Of a DNA stretch of 64,000 nucleotides, positions 1 to 64,000 are shown piece by piece. Source of the DNA: Eledone cirrhosa (taxonomy: Eukaryota); contig OZ024749.1 of NCBI GenBank assembly GCA_964016885.1, positions 15,128,001 through 15,192,000 of the forward strand. Direction: 5' to 3'. The notes beneath the pieces were generated by a model that was not told where the DNA came from, made no database searches, and saw only the letters and a program-made list of their open reading frames with translations. The position numbers and the translations under genes are program-made. Numbering within the stretch: position 1 is the first letter of the stretch; the number at the start of each line of letters is the position of its first letter.

Positions 1-486
1 TTAACACTTAACATTTAATATTCTACCATACTATTTCCTTCTAATACCTTTATAAATTTTAAAGGATTGTAAATAAAACGAGTAAATCAGACAAAGTTTG
101 AATTCCTTTTATTAATATAATCTTCTATACACAATCATACACACCCGTGTATATTTATCTATCTATATATATATATATATATATATGGCATAGACATTAC
201 GATACAATGAGAGGAAACATAGTAGTACCAGTGATGATGTCACAGGTATGCGATGAAAGAACTTTGATAGACTATTTATATATTTATATCTATAGTTTTA
301 ATCGTGATATATTTTTAATCAATGATAACCATTGATTACCAAATAAATTAATTATGGAGATATAAAAGATACAGAAGCGAAAAACAATCCAAACCAAACA
401 GTGTGTTCTGTTATTATTTTTGGCAATATTATAACAATATGATCCTCCCCAAATATAAAAACATATATATATATAATCATATATAT

Positions 487-545
487 AGACTTAGTTTCAC
501 AACAAATTAGCAACCCATAGTCAAGCTAATTTGTTGTGGAACTAA
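487..545. repeat. Fold-back hairpin next to (TA)n, probable Penelope-like pLTR remnant
   Basis: tagtttcacaacaaattagc ... gctaatttgttgtggaacta inverted repeat with a 13-nt loop, adjacent to a TA tract. Confidence 0.45.
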
Positions 546-624
546 CTCTACACCGAACTCGTCCTTTGGACTCAGTGCTCTCTCAGCTTTGGATATAACC
601 TCCCACTTTTTTACCACTATATGT

Positions 625-800
625 AAGTGGCTGGGTGGTTAGAGAATTAGATTCACAATCATGAGGTTGTGAATTCGATTCTTGGATTGGGCGATGTGTT
701 ATGGCTTTGAGCAAGACACTTTATTCTGTCTGGATTTGCAGCTATTAGTATTAGCAATTGGAAAGACTAATGAAAACATTGTTTCCTCTGTGTGATTTGA
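625..800 (+). mobile_element. tRNA-derived CORE-type SINE (degenerate)
   Basis: A-box-like GTGGCTGGGTGG, B-box-like ATTCGATTC, then TTGAGCAAGACACTT CORE-like motif; homologous to 45019-45230. Confidence 0.7.
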
Positions 801-871
801 CGTGTTCCACCCCACTCATTAAGCAAGTGAGGTCTGGGATCTTGTCGATCAACTGTTATATACATATATAT

Positions 872-1240
872 ATCATCATCATCATTTTATGTCTGCTTTT
901 CCCTGCTTGCAAGGGTGAGACGGGAACTGATTCTGGCTTGATTTCTACAGCCCTTTCTAACACTAATCTCATTTACAGTGAGCAGTGGGTGCTTTTTTTC
1001 TATGGCACCTACACGTCCACTTTACGGTGTGGGCTGGGTGCTTTTTTGCTGTGGCACCTCCATGACCACTTTGCAGTGGAATGATATGGACCCCAGTCCC
1101 TATCATCTCATTTCTACAGCTGAGTAAACTGGAGCAATGTGAAATAAAGTGTCTTGCTCAAGGACACCACACATCACCCGGTCTGAGAATTGAACTCACA
1201 ACTTTTTGATTGCAAGGCTAATGCTTTAACCATTGGCCTA
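872..1240 (-). mobile_element. Composite SINE: tRNA head + CORE-like body + RTE-derived 3' tail ending in (ATG)n
   Basis: Same architecture at 19357-19742, 38778-39112 and 41712-42092; tail matches the RTE 3' UTR at 53737-54005. Confidence 0.75.
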
Positions 1241-1489
1241 TATCTATATATATATATTATTATATATATAATAATAAAAGGACGATTTGTTATGTTTTCA
1301 TTACACGTTACACTCTCTAGATATATACATATATATGTATATATATATAGAATTACTATTGTGAAGAATAAATAGACAAACTCTAACTATGCAGTTTTCC
1401 GGAGTGGTGTGCAGCTCAGCATATTTTTTTATATACATTTAAATTTCAATATTAGATAATTTATATAGTGTTACGGTGAAACTTCAAAA

Positions 1490-1521
<32 letters not shown>

Positions 1522-1827
1522 GTCCTGATGAAGGGAAATGACCCAGAAACATGTTGATTGTTCCTCGATGCTACTGTTGAATAAATGGATGATGATAGTC
1601 ATCAAAACACAGCATAGCATAGTAAGGCCACTTGCTTGCAACCGAATCGAATATTATTATTATTATTTTCGATAAAACCCATACTTACATTTATGTAATC
1701 TGCTATGCTAGAGTGAAAAATAAAATTCTAATTTTGTTTATATATATATACATATAGGTAGACGCGCTCCATCATCCACTTTTCTAAAAAAATATATCAT
1801 ACACAAAATGCCACCATCAACAGTTTT

Positions 1828-2043
1828 CCAAGAGATGGCAACATGAATGGACCTGTTATTTTTCTCTAAAACATTTTTTCCAATTCCTCCCCACTCGTCC
1901 CTTCAATCTATCTTATTTCTCATTCTTTCTTCTGATGAAGGACTAGCGTCCGTACATTAAGATCCTCTTCCTGCTATTTCTAGCATTAACCTAATATATT
2001 CCTTCCATATACTGTACTGATTGTGTTATTTCTGTTTACCTTT

Positions 2044-2048
<5 letters not shown>
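1828..2048 (+). mobile_element. Short Penelope-like element with degenerate hammerhead
   Basis: Close copy of 50585-50812; CTGATGAA-GGAC-tagc-GTCC present but GAAAC is mutated; ends in (TA)n. Confidence 0.55.
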
Positions 2049-2082
<34 letters not shown>

Positions 2083-2087
<5 letters not shown>

Positions 2088-2219
2088 AACAAGTAAGACC
2101 CCGATGGCTGAGCTCAAGCCGTCGGGGTCTTACTTGTTCCTATTACCCACTCTACTACCCTAAGTATTGAGTAATTTGGTGCGTTATGGTCCACCTGGTT
2201 CCTTACCACATTTCCTTCG

Positions 2220-2222
<3 letters not shown>
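2083..2222. mobile_element. TA-embedded fold-back element, same family as 15007-15201 and 21423-21533
   Basis: ataggaacaagtaagaccccga...tcggggtcttacttgttcctat palindrome plus a shared tail ending ccttcgtta; flanked by (TA)n on both sides. Confidence 0.6.
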
Positions 2223-2252
<30 letters not shown>

Positions 2253-2789
2253 AGGACGCTGTAGTTTTCATTCACCAAATTCCACTCAACAGGTATTGGG
2301 TCAACCCAAGATTATAAATACAACAGAAAACACCCCACAGACAGTGGGACTGAACTTGAAGCCATTTTGTGGTTACAAGGCAAAGTCCTTAACCATCGAG
2401 CTAAGTCTATGCACCTACACAATTGCTTATGCCAACTGTTCAGTACTGATGCCATACACTTCAAGTATAATATTACAGTCGCTGCAAACTGTCTGGATAT
2501 TTCTGCAATCCCCAGCCCACCCTAGCTTAGCCGTGCCCACGCACTGCCCTGAAAAAAAAAAAGAGGGCATTATTTACTTATTCATATATTTGTTTGTCTA
2601 TACATTTGTTTATTTGTCTTTCGAAGTCTGAAAACAAACTTGAAACCTAGGAATGGTAGAAAGTTCATGGTGACCTATTTCAGTGGTGGGTCGGGTCTGG
2701 GTTTAGGGTAAGGACCACATTAATAGTGGAGAAAATGTGCTTTTTACAGAAGAACAAGGCCAGAAAAATTCTTCTTTTTTTGTTGGGTG

Positions 2790-3210
2790 GGATGGTGATG
2801 GAGGTGGTGATAGTATTGGTTGTGGTAATGGAGGTAGTAGAAGTAGTGGTGTTAGTGGTGGTGGTGGTGGTGGTAATGGTGGTGTTAGTGAGCAGAGAGG
2901 TGGAGGTGGCAGTGTTGATGGTGGTGGTGGTGGTGGTAATGGTGTTAGTGGTAGTGACCAGAGGGGTGGAGGTCGCAGTGTTGATGGTGGTGGTAATGGT
3001 GGTGGTAATGGTGGTGTTAGTGAGCAGAGGGGTGGAGGTGGCAGTGGTGGTGGTGGTGTTAGTGGTAGTGGTGGTGGTGGTGGTAATGGTGGTGTTAGTG
3101 AGCAGAGAGGTGGAGGTGGCAGTGTTGATGGTAGTGGTGGTGGTAGTGGTGGTGTTAGTGATAGTGACCAGAGAGGTGGAGGTGGCAATGTTGATGGTGG
3201 TGTTGGTGGA
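2790..3210. repeat. (GGT)n-based low-complexity tandem repeat
   Basis: Recurring ggtgttagtgagcagagaggtggagg units within GGT runs. Confidence 0.85.
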
Positions 3211-3423
3211 AATAGTAAAGCGCAGTCAGTTAACCCCCGTCCACACAGAACTATCTCTGCCACATGGGTCCTTTCAAAAGGATAGATGACCATACACTGC
3301 TCATATATTGCATTTGGACTTGGTTTCAATGGCCCAATGGCCCAATGCCCCCGCTAATGTCAATGACTTTACAGAGAGTACTCGGATTTCTGAGTTCAAA
3401 TGCTGCCAATGTCAGTTTTGCCT

Positions 3424-3747
3424 TTAACCCTTCAGCATTTAAACTCGCTATGTCCAACCAGTAATCTCTCACCTCTTTCTGTTCAAACTGGCTGTAACCG
3501 GCCACTCATACTGATGTTAAGGTATTGTTCTCAACATAAATAATATCAAAATCTTGCAGATTCGATATTATGTGAGGTAAAGCTTTTACCATGAAAATAT
3601 AATTGTTTCTACTTTAGGCACAAGGCCAGCAATTACCCAGTGCATTACTGGTACTTTATTTTATCGACCCCGTAAGGATGAAAGGCAAAGTCAACCTCAT
3701 GAAAATATAATAGTAAATATAGAGTAATGTAAATGCAAAAGGGTTAA
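3424..3747. mobile_element. piggyBac-like MITE (TTAA TSD) containing a truncated SINE and itself inserted in a SINE
   Basis: TTAA|CCCTT...AAGGG|TTAA termini; internal insert flanked by catgaaaatataat at 3590-3603 and 3698-3711. Confidence 0.75.
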
Positions 3748-3874
3748 TCCTTACGGGGTTGATAAAATAAAGTACCAGTCACTTACAGGGGTCAAAGTAC
3801 TTGATGAGAGTTCTTGTCTTTGTTGTAGGCTTTCATCATATTAGATTATCTTGAGCATTGAAACGAGTTACAGA

Positions 3875-3920
<46 letters not shown>

Positions 3921-4174
3921 GGTTGGTGATAGGAAGGGCATCCAGCCATAGAAATCTTGCCAAACAAAGGGTTGGGAGGACTCTCGGTTGTGTCAAAGAC
4001 ATGACAACCTCTTCTGAGCACTCGATGGAATGTGAAACTACATAAACGAGACACAGATCCATGGCTTGCCTGGGAGATCAGTGTTTCTGCTTCAGTATGA
4101 ACCTGTCCAACCCTTGCTTGCAGTGAAAGTGGACATTAAAATGACTGATGATAATAATATATATATGATAATAA

Positions 4175-4355
4175 TGATTTCTGATTTAGGCACAAGACAA
4201 GTAATTTTGGGAGAGGGGAAAAGTCGATTAAATCGACCCAGTGTGTGACTGGTACTTTATTTTATTGGCCCCATAAGGATGAAAGGCAAAACTAACCTCG
4301 GTGGGACTTGAACATATTGTTTGACGCTCTACCGAAACTGCCAATTCACCACCTT
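4175..4355 (-). mobile_element. SINE of a second family (GCCTTTCATCC...AAAGTACCAG domain, Nin/Deu-like)
   Basis: Shared motif also at 3604-3697, 6179-6360, 21178-21350 and 46660-46745; B-box-like GTTCAA. Confidence 0.6.
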
Positions 4356-5160
4356 GTATATATATGATAATTATAATAATAATAATGAGCAGGAATGAAG
4401 TATCTATATGTTTATTCACACATGCCATGCATTTAGTGATCGATCAGCTCAAGTTATGATCGGTAGTGATCAGGCCTGATTCTGGAATTGATAGCTCATC
4501 AGACTTGTGGATTCTAGAATAATCTATATAATAGTCGCCTGAATAAAGGTTTCATATGTGGAAATGCAAATGTATAAACTAAACCAAATGCATGTGGAAT
4601 TGTTAACCAATGGTAGCAACAAAACTGTGTTGAAGATAACTATACTATACTATACTATACTATACTATACTATACTATATATATTCCACACTAGCATAGG
4701 TTAGACAGTTTTGTTCCATTTGACCGTGTCTCGGTCATACAGAAGTGTCTCTGGCAGGTTTTCTATGGCTGGATGCCCTTCCTAACACCAACCACTTTTA
4801 CAGTGTGGACTGGGAGCCTTTTATTGTTCATCGACACAGTGGACGGAAATGGGAGGATGGGGTAAGGTGTATATTGGGTTAAGAGGTGCCTACTGTACAA
4901 CTGCATGGTGCAAAGATCTCAATCCAGTGACATATATGTATGTATAAATGTATGTATATATTAAATTTAAAAAAATTATTAATGCTAGGAATTTATATTT
5001 GAAGTTTTTGTTAACTTTAAATATGTTACCCTTTGTTATTATATGTTCTTACATTCTTTGCAAATTATTTCCTGTTAATGTTTGATATGTTTATTTATAT
5101 GTCAATCATTTTTTTTTTATTTCATAATAAATGCTCAGATTTATTCCTTGGAATCTTTCT

Positions 5161-5387
5161 TTAACCCTTTAGCATTCACATTACTCTATATATACTATTG
5201 TATTTTTGTAGTAAACACTTTATCTTACATAAGTATCTCACATAATATTGAATCTGAGATTTTGATATTATTTATTTTGAGAACAATACATTAACATCAG
5301 TATAAGCGGCCAGTTACAACTGGTTTGAACAGAAATAGGTGAGAGAATTCTGGCCGGATACGACCAGTTTGAATGCTAAAGGGTTAA
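5161..5387. mobile_element. piggyBac-like MITE
   Basis: TIRs ccctttagcattca / tgaatgctaaaggg with TTAA on both sides; reverse-orientation relative of the 3424 and 5984 copies. Confidence 0.8.
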
Positions 5388-5983
5388 GCTTCTACAGGTG
5401 GAATGGCACATGCCTGAGATTTTCTCATATATGACATCTATATATTTGTTATATATATATATATATATACACATATATATACAAGTTGGTTGATCAAATA
5501 ATTTTTCATAACCAGATGTAACTGGACAGCAATGTTAACACCACATTCAACCAGTAACATATCAATGGATGGATAGGAAAACACATCTCAATCCATATGA
5601 AGAAAACATGCTAGGGGCTTATTATATTACCACACTTGCATCTTTGAAATACGTATAATGGAATTATGTAATAAAATGAGGATGTACGAATAAATTATTG
5701 TGTGTGTGTGTGTGTGTGTGTTGACGATGATATTTGAACTCAGAACTTAGAGAGCCAACCAGAAGAAATACTGAGACAGGTGTAATATAATGCTTTAACC
5801 ATTCTGTCAATATAGCTGGCATCTACAAAACTACAATACATATCACATTGAAAAACAATAGCAACAGCAGAAACCACTAACACCTTCCTCAATACCAGCA
5901 CTACAACTATTCTACTACAACCAACACAACTCCCCTGCTCACCACCGCTACCGTCACCACTACTACCACCACCACAACCACTA

Positions 5984-6393
5984 TTAACCCTTTAGTGTTC
6001 AAATCGGCCAGAATTCTCTACCTCTTTCTGTTGAAACTGACTGCAACTGTCACTCAAACTGATGTTAAGGTATTGTTCTCAAAATAAATACTTTCAAAAT
6101 CTCATAGATTCGATATTATGTGAGATAATTATGTGAGGTAAAGCCTTTACCATGAAAATATAATAGTATATATAGAATTGTTTCTACTTTTGGCACAAGG
6201 CCAGCAATTACCCAGTGTATTACTGGTATTTTATTTTATCAACCACGTAAGGATTAAAGGCAAAGTTAACTTCGGCGGGATTTGAACTCAGATCATAAAG
6301 GGCCGTAACTCTTTGCTGCAAAGCAGGGCATCCAATCCTCTACCGATACTGCCAATCCACATATATAGAATAATGTGAATGCTAAAGGGTTAA
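5984..6393. mobile_element. piggyBac-like MITE with nested SINE
   Basis: TTAA-CCCTTTAG...CTAAAGGG-TTAA; SINE 6179-6360 flanked by atatatagaat (6168-6178, 6361-6371). Confidence 0.75.
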
Positions 6394-6985
6394 TACTGCG
6401 ACTGCAATCAACACACCACCCCGTTACCACTACTATCATTACCACCACCACCACGAGAACAACATCGTCCTCCACTAGTACCACCACCACCACCACAAGA
6501 ACAACATCCACCACCAACGCCACCACGAGAATGTCCTCCACCAATACCATCACTACTCCACCCACCACATCCTGAAACAGGAGATCAGTATGTTATAATG
6601 CGAGGACACCGCCATACCCTCTAACTCACTGGTGTTTTCTTCATTGCCAAAGTCAACATCATATTGACTCAAAACATCACATCTGAAACTTCGAAATATT
6701 TACAAACTTAAAGAAATTTCTTTCTTATTTTGTCTTAATTGTTTTTTTTTGTTTTGGTTATATTATTATTGAATGCCATGGTTGACGGAGGCTCGGCTCT
6801 GTAAGGTATAGTAATTTTTAACCGTTAAAACAATTGTAAATTGTTTAAAACTTGAACCAAATTGTTGATAAAGACACCCTCCTCCTCGTGAGAGGGGTCT
6901 TTCTGTCCGTTATTTGGCCCTTCGGGGTTAAATAACCAGTTATTGGGGTTTTGTACCCAAAATTTCATTTTAAACAAAAAACAAC

Positions 6986-9082
6986 ATGGCTACGAAAAAG
7001 AAATTTCATACGTCACTCCCACTCATTCCGTCTTCTTCTTCCTCAATCATCACTACAGCAGAGAGAAGATTGTCTCTCTCCCTCCCTTCTTTAAATGTGT
7101 CTCTCTCCCTCCCTTCTCTTTCGCAAGTGACGAAAGAAAAGAAAAGTCTCGTGCAAAGCGTGCAAGGTTTCTCCACGACGACGACGACAGCGACGAAACA
7201 GGTGTGCGGGAAATACGAAAACCCAGTTCATTCGTCTGACGTCAGGAATAATAGCAGTAGCAGCCGTAATAACAACAGCAACAGTGACAATGAAAACAAC
7301 AGTAGCAGCCGCAACAGCATCACCAGCAGCATAAACAACAACAGCATTAGCAGCAGCAACACCAACAACAACCACAGCAACAGCAGCGGAGGCAGTAGTC
7401 GTAGTACCTGCAGCAACAACAAAAGTACCAGCAGCTCTGACGACAACAACAACAGCAGAGAAAAACCAATCTCATTTGCAGGTATTGCGAAAAACTTGGA
7501 AACAATCCTCATAACAAATGAGGAATTAGAGGAAGCGAAGAAGATGGTGACAAAGAACGGACACCGAGCAATCTGCAAGGCAGCGAAAAATTTTTTCGAA
7601 ACCCAAGAGCACTGTACGGTCACGTACCGTACAGTAAGTACAAAATCCCGTAGGGTGGAAAGAGCCACAGAGGCCCAAATACAAAAAGCCTTGGGGTCTG
7701 TGTGGCAGAGGAAAACGCACATCACCCGAGGCAAAAAATACGCCACCGTAGACGTACTTTTTGCCACACCCCAGGAGGCAAAGGCCCAATCAGTAGTGAC
7801 CCTAAGGAGCGAGGAAATGGTGTTGGTGCCCTCCTACTGCGGGCAAAAAATTGTGAGGGTCAAACTGACCCACGTCCCCCCCGGAATGACCCCTTCTTGG
7901 CTGGCCGCGTCTGTCCTCGTCGGAATCGAGGACAAAACAACTGTACTGCAAGTACAGAAAAAAGTAAGAGAAGATTGGGTCGGCTCCTCCATTGAGATGC
8001 TAATCCAAACCAACCAGGAGTGCATCGAAGCTATCCCGGATGTGATAGACTTCGATAACGGCACTCAACTGCCCATAAGTGTTGAGGGCAAACGCCCGAA
8101 ATGCTTTCGCTGTGGATCGAAGACTCACCTCAGGGCCTTCTGCAACGAGAAGACCCTGAGAAAGGAGAAAACCCCCCTCCTTCCGAATCCGGCTCCACGG
8201 CTACCAGCAACAGGACAAGCGGCAACCAGGAACGATAGGCCCGTGGCACCCATACCCACTCCACGGAAATCAAAAACAGCAGCAGCAGTGGAAATACTAA
8301 CAACAACAACAGCAATACCAAATGCAGCTGCAACAGAGACTCCAGTGCAAACATCACCAACAACAACAAGTGAAAGAGTGGAGTTGGTACCCCTCCCCGA
8401 CCTCACAGAATCAGACATGGAGTGTGAGGTGGGAGAGAGATGGCAAAAGGTCGTAAGAAGGCACAAACGCAGAAGCAGCGCATCGTCGCCTTTGAAAAGG
8501 GAGGAAAGAAATGAGAAAAGGGTAAAGTCTACTGCAAAGAGACCCACAGCAGCAACAACACCAACACCATCACCACCCACACTAGCGCCACCATCACCAC
8601 CGGCGACAACCCCACCGCCAACAACACCTTCAACACCACCACCACAAGCACCAACATCGCAAACACAACAACAAAACACACACACCCAGCAACAACGACA
8701 AGAAAATAGCAGAACCACACCCCACCCCCAGAAAAACAAATGCACGGCAATAAACACACACAACAAGAAACTAATGACTTACATAATTGAACACACAGAC
8801 ATTTCACAACAGGACTACATAATACCAGCACCAATCAAAACGCCAACTAACATAAGACTGCTAAAAATAGCACAGAAACAATACACAAACATTAAAACGA
8901 AATTCCCCAACGCAGTTGGTGATTTCAGGGACCTAGGAGGAACCATTAATCGAAGAGTATATTCAGACATTCTCTTAGAAGAGCCGACGACCAGCCGAAG
9001 GGACGATTCAACGGTCCCTTCACCAGACGATCAAGTGAAAAGGGATGTAAAAACCATCCCTCCTCTACCAAAAATACGGTAA
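6986..9082 (+). CDS. Tx1-like ORF1p (gag-like RNA-binding protein)
   Basis: 698 aa open frame; CCHC knuckle CFRCGSKTHLRAFC, basic WQKVVRRHKRR motif, S/N- and P/T-rich linkers; directly upstream of the EN-RT ORF. Confidence 0.88.
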   Translation: MATKKKFHTSLPLIPSSSSSIITTAERRLSLSLPSLNVSLSLPSLSQVTKEKKSLVQSVQGFSTTTTTATKQVCGKYENPVHSSDVRNNSSSSRNNNSNSDNENNSSSRNSITSSINNNSISSSNTNNNHSNSSGGSSRSTCSNNKSTSSSDDNNNSREKPISFAGIAKNLETILITNEELEEAKKMVTKNGHRAICKAAKNFFETQEHCTVTYRTVSTKSRRVERATEAQIQKALGSVWQRKTHITRGKKYATVDVLFATPQEAKAQSVVTLRSEEMVLVPSYCGQKIVRVKLTHVPPGMTPSWLAASVLVGIEDKTTVLQVQKKVREDWVGSSIEMLIQTNQECIEAIPDVIDFDNGTQLPISVEGKRPKCFRCGSKTHLRAFCNEKTLRKEKTPLLPNPAPRLPATGQAATRNDRPVAPIPTPRKSKTAAAVEILTTTTAIPNAAATETPVQTSPTTTSERVELVPLPDLTESDMECEVGERWQKVVRRHKRRSSASSPLKREERNEKRVKSTAKRPTAATTPTPSPPTLAPPSPPATTPPPTTPSTPPPQAPTSQTQQQNTHTQQQRQENSRTTPHPQKNKCTAINTHNKKLMTYIIEHTDISQQDYIIPAPIKTPTNIRLLKIAQKQYTNIKTKFPNAVGDFRDLGGTINRRVYSDILLEEPTTSRRDDSTVPSPDDQVKRDVKTIPPLPKIR

Positions 9083-9117
9083 GTGGTCTTTCCCATCTTT
9101 TCCACTCTATTTTAAAC

Positions 9118-12100
9118 ATGACCTCACTCAGAATAGGCAGCATAAATGCGCGTGGCTTGGGGTCGTCATGGAAGCAGGGTCACCTGCTCAACGACCTCAG
9201 GTCACTAAACATAGATGTAGTGGCCATCAGCGAGACCAGAATCTCGGAAGCACGGGCCTTCGCACCGATCTTCGGCGGCTACGATGTGTACGCATCTCCC
9301 AGCCGTCCTGGATCCGGTGGAGGAGTTGCTGTACTTTTTCGGAGAGGTTTGGATCTCGCCATACGGGCCATCTTCCTGGACCCAGAGGGTAAGCTGGTGG
9401 TGCTGGACGTGACCAGCGGAGACGGGCAAGCTTTCAGGCTAGTGGCCGTCTATGCCCCGACAGGAGCAGGGCGGCCTGATTTCTTCCGGCGTCTGGAGAC
9501 CTTTCTTGGAACGTCCCGCTCTTTAGTGTTAGTGGGCGACTGGAACGGGATCTTAGATGCACGCTGGGACTGTGTGGGATTAGCGGATAGGGGTGGAGGG
9601 TGCAAGAGCCTCACCAACCTGCTCAGGCGTTTTGAACTGTCTGACAGGTACCGATTGGATTTCCCGAATGTGCCAATGTGGACTTGGACAAACCGCATAG
9701 GGTCATCCAGATCATATCTAGATAGAGTATTTTGTAGGGAAATAGATAGGTCTAGCATAGGCTGTCCACAATTCAAGATAGTCAGCTACACGGACCACAA
9801 ATTCGTGACCTGTGTGCTTGACTTAGATAGGCTTCATAGACGAGGACCCGGCTACTGGAAGCTAAACGCGTCCTTACCAGCGCGCAAGGCCTACAGAGAC
9901 CGGATTAGCGAACTAGTTAAGCGGGCGTTGACGGGGGCCATCGTCAACAACAAGTGGTGGTTTGCTCTGAAAAGAGCGATTAGAATAGAATCGATTAGGT
10001 TTAGTAAGGCTTTAGCAATAGAGAAAAATAGAGCAGAGGGAGAACTAGTTAGAAAATTAGACGAGGCGCTTAGCAAAGGCATTGCGACCGACGTGCTTGC
10101 GGCGAAATTGGCCCTTGACCAATTCTTCAATGCAAAGCACGAAGGCTGCGTTGTCAGAGCTAGGGTGCGTGCTCTCAGACACGAGGGGACGAAAGCCGTT
10201 CAATGGGCCCGAGTGGCGGAGGCGCGTCGTGGCAACAAAGCCACGATCCGGTCTTTGGTGGACCACGACGGGCGCATGCTACTCGATCCCGGGCAAATGT
10301 GTGAAGCTTTTCAGCGACACTTCGCTCAGCTGTTCGGGGGCAGCGGGGGGCCGGGTAGAGGGATGGACTTTAGTGTCTACCTCGACGGGCTGCCGCGGCT
10401 CTCGGCCACTGAGGCGAGGTGTTGCGAAAAGCCGATAACAGCCGCTGAAGTACGGGAGGCAATGACTGGCTGCACAAGGGGTAAATCGCCTGGTTTGGAT
10501 GGTCTGCCCTATGAACTTTACGTACAGATGCCAGACTTGTTCGGAGGCCTCTTGGCGGACGTCTACTGCAACTGGCAACAGAACGGGAGAATTCCCAGTT
10601 CTGTGAGCCGAGGAGCGGTGGCACTGCTGAGAAAGGATCCGAACAAGGGGGATAACATAGACAATTTCCGGCCCATAACTCTGCTAAACACAGAGTTTAA
10701 GATTTTGGCCAAGGTGCTAGCAAAGAGGTTGGCGCTTGTCGTTGGTGGTCTGGTGGGAGAGGCGCAGACATGCGCCATTCCCGACAGATCCATCCACGAC
10801 AACCTCCACCTCATGCGATACATCGTAGAGAGGGTAGCTAGGGAACCTGGCACGGGTGGGTCCTTGATCAATTTAGATCAGTCGAAAGCTTTCGATAGGG
10901 TCGACCATCGTTACCTAGCGGCAGTCCTGAGGGCGGCTGGCTTTGGGCCCGTCTTCAGAGGCTGGATCGCTGCCATGCACAGCGACATCTGCTCTGTGGT
11001 GAGAGTGAACGGTCACCTGTCGGAACCGTTCAACATCATGCGCTCGGTCCGCCAAGGATGTCCCCTCTCGTCCCTCTTGTACGTATTGACTCTCGAGCCA
11101 TTACTGCACAAACTGGAGACGTTGAGGGGAGTCCCGCGCGAACTAGGATGCGGAAGATCCGTGTCAGCATATGCGGACGATGTCACCGTAGTGGTGTCGA
11201 ACGCCAAACACATCGAGGCGATCGGCACTACACTAAGAGAATACGAAGCGGTGACAGGAGCAATGATCAACCAGGAAAAGTCAGTGGGCCTGCAGCTCGG
11301 CACCTGGAGAGGCAGGTCCATGCCGTCCAACAGCGTCGTCGGGCGCTGGACGGACGGACCGGTTAAATTGCTAGGGGTCTGGTTCGGTCCGGACCTCCAG
11401 ACGGACAAAAACTGGGACGAGGTGACGAGCAGGGTGGCTTCTCTCACCCAGAAATGGGCGGAGAGGAAGCTATCCCTGAAAGGTCGAGCGGAGGTGGCTA
11501 ACGCGTACATCGCGTCTGTCATCTGCTACCGCCTAACCGTCGTACCTTGTCCTAAGCCTCGCCTGACTGCGCTGGAGCGTTTGCTCTTTCGCTTTTTGTG
11601 GAAGGGACGTGCTCCGATGGTCAGGCGGTCCATCTGTTGTCAACACCCGCTACGTGGAGGGCTGGGCATGCCGTGGCTGATGATGCGCAGGCACGCGCTC
11701 AGGCTACGACATCTCCACCTCTTCCTCGACGGTGATCAGGTGTGGTCGCCGTTTGCTAGACGCGTTTTTCCCCAGCTCGTTTCCTTGACGGAGCTGCAGT
11801 CCTGGGTCAAGCGAAGACCGAGAGGGAGCGCCTGGAGACTGGAATGTCTTCAGGCGCTCACAGCCCTCGACCAATCGGGCAATGTGATCGGTGGAAACTC
11901 CACCTCGGCGTTCTATAGAGGATTAGTGGAGGGGAAGAGCGACGACGTACTTGGGGAAACTCTAGGCGTCGACGAAAATCAACTAGCCAATCTCTTCGGA
12001 AGAACCTTCGGGCCAGGGCCTATGGACAACTTCCAGAAATCTCTGGCCTGGCAGTGCTACCGAGGAGCCTTGCCAGTTCGGGATAAACTCTACAGGCATG

Positions 12101-12537
12101 GAGGTGCCGTCAGCCGGGCATGTCCGAGATGCGCGCAGGGCGACGAAACCGTCCTGCACGCACTCGTCCAGTGTCCGAAAATTGCTGACTTGTGGGTTTA
12201 TGTCGAACACCTGCTGTCGCGTTTAGGACGGATCCAGCTATCATCTGAGTCTATCGTGAGGATTGCCCCGCCCTCCTCCTTTAGCCGGGAAGGGCAGGCA
12301 GTTTTTATCTGTCTGGTGGCCATGGCGAAAGAGATAGTATGGTGGACACGTTTGAAAGGGCTGAAGACGAGCACTTACCTCTTCGGTGATGCTCTGATTG
12401 ACTTTTTCAAATTTCATTTGAAAAGGAAAATCAGAGTAGAGAAGGAAGTGCTCTCTTCCCAGCATTTTGTTGAAAGATGGGTGAGAGAAGCAAGAATGGC
12501 CCGAGTGAATGGGCCGACTCTGAGTATATATCTGTAA
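9118..12537 (+). CDS. Tx1/L1-like ORF2p: APE endonuclease, reverse transcriptase, C-terminal zinc finger
   Basis: SINARGL, SET, VYAP, GDWN, YLDR, TDH (APE); GYWKLN; KSPGLDG, RPITLLN, KAFDRV, QGCPLS, YADD (RT); CPRC...HALVQC. Confidence 0.96.
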   Translation: MTSLRIGSINARGLGSSWKQGHLLNDLRSLNIDVVAISETRISEARAFAPIFGGYDVYASPSRPGSGGGVAVLFRRGLDLAIRAIFLDPEGKLVVLDVTSGDGQAFRLVAVYAPTGAGRPDFFRRLETFLGTSRSLVLVGDWNGILDARWDCVGLADRGGGCKSLTNLLRRFELSDRYRLDFPNVPMWTWTNRIGSSRSYLDRVFCREIDRSSIGCPQFKIVSYTDHKFVTCVLDLDRLHRRGPGYWKLNASLPARKAYRDRISELVKRALTGAIVNNKWWFALKRAIRIESIRFSKALAIEKNRAEGELVRKLDEALSKGIATDVLAAKLALDQFFNAKHEGCVVRARVRALRHEGTKAVQWARVAEARRGNKATIRSLVDHDGRMLLDPGQMCEAFQRHFAQLFGGSGGPGRGMDFSVYLDGLPRLSATEARCCEKPITAAEVREAMTGCTRGKSPGLDGLPYELYVQMPDLFGGLLADVYCNWQQNGRIPSSVSRGAVALLRKDPNKGDNIDNFRPITLLNTEFKILAKVLAKRLALVVGGLVGEAQTCAIPDRSIHDNLHLMRYIVERVAREPGTGGSLINLDQSKAFDRVDHRYLAAVLRAAGFGPVFRGWIAAMHSDICSVVRVNGHLSEPFNIMRSVRQGCPLSSLLYVLTLEPLLHKLETLRGVPRELGCGRSVSAYADDVTVVVSNAKHIEAIGTTLREYEAVTGAMINQEKSVGLQLGTWRGRSMPSNSVVGRWTDGPVKLLGVWFGPDLQTDKNWDEVTSRVASLTQKWAERKLSLKGRAEVANAYIASVICYRLTVVPCPKPRLTALERLLFRFLWKGRAPMVRRSICCQHPLRGGLGMPWLMMRRHALRLRHLHLFLDGDQVWSPFARRVFPQLVSLTELQSWVKRRPRGSAWRLECLQALTALDQSGNVIGGNSTSAFYRGLVEGKSDDVLGETLGVDENQLANLFGRTFGPGPMDNFQKSLAWQCYRGALPVRDKLYRHGGAVSRACPRCAQGDETVLHALVQCPKIADLWVYVEHLLSRLGRIQLSSESIVRIAPPSSFSREGQAVFICLVAMAKEIVWWTRLKGLKTSTYLFGDALIDFFKFHLKRKIRVEKEVLSSQHFVERWVREARMARVNGPTLSIYL

Positions 12538-13096
12538 ACTAAAGGTGGAAAACTGGGAGAGGGCACTTGCCTTGGTGGTCAGGGTCATTGTGGCTTTTTA
12601 CTGGGCTTTCTCCACAAATGTCCCTCCGAAGTCTCCCCCCTATTGGGGAATTTTTCATTGTTATTTTCATTGTTATTTTTGTTACATCCTCTATTTTTGT
12701 TTTTTTTACACGCAGAAATGCCCATTTGTACCGTCCTGCATTGTCCTGCACTGTCCTTAATGTCTACTTTATGTAAACCCTTGTGGTTAATAAAGAAATC
12801 ATTATTATTTCTATATTTTTATTACTATTATTATTATTATCAATTATTATTATTATTATTATTATTGTTGTTATTTTGAAAAGAAAAAATTTATAAAAGC
12901 TGTCAAATGTACATGACTTTGTACACACACATACACGTGTGTGTGTATATGCTTATATATATATATATATATAGATAGATAGATAGATAGATACATAGAT
13001 ATATATGCTTATATATATATAGATATATATGCTTATATATATATATATATATATAGATAATATATGAGAACAAAAGATGGTTAAAAGAGTTCCATG

Positions 13097-13167
13097 TATT
13101 TTATTATGCGCATTTCAAAAACAAATATCATCATGCAATAATATTTGTGTTTTCATCAGATAAAACA
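13097..13167 (-). ncRNA. Type I hammerhead ribozyme motif
   Basis: Minus strand reads tgttttat-CTGATGA-(16-bp stem II, one mismatch)-GAAAT-GCGC-ATA-ataaaata; stems I and II pair and stem III is palindromic. Confidence 0.75.
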
Positions 13168-13224
13168 GGAAGACATGATATGAAGGTTAAAAAAACACTT
13201 GTGGATAGTGCAGTTTTAAATCAA

Positions 13225-13319
13225 CATATATATATAGAAATATATGGTTATATATATATATATATATATAGATATATATGGTTATATATATATATATATA
13301 TATATATAGATATATATGG

Positions 13320-13356
<37 letters not shown>

Positions 13357-13369
13357 TATATATGGTTAT

Positions 13370-13428
<59 letters not shown>

Positions 13429-13852
13429 AATATATATATTATAATATATAAATTATATATACCGAATATTCTATTCATACCAACATGCAGTATGGAAACC
13501 GGACATAAACTGATGTATGTGTGTATGAATGTAGGTAGATTATATATATATATATACATATATATACATATATATATACATATACATATATATATACATA
13601 TATATATACATATATATACACATATATATACATATATATACATAAATATATATACATATATATACACATATTATACATATATATATATACATAAATATAT
13701 ATACATAAATATATATACATAAATATATATACATATATATATATACATATATATATATACATATATATATATACATATATACATAAATATATATACATAA
13801 ATATATATACATATATATATATACATATATATATATACATATATATATATAC

Positions 13853-13897
<45 letters not shown>

Positions 13898-14310
13898 CAT
13901 ATATACATAAATATATATATATACATATATACATAAATATATATACATATATATATATACATATATATATATATACATAAATATATATACATATATATAT
14001 ATACATAAATATATATACATATATATATATACATAAATATATATACATATATATATATACATATATATATATACATATATACATAAATATATATATATAC
14101 ATATATACATAAATATATATACATATATATATATACATATATATATATGCATATATATATATACATATATATATATACATATATATGCATATATATATAT
14201 ACATATATGCATATATATATATGCATATATATATATATATACATATATATATACATATATACATATACATATATATATATGCATATATATATATACACAT
14301 ATATATATAC

Positions 14311-14357
<47 letters not shown>

Positions 14358-14665
14358 CATATATACATATATATATATGCATATATATATATACATATAT
14401 ATACATATATATATATGCATATATATATATACATATATATATATACATATATATATATACATATATATCCTGGTGATATTTAATGTTTTGCACCGTGAAA
14501 CTGTACAGTTAGGGCCATTAGAATAGGTAAATATTTATATTATATTTTTTAATTTTGATTAATTTTGATTTATTTTGAAAAATTGATTGAATTTTTACTT
14601 GTTCTGCTTATCTTGATATATATATATACATATATATACATATATATAAATATATACATATATAC

Positions 14666-14716
<51 letters not shown>

Positions 14717-14737
14717 TACATATACATATATATATAC

Positions 14738-14792
<55 letters not shown>

Positions 14793-14831
14793 TACATATA
14801 CATATATATATATATACATATATACATATAC

Positions 14832-14878
<47 letters not shown>

Positions 14879-14953
14879 CATACATATATATATACATATA
14901 TATATATAAATACATATATATATACATATATATATATATACACATATATATAC

Positions 14954-14984
<31 letters not shown>

Positions 14985-15233
14985 AATACATATATATATA
15001 CATATATAACGAAGGAAATGTGGTAAGGAACCAGGTGGACCATAACGCACCAAAGTACTCAATACTTGAGGTAGTAGAGTGGGTAATAGGAACCAGTAAG
15101 ACCTCGACAGCTGAGCTCAAGCCGTCTCGACGGCTAATTTAGTCCAGAATTAGCCGTCGAAACGGCTTGAGCTCAGCTGTCGGGGTCTTACTGGTTCCTA
15201 TATACATATATATATATATACACATATATATAC

Positions 15234-15264
<31 letters not shown>

Positions 15265-15379
15265 CATATATATATATACATATATATATATACATACATA
15301 TATATACATATATATATATACATACATATATATACATATATATATATATACATATATATACATATATATATATATATAC

Positions 15380-15410
<31 letters not shown>

Positions 15411-15449
15411 CATATATATACATATATATATATACACATATATATACAC

Positions 15450-15490
<41 letters not shown>

Positions 15491-15634
15491 TATACACATA
15501 TATATACATATATATATATACATATATATATATACATATATATATATACATAGATATATATATATACATATATATATATACATATATATATACATATATA
15601 TATATATATACATACATATATATACATAAATACA

Positions 15635-15675
<41 letters not shown>

Positions 15676-15708
15676 ACATACATATATATATACATATATA
15701 TAAATACA

Positions 15709-15749
<41 letters not shown>

Positions 15750-16587
15750 ACATACATATATATATACATATATATAAATACATATACATACATATATATA
15801 TATACATATATATAAATACATATACATACATATATATATATACATATATATAAATACATATATATATAAATACATATATATATATAATACATATATATAT
15901 ATATACATAAATATATATATATATAATACATATATATATAATACATATATATATAAATACATATATATATAATACATATATATGCATATATACATATATA
16001 TACATACATATATATATATATACATACATATATAAATACATATATATACATACATATATATATACATACATATCTAAATACATATATATACATACATATA
16101 CATATATATAAATACATATATATGTAAATACATATATATATACATATATATATATACATATATATATACATACATATATATATACATACATATATATATA
16201 CATATATATATATATATACATACATATATATATACATATATATATACATATATATATACATATATACATATATACATATATATATACATATATACATATA
16301 TACATATATATATATACATATATACATACATATATATACATATACATATATACATATATATATATACATATATACATATATATATACATATATACATACA
16401 TATATATACATATACATATATATATATACATATATACATACATATATATACATATACATATATATATATACATATATACATACATATATATACATATACA
16501 TATATATATATACATATATACATACATATATATACATATACATATATATATATATGTATACATACATATATATACATTTACTTATAT

Positions 16588-16647
<60 letters not shown>

Positions 16648-16891
16648 GTACATATACATATATATATATATACATATACATATATATGTACATATACATA
16701 TATATATACATATATATACATATACATATACATATATATATATATACATATATATATATACATATACATATACATATATATACATATACATATATATACA
16801 TATACATATATATATATACATATACATATATATACATATACATATATATACATATACATATATATACATATATATATATATATACATATAT

Positions 16892-16932
<41 letters not shown>

Positions 16933-17023
16933 TATATACATATATATATATACATATACATATATATATACATATATATATACATATACATATATATATA
17001 TATACATATATATATACATATAC

Positions 17024-17072
<49 letters not shown>

Positions 17073-17155
17073 CATATATATATACATATACATACATATT
17101 CATATATACATACATATACATACATATACATATATATACATATACATACATATTC

Positions 17156-17220
<65 letters not shown>

Positions 17221-17221
17221 C

Positions 17222-17256
<35 letters not shown>

Positions 17257-17324
17257 CATACATATATATGTACATATATATATATATATGTACATATATA
17301 TATATGTATATATATATATATATG

Positions 17325-17366
<42 letters not shown>

Positions 17367-17473
17367 TATATATATATATATATGTATATATATATGTATG
17401 TACATATATATATATATTTAATATATATGTACATATATATATATATATGTACATATATATATATATATGTACA

Positions 17474-17515
<42 letters not shown>

Positions 17516-17573
17516 CATATATATATATATATATGTACATATATATATATATATATGTACATATATATATATA
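13225..17573. repeat. Very long (TA)n/(TACA)n microsatellite block with short unique interruptions
   Basis: Direct reading; interruptions at about 13450-13540, 14468-14615 and 15007-15201. Confidence 0.95.
15007..15201. mobile_element. TA-embedded fold-back element with partial hammerhead (stem II-GAAAC-stem III-GTC)
   Basis: Inverted repeat about 15086-15201 centred on gacggctaatt-tagtccag-aattagccgtc, followed by GAAACggct...agctGTC; CTGATGA core absent. Confidence 0.55.
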
Positions 17574-17689
17574 TTGTGTGTTTTAACATTTCTACAAAGA
17601 ATCAAAAGAAAAAAAATACAAAAAAGTAAAAAATAATTTTTTATTTTGTTTTCCTTTTATTTCACTTCTCCTCCTCCCTCCTCTACAGA

Positions 17690-18168
17690 GTTGTTGTTGT
17701 TGTTAAAGTGTTGTTACTGCTGTTGGTGTTGTTATTGTTGTTCTTGTTTCTGTTGTTGTTACTGTTGTTATTGTTACTGTTATTGTTTTTAAAGTATTGT
17801 TACTGTTGTTATTGTTGTTGGTGTTGTTATTGTTGTTCTTGTTTCTGTTGTTGTTACTGTTGTTATTGTTACTGTTGTTCTTGTTGCTGTTATTGTTTTT
17901 AAAGTATTGTTACTGTTGTTATTGTTGTTGGTGTTGTTATTGTTGTTCTTGTTTCTGTTGTTGTTACTGTTGTTGTTACTGTTGTTGTTGTTACTGTTGT
18001 TGTTGTTGTTACTGTTGTTGTTGTTGTTACTGTTGTTGTTGTTGTTGTTACTATAGTTATTGTTGTTATTGATGCTGTTACTGTTGTTGCTACTGCTGCT
18101 TCTGTTATTGATGCAAATGTTTCTCTTGTTGCAGTAGTAGTAGTAGTAGTAGTAGCAGCAGTAGTAGT

Positions 18169-18206
<38 letters not shown>

Positions 18207-18246
18207 CAGTAGTAGCAGTAGCAGCAGCAGTAGTAGTAGTAGCAGC

Positions 18247-18293
<47 letters not shown>

Positions 18294-18356
18294 CAGTAGT
18301 AGCAGTAGTAGTAGCAGCAGTAGCAGTAGCAGCAGCAGTAGTAGTAGTAGTAGTAT
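17690..18356. repeat. (TGT)n then (AGT/AGC)n trinucleotide repeats
   Basis: Direct reading. Confidence 0.9.
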
Positions 18357-18603
18357 CATTTAAAGAAGGATGGGACCACATGTAAACTGGCTTCTATTTA
18401 CCCAGTTGTAAGAAGTCATGAATATATCAAGACGGAGAGAACGTGACACACACACGTGTGTATATATATATATATATGCATATGCTACATTGATATATAT
18501 ACCTACATGCATGTGTATATATATATATATACACATGCATGTAGGTATATATATCAATGTGGTATATATATAAATATATATGCCACATTGATATATATAC
18601 CTG

Positions 18604-18643
<40 letters not shown>

Positions 18644-18667
18644 ACATTGATATATATACCTGCATGC

Positions 18668-18726
<59 letters not shown>

Positions 18727-18843
18727 ACATTGATATATATACCTGCATACATGTGTATATATATATATATACCACATTGATATGCAGGCATGCATGCATA
18801 TATATATATATATATGCCACATTGATATATATACATGCATGCA

Positions 18844-18919
<76 letters not shown>

Positions 18920-19356
18920 ACATTGATATGTGTACACACACACATGTATGTATGTATGTATGTATGTATGTATGTATATATATATATATAGAGAGAGAGA
19001 GAAGTAGACATATGGAAAGAGAGAAAGAGAGAGGGAGGGGGGGGGGGGTTGAGGGGGAGGCGGTGTGGGCGGAACAAGGAAATAACAAGAAGATTTAAAT
19101 ATTTCAAATTACAATGTGTGCACATTTGCACATGTCTGTGAATATCTTTATATAAATACACACACGCACATACATCATCATCATCATCATCACCGTTTAA
19201 TGTCCATGTTTTCATGCTGGCATGGGTAAGATGAGTTATCCTGTTGCGAGCAATGCCACGTCAGAACTGAATTTTGCTTGGTTTCTACAGCTGGATGCTC
19301 TTTCTAGCGCCAATCTCATTTACAGTGAGTGTATACACACACACATATATATATAT

Positions 19357-19742
19357 CATCATCATCACCGTTTTACGTCCGTTCTTCCACGCTAGCATGG
19401 GTTAGACGGGTTGTCCTGTTGTGGGCAGTGTCCGGTCAGCTGACCATGCCTTACTCATACGGGAACTGATTCTGGCTTGATTTCTACAGCTGGATGCCCT
19501 TCTTAACACTAACCTCAATTACAGTGAGTGCTGGGTGCTTTTTTGCCATGGCACCTCCACAACCACTTTGCTGGAATGATAGGGACCCCAGTCCCTATCA
19601 TCTCATTTCTACAGCTGAGTAAACTGGAGCAATGTGAAATAAAGTGTCTTGCTCAAGGAAACAACACATCACCCTGTCCGAGATTGAACTCACATCCTTT
19701 CGATTGCAAGCCCAATGCTCTAACCACTAAGCCATGTGCCTT
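19357..19742 (-). mobile_element. Composite tRNA/CORE SINE with RTE tail
   Basis: Tail closely matches 53737-53930; head homologous to the reverse complement of 45019-45135. Confidence 0.75.
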
Positions 19743-19777
19743 CATATACACACACAAACACACACACATATATATAA

Positions 19778-20146
19778 TCATCATCATCATCATCATCGTT
19801 TAACGTCCATTTTCCACGCTAGCATGGGTCTGGACGGGAATTGTCCCACTTGAGGCAAGATTGGTTGTCTTGCTCAGTACTGTCTGGCGGGTTTTCTACG
19901 GTTGGATGCCCTTCCTAACACCAACCACATTTACAGTGTGGACTGGGAGGTTTTTACCGTGTTACCTACACAGCCACATTACAGCGTGGACTGTGTGTTT
20001 TTTTTTGTCGTGACACCTACACGACCTCTCATTTATTTAGGACTGGATGTTGTGGTACCAACATAGCTTTACATCGAAAGTGGTGGTGTAGATGGCGGTG
20101 GGGGTAAGGTTAGTGGGACAGGGGTGTATTCTGGTTAAGAGGTGCC

Positions 20147-20150
<4 letters not shown>
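19778..20150 (-). mobile_element. RTE 3' UTR fragment (subfamily B)
   Basis: Matches 29267-29635; (CAT)n tail. Confidence 0.75.
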
Positions 20151-20193
<43 letters not shown>

Positions 20194-21435
20194 AATGAAA
20201 AATGGCGTGCTGTGTTGTTGCAAATGTGATATACAAATTAAAATGAAGAATTAGAAATAGGACTATCCATCATCAGTGGTCTACTAGCCATCATAGGTAT
20301 TTCTTCGCATTAAAGACCAGATACCTCAGGCTAGCGCAAACAATATCTAAAATAAGTTATTGGGATAAAAAGAATTGGGTGGAGAAATAGAGACAGATGA
20401 AAAAGATATCGTTTTTTACAAAAAGAATATAAAAAATTGGAAACATAAATGGAGAAGTTAAAACAGCTCAAAATACAGTAATTTATTGTAATAAATAGTA
20501 CAAAAGTCTGTTTCATCACTTCTTTGAAAGATTTTTTCAAATATGCATGTGTACAAAAACCTATTGTGTTAAAAATAATAATTAGACACAAAGCAAATTA
20601 TTCATTAAAATAATTACCAAATACGTTTTATATTAAATATTGATTTACGAACGTTTCGTCCCCTTATTGGGACATATCTAAATCAGTTATTTATAAGTAA
20701 AAGTCTCATTTATATATATATATATATGGTTACTGGTTTAGATTAGTAAGACCATATTCAACTAAGTACTCAATACTGTATGTAGTGAAAGGTTAGTGCC
20801 CAATGGTTGAACTCTTATTAATTCAACAGCATGAGCTCAGCCATTTGTTTTCAAATATGTAAACAGGAAAGATGTAGGTGAAGAAGTTATATCAGCTCAA
20901 AATACAATAATTTATTACAATACACTGTACATACGACTACATACAATTTTTTTTAAATATATGAAATCCTAATTTGCAAGTTTAGCTACATGTAGAGCGA
21001 ATTTTACATTAAATATGCTACCAAACACTGTTAATTGTATCATAATTTAATTTACATATATGTCCTCCTCCTGGGACTTGTCAGAATTAAACAAGATATA
21101 AATACCTCAACAGATTCATCACGTCTAACAGCATGATATATGATATAACTAACAGTGTTTGGTTATATATTATAATAATTGTTTCTATTTTAGGCACAAG
21201 GCCAGCAATTAACCAGTACATTACTGGTACTTTTATTTTATCGTAAGGATGAAAGGCAAAGTTAACCTCGGCGGGATTTGAACTCAGATCATAAAGGGAC
21301 GTAACTCTATGCTTCAAAGCATGGTGTCCGACTCTCTACCGATACTGCAACCCATGATAGCATGGATGATAGATGTTAAACAATGATGATGATGATATGT
21401 ATATATATAAATATATACATATCTCAATACTTTTT

Positions 21436-21469
<34 letters not shown>

Positions 21470-21542
21470 AAAAAGTATTGAGTACTCTGGTGCGTTATGG
21501 TCCATCGGGTTCCTTATCACACCTCCTTCGTTATATATATAT

Positions 21543-22264
21543 ACAGGTAGGGAGAACTATCTATGCAGTACATGTACAGGGAAATTTGACAGTAGAGGTC
21601 GCATTGATAGACACATTTTTCAAATGCAGGTAGGTTCTATAGAAGTGGTTGATAGCTTCTGATACCTAGGTGATCAGATTAGTAAAGGAGGAGGTTTTTC
21701 CGAGGCCATAGTATCTAGAATAAGGACAGGTTGGAAGAAGTTTAGGGAGCTGCTTCCTCTATTGACAAAGAAGGGTTTCTCCCTATGAACGAAAGACCAG
21801 TTATATGATGCTTGTGTGAGATGCGCAATGCTGCATGATAGTGAGACATGGGCAGCAACTGCAGAGGATATGCGATGGCTGGAGAGAAATGAAGCAAGCA
21901 TGCTCTGTTGGATGTGCAATGTCAATGTGCGTTAATGACCAAGCATAGATGAGTTGAGAGAGAAACTGTGTATAAGAGGGATAAGTTGTGGTGTGCAGGA
22001 GAGAAGACTGCGATGGTATGGACATGTGATGCGCATGGAAGATGACCGCTGGGTAAAGAAGTGCCAAGAAATCCCAGTAGAAGGAAGATGCAGAATGGGG
22101 AAGACCACGAAAAATATGGGCAGAGGTAGTAAGTGCAGACCTCAGATTGCTGAAGCTCACGGAGAAGATGACAAAGGGCCATGACGAATGTAGAGATGGC
22201 ATGCTTAATAAGACCCATCCCACCCTTGCAAGCAGGGAAAAGCAGACATAAAATGATGATGATG
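21543..22264 (+). pseudogene. Degenerate 5'-truncated RTE LINE (third subfamily)
   Basis: Interrupted GWKKFRELLP and RRLRWYGHVMRM...G-PRK motifs with stops; (ATG)n tail. Confidence 0.85.
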
Positions 22265-22265
22265 T

Positions 22266-22326
<61 letters not shown>

Positions 22327-23631
22327 CTGCTGCTGGCAGAATGAGCAATGAAAATAGAATATTTTGTTCAAGAACGAAATCACATCACCCGGTCCAAGAA
22401 TCAACCCACGACCAAATACTTTTGAGTTGACACGGTAACCACTGGGCCCCTACATACCTTCTTCAAAGAACAAAAACACCACCCAAGATGAGGCTATTAA
22501 CAGTTCCTTTAAAAAGCAACCGACCACTACCACCACCGCCACCACCATCATCCTCACCACCACTACTAACCACCCAATCATCATCATCACTACCGTCCAT
22601 CATTATCACCACCACCCACCAGTATCATCATCCTCACCACTACCACTACCACCCACCACCACCACCACCTCCATGACAAGATCCTTAATAAAATACTGTG
22701 GTATATTTCAGCAGACTTCTAGTCTCTGTTTTGGTCATCTCTAAACATGAAAGATTGGCTTAAAACTATTTTAACTCTTTCTGTGCCAAAAAGCCAGACT
22801 GGTGTGTCTTTGATCTGCCAGTCCTTGTGTACCCAAGACCTACTGGTCACTGGTACAGCTTTACTTCATGAAACACATGTCCACACATAGTAAATAAAAT
22901 AAATTTCAGTTTTTTTTTTTTTTAAAAGGAAAAAATATATATATTTCATTAAACAAAATTTTTTTTTGAAAAATACAAAAAGAAAAAAATTAATATATAT
23001 AACCCCCTCCCCCATCCCGGGTGGGGGCTGTAAAATACTAAAACATCCATACTGACATTCAGAATGTAATTAATAATATACTTAAAATACACATACACAC
23101 AATTATATACACACACATACAGACAGACATATACAATTATATACACACACACATATACAGACACACAAATACACAGACACACATACACAACTATATACAC
23201 AGACAGACATATACAATTATATACACACAAGCTTTTCTAAAAGTCTGAAACAAGAAAAAGAAAATTAGAAAAAAAGAAAAAGAAAAGAAAAAGGAAGATG
23301 AAAAAAGAAGGAAGAAGAAAAAGGAAAAAGAAAATTAAAAAAAAGAAAAAAGAAAAATGGAAAAGGAAAAAGGGAAAAGAAAAAGAAGGAAAAATAAAAA
23401 GTAAAAAAAATAAAAAATAAAAAGTAGAACAATATAAAAGTTGGACTTACAAACGCAGTTGGCTGTATGAAGTTAACAGATTTTCAGATGTGTTAACCTA
23501 GAAAATGTGTAACAAGGTTTGTGTTAGTATAACACACTTCTATAAGAAAATATACAAACATACATATACCAGATAGAAAAATGCGTACAGCAAAAAAAAG
23601 TAATATTGTTGGAATATAAACCTTTAAAAAT

Positions 23632-23780
23632 ACAGGACAAGAAACTAAAATAAAACTTTAAAAGAATAGGTCAAGAAACTAAGATAAAACTTTAAAAGAA
23701 TAGGACAAGAAACTAAGATAAAACTTTAAAAGAATAGGACAAGAAACTAAGATAAAACTTTAAAGAATTGGACAAGAAAT
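23632..23780. repeat. About 34-bp tandem repeat, 4-5 copies
   Basis: aataggacaagaaactaagataaaactttaaaag repeated. Confidence 0.85.
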
Positions 23781-24480
23781 AAAAAATTTTACAATAATAT
23801 TAGTGGCAAAATTTTTTTATTCGTTTCCTGTGTCTTCTTGATTAGTGCATAATAATTGTCATGCTCTCATTGTGCGTTGCCCCTGAGCGATTGGTTCTGG
23901 TTGGGGTTGGTTGGCTGAGCAGTTCTGCTCCGTCAGAATGACCATTGCAAGAAGAATTGGCCGATGCAGCAGCAGGTCTCCTCCAAGAATGCACTTCTGG
24001 TCCCACAACACCAGATGAAGATGGAGAAGATGCAAGGAGAAGATGGACGGGTTGGTCAAGATCAAGGATGAGCGGGACGACAAGACCGTCCGCTGCTGCT
24101 CAAGATCTGTGCTCATGGGCCCATGGGTCCATTCACATTATGCATGACACATGAGGGGTGTCGCCGAATGATGAAATAGGGGTATGGTTATGGCCCAATT
24201 GGTGTTCAAACCAGGATCAAATGATCCCCCCGGTCTGACGACGACCTCTGAATGTGGAAGCCAGAGCCTATGAATGTGGAACTCGATTTGTTACCAATAT
24301 ATATATACACACAAACACATATATATATTAGATAAAGCTGGCCTCGTGCAATTGTACCTCTCAAAGACAATGACACAAGATCGAGATCTTTGACGTTATG
24401 CAGTAATACAGAAGACCGGCTTTCCCTTGCACACAAACTCAAGCATTCATTCAGTAGGCACCTCTTAACCACATAATCCT

Positions 24481-26600
24481 CTGTAAAGTGGTTGTGTAGG
24501 TGTCACAAATAAAAGTATCCAGTCCACACTGTAAAGTAGTCATGTAGGTGTCACAACTAAAAGTATCCAGTCCACACTGTAAAGTGGTCGTGTAGGTGTC
24601 ACAAATAAAAGTATCCAGTCCACACTGTAAAGTAGTCGTGTAGGTGTCACAACTAAAAGTATCCAGTCCACACTGTAAAGTGGTCGTGAAGGTGTCACAA
24701 CTAAAAGTATTCAGTCCACACTGTAAAGTAGTCGTGTAGGTGTCACAAGTAAAAGTATCCAGTCCACACTGTAAAGTAGTCCTGTAGGTGTCACAACTAA
24801 AAGTATCCAGTCCACACTGTAAAGTGGTCGTGTAAGTGTCACAACTAAAAGTATCCAGTCCACACTGTAAAGTGGTCGTGTAAGTGTCACAACTAAAAGT
24901 ATCCAGTCCACACTGTAAAGTGGTCGTGTAGGTGTCACAACTAAAAGTACGCAGTCCACACTGTAAAGTGGTCGTGTAGGTGTCACAACTAAAAGTATTC
25001 AGTCCACACTGTAAAGTGGTCGTGTAGCTGTCACAACTGAAAGTATCCAGTCCACACTGTAAAGTGGTCGTGTAGGTGTCACAACTAAAAGTATCCAGTC
25101 TACACTGTAAAGTGGTCGTGTAGGTGTCACAACTAAAAGTATCCAGTCCACACTGTAAAGTGGTCGTGTAGGTGTCACAACTAAAAGTATCTAGTCCACA
25201 CTGTAAAGTGGTCGTGTAGGTGTCACAACTAAAAGTATTCAGTTAACACTGTAAAGTGGTCGTGTAGGTGTCACAACTAAAAGTATCCAGTCCACACTGT
25301 AAAGTGGTCGTGTAGCTGTCACAACTAAAAGTATCCAGTCCACACTGTAAAGTGGTCGTGTAGGTGTCACAACTGAAAGTATCCAGTCCACACTGTAAAG
25401 TGGTCGTGTAGGTGTCACAACTAAAAGTATTCAGTCCACTCTGTAAAGTGGTCGTGAAGGTGTCACAAGTAAAAGTATTCAGTCCACTCTGTAAAGTGGT
25501 CGTGAAGGTGTCACAAGTAAAAGTATTCAGTCCACACTGTAAAGTGGTCGTGTAAGTGTCACAACTGAAAGTATCCAGTCCACACTGTAAAGTGGTTGTG
25601 TAGGTGTCACAAATAAAAGTATCCAGTCCACACTGTAAAGTAGTCATGTAGGTGTCACAACTAAAAGTATCCAGTCCACACTGTAAAGTGGTCGTGTAGG
25701 TGTCACAAATAAAAGTATCCAGTCCACACTGTAAAGTAGTCGTGTAGGTGTCACAACTAAAAGTATCCAGTCCACACTGTAAAGTGGTCGTGAAGGTGTC
25801 ACAACTAAAAGTATTCAGTCCACACTGTAAAGTAGTCGTGTAGGTGTCACAACTAAAAGTATCCAGTCCACACTGTAAAGTAGTCGTGTAGGTGTCACAA
25901 CTAAAAGTATCCAGTCCACACTGTAAAGTAGTCGTGTAGGTGTCACAACTAAAAGTATCCAGTCCACACTGTAAAGTAGTCGTGTAGGTGTCACAACTAA
26001 AAGTATCCAGTCCACACTGTAAAGTGGTCGTGAAGGTGTCACAACTAAAAGTATTCAGTCCACACTGTAAAGTAGTCGTGTAGGTGTCACAACTAAAAGT
26101 ATCCAGTCCACACTGTAAAGTGGTCGTGTAAGTGTCACAACTAAAAGTATCCAGTCCACACTGTAAAGTGGTCGTGTAGGTATCACAACTAAAAGTATCT
26201 AGTCCACACTGTAAAGTGGTCGTGTAGGTGTCACAACTAAAAGTATCCAGTCCACACTGTAAAGTGGTCGTGTAGGTGTCACAACTAAAAGTATCCAGTC
26301 CACACTGTAAAGTGGTCGTGTAGGTATCACAATTAAAAGTATCTAGTCCACACTGTAAAGTGGTCGTGTAGGTGTCACAAATAAAAGTATTCAGTCCACA
26401 CTGTAAAGTGGTCGTGAAGGTGTCACAACTAAAAGTATTCAGTCCACACTGTAAAGTGGTCGTGAAGGTGTCACAACTAAAAGTATTCAGTCCACACTGT
26501 AAAGTGGTCGTGAAGGTGTCACAACTAAAAGCACCCAGCACACACTGTAAAGTGGTCGTGTAGGAGACACAACTAAAAGCACCCAGCACACACTGTAAAT
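24481..26600. repeat. 48-bp minisatellite, about 44 copies, expanded inside an RTE 3' end (24340-26763)
   Basis: Unit ctgtaaagtggtcgtgtaggtgtcacaactaaaagtatccagtccaca; flanks match the RTE ORF end and 3' UTR. Confidence 0.92.
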
Positions 26601-27074
26601 GTGGTTGGCATTAGGAAGGGCATCAAGCTGTAGAAATCTAGCCAGAAACAGTTCTGTATGAGCAAGACATTGTCACCTGGCCCAACTTACCTCTAATGGG
26701 ACAGTCCATCTAACCCATGCAAGCATGGAAAATGGATGTTAAATGGTGATGATGATGATGATGAAGCCACAGACATGACAAACACACACAGACAGATGCA
26801 GGCAGAAACATATGAGTAACAAAGTTTGTGTTAGTATAACATACCTTTATCTATAATAAAATAAACAAACATATATATCTAACCCATGCTAGCATGGAAG
26901 ATGGATGTTAAATGATGATGATGATGATGATGATGATGTGTACAGTAAACATGTTAACAAATCGGGATTACATATACAACACACCAATCAGTGGTGCAAT
27001 TAGATGTAAGCACTCAAAATCATGTGTTTTCTTCCAAATACAATTGGTTAGTCCATGACAGTATATCTAAAATA

Positions 27075-27428
27075 AAGATAATTGTGAAGGTCCAATGTAG
27101 ATGTTCAAAATGCTGTTATTCATAAAGCTGTGATACATATTTCAATGATGTTTATGACTAGGTGTTGCTTCAATCACACAACCAGTAACACAACATTATC
27201 AGACAACACCTTATGCAATAAGGTTATGTTGTCAATGTAACATAAGCTAAAGACAATGGAATGGTCCTGACAATGTAACCTTATTACACAAGATTCTGTC
27301 TGATGATGTAGTGTAAGTGGGTGTGTTATCAAATCACCCTGTAGCCATGAATGCCATTGAAATATGTATCACAGATTTAGGAATAAAGAAATTTTGAACA
27401 TCTACATTGAACCTCCACAACTATCCTT
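27075..27428. repeat. Old diverged inverted repeat (fold-back/MITE-like)
   Basis: caatgtagatgttcaaaat/attttgaacatctacattg, tgtgatacatatttcaatg/cattgaaatatgtatcaca and further nested complementary blocks around about 27250. Confidence 0.7.
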
Positions 27429-27815
27429 AGTGTGAATTTCATATATTTAAAGATATATATATCCTACCCATGCATTCCTGACTGTTTAATATCCTATTAC
27501 ACCTATATTTTGTGATATCTTTGCCATATTATGCTATATATGCTTAATATCTTTGTTCTCTTTACCATATTATTCTGTATATGCCTAATACCTCTGCATT
27601 CTTACTGTCTATATGCCTAATGCACCATTAATGTCCTGCTTTACGAGTAACTTTCTTTTATAATTCTTTTATAATCTTTATTATACCCATTGCTACTGAC
27701 CTCAACATCCTCACTCTCTTTGAATATAACACTATTGATAGCAACAATAATATCAACGTATCTTTATGATTGTTCTGTAGAATAGGAATTTAATTATATG
27801 TTTAAGCTTTGCCAA

Positions 27816-27862
27816 TGCTCTGATGATTCCAAACGGCTGTTTGGAAAAAACAATTGTCAGCA
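27816..27862 (+). ncRNA. Type I hammerhead motif with G12-to-A core mutation
   Basis: tgct-CTGATGA-ttccaaac-ggct-gtttggaa-(A)AAAC-AATT-GTC-agca, followed by AATAAA. Confidence 0.6.
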
Positions 27863-27955
27863 ATAAAATGTATTAAACATAGTGCTGATTGTTCTGTACT
27901 TTATATCTAAAGATATACGGTACATTTAATAAATAACCTGATTAGATTTTTCGTT

Positions 27956-29116
27956 GTTTTGGTATTGTATGGCTGGGTTTTGGTACTGTATGGCTGGGTT
28001 TTGGTACTGTATGGCTGGGTTTTGGTATTGTATGGTTGGGTTTGGGTACTGTATGGCTGGGTTTTGGTATTGTATGGCTGGGTTTTGGTATTGTATGGCT
28101 GGGTTTTGGTACTGTATGGCTGGGTTTTGGTATTGTATGGCTGGGTTTTGGTACTGTATGGCTGGGTTTTAGTACTGTATGGCTGGGTTTTGGTATTGTA
28201 TGGCTGGGTTTTGGTACTGTATGGCTGGGTTTTGGTACTGTATGGCTGGGTTTTGGTACTGTATGGCTGGGTTTTGGTACTGTATGGCTGGGTTTTGGTA
28301 CTGTATGGCTGGGTTTTGGTATTGTATGGCTGGGTTTTGGTACTGTATGGCTGGGTTTTGGTATTGTATGGCTGGGTTTTGGTATTGTATGGCTGGGTTT
28401 TGGTATTGTATGGCTGGGTTTTGGTACTGTATGGCTGGGTTTTGGTACTGTATGGCTGGGTTTTGGTATTGTATGGCTGGGTTTTAGTACTGTATGGCTG
28501 GGTTTTGGTACTGTATGGCTGGGTTTTGGTATTGTATGGTTGGGTTTTGGTACTGTATGGCTGGGTTTTGGTATTGTATGGCTGGGTTTTGGTATTGCAT
28601 GGCTGGGTTTTGGTATTGTATGGCTGGGTTTTGGTATTGTATGGCTGGGTTTTGGTACTGTATGGCTGGGTTTTGGTATTGTATGGCTCGGATTTGGTAT
28701 TGTATGGCTGGGTTTTGGTATTGTATGGCTGGGTTTTGGTACTGTATGGCTGGGTTTTGGTACTGTATGGCTGGGTTTTGGTATTGTATGGCTGGGTTTT
28801 AGTACTGTATGGCTGGGTTTTGGTACTGTATGGCTGGGTTTTGGTATTGTATGGTTGGGTTTTGGTACTGTATGGCTGGGTTTTGGTATTGTATGGCTGG
28901 GTTTTGGTATTGCATGGCTGGGTTTTGGTATTGTATGGCTGGGTTTTGGTATTGTATGGCTGGGTTTTGGTACTGTATGGCTGGGTTTTGGTATTGTATG
29001 GCTCGGATTTGGTATTGTATGGCTGGGTTTTGGTATTGTATGGCTGGGTTTTGGTATTGTACGGCTGGGTTTTGGTATTGTACGGCTGGGTTTTGGTATT
29101 GTATGGCTGGGTTTTG
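27956..29116. repeat. 21-bp minisatellite, about 55 copies, with 315-bp higher-order period
   Basis: Unit tggctgggttttggtaYtgta; diagnostic variants recur every 315 bp. Confidence 0.93.
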
Positions 29117-29266
29117 CTGCCGCAATTTTCAATTTGTCAAGCTATCTAAACGCATGTTATTACTCTAAGGACCTGCCCTTATTGAGTGCTTTGCTACTCA
29201 TTCCTTATTGTAGGTCGACTTTGCTTGGCCACAGTCAAAGCTTCGATTTTATTAAGCTTCCACTTG

Positions 29267-30957
29267 TCATCATCATCATCATCATCATCAACGTTTAACG
29301 TCCGTGTTCCACGCTTGCATGGGTTTGGACGGGGGTTTTCCCACTTGAGGCAAGAGTGATTGTCTTGCTCGCATAGGACTGTCTGGCAGGTTTTCTACAG
29401 TTGGATGCCCTTCCTAACACCAACCACATTTACAGTGTGGGTCTGGGAGGTTTTTACCGTGTTGCCTACACGGCCACATTACAGCGTGGACTGTGTGTTT
29501 TTTGTCGTGACACCTACACAATCTCATTTGTTTCGGCCTGGATGGTGTGGCACCAACATAACTTTACATAGAAGGGGGGGCGGTGTGGATGGGATGGGGG
29601 GACGAGGGTGTATTTTGTTAGAGATGCCTACTGACTGTAGTAGGTTTTACTATGTATTTAGGTAAGGCGGGTCTTCTCTATTACTGAGTACCGCCAAAGG
29701 TCTCGGTCCAGTGACATTGTCTTGGAGAGGTGTAAGTGCGTGAGGTCGGAGTTTGTCAGCTCGTCCCAGGTTTTTCTAGGTCTGCCTATTCCGTGGCTAC
29801 CATCTATCTTTATTGCCCTGCACTTTGTTATACAGCTATCGACTTTCATGCGCATCACGTGTCCATACCAACGTAGCCTTCTCTCGAGTAAACAACATCT
29901 GATCCCTCTTATTTCTAATTTTTTCCTTAGTTCGTTTATGCTTTGCCGTTCACGTATATTACTATTACACATCCAGCGGAGTATGCAAGCTTCGTTCCTC
30001 TCTAGTCTGCGTATATCCTATGCCCAGGTCTCACTGCCATGCAACATTGCTGTTCGTATGCAGGCATCATACAACCTGACTTTCATTTTTAGGGAGAACC
30101 CTTTAGCGGCTAATAGTGGTATAAGCTCTCTGAACTTTTTCCATCCAGTTCTGACTCTAGCTACTGTACTTTCAGAGCACCCTCCCCCACTGCTGATTTT
30201 GTCACCTAGGTAACGGAAGCTGTCCACTATTTCTATAGAGCCCTCTGCGCAGTTGAAAGAGCTAGTATTTTGTGGGCACTTGCTGCTACTTATTGCACCA
30301 GAGCACCGGCCACATGTGAAATCTATGTTCTTAGTTAGCTTACCTGTGATCCCACTACATCTTTTATGCACCCATACTTTGCATTTCTGACACAAAATGG
30401 AGTTTCTACCTACGCCTTTCCTACACACTGAGCATGACCACTTCCCGGAAGGGACCGCCGCCTTATTTTCTTTCCTACAAACTAGAACTTTGGTCTTAGC
30501 CAGGTTAATTTTAAGGCCTTTTGATTCTAGGCCGTGCTTCCATGTTTGGAATTTCTTCTCTAGCTCGGCCATTGATTCAGCTATGAGTGTTAGGTCGTCT
30601 GCGTATAGGAGTTCCCATGGGCAGCCGGTCTTGAACTCCTCTGTTATAGCCTGAAGGGCAATAATAAATAGTAGGGGGCTGAAAACAGAGCCTTGATGGA
30701 CGCCAACTTTTACGCTAAACTCTTCACTATATTCGTTGTTAATTCTAACCTTGCTGACTGTTTCTTTATACATGGCTTGTATAGCTCTCACAAGCCATTC
30801 GTCAACCCCTAGTTTTCTAAGAGCCCACCAGATAATGGAGCGGGGGACTCTGTCAAAGGCTTTCTCCAAGTCGACAAAAGCTAAGTAGAGGGGTTTACCT
30901 TTAGCTAGGTACTTCTCCTGTAGTTGTCGTACAATGAAAAGAGCGTCTGTGGTACTT
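29267..30957 (-). pseudogene. 5'-truncated RTE LINE (subfamily B)
   Basis: KAFDRVPR, HQGSV, YADD, PHD-like Cys cluster, RRLRWYGHV; stop/deletion at about 30018; (CAT)n tail. Confidence 0.92.
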
Positions 30958-31022
30958 TATATACATATATATATATATATATAAACATATATATACATAT
31001 ATATATATACATATATATATAA

Positions 31023-31081
<59 letters not shown>

Positions 31082-31084
31082 CAT

Positions 31085-31116
<32 letters not shown>

Positions 31117-31203
31117 CATACATACATATATATATATATACATACATACATATATATATATATATACATACATACATATATATACATACATACATATATA
31201 TAC

Positions 31204-31275
<72 letters not shown>

Positions 31276-31593
31276 ATATATACATACATATATACATACA
31301 TACATACATATATATATATATACATACATATATATATATATATATACATACATACATACATATATATATATATACATACATACATATATATACATACATA
31401 TACATACATATATATATATATATATACATACATACATATATATATATATATACATACATATATATATATATACATACATATATATATACATACATATATA
31501 TATATATACATACATATATATATATACATACATATATATATATACATACATATATATATATATATACATACATATATATATATATATACATAC

Positions 31594-31673
<80 letters not shown>

Positions 31674-31850
31674 ACATACATATATATATATACATACATA
31701 TATATATATACATACATATATATATATACATACATATATATATATATACATACATATATATATATATATATATACATACATGCATACATATATACATACA
31801 TACATATATATATACATACATATATATATATACATATATACATTACATAC

Positions 31851-31881
<31 letters not shown>

Positions 31882-32194
31882 CATATATATACATACATAC
31901 ATATACATACATACATATATATATATACATACATACATATATATATATACATACATATACATACATACATACATATATATATATACATATATACATACAT
32001 ACATATATATATATATACATACATATATATATATATACATACATATATATATACATACATATATATATATATACATACATATATATATATATATACATAC
32101 ATATATATATATATACATACATATATATATATATACATACATATATATATAAACATACATATATATATATATACATACATACATATATATATAT

Positions 32195-32241
<47 letters not shown>

Positions 32242-32348
32242 CATACATATATATATACATACATACATATATATATACATATATATATATATACATACAT
32301 ATATATATATATACATACATATATATATATATACATACATATATATAT

Positions 32349-32407
<59 letters not shown>

Positions 32408-32716
32408 CATACATACATATATACATACATACATATATATATACATACATATATATATATATACATACATCATCATCATCATCATCATCATCATATATAT
32501 ATATATACATACATACATATATATATATATATACATACATACATACATATATATATACATACATACATATATATATATACATACATACATATATATATAT
32601 ATACATACATACATATATATATATATATACATACATACATATATATATATACATACATACATATATATATATATACATACATACATATATATATATACAT
32701 ACATACATATATATAT

Positions 32717-32783
<67 letters not shown>

Positions 32784-33047
32784 CATAGATATATATACAT
32801 ATACATACATATATATATACATAGATATATATACATAGATATATATACATATACATACATATATATATACATAGATATATATACATATACATACATATAT
32901 ATATACATAGATATATATACATATACATACATATATATACATATACATACATATATATACATACATACATATATATACATACATACATATATATACATAC
33001 ATACATATATATACATACATACATATATATACATATATACATACATA
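30958..33047. repeat. (TA)n/(TACA)n microsatellite block
   Basis: Direct reading. Confidence 0.95.
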
Positions 33048-33378
33048 TGGTGGCTGCCAACTCGTTTTCGAGTACGGCCACTACTTTATATCCATGTAGG
33101 AGAACCCCTACCGATGCGCTGAACGAGTGTGACTTTTTAGTCCAGCCAGCGACTTGAAAACTCCGGTACAAACACTACACTTGTGACAATTATTGACACA
33201 TAGTGCTGGGCCCATGGTACCATGTGATGATATGTGCAGAGAGATCTCCAGATATAAAGCAATGCCTGTGCCGTGAAGCTTTTATAAAGCCAGTCCCACT
33301 CTCTTAACCAAGATGATATTTACCAAAAAGAAGAACAAGTCAACATCATTGGATACTATCAGGGTTGCAGGTGTTATA
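33047..33378. mobile_element. Dispersed repeat, shorter copy of 45321-45930
   Basis: Near-identical to 45321-45673 apart from a small deletion; TA-flanked. Confidence 0.75.
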
Positions 33379-33534
33379 TACATACATACATATACATACA
33401 TACATATACATACATACATATACATACATATACATATATACATCATTTTTTTTTTTCATCATTTCATTTAACGTCTGCTTTTCCCTGCTTGCAGGCTAAA
33501 AGTCTGTCTTAAGCCAGAAGGCTCATTTGGCCGG

Positions 33535-33770
33535 TGCTTATCCCAGTTTCATGGCGTGAAGCGACTGAGAGTACAAGACTCCCCCCAGGACAGGACACCA
33601 ATCCATCGCAGGGTTAAACCTCCAGCTATTGCTGGTACTCATTTTCAGCTGAGTATATTGGAGCAACATGAAATGAAGTGTTTTGTTCAAGAACAACACG
33701 CAGCCCAGGAATCGAACCCACAACATTATGATCGTAAGTCCAACACACTTACCACTAGGCCACGTGCCAC
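33535..33770 (-). mobile_element. tRNA/CORE-type SINE
   Basis: Minus strand GTGGCCTAGTGG (A box), GGTTCGATTCC (B box), ttgaacaaaacacttcatttc. Confidence 0.7.
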
Positions 33771-33842
33771 CACTACATATATATATATATACATATACAT
33801 ATATATATACATACACATATATATACATACATATACATACAT

Positions 33843-35463
33843 ACCAGGAAGAGGCACCACTGATGCCCTCTTCCTTGTGAGGCAATTACAGGAAAAGTAC
33901 CTAGCTAAAAGTAAGCCACTCTACTTGGCATTTGTCGACCTTGAGAAAGCCTTTGACAGAGTTCCACGTGCTGTAATCTGGTGGGCTCTTAGAAAACTAG
34001 GAGTAGATGAATGGCTTGTGAAAGCGGTACAAGCCATGTATAGGGGAGCAGTCAGCAAAGTTAGGATTAGCAATGAGTATAGCGAGGAATTTAGCGTACA
34101 GGTTGGGGTCCACCAGGGCTCTGTTCTTAGCCCTCTCCTGTTCATCATAGTCCTGCAGGCAATAACGGAGGAGTTTAAGACCGGATGCCCATGGGAACTC
34201 CTGTATGCTGATGACCTCGCACTCATAGCTGAATCTATGGTAGAACTAGAGAATAAATTCCAAACTTGGAAGCAGGGACTAGAAAGAAAGGATCTCAAAG
34301 TCAACATGACAAAGACTAAGGTCCTTGTAAGTAGACGAGAAAACAGAACCCAGATCCCCTCAGGGAAATGGCCTTGCTCAGTATGTAGGAAAGGTGTAGG
34401 TAGGAACTCCATTCTCTGCCCCAAATGCAAACAAAGGGTACACAAGAGATGTAGCGGGATCTCAGGAAGCTTAATTAAGAATGTAGGATTCACATGCAGC
34501 AGCTGTGCTGAGACAGCAAGCAGCAAACAGCCACAGGAAACAAGTACCACCAATCTCTGGGAGGGCTCTGTAGAAACAGTAGACAGCTTCTGCTACCTAG
34601 GTGACCAAATTAGCAGCAGAGGTGGGTGTTCAGAAAGTACAATAACTAGGGTAAGAACGGGATGGAAGAAGTTTAGGGAACTACTACCACTGCTAGCTGC
34701 AAAAGGCTTCTCCCTCAGAATGAAAGGCAGACTGTATGATGCGTGTATCCGAACAGCGATGTTGCATGGTAGTGAGACCTGGGCGCTGAAGGTGGAAGAC
34801 TTACGGAGATTAGAGAGAAACGAAGCCTGCATGCTCCGATGGATGTGTAACAGTAATATACGTGAACGACAAAGCATAAATGAATTGAGCGAGAGACTGA
34901 GCATAAGAGGAATCAAATGCTGTGTGCAGGAGTGGCGGTTGCGCTGGTATGGACATGTGATGCGTATGAAGGATGACAGCTGCATAAAAAGGTGCAGAGC
35001 ACTAGAAGTTGATGGAAACCGCGGAGTGAGGAGACCCAAGATGACCTGGGATGAGGTGATAAAAGCCGACCTTACCCAATTACACCTCTCAAAGACAATG
35101 ACACACGACCGTGACTTCTGGCGTCACGTATTGATACAGAGTACCCGACCTCCCATGGGTACAAGCTGAAGCATATAGACAATATGCCCCCACACCCCCC
35201 ACCGCAAGGTGGTCGTGGAGGTGCCACGGCAAAAAAGCACCCAGCTCACACTGTAAAGTGGACGTGTAGGCGCCACGAAAAAGCACCCAACACTCACTGT
35301 AAATGAGGTTGGTGTTAGGAAGGGCATCCAGCTGTAGAAATCAAGCCAAATCAGTTCCTGTATGAGCAAGGCATGGTCAGCCGACCAGACACTGCCCACA
35401 ACAGGACAACCCGCCTAACCCATGCTAGCGTGGAAGAACGGACGTAAAATGGTGATGATGATG
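33843..35463 (+). pseudogene. 5'-truncated RTE LINE (subfamily A), frame still open
   Basis: Protein nearly identical to the C-terminal part of the 54041-57160 ORF; same 3' UTR and (ATG)n tail. Confidence 0.93.
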
Positions 35464-35787
35464 ATATATACATACATACATATACATACATATATATACA
35501 TACATACATATATATATATACATATATACATACATATATATACATATATACATACATATATATACATATATATACATATATACATACATATATATATATA
35601 CATATATATACATACATATATATATATACATATATACACATATATATATGTACATATATATACATACATATATACACATACATATATGTATATATATATA
35701 ACCAAATGTTAAACAATGAATAATCAATGAATATAGTTTTACAACAGATTAAAAGCACTCTACAAGAAAGTTTTCTGGAGTTATTAA

Positions 35788-36068
35788 TATTATTCAAAAT
35801 ATTAAATGGATACATTCACATAATCAAAATATATGTTTTATTATATATATTTCGGAGGTACTGTGCTGTTTTTTCAGTACGTCCTCATCAGATAAAATAC
35901 ATAAATTGATGTATGACATACCTCAACTGTGCTGATGGTTCAATTCCAGTCTTGGCAGTCTTTTATCTGATGAGGACGTACTGAAAAAACAGCACAGTAC
36001 CTCCAAAATATATATATAATAAAACATATATTTTGATTATGTGAATGTATCCATTTATTAATATTTTG

Positions 36069-36075
<7 letters not shown>
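35788..36075. mobile_element. Inverted pair of hammerhead-containing pLTR-like arms
   Basis: About 110-bp arms; minus-strand ribozyme motif 35836-35897 intact (ttttat-CTGATGA-stem-GAAAT-ATAT-ATA-ataaaa); plus copy 35961-36024 has GAAA changed to AAAA. Confidence 0.7.
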
Positions 36076-36104
<29 letters not shown>

Positions 36105-36106
<2 letters not shown>

Positions 36107-36592
36107 CATTATGCAGTAATACAGAAGACCCAACTTCCCACAGGCACAGGCCGAAGCTGCAGCATATATACAGTATGCCCCACAACTGTAAACTGGTAGT
36201 GTAGGTGTCACAACAAAAAGCACCCAGTCCACACTGTAAAGTGGTCATGTAGGTGTCACAACAAAAAGCACCCAGTCCACACTGTAAACTGGTAGTGTAG
36301 GTGTCACAACAAAAAGCACCCAGTCCACACTGTAAACTGGTAGTGTAGGTGTCACAACAAAAAGCACCCAGTCCACACTGTAAACTGGTAGTGTAGGTGT
36401 CACAACAAAAAGCACCCAGTCCACACTGTAAACTGGTAGTGTAGGTGTCACAACAAAAAGCACCCAGTCCACACTGTAAATGAGGTTGGCATTAGGAAGG
36501 GTATCCATCTCTAGAAACTAGGCCAGAATCAGTTCTGTTTGAGCAAGACATGGTCACCTGACATAGCATTGCTCACAACAGGGCAACTCGTC
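36105..36592 (+). mobile_element. RTE 3' end with about 6 tandem copies of the 48-bp unit
   Basis: Unit gtaggtgtcacaacaaaaagcacccagtccacactgtaaactggtagt between RTE-matching flanks. Confidence 0.8.
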
Positions 36593-37086
36593 TGTTAGCT
36601 GACCGGGAGTGACAGACTCCTAGTTTTTGTTTGGACATCATTGTAGTAGAAGGAAAACTCTGATGGGAGCCAATGATGTTGACCTGTTCTTCTATTTGTA
36701 CACCTGTCATTGTTGTTCAGATATGGGTGTGTGTATGTGTGTGTGTGTGTGTGTCATCATCATCATTATGATATTTGTGAGGGAGGTAAACCAGTATAGA
36801 AAGAAGAGAGAAAGAGAGAGAGAGAGTTGTCGCCCACCTGAAATCCATTCACTGGGTTGGTTCAATAATGAAACATTGTGGAATAAACACATTTGAAGCC
36901 TGCAAGAAGATTAGAGAATTAATTAGTTAATAGAGTAATACTTGGTTAACAAACAGAAGATAGAGAGAAAGGAAGAAACAAACAAATAGAAGGAAGGAAG
37001 GGAAGATTCAGTTAATTCCTGTTAGTCAAAGGGTTGCTGTTCTGACACATTGCCTGTCTTGGGACCTAGGCCTGGCCTGCTTTACA

Positions 37087-38048
37087 TGGTGGTGGTGGCA
37101 GTGGTAGTGGTGGTGGCGGTGGTGGTGGCAGTGGTAGTGGTGGCAGTGGTGGTGGTGGCGGTGGTGGTGATAGTGGTAGTGATGGTGGCAGTGGTGGTGG
37201 CAGTGGTGGCGGTGACTGGTGGTGGTGGCGGTGGCAGTGGTGGTGGTGGCAGTGGTGGTGACAGTGGTAGTGGTAGTGGCAGTGGTGGTGGCAGTTGTAG
37301 TGGCAGTGGTGGTGGCAGTGGTGGTGGCAGTGGTGGTGGTGGTGGCAGTGGTGGTGGCAGTGGTGAAGTGGTAGGTGCAGTGGTAGTGGTAGCAGTGGTG
37401 GTGGTGGTGGTGGTGACAGTGGTAGGTGCAGTGGTAGTGGTGGTGGCAGTGGTAGGTGTGGTGGTAGTGGTGGTGGCAGTGGTAGTGGTGGTAATGGTGG
37501 TGGTGGTGACAGTGGTAGGTGTGGTGGTAGTGGTGGTAATGGTGGTGGTGGTGACAGTGGTAGGTGCAGTGGTAATGGTGGTGGCAGTGGTAGGTGTGGT
37601 GGTAGTGGTGGTGGCAGTGGTAGTGGTGGTGGTAGTGGTGGTAATGGTGGTGGTGGTGACAGTGGTAGGTGCAGTGGTAGTGGTGGTGGTAGTGGTAGGT
37701 GTGGTGGTGGTGGTGGTGGTGGCAGTGGTAGTGGTGGTAATGGTGGTGGTGGTGACAGTGGTAGGTGCAGTGGTGGTGGCAGTGGTAGTGGTGGTAATGG
37801 TGGTGGTAGTGACAGTGGTGGTGGCAGTGGTAGTGGTGGTAATGGTGGTGGTAGTGACAGTGGTGGTGGCAGTGGTAGTGGTGGTAATGGTGGTGGTAGT
37901 GACAGTGGTGGTGGCAGTGGTAGTGGTGGTAATGGTGGTGGTAGTGACAGTGGTGGTGGCAGTGGTAGTGGTGGTAATGGTGGTGGTAGTGACAGTGGTA
38001 GGTGCAGTGGTAGTGGTGGTGACAGAGGTAGGTGCGGTGGTAGTGGCG
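37087..38048. repeat. (GGT/GCA/GTA) trinucleotide low-complexity repeat
   Basis: Direct reading. Confidence 0.9.
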
Positions 38049-38566
38049 GTCGTGGGGGTGAGGGGACAGAATTTTACAACTACTAAAAAAGGGATGTGGA
38101 GTCATATTGGGAAAGCAAATTAGGGGCAGTAATGGGGGGGGTGGAGCGTTCTATGACTATTAGAATGGGAGGGGGAGAAGTCACACTACGGATATAGTGA
38201 GGTGGGGGAGGGGTACTATGACTATTAGAAGGGGAGGGGGATAAGTCATACTGAGGCTATAGTGAGGTGGGGGAGGGGTACTATGATTATTAGAAGGGGA
38301 GAAGTCATACTGAGGATATAGTGGGGTGGGAGAGGGCGTTTTCTACAACTATTTCTAAACTGGTCCCCTTCTCCCACAAACAGCACCCCACACATCCACC
38401 CCCACCTCTACTCATCCACCCCCACCCCCAAATGCATTATGATCAATAAACAAACACATTTATTTGTATTCCTCATTTGGCTGTGGTTCAAAGTATCAGA
38501 GGAATGACAAGGTACCACCCAGCACTTTGGCAACAGGAACTACAGCAGCAGAGTTATGTATCACTC

Positions 38567-38624
<58 letters not shown>

Positions 38625-38777
38625 TAAGCATGTCTCTATATATGCATGTGTGTGTATATATATATGTGTGTGTGTGTAAGTTTTAAGGGTAGGTGGCCAC
38701 TCCTACATTTGTACTATAACCACAAAAAGTGTTTATGTATACAAACATGTATATATATGTGTATATATATATATATA

Positions 38778-39112
38778 TCATCATCATCATTTTACGTCCA
38801 CTTTTCCCTGCTTGCAAGGGTGGGACAGGAACTGATTCTGGCTTGATTTCTACAGCTGGATGCCCTTCCTAACACCAACCTCATTTACAGTGAGTGCTGG
38901 GTGCTTTTTTTTGCCGTGGCACCTCCACGACCACTTTACAGTGGAATGATAGGGACCCGAGTCCCTATCATCTCATTTCTACAGCTGAGTGAACTGGAGC
39001 AATGTGAAATAAAGTGTCTTGCTCAAGGAAACAACACATCACCGGTCTGAGAATTGAACTCACAACCATTCGATTGCAAGGCCAATGCTCTAACCACTAA
39101 GCCATGTGCCTC
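38778..39112 (-). mobile_element. Composite tRNA/CORE SINE with RTE tail
   Basis: Same structure as 872-1240 and 41712-42092. Confidence 0.78.
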
Positions 39113-39223
39113 CATATATATATATTTTTGAATACATATAACAATGAGAAAATTCATCGCTAGAACAGCTGTTAAAACAGCTAAATGCTGTCAAAGACAG
39201 TGATTGGCAAAAATGCTTTAGAG

Positions 39224-39410
39224 CAGGCATGTCAAACTGAGGGTCCTCCAAGGGCCACATGAGTCAAATATGTCTTGTCTGAGGGTGACACACAACTAAT
39301 TGCGCACATAACAATTAATTTTACCAAGATAAACCATGTTGTTTGCACTGTAAAAACCTTTGTGTAGGCCGCAGCTGTGCTTGTAAAGAGCCGCATGTTT
39401 GACGTGCCTG
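39224..39410. mobile_element. hAT (Charlie-like) MITE
   Basis: TIRs caggcatgtcaaac / gtttgacgtgcctg; 8-bp TSD ctttagag / ccttagag. Confidence 0.82.
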
Positions 39411-40127
39411 CCTTAGAGGACAGAGATCAGCGACCAGTGGTCAACAGAGAGACAATCTACAAGGTAGGTGACAGGCAGAGGAAATACAGAAAAGATCAAA
39501 AGAGAAGGAGGACAAGGAGAAGTGTAGATCTGGATAGAGATTGGCCCTAACTGGTTTAAATATCATGACTACACCCACACCAATAAATCTATTAGGAGTT
39601 AAAACCCCATGATTGCATTAAATGTAGGTTTACAAGAGACACAAATTGAGAATATATAAATAAATATATAAATGAACATAAATATTTAGGTCAGACAGTT
39701 GACCTAAAGCTAGAGGCAAGTAGGAATCACTTCACCAATTTAACAGGCAGCCAAGAAAACTGGGTATTCTGGATTATTCTCTCAGACACAGCCGGTTTTA
39801 TAAATATTGATAAACAGGAAGAGGATAAGGGTGAGACATAATGGTGTAGATATACGGTGTGCCATTGATGGTTTATTTACACACAATGTCGTAGTAAGAG
39901 AGTGGCAGGGAGACCTGTGTATCTGGCCACAGCATCGCACATATATATGTGTGCATGTATGTATTTGCATGTATGTATTTGCATGTATATGTAAATCTCT
40001 CTCAATATATCATCATCATCATTTTATGGATGTTTTCCATATATATATGCATATGTATATATATTTATATAAGTAAATATATAGATATATGTAATACAAT
40101 TTGTGTGTATGTATATATATATATATA

Positions 40128-41693
40128 TGCCTTTGACAGAGTACCCCGCTCGATTATCTGGTGGGACCTTAGAAAACTAGGTGTTGATGAATGGCTTGTG
40201 AGAGCTATACAAGCCATGTATAAAGAAACAGTCAGCAAGGTTAGAATTAACAACGAATATAGTGAAGAGTTTAGCGTAAAAGTTGGTGTTCATAAGGGCT
40301 CCGTCCTTAGCCCTCTACTATTTATTATTGCCCTTCAGGCTATAACAGAAGAGTTCAAGACCGGCTGCCCATGGGAACTTCTATACGCAGATGATCTAAC
40401 GCTCATAGCTGAACCAATGGCTGAACTAGAGAAGAAATTCCAAACATGGAAGCATGACCTAGAATCAAAAGGCCTTAAAATTAACCTGTCTAAGACTAAA
40501 GTTCTAGTTTGTAGGAAGGAAAATAGGGCACTGGTCCCATCTGGGAAATGGCCATGCTCAGTGTGTAGGAAAGGAGTAGGCAGAAACTCCATTTTATGTC
40601 CCAAATGCAAAGTATGGGTGCATAAAAGATGTAGTGGGATCACAGGTAAGCTAACTAAGAATATAGATTTTATATGTGGCCGGTGCTCTAGTGCAATAAG
40701 TAGCAGCAAGTGCCCACAGAATACTAGCTCATTCCATTGCACAGATGGTTCTATAGAAATAGTGGACACCTTCCGTTACCTGAGTGACAAAATCAGCAGT
40801 GGGGGAGGGTGCTCTGAAAGTACAGTAGCTAGAGTCAGAACGGGATGGAAAAAGTTCAGAGAGCTATTGGCAGCTAAAGGGTTCTCTCTAAAAATGAATA
40901 GCAGGCTGTATGAACCCTGCATACGAACAGCAATGTTACATGGCAGTGAGACCTGGGCATTGTGTGCAGAGGATATACGCAGACTGGAGAGGAACGAAGC
41001 TTGCATGCTCCGTTGGATGTGTAATAGTAATATACGTGAACGGCAAAGCATAAATGAACTAAGGGAGAAATTAGGAATAAGAGGATCAGATGTTATTTAC
41101 TACGTTGGTATGGTCACGTGATGCGCATGAAAGACGACAGCTGTATAAAAAAGTGCAGAACGATAAAAATAGACGGTAGCCACGGAGTAGGCAGACCCAG
41201 AAAAACCTGGGACGACTTGATAAATTCCAACCTCACACACTTACACCTCTCCAAGACAATGTCACTGGACCGAGATCTTTGGCGCTACACAGTAATACAG
41301 AAGACCCGCCTTGCCTAAGTACAAAGCGAAACCTACAGTCAGTAGGCACCTCTAACAAAAATACACCCCCGTCCCCCCACCCCATCCACACCACCCCTTT
41401 CGATGTAAAGTTATGTTGGTACCACAACATCCAGTCCGAAATAAATGAGGTTGTGTAGGTGTCACGAAAAAAAAACACACAGTCCCCCACGCTGTAATGT
41501 GGCCGTGTAGGTAACACGGTAAAAACCTCCCAATCCACACTGTAAACGTGGTTGGTGTTAGGAAGGGCATCCAGCCGTAGAAAACCCGCCAGACAGTCCT
41601 ATACGAGCAAGACAACCAATCTTGCCTCAAGTGGGAAAATTCCCGTCCAAACCCATTCTAGCGTGGAAGATGGTCGTTAAACGATGATGATGA
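40128..41693 (+). pseudogene. 5'-truncated RTE LINE (subfamily B)
   Basis: AFDRVPR to RDLWRY homology with small deletions and a frameshift; sister of 29267-30957. Confidence 0.92.
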
Positions 41694-41711
41694 TCATCAT
41701 CATCATCATCA

Positions 41712-42092
41712 TTCATCATCATTTCATTTTACGTCCGCTTTCCGCTTTTTCCCTGCTTGCAAGGGTGGGACAGGAACTGATGCTGGCTTGATTTCTACAG
41801 CTGGATGCCCTTCTTAACACCAACCTCATTTACAGTGAGTGCTGGGTGCTTTTTTTTGCCGTGGCGCCTACACGTCCACTATACAGTGTGGGCTGGGTGC
41901 TTTTTTGCCGTGGCACCTCTTTGCAGTGGAATGATAGGGACCCCAGTCCCTATCATCTCATTTCTACAACTGAGTAAACTGGAGCAAATAAAGTGTCTTG
42001 CTCAAGGAAACAACACATCACCCGGTCTGAGAATTGAACTCACAACCTTTCGATTGCAAGGCCAATTCTCTAACCACTAAGCCATGTGCCTC
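41712..42092 (-). mobile_element. Composite tRNA/CORE SINE with RTE tail, tail-to-tail with the preceding RTE
   Basis: Homology to 38778-39112. Confidence 0.78.
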
Positions 42093-43782
42093 CATATATA
42101 TATATATATGTATGTATACACACACATATAATGTATATACACGCACACATATATAATGTATAGAAAACCAAGATCAAGAAATTTAAGATATTTTATTTGT
42201 CTTACACGTGTTTCAACAAGAAAGAGATTGTTGGAATAGCTTTCTACACCTGAACTTTTAGCCTTGTTATATGTGGATACATAAATGCATAGGCGCACAC
42301 ATATTAGGTCCTTAAGTATGAAATGTCCAATTTCCTTATTTACTTTCAATTTGAAACCAGACATTTCATACTTAATGACCTAATAAATAGTTCAAGAATA
42401 GACGAGACAAACACAGAGATGCAAAAATACAAAATCTTATTAGTTTCACGCTTGGGAAGAAGTAAATGAGGCTTTCAACGTATCAGACATAAGTCCTTCA
42501 TCAGGAAATGGAGAGTTCGGGGAAAGAGAGAAAGGTTGGAATAATGGAGTTTGGAAGAAAAAACAAACAAACAAACATATATACACATATATATATCATC
42601 CTCATCATATATATATATATATATATATCATCATCATTGTTTAATTTTTCGATGTTTGCATGGGTTAGATGGGTTGTCACATTATGAGACAATGTCTTGT
42701 TCATATGGATCTGTATTTTATCTATCGCTGGATGTCCTTCCTAACACCTTACTGTGTGGACTGGGTGCTTTTTGTTCTGTCACCTGCTGCGCAACTAAAC
42801 CACTCAAAGACGATGACACAGGATCGAGATCTTTGGGGTTACGCAGTAATACAGAAGACACACATTCCCATGCACAGACTCAAACATACACCTAATAGGC
42901 ACCTACTAATCCCTATACCCCCACCCACTCCTGCCCACACCACCCTTACACTGAACAAAACATATCCAGTCCACACTGTAAAGTGGTTGTGTAGGAGTCA
43001 CGGTGGTTGTGTAGGAGTAACGGCAAAAAGCACCCATCACACACCAACACACCACCCTCTACACACCTCCCACCAACACCACAGCCTCTACACACCTCCC
43101 ACCAACACACCACCCTCTACACACCTCCCACCAACATACCACCCTCTCCACACCACCCACCAACCTCTACACACCTCCCACCAACGCACCACCCACCAAC
43201 ACACCACCCTCAACACACCACTCTCTACACAGTTGATAAATAAACCAATTCTAAGATCAAACACAGGAGAGGAAGACATTTATGTTTATTTATTTATTTA
43301 GGTTTTTGTTTGTTGACTTTTTTTACTTTTAATCATTTCCTTTTGACTTTTGAAAAAGTCTCTAAACCAGACAACCCCCCTCTTTCTCCCCCCAAACACC
43401 CATCATTGCCCTCTCTCTCTCTCCCAAACACCCACCAATTGCCCCCCCCTCTCTCTCTCTCTCTCCCAGACACCCATCATTGCCCCTTCTCCTTCTCTCT
43501 CTTCTCCAGACACCCATCAACTGCCCTCTCTTTTTCACCTTCCAACACACTCTCCCTTTCTGTTTCCCCCTCTCTCACCTTCTGACACACTGTCTCTCTC
43601 TCTCTCTCTCTATTGCTCCCACCCCAGACTCATCAACTGCCCCTCACTTCGGACACAGTCTCTCTCTTCTAGTTCTCCCCCCCCTCCTCTCTATTACCTT
43701 CACCCGACATCCATCAACCCCTCCCTCTCTCTCCCTCTGACCACCTCCCCCACAACATTCTTTTTCTCTAAGATGCTCCCAC

Positions 43783-44372
43783 TAACACTACAACTACTAC
43801 TACCACGACCACTACTACTACAACCACCACCACCACCACCACTACAACCACTACCACCACCACTACAACCACCACCACAACCACCACCACCACTACAACC
43901 ACCACCACCACCACCACTACAACCACCACTACAAATACCACCACCACTACAACCACCACCACTACAACCACCACCACCACCACCACCACTACAACCACCA
44001 CCACCACTACAACCACCACCACCACCACCACCACCACAACAACCACCACCACCACCACCACCACCACCACCACCACCACTACAACCACCACCACCACCAC
44101 CACCACCACCACCACCACCACTACAACCACCACCACCACCACCACCACCACCACCACCACCACCACCACCACCACCACCACCACTACAACCACCACCACC
44201 ACCACCACCACAACCACCACCACCACCACTACTACAACCACCACCACCACCACCACCACCACCACCACCACCACCACAACCACCACCACCACCACTACTA
44301 CAACCACCACCACCACCACCACCACCACCACCACCACCACCACCACCACCACCACTACTACAACCACCACCA
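43783..44372. repeat. (CCA)n microsatellite
   Basis: Direct reading. Confidence 0.95.
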
Positions 44373-44548
44373 CACAATTATCCACATTCTTAACATTCTA
44401 CAGCTGTCCATCATTAAATATTTGTTATTTTTTTTTTATAGAGACTTGTTCAGTTTTCATAAATATAGATGCATAAAATGTAGGGTATATACATACATAC
44501 ACATATATATATAAATACATACACACATATATATACATTCATACACAC

Positions 44549-44680
44549 CAGGGGCGAAGGGCCTGTGCATGCAGCGCATGCGTTATAGAATCTTGAGTTG
44601 ATCAATTGCATCGGTTGAAGCAAGCAGAATTTTGGCTGCTTACTAAAACGTAGACACAAAAAAAGATAACACACACAAAT

Positions 44681-44713
<33 letters not shown>

Positions 44714-44867
44714 CACACACACTAGATAACACTACATGCGGCTTTGACCGGGAGGGTCATTTAGAGGGAATTGGGGGGGGGGGGGGGGGGGGTAAACTGC
44801 ACAGCCCCACTTTCCGCCATGACGATTGGACTGCATGCCCTGCTTTCCAGGTTACCCTTCGCCACTG
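44549..44867. mobile_element. hAT-type MITE
   Basis: TIRs caggggcgaaggg / cccttcgccactg; perfect 8-bp TSD atacacac (44541-44548, 44868-44875). Confidence 0.82.
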
Positions 44868-44915
44868 ATACACACACATATATATGTATATATATACAAA
44901 TACACACACACACAC

Positions 44916-44966
<51 letters not shown>

Positions 44967-44982
44967 CACACACACACACACG

Positions 44983-45016
<34 letters not shown>

Positions 45017-45018
45017 AA

Positions 45019-45230
45019 GGCGTGTGGCTGAGTGGTTAGAGAATTGGATTCGCAATCGTGAGGTTGTGAGTTCAATTCCTGGACCGGGCGATGCGTTATG
45101 TCCTTGAGCAAGACATTTTATTTCACGTTGCTCCTTCTACCTGGAGTTGCGACCGATAGATAGTATTAGCAATTGGAAAGACCAACGGAAACATTGTTTC
45201 CTCGGTCCGATTTGATGAAAGTCGATCGTT
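45019..45230 (+). mobile_element. tRNA-derived CORE-type SINE
   Basis: TGGCTGAGTGG A box, GTTCAATTCC B box, TCCTTGAGCAAGACA CORE-like motif. Confidence 0.78.
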
Positions 45231-45320
45231 CCTATATATATATATACAAATACACAAACACACGCACACATATATATATATATATATACAAATACACAAA
45301 CACACACACACATATATATA

Positions 45321-45928
45321 TATGGTGGCTGCCAACTCGTTTTCGAGTACGGCCACTACTTTATATCCATGTAGGAGAACCCCTACCGATGCGCTGAACG
45401 AGTGTGACTTTTTAGTCCAGCCAGCGACTTGAAAACTCTGGTACAAACACTACATTTGTGACAATTATTGACACATAGTGCTGGGCCCATGGTACCCTGT
45501 GACGACAAGTGCAGAGAGATCTCCAGATATAAAGCAATGCCTGTGTTGTGAAACTTTTATAGTGAGCAAAGGCACTGCACAAAGCCAGTCCCACTCTCTT
45601 AACCAAGATGATGTTTACCAAAAAGAAGAACAAGTCAACATCATTGGATACCATCAGGGTTGCAGGTGTTATATCAGAGTTTTCCTTCTCCTAGAATTCT
45701 GCCTTGACAAAGGCTAAAGGGTCATCTCTCCCGGTGATTTTGGATGGCCATTGACTCTTAAGAGCTCCTTTGCCCTTTGACAGGTCTTGCTTTTAGTCCT
45801 GCAGGATGTCCAAAGTCACCCTCCTCACCAAGAAACCTTGGTGGGGTTGCCAGTTTAGTCACCAACGACCCAACCATGGGTCAGGTTGTACTGGGATACA
45901 TGTTACCAGTAGCACCAACTGGTGACCT

Positions 45929-45930
<2 letters not shown>
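45321..45930 (-). mobile_element. Non-autonomous repeat, possibly derived from an RTE-like 5' UTR
   Basis: Duplicated at 33047-33378, fragment at 36645-36700; minus strand has CTAGGAGAAGGAAAACTCTGA, which I recall as an RTE 5' UTR-type motif. Confidence 0.45.
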
Positions 45931-45966
<36 letters not shown>

Positions 45967-45998
45967 AATACACACATATATATATATATACATATATA

Positions 45999-46076
45999 CA
46001 GGGTATCCAAAAAAATGTGTACACACTTCAGCAGCATTCTAATAAAAATGTGTACAAATTTTTGGCAGACACCCTC
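45999..46076. mobile_element. Tc1/mariner-type mini-MITE
   Basis: TA|cagggtatccaaaaaaatgtgtacaca ... tgtgtacaaatttttggcagacaccctc|TA. Confidence 0.65.
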
Positions 46077-48587
46077 TAATTATATATACATATAAAAATA
46101 TATAATGTAGGGTATATACACATATATATATACATACACACACACATATATATATCCATTAATAAAATGTAGGGTATATATATACACATACATATACACA
46201 CACACATCATCATCATCATCATTTTACGTCCGCTTTTCCCTGCTTGCAAGGGTGGGACGAGTCTTATTCAGCACAGCATCTTTCCACTCGTCACGGTCCC
46301 TCGTCATCTCCACACATATATATATATCCATTAATAAAATGTAGGGTATATATATACACATATATATACACACACACACATATATATATATCCATTAATA
46401 AAATGTAGGGTATATATATACACATATATATATATACACATACATATACATAAAATAAGGTGTTTGTGTGAGCATCATCATCATCATCTTTTACAGCCAC
46501 TAGCATGGGTTGACCAAGACTTATTGAGGCAGTCTTCTGTGTCCAGATGCCCTTCTTCACTCCCAAAAAAACCATTGTTTCAAATCCTTTTCATGTCAAC
46601 CCAATGGTAGTCATTAGAATATCAGATAGAATACCTTGTGGTATTTGTTCCAGCTCTCTGCTCTCTGAGTTCAAATCCAGTAGAGGTCAACTTTGCCTTT
46701 TATTCAGTCAAGGTCAATAAAAAAGTACCAGTCCTGTACTGGGGCCAATTCTTCCCTTACCCATCTTTCTCACTTCCATTCTCTCACTCTCTGTCCTTCT
46801 CTAGAAGAAATCTGCTGTATTCAGACCTGGAGAAAGGGGTAGGCTCCATTGGGTTTTAAACCGCCCTAGAAATGGCACATATCAATATGGTGGCCCCTAC
46901 GATTCTCTCAGGAGTTTCAGGTCATGGTCTAGAGATCTAAAGAAAGACTAGGGATTATATAGGGACTAGAGCAAATAGAGAGACTAGGGGGTCCTATTGA
47001 GATTAGGAACACCAAGGAGACTATGGGGACATACAGAGACTATGAGCCCATAATGGGAATAGGGGACAAACTGGGTCTAGGGGTTATAGATGGACATGGC
47101 CATACAGGGTTTAGGGAGCCATACAGCGTCCAGGGACCATATACAGGGACTAGAGACAACTAAGGGGTGTATTAGGATTTCATTTTTTTTTTTTTGTGCA
47201 GTTGGTTGAAAAATTAAATTTCACAAGGGACTCTAAATAGCTAAAACCCTAGGGACCTGGCCAAGGGTTAACACAGCTCAGCAACCCAAGATTATAACAG
47301 CAGCACCACTACCACCAACAACAAACATTCCTACAACCAACACTACCAGTACTACTACTATCTGAAATATACCAGCTGACACGACCACAACAACCACCAC
47401 CACCACCACTACTACTACCTGGCAATAGCACCACCACTACCTCCTCTACCTGACAACACCACAACCATCACAACGTCCACCTCCACCACCACTCTAGCAC
47501 AACCATCACCACACCACCACTAACTGACAATACCACCTCCACCACCACTCCATAAGCAAGGTTGTTAAGACCCAATCAAAAGGAGAAATGAACTGCCATC
47601 AGTAAGTCTTTGATGTTTACTTAAACACACCTCACCTTGATTGGACAACATGGGAGCTTTGCTAGAAATATATACACACATCTACACATATACATACACA
47701 TACATATACACACAAACATACATATACATACATACACACACAAACATACATATACACATACATACACATACACACACATAATCCCATACCTGTTTGAGTG
47801 TGTGTATATATGTGTGTTTTTATATATATATATATATATATACGCACACAAATATAATCACATATTGTGTGTGTGCGTATGATGATGAGTGTGTGCGTGT
47901 GTGTGTACACACACACACAACCATGTATATCCAGTTTACAATAAGTACACTAAATATCTCTGTGTCAGGTTGTAAGAGGTCACTAAAAAGGTTGGCATTA
48001 AGAAGACCACTAAATCCTACTAAAATCAACTTTACCTTTCATTGTTTCAGGGTTGATGAAATCAAACATGACCAGTCTGGGGCAGTGGATTGGCAGAAGG
48101 TTTAGACCAGTCTGGGGCAGTGGATTGGCAGAAGGTTTAGACCAGTGGTTCTCAACCATTTTTTACCCATGAACCACTTTTATTCTTAATTTTTTTTGGT
48201 GGAGGTCTTAAAGATAAGATGGAGGTCTTAAAGATAAGATTATAAGAAACCCATCAACTCTCTCACCTTCCTTCTGCCCCCGGACCAGTCTTTGAGGCCC
48301 TACAAAGGGTCATGGACACAGCCCCTACCCACCATTACTAAATAGTGCAAAAATAAATAACTCCATGTTTATAATGGCAACCCGAGGCCCTGCTACTCCC
48401 TTCCCTTCCAGTCCCTGCTTATGTGATCTTACCCATACCCCATCCCACACCACAAACACACCTCCACATATAATAACTAAGTATGACTCTCTATCTCTCT
48501 GTTTGTCTAGTTTATCTGTTCTCAGTCTGTCTAAATATCTGTCTGCATGTCTATGTCTGACAATCCAGTTGTCTGTTTTCATGTGTC

Positions 48588-48624
<37 letters not shown>

Positions 48625-48786
48625 TATCTATCTATCGGATGTTTCTCTCTCTACACACCCACCCACTCTCCTGATGAAGGGCTTATGCCCGAAACATCAC
48701 ACACCCCACTCTCGCCAAGCATGAAACTAAAAATATTTGTAACATTTATTCCTGTGTTTGTCTGTTTTTTGTTTTCTGTTATTCTG

Positions 48787-48827
<41 letters not shown>

Positions 48828-48903
48828 ATTGGTGTTGGATGCTTAAAGCGTCCGTATGCGGTAGGCCGTATGAGCACTCGATGCTCTCATAGAGCAGAGT
48901 CTG

Positions 48904-49148
48904 ATATCACAGAAAAAAAGAGAATCAGTGTTGCGACGAATGGAATTTATTGGACATATTACAATCGTTTCTCTGATGACCAGTTTGAGACACGAACGAT
49001 GTGATGATCGAATCCGACTCTGAAAATCGCAAGTCCTCAGATACGTCTTGATTCTACGAAGCAGATTTTCCTATAGGAAAATCTGCTTCGTAATATCTCC
49101 AATAAATTCCATTCGTCGCAACACTGATTCTCTTTTTTTCTGTGATAT
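48904..49148 (-). mobile_element. Inverted-repeat element with hammerhead-like motif (48953-49047)
   Basis: 57-bp outer inverted arms, an inner palindrome at about 49054-49092, and minus-strand gacgtat-CTGAGGA...GAAAC-GATT-GTA-atatgtc then AATAAA. Confidence 0.55.
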
Positions 49149-49466
49149 ATATATATATATATATTTATATATAAATTAATAAAAATAATGAATAAAAACA
49201 AAGAAACAGTTCCTTATATTAAAAAATTCATCATTTTACAATCGTTTCTAGGATATATATGTTTGTGTTGGTATGTATATCATATAGATCTATGTAAAAT
49301 TATTACAAACTATCAGAGGGAATATACATACCTACACATATATATATGCTATCTTCAGAAATAATTTTTGAATACAACTTCTCTTTTCATGATATTCGGA
49401 TGACATTGAGTTCTTCATACGGATTGGACACTACCGTACATTTTGGTAGATTTATCTACATATATT

Positions 49467-49515
<49 letters not shown>

Positions 49516-50115
49516 GTATAGTCATAGTCCAACTGTTTTTTTTTTTTACCACTCCCTACCTGATATATATGTATGTATGTGTGTGTGTCTATATATGCAT
49601 GTATGCATGTGTATATATGTATGTGTGTGTATATATATAAAGAGAGAGATATATGTAAGTATGTATATATATATGGAAGCGATTGCACAATAGGAAGAGA
49701 TTAGATTAAGTGTAAAAACCTATCTATAAATACAGCTTGTAAACCTGCACAACCTGTGACATGTGTGTGTGTATATACATATATAAACACATACACCTAC
49801 ATCCGTGTACACACACACACACACATATATGTTATAGAGACATACTTAGAACAATTAATTGATTGGTCTTTGTACCTGTATGTTTAAGTTCTAAAATTAA
49901 TATACATGTGTGTGTGTGTTTAACAGATATACAACATATACACCTGTTGGACAGATGGCTGTGCATGTGTACCTGTATAAATATATATATATAAACACAC
50001 ATATACAAAGAGAGTGGGGATGGAGAGAGAGAAAGAGTGAGACAGGTAAATAGATTGATAGACGGAGATATAGATAGCTAGGCAGACAGGTAGATAGACA
50101 TAGATAGACATAGAA

Positions 50116-50148
<33 letters not shown>

Positions 50149-50584
50149 TTTTGAGTGGCACCATAGCTACTGACCAGTAGGACAATGTGACAGGTGTCAT
50201 ATTTTGGCAGAGGTCAGTATTGTTTAGATAGCCACAGTGTAAATGACTGTTGTTAGTCAAAAGCCAAGCCAGAAGAGGGAGGGGGGGGGAGAACAATCAA
50301 ACATTTCATTCTTAAAGTTCTTCACTAACCTATTGATACAGTCAACTGAAATACAAATTTTCTTTATATATATATACACACACACACATATATATAAGTG
50401 ATCATGTAGGTGTCACAACAAAAAGCACCCAGCACACACTGTCAATGTGGTTGGCATTAGGAAGGACATCCAGCTGTAGAAAACCAGCCAGAAACACTCC
50501 TATATGAACAAGACACAGTCACCCGACCCAACTTGCCTCTAAATGGGTCCCGTCTAACCCATGCTAGCGTGGAAGATATACGTT

Positions 50585-50807
50585 AATCAAGAGATGTCAA
50601 CATGAAAGGACCTGCTATTTTTATCTAAAGACATTTTTTCCAATTCCATCCCGCCCATCCCCTCAATCTATTTTATTTATCATTCTTTCTTCTGATGAAG
50701 GACTAGCGTCCGAAACGTTAAGACCCTCTTCCTGCTATATCAAGCGTTAACCTAATATATCCCTTCCATATACTGTACCGATTGTGTTGTTATTTCTGTT
50801 TACCTTT

Positions 50808-50812
<5 letters not shown>
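50585..50812 (+). mobile_element. Short Penelope-like element with minimal hammerhead
   Basis: tctt-CTGATGAA-GGAC-tagc-GTCC-GAAAC-GTT-aaga at 50688-50723; relatives at about 1525, 1932, 42480-42505(-), 48671 and 52345-52380(-). Confidence 0.65.
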
Positions 50813-50855
<43 letters not shown>

Positions 50856-50938
50856 CAAGAAAGTAAGTGTTGGTAAAATCCAGTACTTCAGTATGTGGAT
50901 AGGGAGCACTCAACGAAGATATAAGTTCCGGAGTTATA

Positions 50939-51253
50939 ATAGTGACGAAACATAAGTCAATTGCATGAACTCATAATCCTTTATTTACTGCTATATATAT
51001 TTCGATGATAGCCATTGAATGGCTATGACCTCATCAGGCAGTTAGTCAGTTCTTAGATATGCCAGCTCTGTGTGTATAGTGTTGATGGTATATGTCCCAA
51101 GGCTCTGATACCATCAACACTATAAACACAGAGCTGGCATATCTAAGAACTGACTAACTGCCTGATGAGGTCATAGCCATTCAATGGCTATCATCGAAAT
51201 ATATATAGCAGTAAATAAAGGATTATGAGTTCATGCAATTGACTTATGTTTCG

Positions 51254-51260
<7 letters not shown>
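50939..51260. mobile_element. Near-perfect 153-bp-arm fold-back carrying two intact hammerhead motifs
   Basis: Plus motif 51157-51212 actgc-CTGATGA-ggtcatagccat-tca-atggctatcatc-GAAAT-ATAT-ATA-gcagt then AATAAA; mirror motif 50987-51042; 16-nt spacer. Confidence 0.8.
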
Positions 51261-51318
<58 letters not shown>

Positions 51319-52227
51319 ATGTTTTTTTTTGGTTTTCCTTACTGTTTCTTTAGCGATTGTAAAGTGTACAGCAGTGCCAGGTTGCTAACCCACCGCCTGT
51401 ATATGCTGGGTTTTTTACCCACTGAGATCAGTGGTTGACACCCCTCTGCTATGATGAGGCGTCCGGCAAGACCAATGGACTCATCTCTTGGCATGGACAC
51501 GAAAAAGCCACTGCTGATCATGACTGTTGTAAGTACTAACTGCTCGATGTGCTGAATGGCGCGGAAGAACCTAATAAGCTAAGAACTAAAATATATAACA
51601 ATATATGAGGTCATAGTGTACACGAGCTGGAATGGCTCTTTCAGCACATCTCCCTCACCATCCTCTAGTGAAACACCTTCTTTATTCTGCCTCCTGCGGC
51701 AACGGGTCAGCCAGTGCATCGGCTTCCATTTACTCATAATAAGGAGAGATGAGGAGAGCGGGAGAGATAGAGGCAGTGACAGTGGGAGTTTGGTTCCTTT
51801 GTGCTCAGAACTGGTGTATCACACACACACACACATTCTTGTTATTAAAGACTTCACTATTTTTATTGGTAAGATGAGATAAGCTTGATGCACTTTACAG
51901 TCCTCTCTTCTTCAGGAGTGAAAAGAAACTGGATGAATTAAGGGCAGTTCAGGTAGTAGAGCATTTAAACATTCAAATTTTAAGAAAGCCAAGGATAGGA
52001 TATTATTTATTTCTATATCTCTACAGATGTTTCAATGCGGCTAGAATATCACATTCATTTGTTGATATATATATATATATATATAAACGAAAAAATAATA
52101 ATCACCAAGGTTCAATACTCTAATAATACATTATTTAATTGATTTACATATGTTAGCGTGGAAGAACGGACGTAAAATGATGATGATGATATTTCATTGA
52201 AATACAAAAGGAGGTAGCATTTAATTC

Positions 52228-52264
<37 letters not shown>

Positions 52265-52597
52265 TTATGCACAAAGAGTAAATGGAAACAGCACAATATA
52301 ATGAAGAAATATATTAGTTTAACACTTGATATAGTTGAAAAAGAGTCATGTTTTAGACACTAGTCCTTCATCAGAAGATAGAATTAGGAATAAAAGATGA
52401 AATAGAAAGTGAGAGAGTAAGAAGAGAAAGGAATGGAAAAAAACGTTTTGAGAAAAACACATGTGAATTCAGTCAGCCATCTTGTATATATATATATAAT
52501 AATAATAATAATAAACAACCTTCGGCTTCCAGGACGCATGGTAAATTTTTGAGACTTATTTTAGGAAAAAAGTAGTGCCTTCGATGCCGGGAAATCC

Positions 52598-52641
<44 letters not shown>

Positions 52642-53164
52642 TTCTCTGCAAATACTTAACCCTTTTGTTACTACCTCATATCTATGGATACAAAGTTTTT
52701 TTTGTTTTAAAGTGTTTATATTTATCTAAAAACCTCCCATCATAATTTTATGTAAGAACCTTTAAGTTATGTTCCAAACACCAACTTAATAATAAGAATA
52801 TTAGTTATATTACTAAATCCTTCAAAATTCTTGATTACTTTCAAATTCATTTGAAAAATCATAGGCAGTGTCTTTTATTAGAAACTAGCAGAATGGCCCG
52901 GCCTTGCTCAGGATTCTAAACATAGATTGGCATGCTTATCCCTCCTTTTTGAAACAGTACAGAGAAGTACGGAATACCTCGGCCTCAGGATGGTGTCTAC
53001 ATTTTGTGCTTATAAAAAAATTTGTCATAGATTACCAGGTTTTTTTTCCGTGTGAAGAAAATCAATACTTTATCGCGATATAAATACTTTTGTTTATATT
53101 TTGTTATTGTGTATGCAAAAATATCTGTACACGAATATATAATTATATATATATATATATATAT

Positions 53165-53722
53165 ATAAAATATTAAAAAAATAATGAATAAAACAATGAA
53201 ACAGTTCCTTATATTAAACAAAAAAAGTTCATTATTTAACGATCGTTTCTGGGATATATATGTGTTAGAATTGGCATGTATATTTAACAGATCTATGTAC
53301 AAAATTATACAAAATTATACAAACTATCAAAATTAAATATACATACCTACTCATATATATGCCGTCTTCAGAAATAATGATTATTTCTGAAGACGGCATA
53401 TATATGAGTTGGTATGTATATTTAATTTTGATAGTTTGTATAATTTTGTATAATTTTGTACATAGATCTGTTAAATATACATGCCAATTCTAACATATAT
53501 ATCCCAGAAACGATCGTTAAATAATGAACTTTTTTTGTTTAATATAAGGAACTGTTTCATTGTTTTATTCATTATTTTTTTAATATTTTATCTTGACTCT
53601 GTATTCCGTTTATCTTTCACCGAAAGTGATTTTTCATTGCATCTCTTTCCATGATATCCGGATTACATTGAGTTCTTCATACGGATTGGACACTACCGTA
53701 AACTCTTGGTAGATTTATCTAC
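53165..53722. mobile_element. Fold-back element (arms about 210 bp) with long-stem-II hammerhead motifs plus unique tail
   Basis: Inverted repeat 53165-53591; CTGAAGA at 53387, GAAAC-GATC-GTT-aaataat at 53507-53525; paralogs at 58987-59515 and 49177-49460. Confidence 0.7.
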
Positions 53723-54040
53723 ATATATATATATATCATCATCATCATCATCATCACCGTTTTACGTCCGTTCTTCCACGCTAGCATGGGTTAGACGGGT
53801 TGTCCTGTTGTGGGCAGTGTCTGGTCGGCTGACCATGCCTTGCTCATACAGGAACTGATCTGGCTTGATTTCTACAGCTGGATGCCCTTCCTAACACCAA
53901 CCTCATTTACAGTGAGTGCTGGGTGCTTTTTCGTGGCGCCTACACGTCCACTTTACAGTGTGGGCTGGGTGCTTTTTTGCCGTGGCACCTCCACGACCAC
54001 CTTGCGGTGGGGGGGGGGGGGGGCATATTGTTTATATGCT

Positions 54041-57000
54041 TCAGCATGTACCCATGGGAGGTCGGGTACCCTGTATTACTGCGTGACGCCAGAAGTCACG
54101 GTCGTGTGTCATTGACTTTGAGAGGTGTAGTTGGGTAAGGTCGGCTTTTATCACCTCATCCCAAGTCATCTTGGGTCTCCCCACTCCGCGGTTTCCATCA
54201 ACTTCTAGTGCTCTGCACCTTTTTATGCAGCTGTCATCCTTCATACGCATCACATGTCCATACCAGCGTAACCGCCTCTCCTGCACGCAGCATTTGATTC
54301 CTCTTATGCTCAGTCTCTCTCTCAATTCATTTATGCTTTGTCGTTCACGTATATTACTGTTACACATCCATCGGAGCATGCAGGCTTCGTTTCTCTCTAA
54401 TCTACGTAAGTCTTCCACCTTCAGCGCCCAGGTCTCACTACCATGCAACATCGCTGTTCGGATACACGCATCATACAGTCTGCCTTTCATTCTGAGGGAG
54501 AAGCCTTTTGCAGCTAGCAGTGGTAGTAGTTCCCTAAACTTCTTCCATCCCGTTCTTACCCTAGTTATTGTACTTTCTGAGCACCCACCTCCGTTGCTAA
54601 TTCGGTCACCTAGGTAGCAGAAGCTGTCTACTGTTTCTACAGGGCCCTCCCAGAGATTGGTGGTACTTGTTTCCTGTGGCTGTTTGCTTGCTGTTTCAGC
54701 ACAGCTGCTGCATGTGAATCCTACATTCTTAATTAAGCTTCCTGAGATCCCGCTACATCTCTTGTGTACCCATTGTTTGCATTTGGGGCAAAGAATGGAG
54801 TTCCTACCTACACCTTTCCTACATACTGAGCAAGGCCATTTCCCTGAGGGGATCTGGGTTCTGTTTTCTCGTCTACTTATAAGGACCTTAGTCTTTGTCA
54901 TGTTGACTTTGAGGCCCTTTCTCTCTAGTCCCTGCTTCCAGGTTTGGAATTTATTCTCTAGTTCTACCATAGATTCAGCTATGAGTGCGAGGTCATCAGC
55001 ATACAGGAGTTCCCATGGGCATCCGGTCTTAAACTCCTCCGTTATTGCCTGCAGGACTATGATGAACAGGAGAGGGCTAAGAACAGAGCCCTGGTGGACC
55101 CCAACCTGTACGCTAAATTCCTCGCTATACTCATTGCCAATCCTAACTTTGCTGACTGCTCCCCTATACATGGCTTGTACCGCTTTCACAAGCCATTCAT
55201 CTACTCCTAGTTTTCTAAGAGCCCACCAGATTACTGCACGTGGAACTCTGTCAAAGGCTTTCTCAAGGTCGACAAATGCCAAGTAGAGTGGCTTACTTTT
55301 AGCTAGGTACTTTTCCTGTAATTGCCTCACAAGGAAGAGCGCATCAGTGGTGCCTTTCCCTGGAACAAACCCAAATTGCATCTCGTCTATATTCACCCGG
55401 TCCCTAATCAGCTGTGCTATAACTCTTTCTGTTACTTTCATGACCTGGTCCATCAACTTTATACCTCTATAGTTTCCTCTATCTAGTGCATCGCCTTTAC
55501 CTTTGTAGCAGTTGACAATGATGCTACTGCACCAATCTTTTGGTATGGCCCCCTCTAGTATTACCTGGTTAACGATACGTGTGGTTATAGTGTGACCTAC
55601 AGACCCAGATGCCTTCAGCATCTCGGCAGCTATACCCGATGGACCGGTTGCCTTCCCTATCTTCATATCTCTGATTGCCTTACTTACTACGCTGCCGCTG
55701 ACTTGTACTGCTGGTCCCTCTATAGGGTCTACGTGGGGTAGGGTCTCTTCTTCCCATGCATTCTCCTCATTTAGTAATCTATCATAATGACTCTTCCATG
55801 CATCTTTCTTCTCAGCACTTGTGAGGGCAAGCTCACCTTTATCATTCCGGATACACTTCTCTCCAATGACATCACAACTATCTCTGACACACTGCCTCGC
55901 AATCTTGAATACCTCCTGTTTCTGGTCCTCACGTTGTAAAACATGCTTGAATTTTCTATCCTCTGCTTCCCTCCTAGCTAAGTATACTTGTCGCCTAGCT
56001 TCCCTCTTGGTCTCTATGTAATGTACCCTGCTCCCCCCGTTCTTCCATTCTTTCCATGCCTGTCTCTTGGCCTTGACTGCTTCATCTACCTTATTGTTCC
56101 ACCACCAAGTCACTCTCCTCCTGCTTGAGGTCTTACTCCAGCCACAAACCTCATCCGTCGCCTCTAGTAAGTTATTTTTTAGGAACTCCCAGTTCTCTTC
56201 TACGTTAAATGTCTCTATCTGTTCTTCTTTACTGTCGTAGGCGTTGAGTAAAATATCTTTAAATCTGTTACTGGTTGAGGGGACTTTCAGCTTCCAGATC
56301 TTTCTTCTCCAGGTTGGCCTCTGTTTCAGGGCTCGTCTAGTTCTGACCGTGAGGTCGCTGACAACTAAGCTATGTTGGGATGTACATTCCTCACTAGGGA
56401 AGGCTTTTGTGTTTACGACCGTCCATCTGTCACGTCCTCTGATGAGGATAAAATCTAACTGACTAGAGTGCTCCCCTGATCTATAGGTGATCAGGTGGTT
56501 GTCGGGTTTTTTAAAGTTTGTGTTACATATCGACATGTCATTGGCGTCGCAGAATTCTAGAAGTCTGAATCCTTCCTCATTCCTTGTGCCAACTCCATGG
56601 CCTCCATGTACTCTATTGAAGCCGTCGCAGTGTTTACCTACGTGTCCGTTAAAATCTCCTGCAATGATTAGGAAGTCCTTGTCGTCTGTTAGAGCAGTAG
56701 TGTGTATTAGGGACTCGTAAAACCTATCCTTAAGTTCGTCTGGCAGCCCCGATTGGGGTGCGTAAGCTGATATTATTGTGGTAATTGTCTTATTCAGGAC
56801 TAGTCTGAGTTTAATGATTCTTGCATTTACCCTGTACACTGAGATTACTTTATCTACCCACTTGTCAGCTAATAGTATACCTACACCACCCATCCCATCG
56901 TCATTTCCCACCCAGAAAAATTTGTAGCACTGGCTTTTTCCTACAAGGACTCTAGCAGACCCTCCTCTCCATCTAGTCTCTTGCACACAGCATACATCAA

Positions 57001-57160
57001 CTTCCTTTCGCTCTAGCATTTCTACGATTTCTCCTGCTCTTCCTTTCATTGAGCCTACATTGATGGTACCAACTCGGAGTTTTGGGCATTTGTCGACACT
57101 CGTAGGGGAGGGTCTCTGGGTTGGCGCTTCACGTGGGTGCTTGGTAGCTCGCAGATTCAT
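54041..57160 (-). CDS. RTE-clade APE endonuclease / reverse transcriptase with internal PHD-like finger
   Basis: 1039 aa; GTINVGS, QETRW, AYAPQ, GDFNGHVG, LDFIL, SQH; YRGIKL, KAFDRV, HQGSVLSP, YADD; RRLRWYGHV...GRPK. Confidence 0.95.
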   Translation of the reverse strand: MNLRATKHPREAPTQRPSPTSVDKCPKLRVGTINVGSMKGRAGEIVEMLERKEVDVCCVQETRWRGGSARVLVGKSQCYKFFWVGNDDGMGGVGILLADKWVDKVISVYRVNARIIKLRLVLNKTITTIISAYAPQSGLPDELKDRFYESLIHTTALTDDKDFLIIAGDFNGHVGKHCDGFNRVHGGHGVGTRNEEGFRLLEFCDANDMSICNTNFKKPDNHLITYRSGEHSSQLDFILIRGRDRWTVVNTKAFPSEECTSQHSLVVSDLTVRTRRALKQRPTWRRKIWKLKVPSTSNRFKDILLNAYDSKEEQIETFNVEENWEFLKNNLLEATDEVCGWSKTSSRRRVTWWWNNKVDEAVKAKRQAWKEWKNGGSRVHYIETKREARRQVYLARREAEDRKFKHVLQREDQKQEVFKIARQCVRDSCDVIGEKCIRNDKGELALTSAEKKDAWKSHYDRLLNEENAWEEETLPHVDPIEGPAVQVSGSVVSKAIRDMKIGKATGPSGIAAEMLKASGSVGHTITTRIVNQVILEGAIPKDWCSSIIVNCYKGKGDALDRGNYRGIKLMDQVMKVTERVIAQLIRDRVNIDEMQFGFVPGKGTTDALFLVRQLQEKYLAKSKPLYLAFVDLEKAFDRVPRAVIWWALRKLGVDEWLVKAVQAMYRGAVSKVRIGNEYSEEFSVQVGVHQGSVLSPLLFIIVLQAITEEFKTGCPWELLYADDLALIAESMVELENKFQTWKQGLERKGLKVNMTKTKVLISRRENRTQIPSGKWPCSVCRKGVGRNSILCPKCKQWVHKRCSGISGSLIKNVGFTCSSCAETASKQPQETSTTNLWEGPVETVDSFCYLGDRISNGGGCSESTITRVRTGWKKFRELLPLLAAKGFSLRMKGRLYDACIRTAMLHGSETWALKVEDLRRLERNEACMLRWMCNSNIRERQSINELRERLSIRGIKCCVQERRLRWYGHVMRMKDDSCIKRCRALEVDGNRGVGRPKMTWDEVIKADLTQLHLSKSMTHDRDFWRHAVIQGTRPPMGTC

Positions 57161-57405
57161 ATTTCATCTATTGATTCAGAGTTGCTCGTGTATTCCCAGC
57201 TCATCCATCCCTAACGGTGGGAAAATTGAGGGCTAGAAGGACAGTGGTGGTGGGGTAATGGCAGGGTGTGTTGGGATGCGCCAGAGGAGGAGAGAGTTAG
57301 TTAGGCAGGTAGTAGCAGCAGCAGCAGTGGAAATGGCATGCTAGGTTTGATTGGTCGAATAGACTATGGTGGTGTGTGGGGGTGGGGGGGAGGGAAATTG
57401 TGAGG

Positions 57406-58793
57406 TAGGAACTGAGGGTCGCATGGTAAATATCCAAGTTAATACTACATCAGTAAAATTAACAATAATAACGTCATGAAAAAAGCTACTAAGAGAAACC
57501 CTCGAAAATTTATCGCTAATACAGCAGGGAAAATTTAACGCTAATACAGCAGGGAACATCATAATATTAACGACATGAAAAAGCTACTAAGAGAAACCCT
57601 CGAAAATTTATCGCTAATACAGCAGGGAAAATTTAACGCTAATACAGCAGGGAACATCATAATATTGACGACAATATGTAGGCTAAAATACCTTCGTAGA
57701 TTAGGTGGATGGCTGGCTGGGAAAATTTGAATCAGCTCAGTGGTACATTTTAGCAGAGAAGAATGGCAAAGTGTCTTATCTCTTCAATATTTTCAGATTG
57801 AATGAATTAGGTTAAAGACAGGGTAGTAAGCCTTAAAGAAGTGCATAGAGGGGGGGGGGGGGGGGGTAGGAACTGAGGGTCGCATGGTAAATAACTGAGA
57901 GAGATACAATAGGATTAGAATACCGCATGGTAAATATCCAAGTTAATAAGTTAATACTACATCAGTAAAATTAACAATAATAACGTCATGAAAAAAGCTA
58001 CTAAGAGAAACCCTCGAAAATTTATCGCTAATACAGCAGGGAAAATTTAACGCTAATACAGCAGGGAACATCATAATATTAACGACATGAAAAAGCTACT
58101 AAGAGAAACCCTCGAAAATTTATCGCTAATACAGCAGGGAAAATTTAACGCTAATACAGCAGGGAACATCATAATATTAACGACATGAAAAAGCTACTAA
58201 GAGAAACCCTCGAAAATTTATCGCTAATACAGCAGGGAAAATTTAACGCTAATACAGCAGGGAACATCATAATATTGACGACAATATGTAGGCTAAAATA
58301 CCTTCGTAGATTAGGTGGATGGCTGGCTGGGAAAATTTGAATCAGCTCAGTGGTACATTTTAGCAGAGAAGAATGGCAAAGTGTCTTATCTCTTCAATAT
58401 TTTCAGATTGAATGAATTAGGTTAAAGACAGGGTAGTAAGCCTTAAAGAAGTGCATAGAGGGGGGGGGGGGGTAGGAACTGAGGGTCGCATGGTAAATAA
58501 CTGAGAGAGATACAATAGGATTAGAATACCGCATGGTAAATATCCAAGTTAATAAGTTAATACTACATCAGTAAAATTAACAATAATAACGTCATGAAAA
58601 AAGCTACTAAGAGAAACCCTCGAAAATTTATCGCTAATACAGCAGGGAAAATTTAACGCTAATACAGCAGGGAACATCATAATATTAACGACATGAAAAA
58701 GCTACTAAGAGAAACCCTCGAAAATTTATCGCTAATACAGCAGGGAAAATTTAACGCTAATACAGCAGGGAACATCATAATATTAACGACATG
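57406..58793. repeat. Nested tandem repeat: about 606-bp units containing 2-3 copies of a 98-99-bp monomer
   Basis: gtaggaactgagggtcgcatggtaaat at about 57406, 57866 and 58472; monomer catgaaaaagctactaagagaaaccctcg... Confidence 0.9.
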
Positions 58794-58810
58794 TATATAT
58801 ATTCATGTAC

Positions 58811-58841
<31 letters not shown>

Positions 58842-58962
58842 CTAAAATAACAGATTAAAGTTTAAGCAAAGAATCGTTGCTTTCACTCTTAACAGGATCT
58901 TCTGAAACTAAAAAAAATCAATCTGTGAACGCAGAAGTAAATATTTCGAAAAACGTTACACA

Positions 58963-58986
<24 letters not shown>

Positions 58987-58995
<9 letters not shown>

Positions 58996-59512
58996 TAAAC
59001 AAATAATGAACAAACAATTCCTTATATTAAACAAAAAAAGTTCACTATTTAACGATCGTTTCTAGGGCATATATGTGTTATAATTGGTATGCATATTTAA
59101 CAGATCTATGTACAAAATTATACAAAATTATACAAATTATCAAGATTAAATATACATACCTAACTCATATATACGCCGTCTTCAGAAGACGGCGTATATA
59201 TGAGTTAGGTATGTATATTTAATCTTGATAATTTGTATAATTTTGTATAATTTTGTACATAGATCTGTTAAATATGCATACCAATTATAACACATATATG
59301 CCCTAGAAACGATCGTTAAATAGTGAACTTTTTTTGTTTAATATAAGGAATTGTTTGTTCATTATTTGTTTAATATTTTATCTTGACTCTGTATACCGTT
59401 TATCTTTCACCGAAATTGGATTTTCATTACATCTCTTCTTTCCATGATATCCGGAATACATTGAGTTCTTCATACGGATTGGACACTACCGTAAACTCTT
59501 GGTAGATTTATC

Positions 59513-59515
<3 letters not shown>
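58987..59515. mobile_element. Second copy of the fold-back hammerhead element (almost spacerless palindrome centred at about 59184)
   Basis: Inverted repeat 58987-59381 plus the same tail as 53592-53722. Confidence 0.7.
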
Positions 59516-59567
<52 letters not shown>

Positions 59568-60150
59568 TATATATACATAGAAATATATATATATATACAC
59601 ACACTATATATACATATATACACACACACACATATAGCGTCATAATGTTGTAATGCAGACAGACAGACATACAGACAGATATTATAAGGGTGCAACGTTA
59701 TATCTATGTATCTATCTAAAAAGAAAGACTAAGAATTATAGAGAGAGATCGCTAAATCGCCTAATGCGGTCCCTAGAGCATTGAAAATTTGAAATATTCT
59801 TTGCTCAAAACACTCACACGACCATAAGTATTACATGTGTAAAGTTTGAAAACAATCGGTTGGGTGGTTCTCGAGATTTTGTGAGTCAAACAGACAGACA
59901 TTCTCTGTTTTAGATATATAGAAGATATGGTAATGAAACGTTTAAAGTGTTTATATTTATGTAAACACCTTCCATCATAATTGTTATGTAAAAACCTTTG
60001 TTAAGTTATGTCCCAAACACCAGCTTAATAACAAGAAAGTTAGTTATATTTCTAAATCCTTCTAGATACTTTATTCTTGTTTCAACATGATTAAAAAAAT
60101 ATAGGCAGCAGTGTCTTTTTATTAGGAATATGTTAATGAAAGGGGTTTAA

Positions 60151-61453
60151 AAAGGGACCAACCTCCTTAGACTGACTCAATAAAGGGACCAACCTCCTTA
60201 GACTGACTCAATAAAGGGACCATCCTCCTTAGACTGACTCAATAAAGGGACCAACCTCCTTAGACTGACTCAATAAAGGGACCAACCTCCTTAGACTGAC
60301 TCAATAAAGGGACCAACCTCCTTAGACTGACTCAATAAAGGGACCAACCTCCTTAGACTGACTCAATAAAGGGACCAACCTCCTTAGACTGACTCAATAA
60401 AGGGACCAACCTCCTTAGACTGACTCAATAAAGGGACCAACCTCCTTAGACTGACTCAATAAAGGGACCAACCTCCTTAGACTGACTCAATAAAGGGACC
60501 AACCTCCTTAGACTGACTCAATAAAGGGACCAACCTCCTTAGACTGACTCAATAAAGGGACCAACCTCCTTAGACTGACTCAATAAAGGGACCAACCTCC
60601 TTAGACTGACTCAATAAAGGGACCAACCTCCTTAGACTGACTCAATAAAGGGACCAACCTCCTTAGACTGACTCAATAAAGGGACCAACCTCCTTAGACT
60701 GACTCAATAAAGGGACCAACCTCCTTAGACTGACTCAATATAGGGACCAACCTCCTTAGACTGACTCAATAAAGGGACCAACCTCCTTAGACTGACTCAA
60801 TAAAGGGACCAACCTCCTTAGACTGACTCAATAAAGGGACCAACCTCCTTAGACTGACTCAATATAGAGACCAACCTCCTTAGACTGACTCAATAAAGGG
60901 ACCAACCTCCTTAGACTGACTCAATATAGGGACCAACCTCCTTAGACTGACTCAATAAAGGGACCAACCTCCTTAGACTGACTCAATAAAGGGACCAACC
61001 TCCTTAGACTGACTCAATATAGGGACCAACCTCCTTAGACTGACTCAATATAGGGACCAACCTCCTTAGACTGACTCAATAAAGGGACCAACCTCCTTAG
61101 ACTGACTCAATATAGGGACCAACCTCCTTAGACTGACTCAATAAAGGGACCAACCTCCTTAGACTGACTCAATAAAGGGACCAACCTCCTTAGACTGACT
61201 CAATATAGGGACCAACCTCCTTAGACTGACTCAATAAAGGGACCAACCTCCTTAGACTGACTCAATAAAGGGACCAACCTCCTTAGACTGACTCAATATA
61301 GGGACCAACCTCCTTAGACTGACTCAATATAGGGACCAACCTCCTTAGACTGACTCAATATAGGGACCAACCTCCTTAGACTGACTCAATATAGGGACCA
61401 ACCTCCTTAGACTGACTCAATAAAGGGACCAACCTCCTTAGACTGACTCAATA
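60151..61453. repeat. 31-bp minisatellite, about 42 copies
   Basis: Unit aWagggaccaacctccttagactgactcaat, no spacers. Confidence 0.95.
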
Positions 61454-61529
61454 TAACAGTCATGGATCACTCAAATATTTGACAATGAGAACCACATCAA
61501 CATAAACACATCAACATCACCACAATCAA

Positions 61530-63045
61530 TACCACCACCACCATGTGTATTACCACCACCACCACCACATTTATCATCATCATCACAACCATGTGTACTA
61601 CCACCACCACCACCACATTTATCATCATCATCACAACCATGTGTACTACCACCACCACCACCACATTTATCATCATCATCACAACCATGTGTACTACCAC
61701 CACCACCACCACATTTATCATCATCATCACAACCATGTGTACTACCACCACCACCACCACATTTATCATCATCATCACAACCATGTGTACTACCACCACC
61801 ACCACCACATTTATCATCATCATCACAACCATGTGTATTACCACCACCACCACCACATTTATCATCATCATCACAACCATGTGTACTACCACCACCACCA
61901 CCACATTTATCATCATCATCACAACCATGTGTACTACCACCACCACCACCACATTTATCATCATCATCACAACCATGTGTACTACCACCACCACCACCAC
62001 ATTTATCATCATCATCACAACCATGTGTATTACCACCACCACCACCACATTTATCATCATCATCACAACCATGTGTACTACCACCACCACCACCACATTT
62101 ATCATCATCATCACAACCATGTGTACTACCACCACCACCACCACATTTATCATCATCATCACAACCATGTGTATTACCACCACCACCACCACATTTATCA
62201 TCATCATCACAACCATGTGTACTACCACCACCACCACCACATTTATCATCATCATCACAACCATGTGTACTACCACCACCACCACCACATTTATCATCAT
62301 CATCACAACCATGTGTATTACCACCACCACCACCACATTTATCATCATCATCACAACCATGTGTACTACCACCACCACCACCACATTTATCATCATCATC
62401 ACAACCATGTGTACTACCACCACCACCACCACATTTATCATCATCATCACAACCATGTGTATTACCACCACCACCACCACATTTATCATCATCATCACAA
62501 CCATGTGTATTACCACCACCACCACCACACTTATCATCATCATCATCACAGCCATGTGTATTACCACCACCACCACCACCACCACACTTATCATCATCAT
62601 CACAACCATGTGTACTACCACCACCACCACCACACTTATCATCATCATCATCACAACCATGTGTACTACCACCACCACCACCACACTTATCATCATCATC
62701 ATCACAACCATGTGTACTACCACCACCACCACCACACTTATCATCATCATCACAACCATGTGTATTACCACCACCACCACCACACTTATCATCATCATCA
62801 CAACCATGTGTACTACCACCACCACCACCACATTTATCATCATCATCACAGCCATGTGTATTACCACCACCACCACCACACTTATCATCATCATCATCAC
62901 AACCATGTGTATTACCACCACCACCACACTTATCATCATCATCATCACAACCATGTGTATTACCACCACCACCACCACCACCACACTTATCATCATCATC
63001 ATCATCACAACCATGTGTATTACCACCACCACCACCACCACCACA
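61530..63045. repeat. 48-bp (CAC/CAT-based) minisatellite, about 31 copies
   Basis: Unit catgtgtaYtaccaccaccaccaccacatttatcatcatcatcacaac. Confidence 0.93.
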
Positions 63046-63176
63046 TAGTGTCCACACATAGTGCTGGTGGTGCTGAATAAACAAATAAACCAACCAACTG
63101 GATGTTTATAATAAATTGAAGTGAAAACCAACAAATGAGTGTGTTTTTATTGGCAGCATGACCCTCCCAAAGTGTA

Positions 63177-63217
<41 letters not shown>

Positions 63218-63258
63218 ATCTCCTATCAGATATGTCAATATTTATAAAACAAACTTTG

Positions 63259-63319
63259 TATTTTATCTGATGAGAGCATACCAAAGTTTTGGTACCCTTG
63301 AAATATATATAATAGAATA
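63259..63319 (+). ncRNA. Type I hammerhead ribozyme motif
   Basis: tattttat-CTGATGA-gagcataccaaagttttggtaccctt-GAAAT-ATAT-ATA-atagaata, lying between two (TA)n tracts. Confidence 0.7.
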
Positions 63320-63383
63320 AATATAGTTTCCATTTATTTAATATCATTGTTATATATATAAATATATATATATATATACACAC

Positions 63384-63985
63384 TTCCTCTCGACCCCATA
63401 ATCTTCTGTATTCCCAATCCTTGCTCCCAAATACAGGAAGTCCTCAACAATTCTAGCGGCTTCCCGCCTACATTAGTAATCTTCTCTGGCTTCTTAATAT
63501 TCTCTACCAGATATTTTGTCTTAATCTCATTCATTCTCAGCCCCACACTCATCGACACAGTCTCCACCTCCTGCATCAAATTCTCTGCCTCCTTCACTGT
63601 GTTTGTCACCAAAACTATGTCGTCGGCAAATTCAGCATCTGATATCTTTTTTGCTTTAACTTTCCTGCTCTGAGCCGGTGCTACAGTAAAGAACTCAGAG
63701 CTGTACGGGAGCCTCTCAAAAGTCAACTCAAAAGTGACACAGAGGAGACTGAGGTTACCTGGACATGCTCACCGACATCCATAGTTGACACTGCACTCAG
63801 TGCTCCTTTGGGAGCCCCTGCATGGACGCACTGGAAGAGGAAGACCGAAGTTAACGTATGTTGATGCCCAAAGGACAGACACTGGTCTGTTGGAGACGCA
63901 GGACATGGTAGCGATAATGAGGGACAGAGACCGCTGGATAGAACTCGTTCATGGATCTCAGGAATTTTACCTGTCCTAGATAGAT
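63384..63985. pseudogene. Truncated RTE-like LINE with inverted 5' segment
   Basis: Minus strand FADD...GLRMN.KTK RT piece (63384-63690) joined head-to-head to plus strand ELYG...RRLRLPGH...GRGRPK...MRDRDRW; (TAGA)n tail. Confidence 0.75.
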
Positions 63986-64000
63986 ATATATATATATATG

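Follow-up and report, generated by a model that had tools for sequence, protein, structure and literature searches.

The 64,000-nucleotide stretch of Eledone cirrhosa DNA that was analysed, referred to here as the window, carries an inverted repeat whose arms, 50939-51091 and 51108-51260, are each 153 nt long, 99% complementary and separated by a 16-nt spacer. A preliminary description, made from the sequence alone, had reported self-complementary arms of 153 bp with one mismatch, and this is confirmed, the sole mismatch lying at 51074. While its arms were correct, the extent it gave to the element was too narrow, as the insert occupies 50853-51258, with 88 nt more at the left. The pLTR ends lie at 51258 and 50941, and the outermost 2 nt of the arms as first reported are a chance TA pairing. 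The additional 88 nt (50853-50940, minus strand) form a tail on the left arm, the right arm having none, where tail denotes the sequence after the pLTR end and before the ORF in tandem copies of the parent element. The order within the insert is (TA)n, tail, pLTR stump, a 2-nt AT overlap, pLTR stump and (TA)n. Both insert ends lie inside (TA)n, where a target site duplication is unreadable. The features are as follows.

50815-50852, no strand: left half of the target, a (TA)n tract (from the sequence; 3' ends of the family join (TA)n genome-wide)
50853-50940, minus strand: Penelope tail of 88 nt, missed in the preliminary description (unit positions 1-88; runs into the ORF leader in L041, L156 and L157)
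50941-51091, minus strand: left pLTR copy, 5'-truncated, starting 18 nt inside the common 5' start (alignment WIN q363-602)
50987-51042, minus strand: type I hammerhead motif, predicted cut after 50992 (descriptor scan; activity is a prediction)
51090-51091, no strand: head-to-head junction with the 2-nt AT overlap (arm alignment and junction comparison)
51092-51107, no strand: unpaired loop, of right-arm sequence (arm alignment)
51090-51258, plus strand: right pLTR copy, from the commonest 5' start of the family to the pLTR end (alignment WIN q345-519)
51157-51212, plus strand: type I hammerhead motif, predicted cut after 51207 (descriptor, folding and covariation; activity is a prediction), with stem I at 51157-61/51208-12, core at 51162-68, stem II at 51169-95 and stem III at 51199-206
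51214-51219, plus strand (mirror 50980-50985): AATAAA, a candidate poly(A) signal (from the sequence; also downstream of the motif in sister families)
51259-51313, no strand: right half of the target, a (TA)n tract (from the sequence)

A descriptor scan found the type I motif on both strands, with CUGAUGA, GAAA, an AUA triplet and a 5-bp stem I. On each strand CUGANGA, GAAA and NUH follow the type I order, and stems I and II are present. The stem II region is 27 nt long with one C-C mismatch, and the 8-nt stem III is self-complementary. The earlier claims of a complete hammerhead on each strand and of AATAAA just downstream both stand. The Rfam hammerhead model, which had been suggested as a check, gave no match, since none of the 25 hits at E≤1 in 49000-53000 belongs to a hammerhead family; these hits are low-scoring, miRNA-like and to hairpins and simple repeats. 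Hence, the hammerhead call rests on the descriptor and on covariation. In a comparison of nine motifs, which come from the arm family, from its sister families and, in three cases, from elsewhere in the window, 13 of the 19 named pairs vary on both sides, a number reached in 0 of 500 shuffles, although the motifs are related and were chosen partly by a pairing descriptor, so that the test leans positive. Stem III remains self-complementary in this comparison where its centre changes. A 44-nt hammerhead pattern, allowed up to two mismatches, matched the 3.0-Gb genome 4,269 times (2137+2132), compared with 0+0 times for the reversed control, and the pattern is therefore not due to chance. The C-C mismatch (51172/51192, the fourth stem II position) is kept in the arm family and in the sister loci L077, L080 and L084, and the pairs neighbouring it covary; it may represent a tertiary contact.

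The accessible part of PMC4209133 describes PLE remnants of Schistosoma mansoni in which two minimal hammerheads lie 100-700 bp from each other on opposite strands. The insert shares this arrangement, together with a long stem II, a 5-bp stem I, a palindromic stem III and the dimer-type design. It differs from the S. mansoni motifs in that stem III is an 8-nt palindrome and, in the pairing used, there is no unpaired base between core and stem II.

Judged from its sequence, the arm is the pLTR of a Penelope-like element (PLE) of ∼4 kb with an RT plus a GIY-YIG endonuclease at the C-terminus. The copies at the first 30 hammerhead loci end at or near a common 3' base, mostly run into TA-rich repeat and are variably truncated at the 5' side, and the arm forms the 3' end of copies that extend upstream into RT and GIY-YIG frames. 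The linkage to a PLE RT/GIY-YIG ORF that the preliminary description had proposed to look for in the genome was thereby found, while the insert itself codes nothing, in agreement with its description as non-autonomous. The unit measures 3,973 nt in the partial tandem L041, and a pLTR delimited by partial tandem, with the hammerhead inside it, is present in L041, L156 and L157; tandem copies have 88 nt between the pLTR end and the ORF leader. With up to one mismatch, the genome contains 3,924 pLTR ends running into TA, 241 pLTR ends running into the tail and 157 tail ends running into TA. The longest open frame among 150 scored matches (L156:2537-5077) encodes 847 amino acids and is, as in EN+ PLEs, a single ORF with RT and C-terminal GIY-YIG. 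Its motifs are YRDD and VVY..YIG, with no cysteine pair between GIY and YIG, as well as DKT at position 86, CxCX5C at 708, CxxC at 806 and CxH at 834. RWR lies upstream, outside the frame, in L041, L156 and L157, and RW[KR] occurs in 100 of 120 homologues. The ORF has 428 homologues, of which the two best-scoring named ones are molluscan. No match to the frame was found in Pfam at E≤1 and none in a profile search of PDB sequences; GIY-YIG domain matches fell below the cut-off, and RVT_1 matches 2 of 31 aligned members. Low-complexity Thr/Pro/Arg-rich inserts, longer than in most of the ∼700-residue homologues, lie after the RT and in the linker and are reminiscent of the N-rich inserts of rotifer PLEs in the accessible part of PMC3846280. 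The long ORFs near the insert in the window were considered as the parent and rejected because they are LINE-type (EN + RT).

By its motifs the parent element would belong to the Hydra clade, which inserts into (TA)n and whose members are generally <3 kb, a tendency that is not strict (PMC8557442, section 11). With the clade as it is characterized in the accessible parts of that source, the parent shares the C-terminal GIY-YIG, DKT, the CxCX5C linker, the terminal CxxC and CxH, the lack of a cysteine pair in GIY-YIG (no CCHH), the (TA)n target and a canonical hammerhead, and its RT blocks match the Hydra alignment of the supplement by eye. It departs from the clade in having RWR for the RWK motif near the N-terminus and in exceeding the usual size, its 3,973-nt unit containing low-complexity inserts as well as a long 3' UTR. 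The supplement includes the octopus Hydra-1_Obim and also Penelope-13_HM, annotated with an inverted 5'-truncated copy. Four motif words of the parent family were not found in the accessible supplement, and the family thus appears to be unlisted there. An adjacent inverted 5'-truncated copy combined with a one-sided tail, as found here, is standard in EN+ PLEs according to the accessible parts of PMC8557442 and PMC3846280. With the insertion unit drawn there (PMC8557442, Fig. 2 legend; PMC3846280), our copies share the head-to-head inverted 5'-truncated copy, the tail at one end, partial tandems in long copies and the hammerhead inside the pLTR. They differ from it in that both arms here are stumps without an ORF and the tail is 88 nt rather than 30-40 nt.

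A palindrome pattern of two hammerheads head to head (gap of 60-260 nt, exact 12-mers, which restricts the possible 5'-end positions) matches 74 loci of the arm family and its sister families. The first 50 listed of these (31 of the arm family and 19 of sister families) were examined together with the window copy. Within the arm family, 27 of 32 pairs combine one tail end with one pLTR end, the remaining five consist of a pLTR end and an arm that ends elsewhere, with no clean tail end, and none has two tails or two pLTR ends. Sister families have one tail in 13 of 19 pairs, no tail in six and two tails in none. The one exception seen to the one-tail rule is L229 (G000:C1:414558100-414558850), a head-to-head pair of tail and tail split by a short palindromic TA tract. 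Junctions in 30 arm-family pairs, tallied by hand from BLAST ends with two complex loci omitted, comprise 13 short overlaps (1-6 nt), five flush joins and 12 with inserted bases, and a few share a 6-nt palindrome at the common start. On our own reading of both 1.5-kb flanks, an inverted partner accompanies 16 of 30 tail-ended loci compared with 1 of 30 hammerhead-picked loci, and none of 61 pLTR-ended copies has one within 450 nt. This inverted tailed arm is also present in the ORF-bearing long copies L163, L164 and L165, at the 5' end of each. The variable junctions and the pairing of a tail end with a pLTR end indicate that the palindrome is rebuilt at insertion and not copied as a unit.

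The two arms of the window copy differ at 1 of 141 compared sites, versus a mean of 4.2 per pair in 33 palindromes, which bears out the young age that had been proposed for it. In the 33 compared pairs, the two arms have on average 1.15 deviations from the family majority in common, compared with 0.083 for arms of different loci, and at the commonest variable site they agree in 28 of 29 pairs. Such shared variants would reflect one source template, or later conversion. The mismatch in the window copy occupies a position at which the family carries either letter; it fits two templates or repeat mutation and counts against a single source template.

The pLTR-ended arm has the longer 5' reach in 16 of 26 pairs and the tailed arm in four, with six equal (p=0.012; one three-piece locus omitted). 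In 12 simple pairs picked by their tail, a set that leaves out one duplicate and three multi-piece loci, the pLTR-ended arm is longer in seven, the tailed arm in none and five are equal. Four tail-picked loci have a tail-only arm that shares nothing with its partner. Among 61 pLTR-ended copies, taken unselected in order along one contig (11 extend beyond the fetched 450 nt), 18 start ≤3 nt from the site matching window position 51090, which lies upstream of the hammerhead core by 72 nt. Of 26 palindromes, 18 have a longer arm that extends to this 7-nt zone, within the range to which the search gap restricts it, and a weak hairpin begins at the base matching 51090 (z −1.9). Two other explanations of these 5' ends were rejected. 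Ribozyme cleavage does not account for them, as stem III or the cut site is the starting point of four of the 61 copies, three of which have one flank in common. TA microhomology alone is contradicted both by longer AT runs elsewhere in the reference, which collect 0-4 ends, and by the 18 of 26 palindrome junctions, mostly without a TA tract, that reach the hot-spot site. We infer that the 51090 site is a discrete template end; the case that it is the transcription start is evenly balanced, and an internal promoter is described in Drosophila virilis Penelope (accessible part of PMC2377424). Three very short copies (two in L181 and one in L202) have one upstream flank in common, so a stump together with its flank has itself been multiplied.

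We propose that the insert very probably represents two head-to-head 5'-truncated pLTR copies of a Hydra-motif PLE in (TA)n, one of them tailed. The family identity, the link to an RT/GIY-YIG ORF, the one-sided tail, the variable junctions and the shared arm variants are read directly from the copies, whereas arrival of both copies in a single insertion is likely. Within this reading, a two-strand cut followed by two-site priming on one RNA and end-joining is, taken as a whole, the probable mechanism. The endonuclease of the element would cut both strands of the TA tract. On the same RNA, reverse transcription would be primed at the pLTR end by one cut end and at the tail end by the other. The first cDNA would usually extend to the discrete template start (window 51090), with the second trailing it and halting at or short of that start, after which the two cDNA ends would be end-joined. 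Two priming events on one RNA, with a template that has a discrete start, agree with the copy statistics. For a Poseidon PLE protein, cleavage and extension of both strands were observed in vitro, with initiation at two internal sites on either side of the tail (accessible part of PMC11167929).

A broader proposal, which we hold somewhat short of an even call, is that Penelope inverted repeats are twin-priming products. One RNA would be primed by both cut strands, at either end of the tail. The leading cDNA would run off the discrete 5' end of this RNA, 72 nt upstream of the core of the hammerhead, and be displaced by the trailing cDNA. The proposal resembles LINE-1 twin priming in that one RNA is used by two primers from the target strands and the outcome is a head-to-head inversion with microhomology at the join. 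It differs in that priming here is fixed to the pLTR end and the tail end, and in the usual overlap of the arms, which results in a palindrome. A literature search, with subscription papers mostly outside its reach, found no paper joining Penelope, twin priming, inversion and GIY-YIG, and the formation of tandem and inverted PLE structures is named as open in the accessible part of PMC8557442.

The alternative that survives best, although we regard it as unlikely, retains the same element and has the inverted arm arise through self-priming by fold-back, perhaps on an antisense template, a route suggested for rotifer PLEs in the accessible part of PMC3846280. Self-priming would account for the private variants common to both arms and for the 1-6 nt overlaps at 13 of 30 junctions, several of which fall on the 6-nt palindrome, but the other 17 junctions are flush or have inserted bases. 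Moreover, if a tail-primed cDNA folded back, the tailed arm would have to be the longer one, which is seen in 4 of 26 pairs and the reverse in 16, and it is from this opposite bias that we infer two priming events and end-joining. Self-priming on an antisense template survives both the arm-length and the junction tests if one end was later trimmed at the pLTR end. Several observations count against the reading of two copies laid down in one insertion. The shared variants could come from arm-to-arm gene conversion, the tailed arm is the longer in the four pairs just mentioned, 5 of 32 pairs have no clean tail end and L229 joins tail to tail. In addition, Pfam is blank on the ORF, GIY-YIG falls below the cut-off, no PDB sequence was found, and the unit (3,973 nt) and tail (88 nt) depart from their described lengths.

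The preliminary description saw here a young, non-autonomous ribozyme element that would serve as a hairpin-versus-cleavage switch or as a dsRNA source; taken as a palindrome spreading as a unit, we consider this reading very improbable. Both hammerhead motifs are intact, such palindromes recur at 74 loci and read-through RNA would be double-stranded. However, junctions and arm lengths vary among the 32 pairs examined, the palindromes are a small minority relative to 3,924 pLTR ends at TA, the arms of the 33 compared pairs have drifted by 3.0% on average, and the motifs lie on opposite strands, with a predicted stem I probability of 0.0 in the full RNA. The variable centres and unequal ends are not those of a self-copying palindromic (MITE-like) element, and spread of the ribozyme as a palindrome is not upheld. 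The insert shares with non-LTR retrozymes (accessible parts of PMC7229834 and bioRxiv 10.64898/2026.07.22.740005) a short, non-coding, PLE-derived sequence with a type I hammerhead; retrozymes are head-to-tail tandems, unlike the inverted pair with a variable junction seen here, and no short direct pLTR tandem was found in 30 hammerhead-picked loci.

Two independent insertions in one TA tract, or a later inverted duplication, with the arms homogenised by gene conversion, are less probable still. TA tracts accumulate insertions, L102 and L229 resemble separate inserts split by TA or other DNA, and the window arms differ at a segregating site. Against this, the junction here has no TA tract, tailed copies at about 4-6% would rarely give 27 mixed pairs in 32 (p<1e-20), and an inverted duplication would not strip the tail exactly at the pLTR end every time. 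An assembly or library fold-back artefact is the least credible explanation, for although short-read contigs and RAD reads (four runs) give deep repeat coverage with none spanning the whole stretch, the flanks are unrelated, each arm ends at its own biologically defined site and the structure recurs in long natural copies.

As a monomer, the hammerhead fold has a predicted energy of −10.9 kcal/mol versus −14.7 kcal/mol for the minimum, which mispairs the core. A dimer fold with an 8-bp stem III reaches −17.2 kcal/mol per monomer, and core mispairing persists in the best dimer. The predicted energies suit the dimer-type, low-activity motifs described for PLE hammerheads (accessible parts of PMC4209133 and PMC6765202), in line with the earlier proposal of a Penelope-pLTR type I hammerhead of dimer type. 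In RNA spanning the insert the arms are predicted to pair (−285.7 kcal/mol), with stem I at a probability of 0.0 and the core paired with the other arm at a probability of 1.0. The two hammerheads, on opposite strands, are never both sense in one RNA and cannot pair there, and transcription from either side makes the antisense arm first. The opposite-strand motifs and their predicted burial in the fold-back thus argue against the proposed switch. The ribozyme is predicted to be the dimer-type motif of the parent, passively carried, and RNA read across the locus to form a 153-bp hairpin that buries the ribozyme and keeps it off. The locus would be a possible dsRNA source if read through.

The window contains further elements of related kinds. 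A second head-to-head double hammerhead, of another family, lies at 35787-36076 adjoining (TA)n, with GAAA intact on the minus strand and AAAA on the plus strand. The TA-flanked palindromes at 53165-53591 and 58987-59381 are 85% alike, differ in their centres and have the same one-sided extension, with a relative at 49175-49365; a pattern search found no hammerhead core in the two palindromes, which probably are comparable insertion products of another family. Lone hammerhead or core motifs of other families occur at 63262-63316 (plus), 13100-13164 (minus), 50692-50717 (plus) and about 48672 (plus), one of them having a stem III palindrome with a GCGC centre. LINE-type frames lie at 54041-57163 (minus), 8950-12537 (plus), 33472-35169 (plus) and 39898-41121 (plus), with EN and RT and a PHD finger inside the RT region, and with EN, RT and zf-RVT.

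The sequence at 50853-51258 is a dead insertion of known architecture that is real, young and ordinary, and the locus is useful as one of dozens of clean, young Penelope integration products. The family yields testable numbers, namely which arm carries the tail, which arm is longer and where the 5' ends pile up, with no pile-up where the ribozyme would cut. Read-through of such loci, should it occur, could supply small RNAs directed at this family of about 4,000 copies. If the twin-priming proposal is true, the tail, the inversion and the pLTR-length stumps would be the outcome of one mechanism, and the tail-only arms, the arm-length bias and the shared variants would be its genomic record.

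What the first reader, a model, noticed from the sequence alone, without database searches (positions are those of the whole stretch)
53165..59515. Fold-back copies whose two arms share copy-private mutations, with an unusually long hammerhead stem II
Seen: the copies at 53165-53722 and 58987-59515 differ from each other (aataaaacaatgaaacagttcc versus aacaaacaattcc), yet within each copy left and right arms carry the same variant. The fold-back point also differs between copies. A third copy (49177-49460) has one arm only. About 113 nt separate CTGAAGA and GAAAC and can pair as a long stem II; the minus-strand motif of copy 1 has a 9-bp stem I (tcattattt/aaataatga). Inference: the palindrome is rebuilt at each insertion (self-primed or template-switch synthesis starting near the ribozyme) or homogenised by arm-to-arm conversion.
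Basis: partly seen in the sequence, partly recalled or inferred. Interest (0 to 1): 0.7.

Follow-up and report, generated by a model that had tools for sequence, protein, structure and literature searches.

The report
Mirror-image Penelope retroelement stubs
These fold-back sequences are short leftovers of a known kind of jumping gene (a Penelope-like element) present in thousands of copies; their matching arms carry family variants rather than private ones, and each mirror image was likely built at insertion from two separate DNA copies of one RNA, joined head to head.

Summary
The palindromes are real, but the shared variants are not copy-private: they mark lineages of a family with at least 6,840 copies. 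In 58 fold-backs only 5 of 321 arm-shared variants were private, and copy 1's own mutations sit on one arm only, so conversion is not supported. Longer copies lead to an 810-aa RT–endonuclease ORF with Hydra-clade Penelope motifs. Inverted 5'-truncated copies with a one-sided tail in (TA)n are published Penelope features, and this scan noted similar stubs on other DNA of this genome. What is added: outer ends are fixed (+206, +341), centres vary (31 junctions in 41), 9 of 73 fold-backs have non-overlapping arms, and the tail-less arm is the longer one 18 to 3. This favours two cDNAs started at two fixed sites over the published self-priming idea. Short arms begin sharply 7 nt before the hammerhead core, often after an extra G (172 vs 52), suggesting run-off from a capped RNA end; yet 0 of 70 ORF-linked copies begin there. 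The hammerhead's 113–116-nt stem II is real and far longer than published Hydra examples; cleavage is untested and its genomic trace inconclusive.

The parts
53165..53380 (-). Copy 1, tail-less arm: element positions -9 to +206 (0 = C of CTGAAGA), inverted, abutting (TA)n
53380..53723 (+). Copy 1, tail-bearing arm: positions -7 to +341, abutting (TA)n
53380..53525 (+). Type I hammerhead motif, 7-bp stem I, core at 53387, 113-nt stem II span, palindromic stem III, predicted cut after GUU at 53518
   Evidence: activity untested
53229..53380 (-). Second hammerhead motif on the inverted arm, 9-bp stem I, 115-nt stem II span
   Evidence: activity untested
53592..53723 (+). One-sided 135-nt 'tail' between the two fixed 3' ends (+206 and +341)
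53615..53625 (+). Small hairpin motif 24 nt after the first fixed end; a near-copy lies 16 nt after the second fixed end in ORF-linked copies
   Evidence: role inferred
58987..59184 (-). Copy 2, tail-less arm (-2 to +206), perfect 197-bp mirror of the other arm
59185..59516 (+). Copy 2, tail-bearing arm (about +2 to +341); different lineage from copy 1; no intact hammerhead
49175..49365 (-). Copy 3, tail-less arm from -7, older divergent lineage (78% to the reference copy)
49364..49460 (+). Copy 3, sense piece holding only +244 to +341; does not overlap the inverted arm

Best explanation
These are 5'-truncated terminal-repeat stubs of a Penelope-like retroelement with Hydra-clade protein motifs, and each mirror image was likely made at insertion from two separately primed cDNAs joined head to head. 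Shown: family size, link to an RT-endonuclease ORF, (TA)n targets, two fixed 3' ends (+206 and +341) that are internal in full-length copies, variable junctions, lineage-matched arms. Inferred: the element's endonuclease cuts both strands of a TA repeat; one end primes reverse transcription at +206, the other at +341, usually on the same RNA; each cDNA runs toward the RNA 5' end; the +206 cDNA usually finishes, the +341 cDNA is more often cut short; the two 3' ends are joined by 1-9 nt microhomology or a template jump with added bases. Inferred, weaker: the common stop at -7 is the capped 5' end of a transcript that starts at the 5' edge of the hammerhead, the extra G being the copied cap; long partial-tandem copies come from other (read-through or circular) RNAs. 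Arms look alike because they are copied from one RNA; afterwards they diverge independently.
For: Family: 6,840 exact matches to a 35-nt tail pattern; 2,121 exact +206/(TA)n junctions for one pattern; 299 places where +341 runs on into a 5' UTR and an ORF. Protein P0001 shows RWR, DKT, YRDD, CxCX5C, YIG, CxxC and CxH, the Hydra signature in PMC8557442. Fold-backs: 71 of 73 have one arm ending at +338..341, and in 69 of 73 the other ends at +198..209. Both ends also occur alone: 5 of 30 loci sampled by the +206 end are short solo copies. Arms do not overlap in 9 of 73; of 25 unequal or internal junctions the tail-less arm reaches further in 18, the tail arm in 3, and 4 are symmetric. In 7 of 30 loci with an arm starting at +134 that arm is tail-less yet its partner, starting at +145/146, bears the tail, so the partner cannot be a copy of it. 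Two fold-backs (L010, L020) have arms carrying alleles of different lineages. In vitro, a Penelope/Poseidon protein cuts and extends both strands and starts at two internal sites that bound the tail (PMC11167929). 5' ends: 24 of 46 short arms in the tail-sampled set start exactly at -7; of 1,845 arms lacking the templated base there, 172 have G at -8 after a purine versus 52 with G at -9. Raw reads of two runs show opposite-strand joints at -7 and (TA)n loose ends at both fixed ends.
Against: 0 of 70 ORF-linked terminal repeats start near -7 (55 run on upstream, 15 are truncated elsewhere), so -7 is not the 5' end of the templates of long copies; no RNA run was available to show a start there. 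Four fold-backs are symmetric at internal positions, which a hairpin would also give. Deletion after insertion could shorten one arm and mimic non-overlap. The extra G is a minority (172 of 1,845 unambiguous) and could be a terminal-transferase preference. The loci were sampled by several different patterns, and some may be counted twice. The in vitro precedent is from another clade and did not show head-to-head joining.
Confidence: 0.6

Rival explanations
1. Self-priming: one cDNA (or an antisense RNA) folds back, copies itself, and the endonuclease trims one arm at +206; unequal arms come from later deletion at the unstable centre.
For: Published proposal for Penelope inverted junctions (PMC3846280 Discussion); arms match in lineage in most fold-backs; 4 symmetric internal centres; many centres are near-symmetric at -7.
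Against: 9 of 73 non-overlapping pairs and an 18:3 bias toward the tail-less arm; solo copies ending at +206; 7 loci where the tail-bearing partner cannot derive from the arm that primed; perfect centres with no loop (6 of 41 junctions); mixed-lineage arms.
Confidence: 0.22
2. A palindromic master is copied whole and each copy's centre is then remodelled.
For: Fixed outer ends; a few junctions recur (up to 4 of 41); L010 and L020 share a junction.
Against: Fold-backs occur in all lineages with centres from +174 to several kb upstream, including inside the ORF; +341 is internal in full-length copies; solo copies of either end exist.
Confidence: 0.08
3. Arms are homogenised after insertion by arm-to-arm gene conversion.
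For: 5 shared alleles were private within 242 arms; copy 2 is a perfect palindrome.
Against: 316 of 321 shared alleles occur in other copies; 55 arm differences in 9,860 columns, at least 28 private to one arm; older lineages show up to 9 arm differences; copy 1's private changes are one-sided.
Confidence: 0.05
4. The palindromes are assembly or library artefacts.
For: Long perfect palindromes beside (TA)n are hard to assemble; the window's own three copies were not checked against reads.
Against: Arms differ by point changes, outer ends are fixed at two positions, and independent raw reads and contigs show opposite-strand joints at the same base (few reads: 4 + 4 + 2).
Confidence: 0.02

Closest known systems
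Hydra-clade Penelope-like elements (Craig et al. 2021, PMC8557442; passages and supplement part 2 seen; includes Hydra-1_Obim and Penelope-13_HM, the latter listed with a 5'-truncated inverted copy)
   Same: C-terminal endonuclease, DKT, CxCX5C linker, CxxC and CxH, (TA)n targets, sense hammerhead near the 3' end, often with U at the cleavage position, inverted 5'-truncated partner.
   Different: Unit of 6.0-6.9 kb against 'generally <3 kb'; stem II span 113-116 nt against stems of 3-7 bp with short loops in the published Hydra list; tail 135 nt against 30-40; about 110 extra N/T/K-rich residues after the RT. By eye not the same family as Hydra-1_Obim.
Penelope elements of Adineta vaga (Arkhipova et al. 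2013, PMC3846280; passages and Discussion read)
   Same: Head-to-head inverted pLTR, optional one-sided tail, palindromic junctions, N-rich insert in the ORF.
   Different: Explained there by self-priming on an antisense template; the arm geometry here favours two sense-templated cDNAs.
PAc (Poseidon, Anolis) in vitro system (Frangieh et al. 2024, PMC11167929; parts 1-2 of 4 read, all results)
   Same: Two internal reverse-transcription starts that bound the tail, AT-rich targets, both strands cut and extended.
   Different: Starts lie in the ORF there and upstream of the 5' UTR here; no head-to-head product or 5' run-off site was reported in the parts read.
Minimal type I hammerheads of metazoan PLEs (Cervera and de la Pena 2014, PMC4209133; passages)
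   Same: Core, palindromic short helix III suited to dimer cleavage, opposite-strand pairs 100-700 bp apart, proposed circular templates for tandem copies.
   Different: Helix II there is 6-8 bp; here about 30-35 predicted pairs over 113-116 nt.
LINE-1 twin priming (recalled, no call)
   Same: Two target ends prime two cDNAs on one RNA and give an inversion.
   Different: In LINE-1 the second start is random and arms barely overlap; here both starts are fixed and arms usually overlap fully, giving a palindrome.

Membership tests
Endonuclease-bearing Penelope-like element | Single ORF with RT and C-terminal GIY-YIG-type endonuclease linked to the repeat | tested here: met
   ORF follows the tail in L154, L164 and precedes the repeat in L170; RT and YIG motifs aligned with homologues. 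Pfam gave no significant hit, so this rests on motifs.
Endonuclease-bearing Penelope-like element | Partial tandem and inverted pseudo-LTR structures with a one-sided tail | tested here: met
Hydra clade | DKT motif, CxCX5C linker, CxxC and CxH around the conserved E and N | tested here: met
   P0001 against the description
Hydra clade | RWK motif | tested here: inconclusive
   RWR in P0001 and two homologues, RWK in five
Hydra clade | CCHH motif absent from the endonuclease | tested here: inconclusive
   P0001 has two cysteines before YIG, but they are not conserved in the 7 aligned homologues; judged by eye
Hydra clade | Insertion into (TA)n | tested here: met
   flanks listed
Hydra clade | Canonical hammerhead in the repeat | tested here: inconclusive
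   Core, stems I and III present in 62 distinct motifs, cleavage position U in 42 and A in 20, never G or C; stem II far outside the published size range
Hydra clade | Generally shorter than 3 kb (typical, not diagnostic) | tested here: not met
   tandem spacing 6.0-6.9 kb
Hydra clade | Phylogenetic placement with published Hydra RTs | not tested
   published reference proteins were seen only in a supplement and compared by eye
Active type I hammerhead ribozyme | Self-cleavage after the NUH triplet | not testable with these tools
   Genomic 5' ends at +134: 41 (12 explained by stem I microhomology) against 14 at +130, 38 at +140, 15 in stem II: no sharp peak. The active fold is 4-5 kcal/mol above the minimum as a monomer.
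Retrozyme (non-coding tandem hammerhead repeat) | No ORF; short tandem units bounded by hammerheads | tested here: not met
   stubs are ends of an ORF-bearing element

The most novel reading that the evidence does not exclude
This family shows how Penelope-like elements build their inverted ends: a capped transcript starting exactly at the 5' edge of the hammerhead is reverse-transcribed twice, from two hairpin-marked start sites on opposite target strands, and the two run-off cDNAs (cap G included) are joined head to head, while full-length tandem copies come from a separate read-through or circular RNA pool processed by a hammerhead with a 115-nt stem II.
Probability: 0.3. Interest if true: 0.65.

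Novelty: new member of a known kind. Interest (0 to 1): 0.38.

Why it matters
The structure itself is a published Penelope hallmark, so the headline (private mutations, conversion) falls. The value is mechanistic: how Penelope-like elements form inverted repeats is named as open in PMC8557442, and this young family with thousands of copies gives base-exact predictions (starts at +206 and +341, RNA 5' end at -7, extra G, two template pools) that argue against the published self-priming model and can be tested directly. The long-stem-II hammerhead would be missed by the short-spacer descriptors described in that paper's methods, so other 'ribozyme-less' elements may hide similar motifs.

Tried and rejected
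The repeat finder was swamped by microsatellites. Rfam: no hammerhead among the 150 of 312 matches listed; only sub-threshold miRNA hits on hairpins and simple repeats. Pfam and PDB sequence searches of P0001 gave nothing significant. No RNA holder was listed among public runs, so expression, the -7 start and cleavage could not be examined; this is no evidence either way. A cleavage signature looked promising in ORF-linked copies (5 of 15 truncations within +124..+147, p 0.004 for a window chosen after seeing the data) but genome-wide end counts show no sharp peak at +134: inconclusive. Stem II covariation is weak: of 36 predicted pairs in 32 sequences only 1 has a two-sided change, most changes are one-sided to G-U, and the consensus fold pairs the core rather than stem I. 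A splice acceptor at the 5' edge of stem I, as in D. virilis Penelope, was considered; there is no AG before -7. Literature searches for twin priming in Penelope, a cap G in Penelope (0 papers), long hammerhead stem II ('long' meant 6 bp) and post-2022 head-to-head models found no prior account; the library lacks most subscription papers, including earlier Penelope structure papers that I know only as citations. The search of earlier findings by sequence returned nothing. No alignment or tree with published Hydra proteins was made.
Full report
Coordinates below are relative to the C of the hammerhead core CTGAAGA (= 0) in the element's sense orientation; in copy 1 this is window 53387.

Observation. 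The palindromes are in the sequence. Copy 1's arms match at 211 positions with one mismatch and one 2-nt gap; copy 2 has a perfect 197-bp arm pair around 59184; their left arms differ by 12 substitutions and 3 gaps. The spacer between CTGAAGA and GAAAC is 113 nt on the plus and 115 nt on the minus strand of copy 1, with 7-bp and 9-bp stem I. Copy 3 is an inverted arm joined to the last ~100 nt of the tail, not a single arm.

The variants are lineage variants. A genome search with copy 1's right arm returned 40 top-scored places at 99% or more (40 of 945 candidates scored). An exact 35-nt tail pattern has 6,840 matches. I compared both arms in 58 of 73 fold-backs (those with at least 60 overlapping columns; substitutions only) against 242 arms: 9,860 columns, 55 arm differences (at least 28 private to one arm), 321 arm-shared non-reference alleles, of which 5 were seen in no more than the two arms (de-duplication by flanks is imperfect, so some loci may be counted twice). 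All 12 shared alleles of copy 2 occur elsewhere and L086 is identical over the compared columns. Fourteen variable sites sort the arms into several lineages, with copies 1, 2 and 3 in three different ones. Copy 1's private changes are one-sided. So arms agree because they come from the same source, and then drift apart; conversion is not needed.

What the element is. Many copies run on upstream. Twenty longer stretches showed multi-kb inverted arms and ORFs. In L154 and L164 the tail end (+341) continues directly into about 150 nt of 5' UTR and an ORF; this junction occurs 299 times, often at 6.0-6.9-kb tandem spacing. The L170 protein (P0001, 810 aa from the first Met) has RWR, DKT, YRDD, CxCX5C, YIG, CxxC and CxH, conserved in homologues, which is the Hydra-clade description of Craig et al. 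2021 (PMC8557442, passages). Its supplement lists Hydra-1_Obim, (TA)n targets and an inverted copy on Penelope-13_HM. By eye P0001 is of that kind but not that family; no tree was built. The nearest named homologue is from Argonauta hians; I did not pursue the host. Inverted 5'-truncated copies, a one-sided tail and microsatellite targets are standard for these elements, and self-priming on an antisense template has been proposed (PMC3846280 Discussion).

Geometry. Of 73 fold-backs (from L001-L150, L171-L200 and window copies 2 and 3; L151-L170 left out), 71 have an arm ending at +338..341 and 69 have the other ending at +198..209. One pattern alone finds 2,121 junctions of +206 with (TA)n, and 5 of the 30 such loci fetched are short solo copies, so +206 is an end in its own right. 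Among the 90 tail-sampled loci 37 are short fold-backs. Junctions are diverse: 31 in 41, 6 of them perfect palindromes without a loop, several with repeated copies of the first 10-20 nt. Nine of 73 have arms that do not overlap. Of 25 unequal or internal junctions, the tail-less arm reaches further in 18, the tail arm in 3, 4 are symmetric (one search gave p = 0.004 for an earlier count of 16 to 3; the loci were sampled by different patterns). In 7 of 30 loci with an arm starting at +134, that arm is tail-less and is joined by A-tract microhomology to a tail-bearing arm starting at +145/146. L010 and L020 pair a reference-type tail arm with a tail-less arm carrying alleles of another lineage. 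A single cDNA copying itself cannot produce these without later deletion or conversion. Frangieh et al. 2024 (PMC11167929, parts 1-2 read) showed that a Penelope protein cuts and extends both target strands and starts at two internal sites bounding the tail. Joining two such cDNAs head to head explains fixed outer ends, variable centres, solo copies of either end, and non-overlap. This step is inferred.

The stop at -7. In the tail-sampled set, 24 of 46 short arms that include the core start exactly at -7 (33 more run on upstream). Genome-wide 1,845 arms lack the templated bases at -8 to -10; 172 of them have G at -8 after a purine, which the opposite arm cannot template, against 52 with G at -9. 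An extra G at the 5' end of retrocopies is, from memory, the mark of a reverse-transcribed cap, and the -7 A sits in a context resembling an initiator as I recall it (not tested). Against this: none of 70 ORF-linked repeats starts near -7; 55 run on upstream and 15 are truncated elsewhere (some belong to the same tandem array). So stubs and long copies would come from different RNA pools, for example a transcript starting at -7 whose 5'-proximal start sites are used, and read-through or circular RNAs as proposed in PMC4209133. An AATAAA hexamer lies 16-21 nt before the core and could end the first kind of transcript; untested. No RNA run was listed.

Hairpin lead. Earlier findings of this scan described similar stubs elsewhere in this genome and a small hairpin behind both ends. 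Here an 11-nt hairpin motif lies 24 nt after +206 and a near-copy 16 nt after +341; these are its only two sense occurrences in L154 and L164, and it is conserved in most copies. Its role is inferred. My two-start reading was recorded before that call.

Hammerhead. 62 distinct motifs had spacers of 82-129 nt, mostly 114-116; the cleavage position is U in 42 and A in 20. The region folds with z = -6.0, but the active topology costs 4-5 kcal/mol as a monomer and covariation is weak, 1 of 36 pairs two-sided. Stem III is palindromic, as in dimer-cleaving PLE motifs. Published Hydra motifs have 3-7-bp stem II, and my searches found no comparable length (passages, 75, 78). Ends at +134 number 41, 12 explained by stem I microhomology, against 14, 38 and 15 at three control positions: no clear trace of cleavage. 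Copy 2 lacks an intact motif.

Reads. Two raw RAD-seq runs with the species label of the best holder, and two contig sets, were laid on L154:1-900. Opposite-strand joints at places 37/38 (= -7) appear in 4, 4 and 2 reads and in both contig sets; (TA)n loose ends follow +206 (425 and 437 reads) and the tail end (595 and 534 reads). This supports the family's structure, not the three window copies themselves.

Verdict. A new, large family of a known kind. Interest 0.38.

Noticed in passing
window 50935-51265, 35787-36076, 27073-27429, 48904-49148, and a motif at 13159 (-): Other, unrelated fold-backs beside (TA)n; hammerhead-like motifs with 27-52-nt stem II spans were found at 51162/51037, 35891, 27300 and 13159. 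Probably stubs of other Penelope-like families.
   Followed up: no
window 54043-57163 (-), with 97-98% similar pieces at 33844-35200: An open 1,040-codon frame that looks like a LINE (endonuclease plus RT, likely RTE type; recalled) lies between copies 1 and 2 and is not part of the element.
   Followed up: no
window 57400-58790: Nested tandem duplication of ~74-nt and ~550-nt units just upstream of copy 2 (seen).
   Followed up: no
L170:3620-6103 (P0001 residues ~500-600): About 110 extra N/T/K-rich residues between RT and endonuclease relative to ~700-aa homologues, recalling the N-rich inserts of Adineta Penelope elements.
   Followed up: partly
L003, L034, L056 and others, junctions: Junctions hold repeated copies of the element's first 10-20 nt, some each preceded by G, as if the enzyme jumped back to the RNA 5' end several times.
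   Followed up: partly
L273, L274, L279, L281, L287, L290, L293, L296, L298, L299: Recurrent junction in which the arm ending at -7/-9 is joined to +134 through the stem I complementarity of the hammerhead itself; 12 of 41 genome-wide matches.
   Followed up: partly
L154:2764-6400, L170:6100-9500: The element carries about 3.4 kb of 3' sequence full of (TA)n and (TG)n-like repeats that is conserved between copies, so it spreads microsatellites that are also its own target.
   Followed up: no
G000:C1:126844083-126857494, G000:C2:170426625-170438771: Head-to-tail arrays of three units at 6.0-6.9-kb spacing; candidate sources of read-through transcripts.
   Followed up: no
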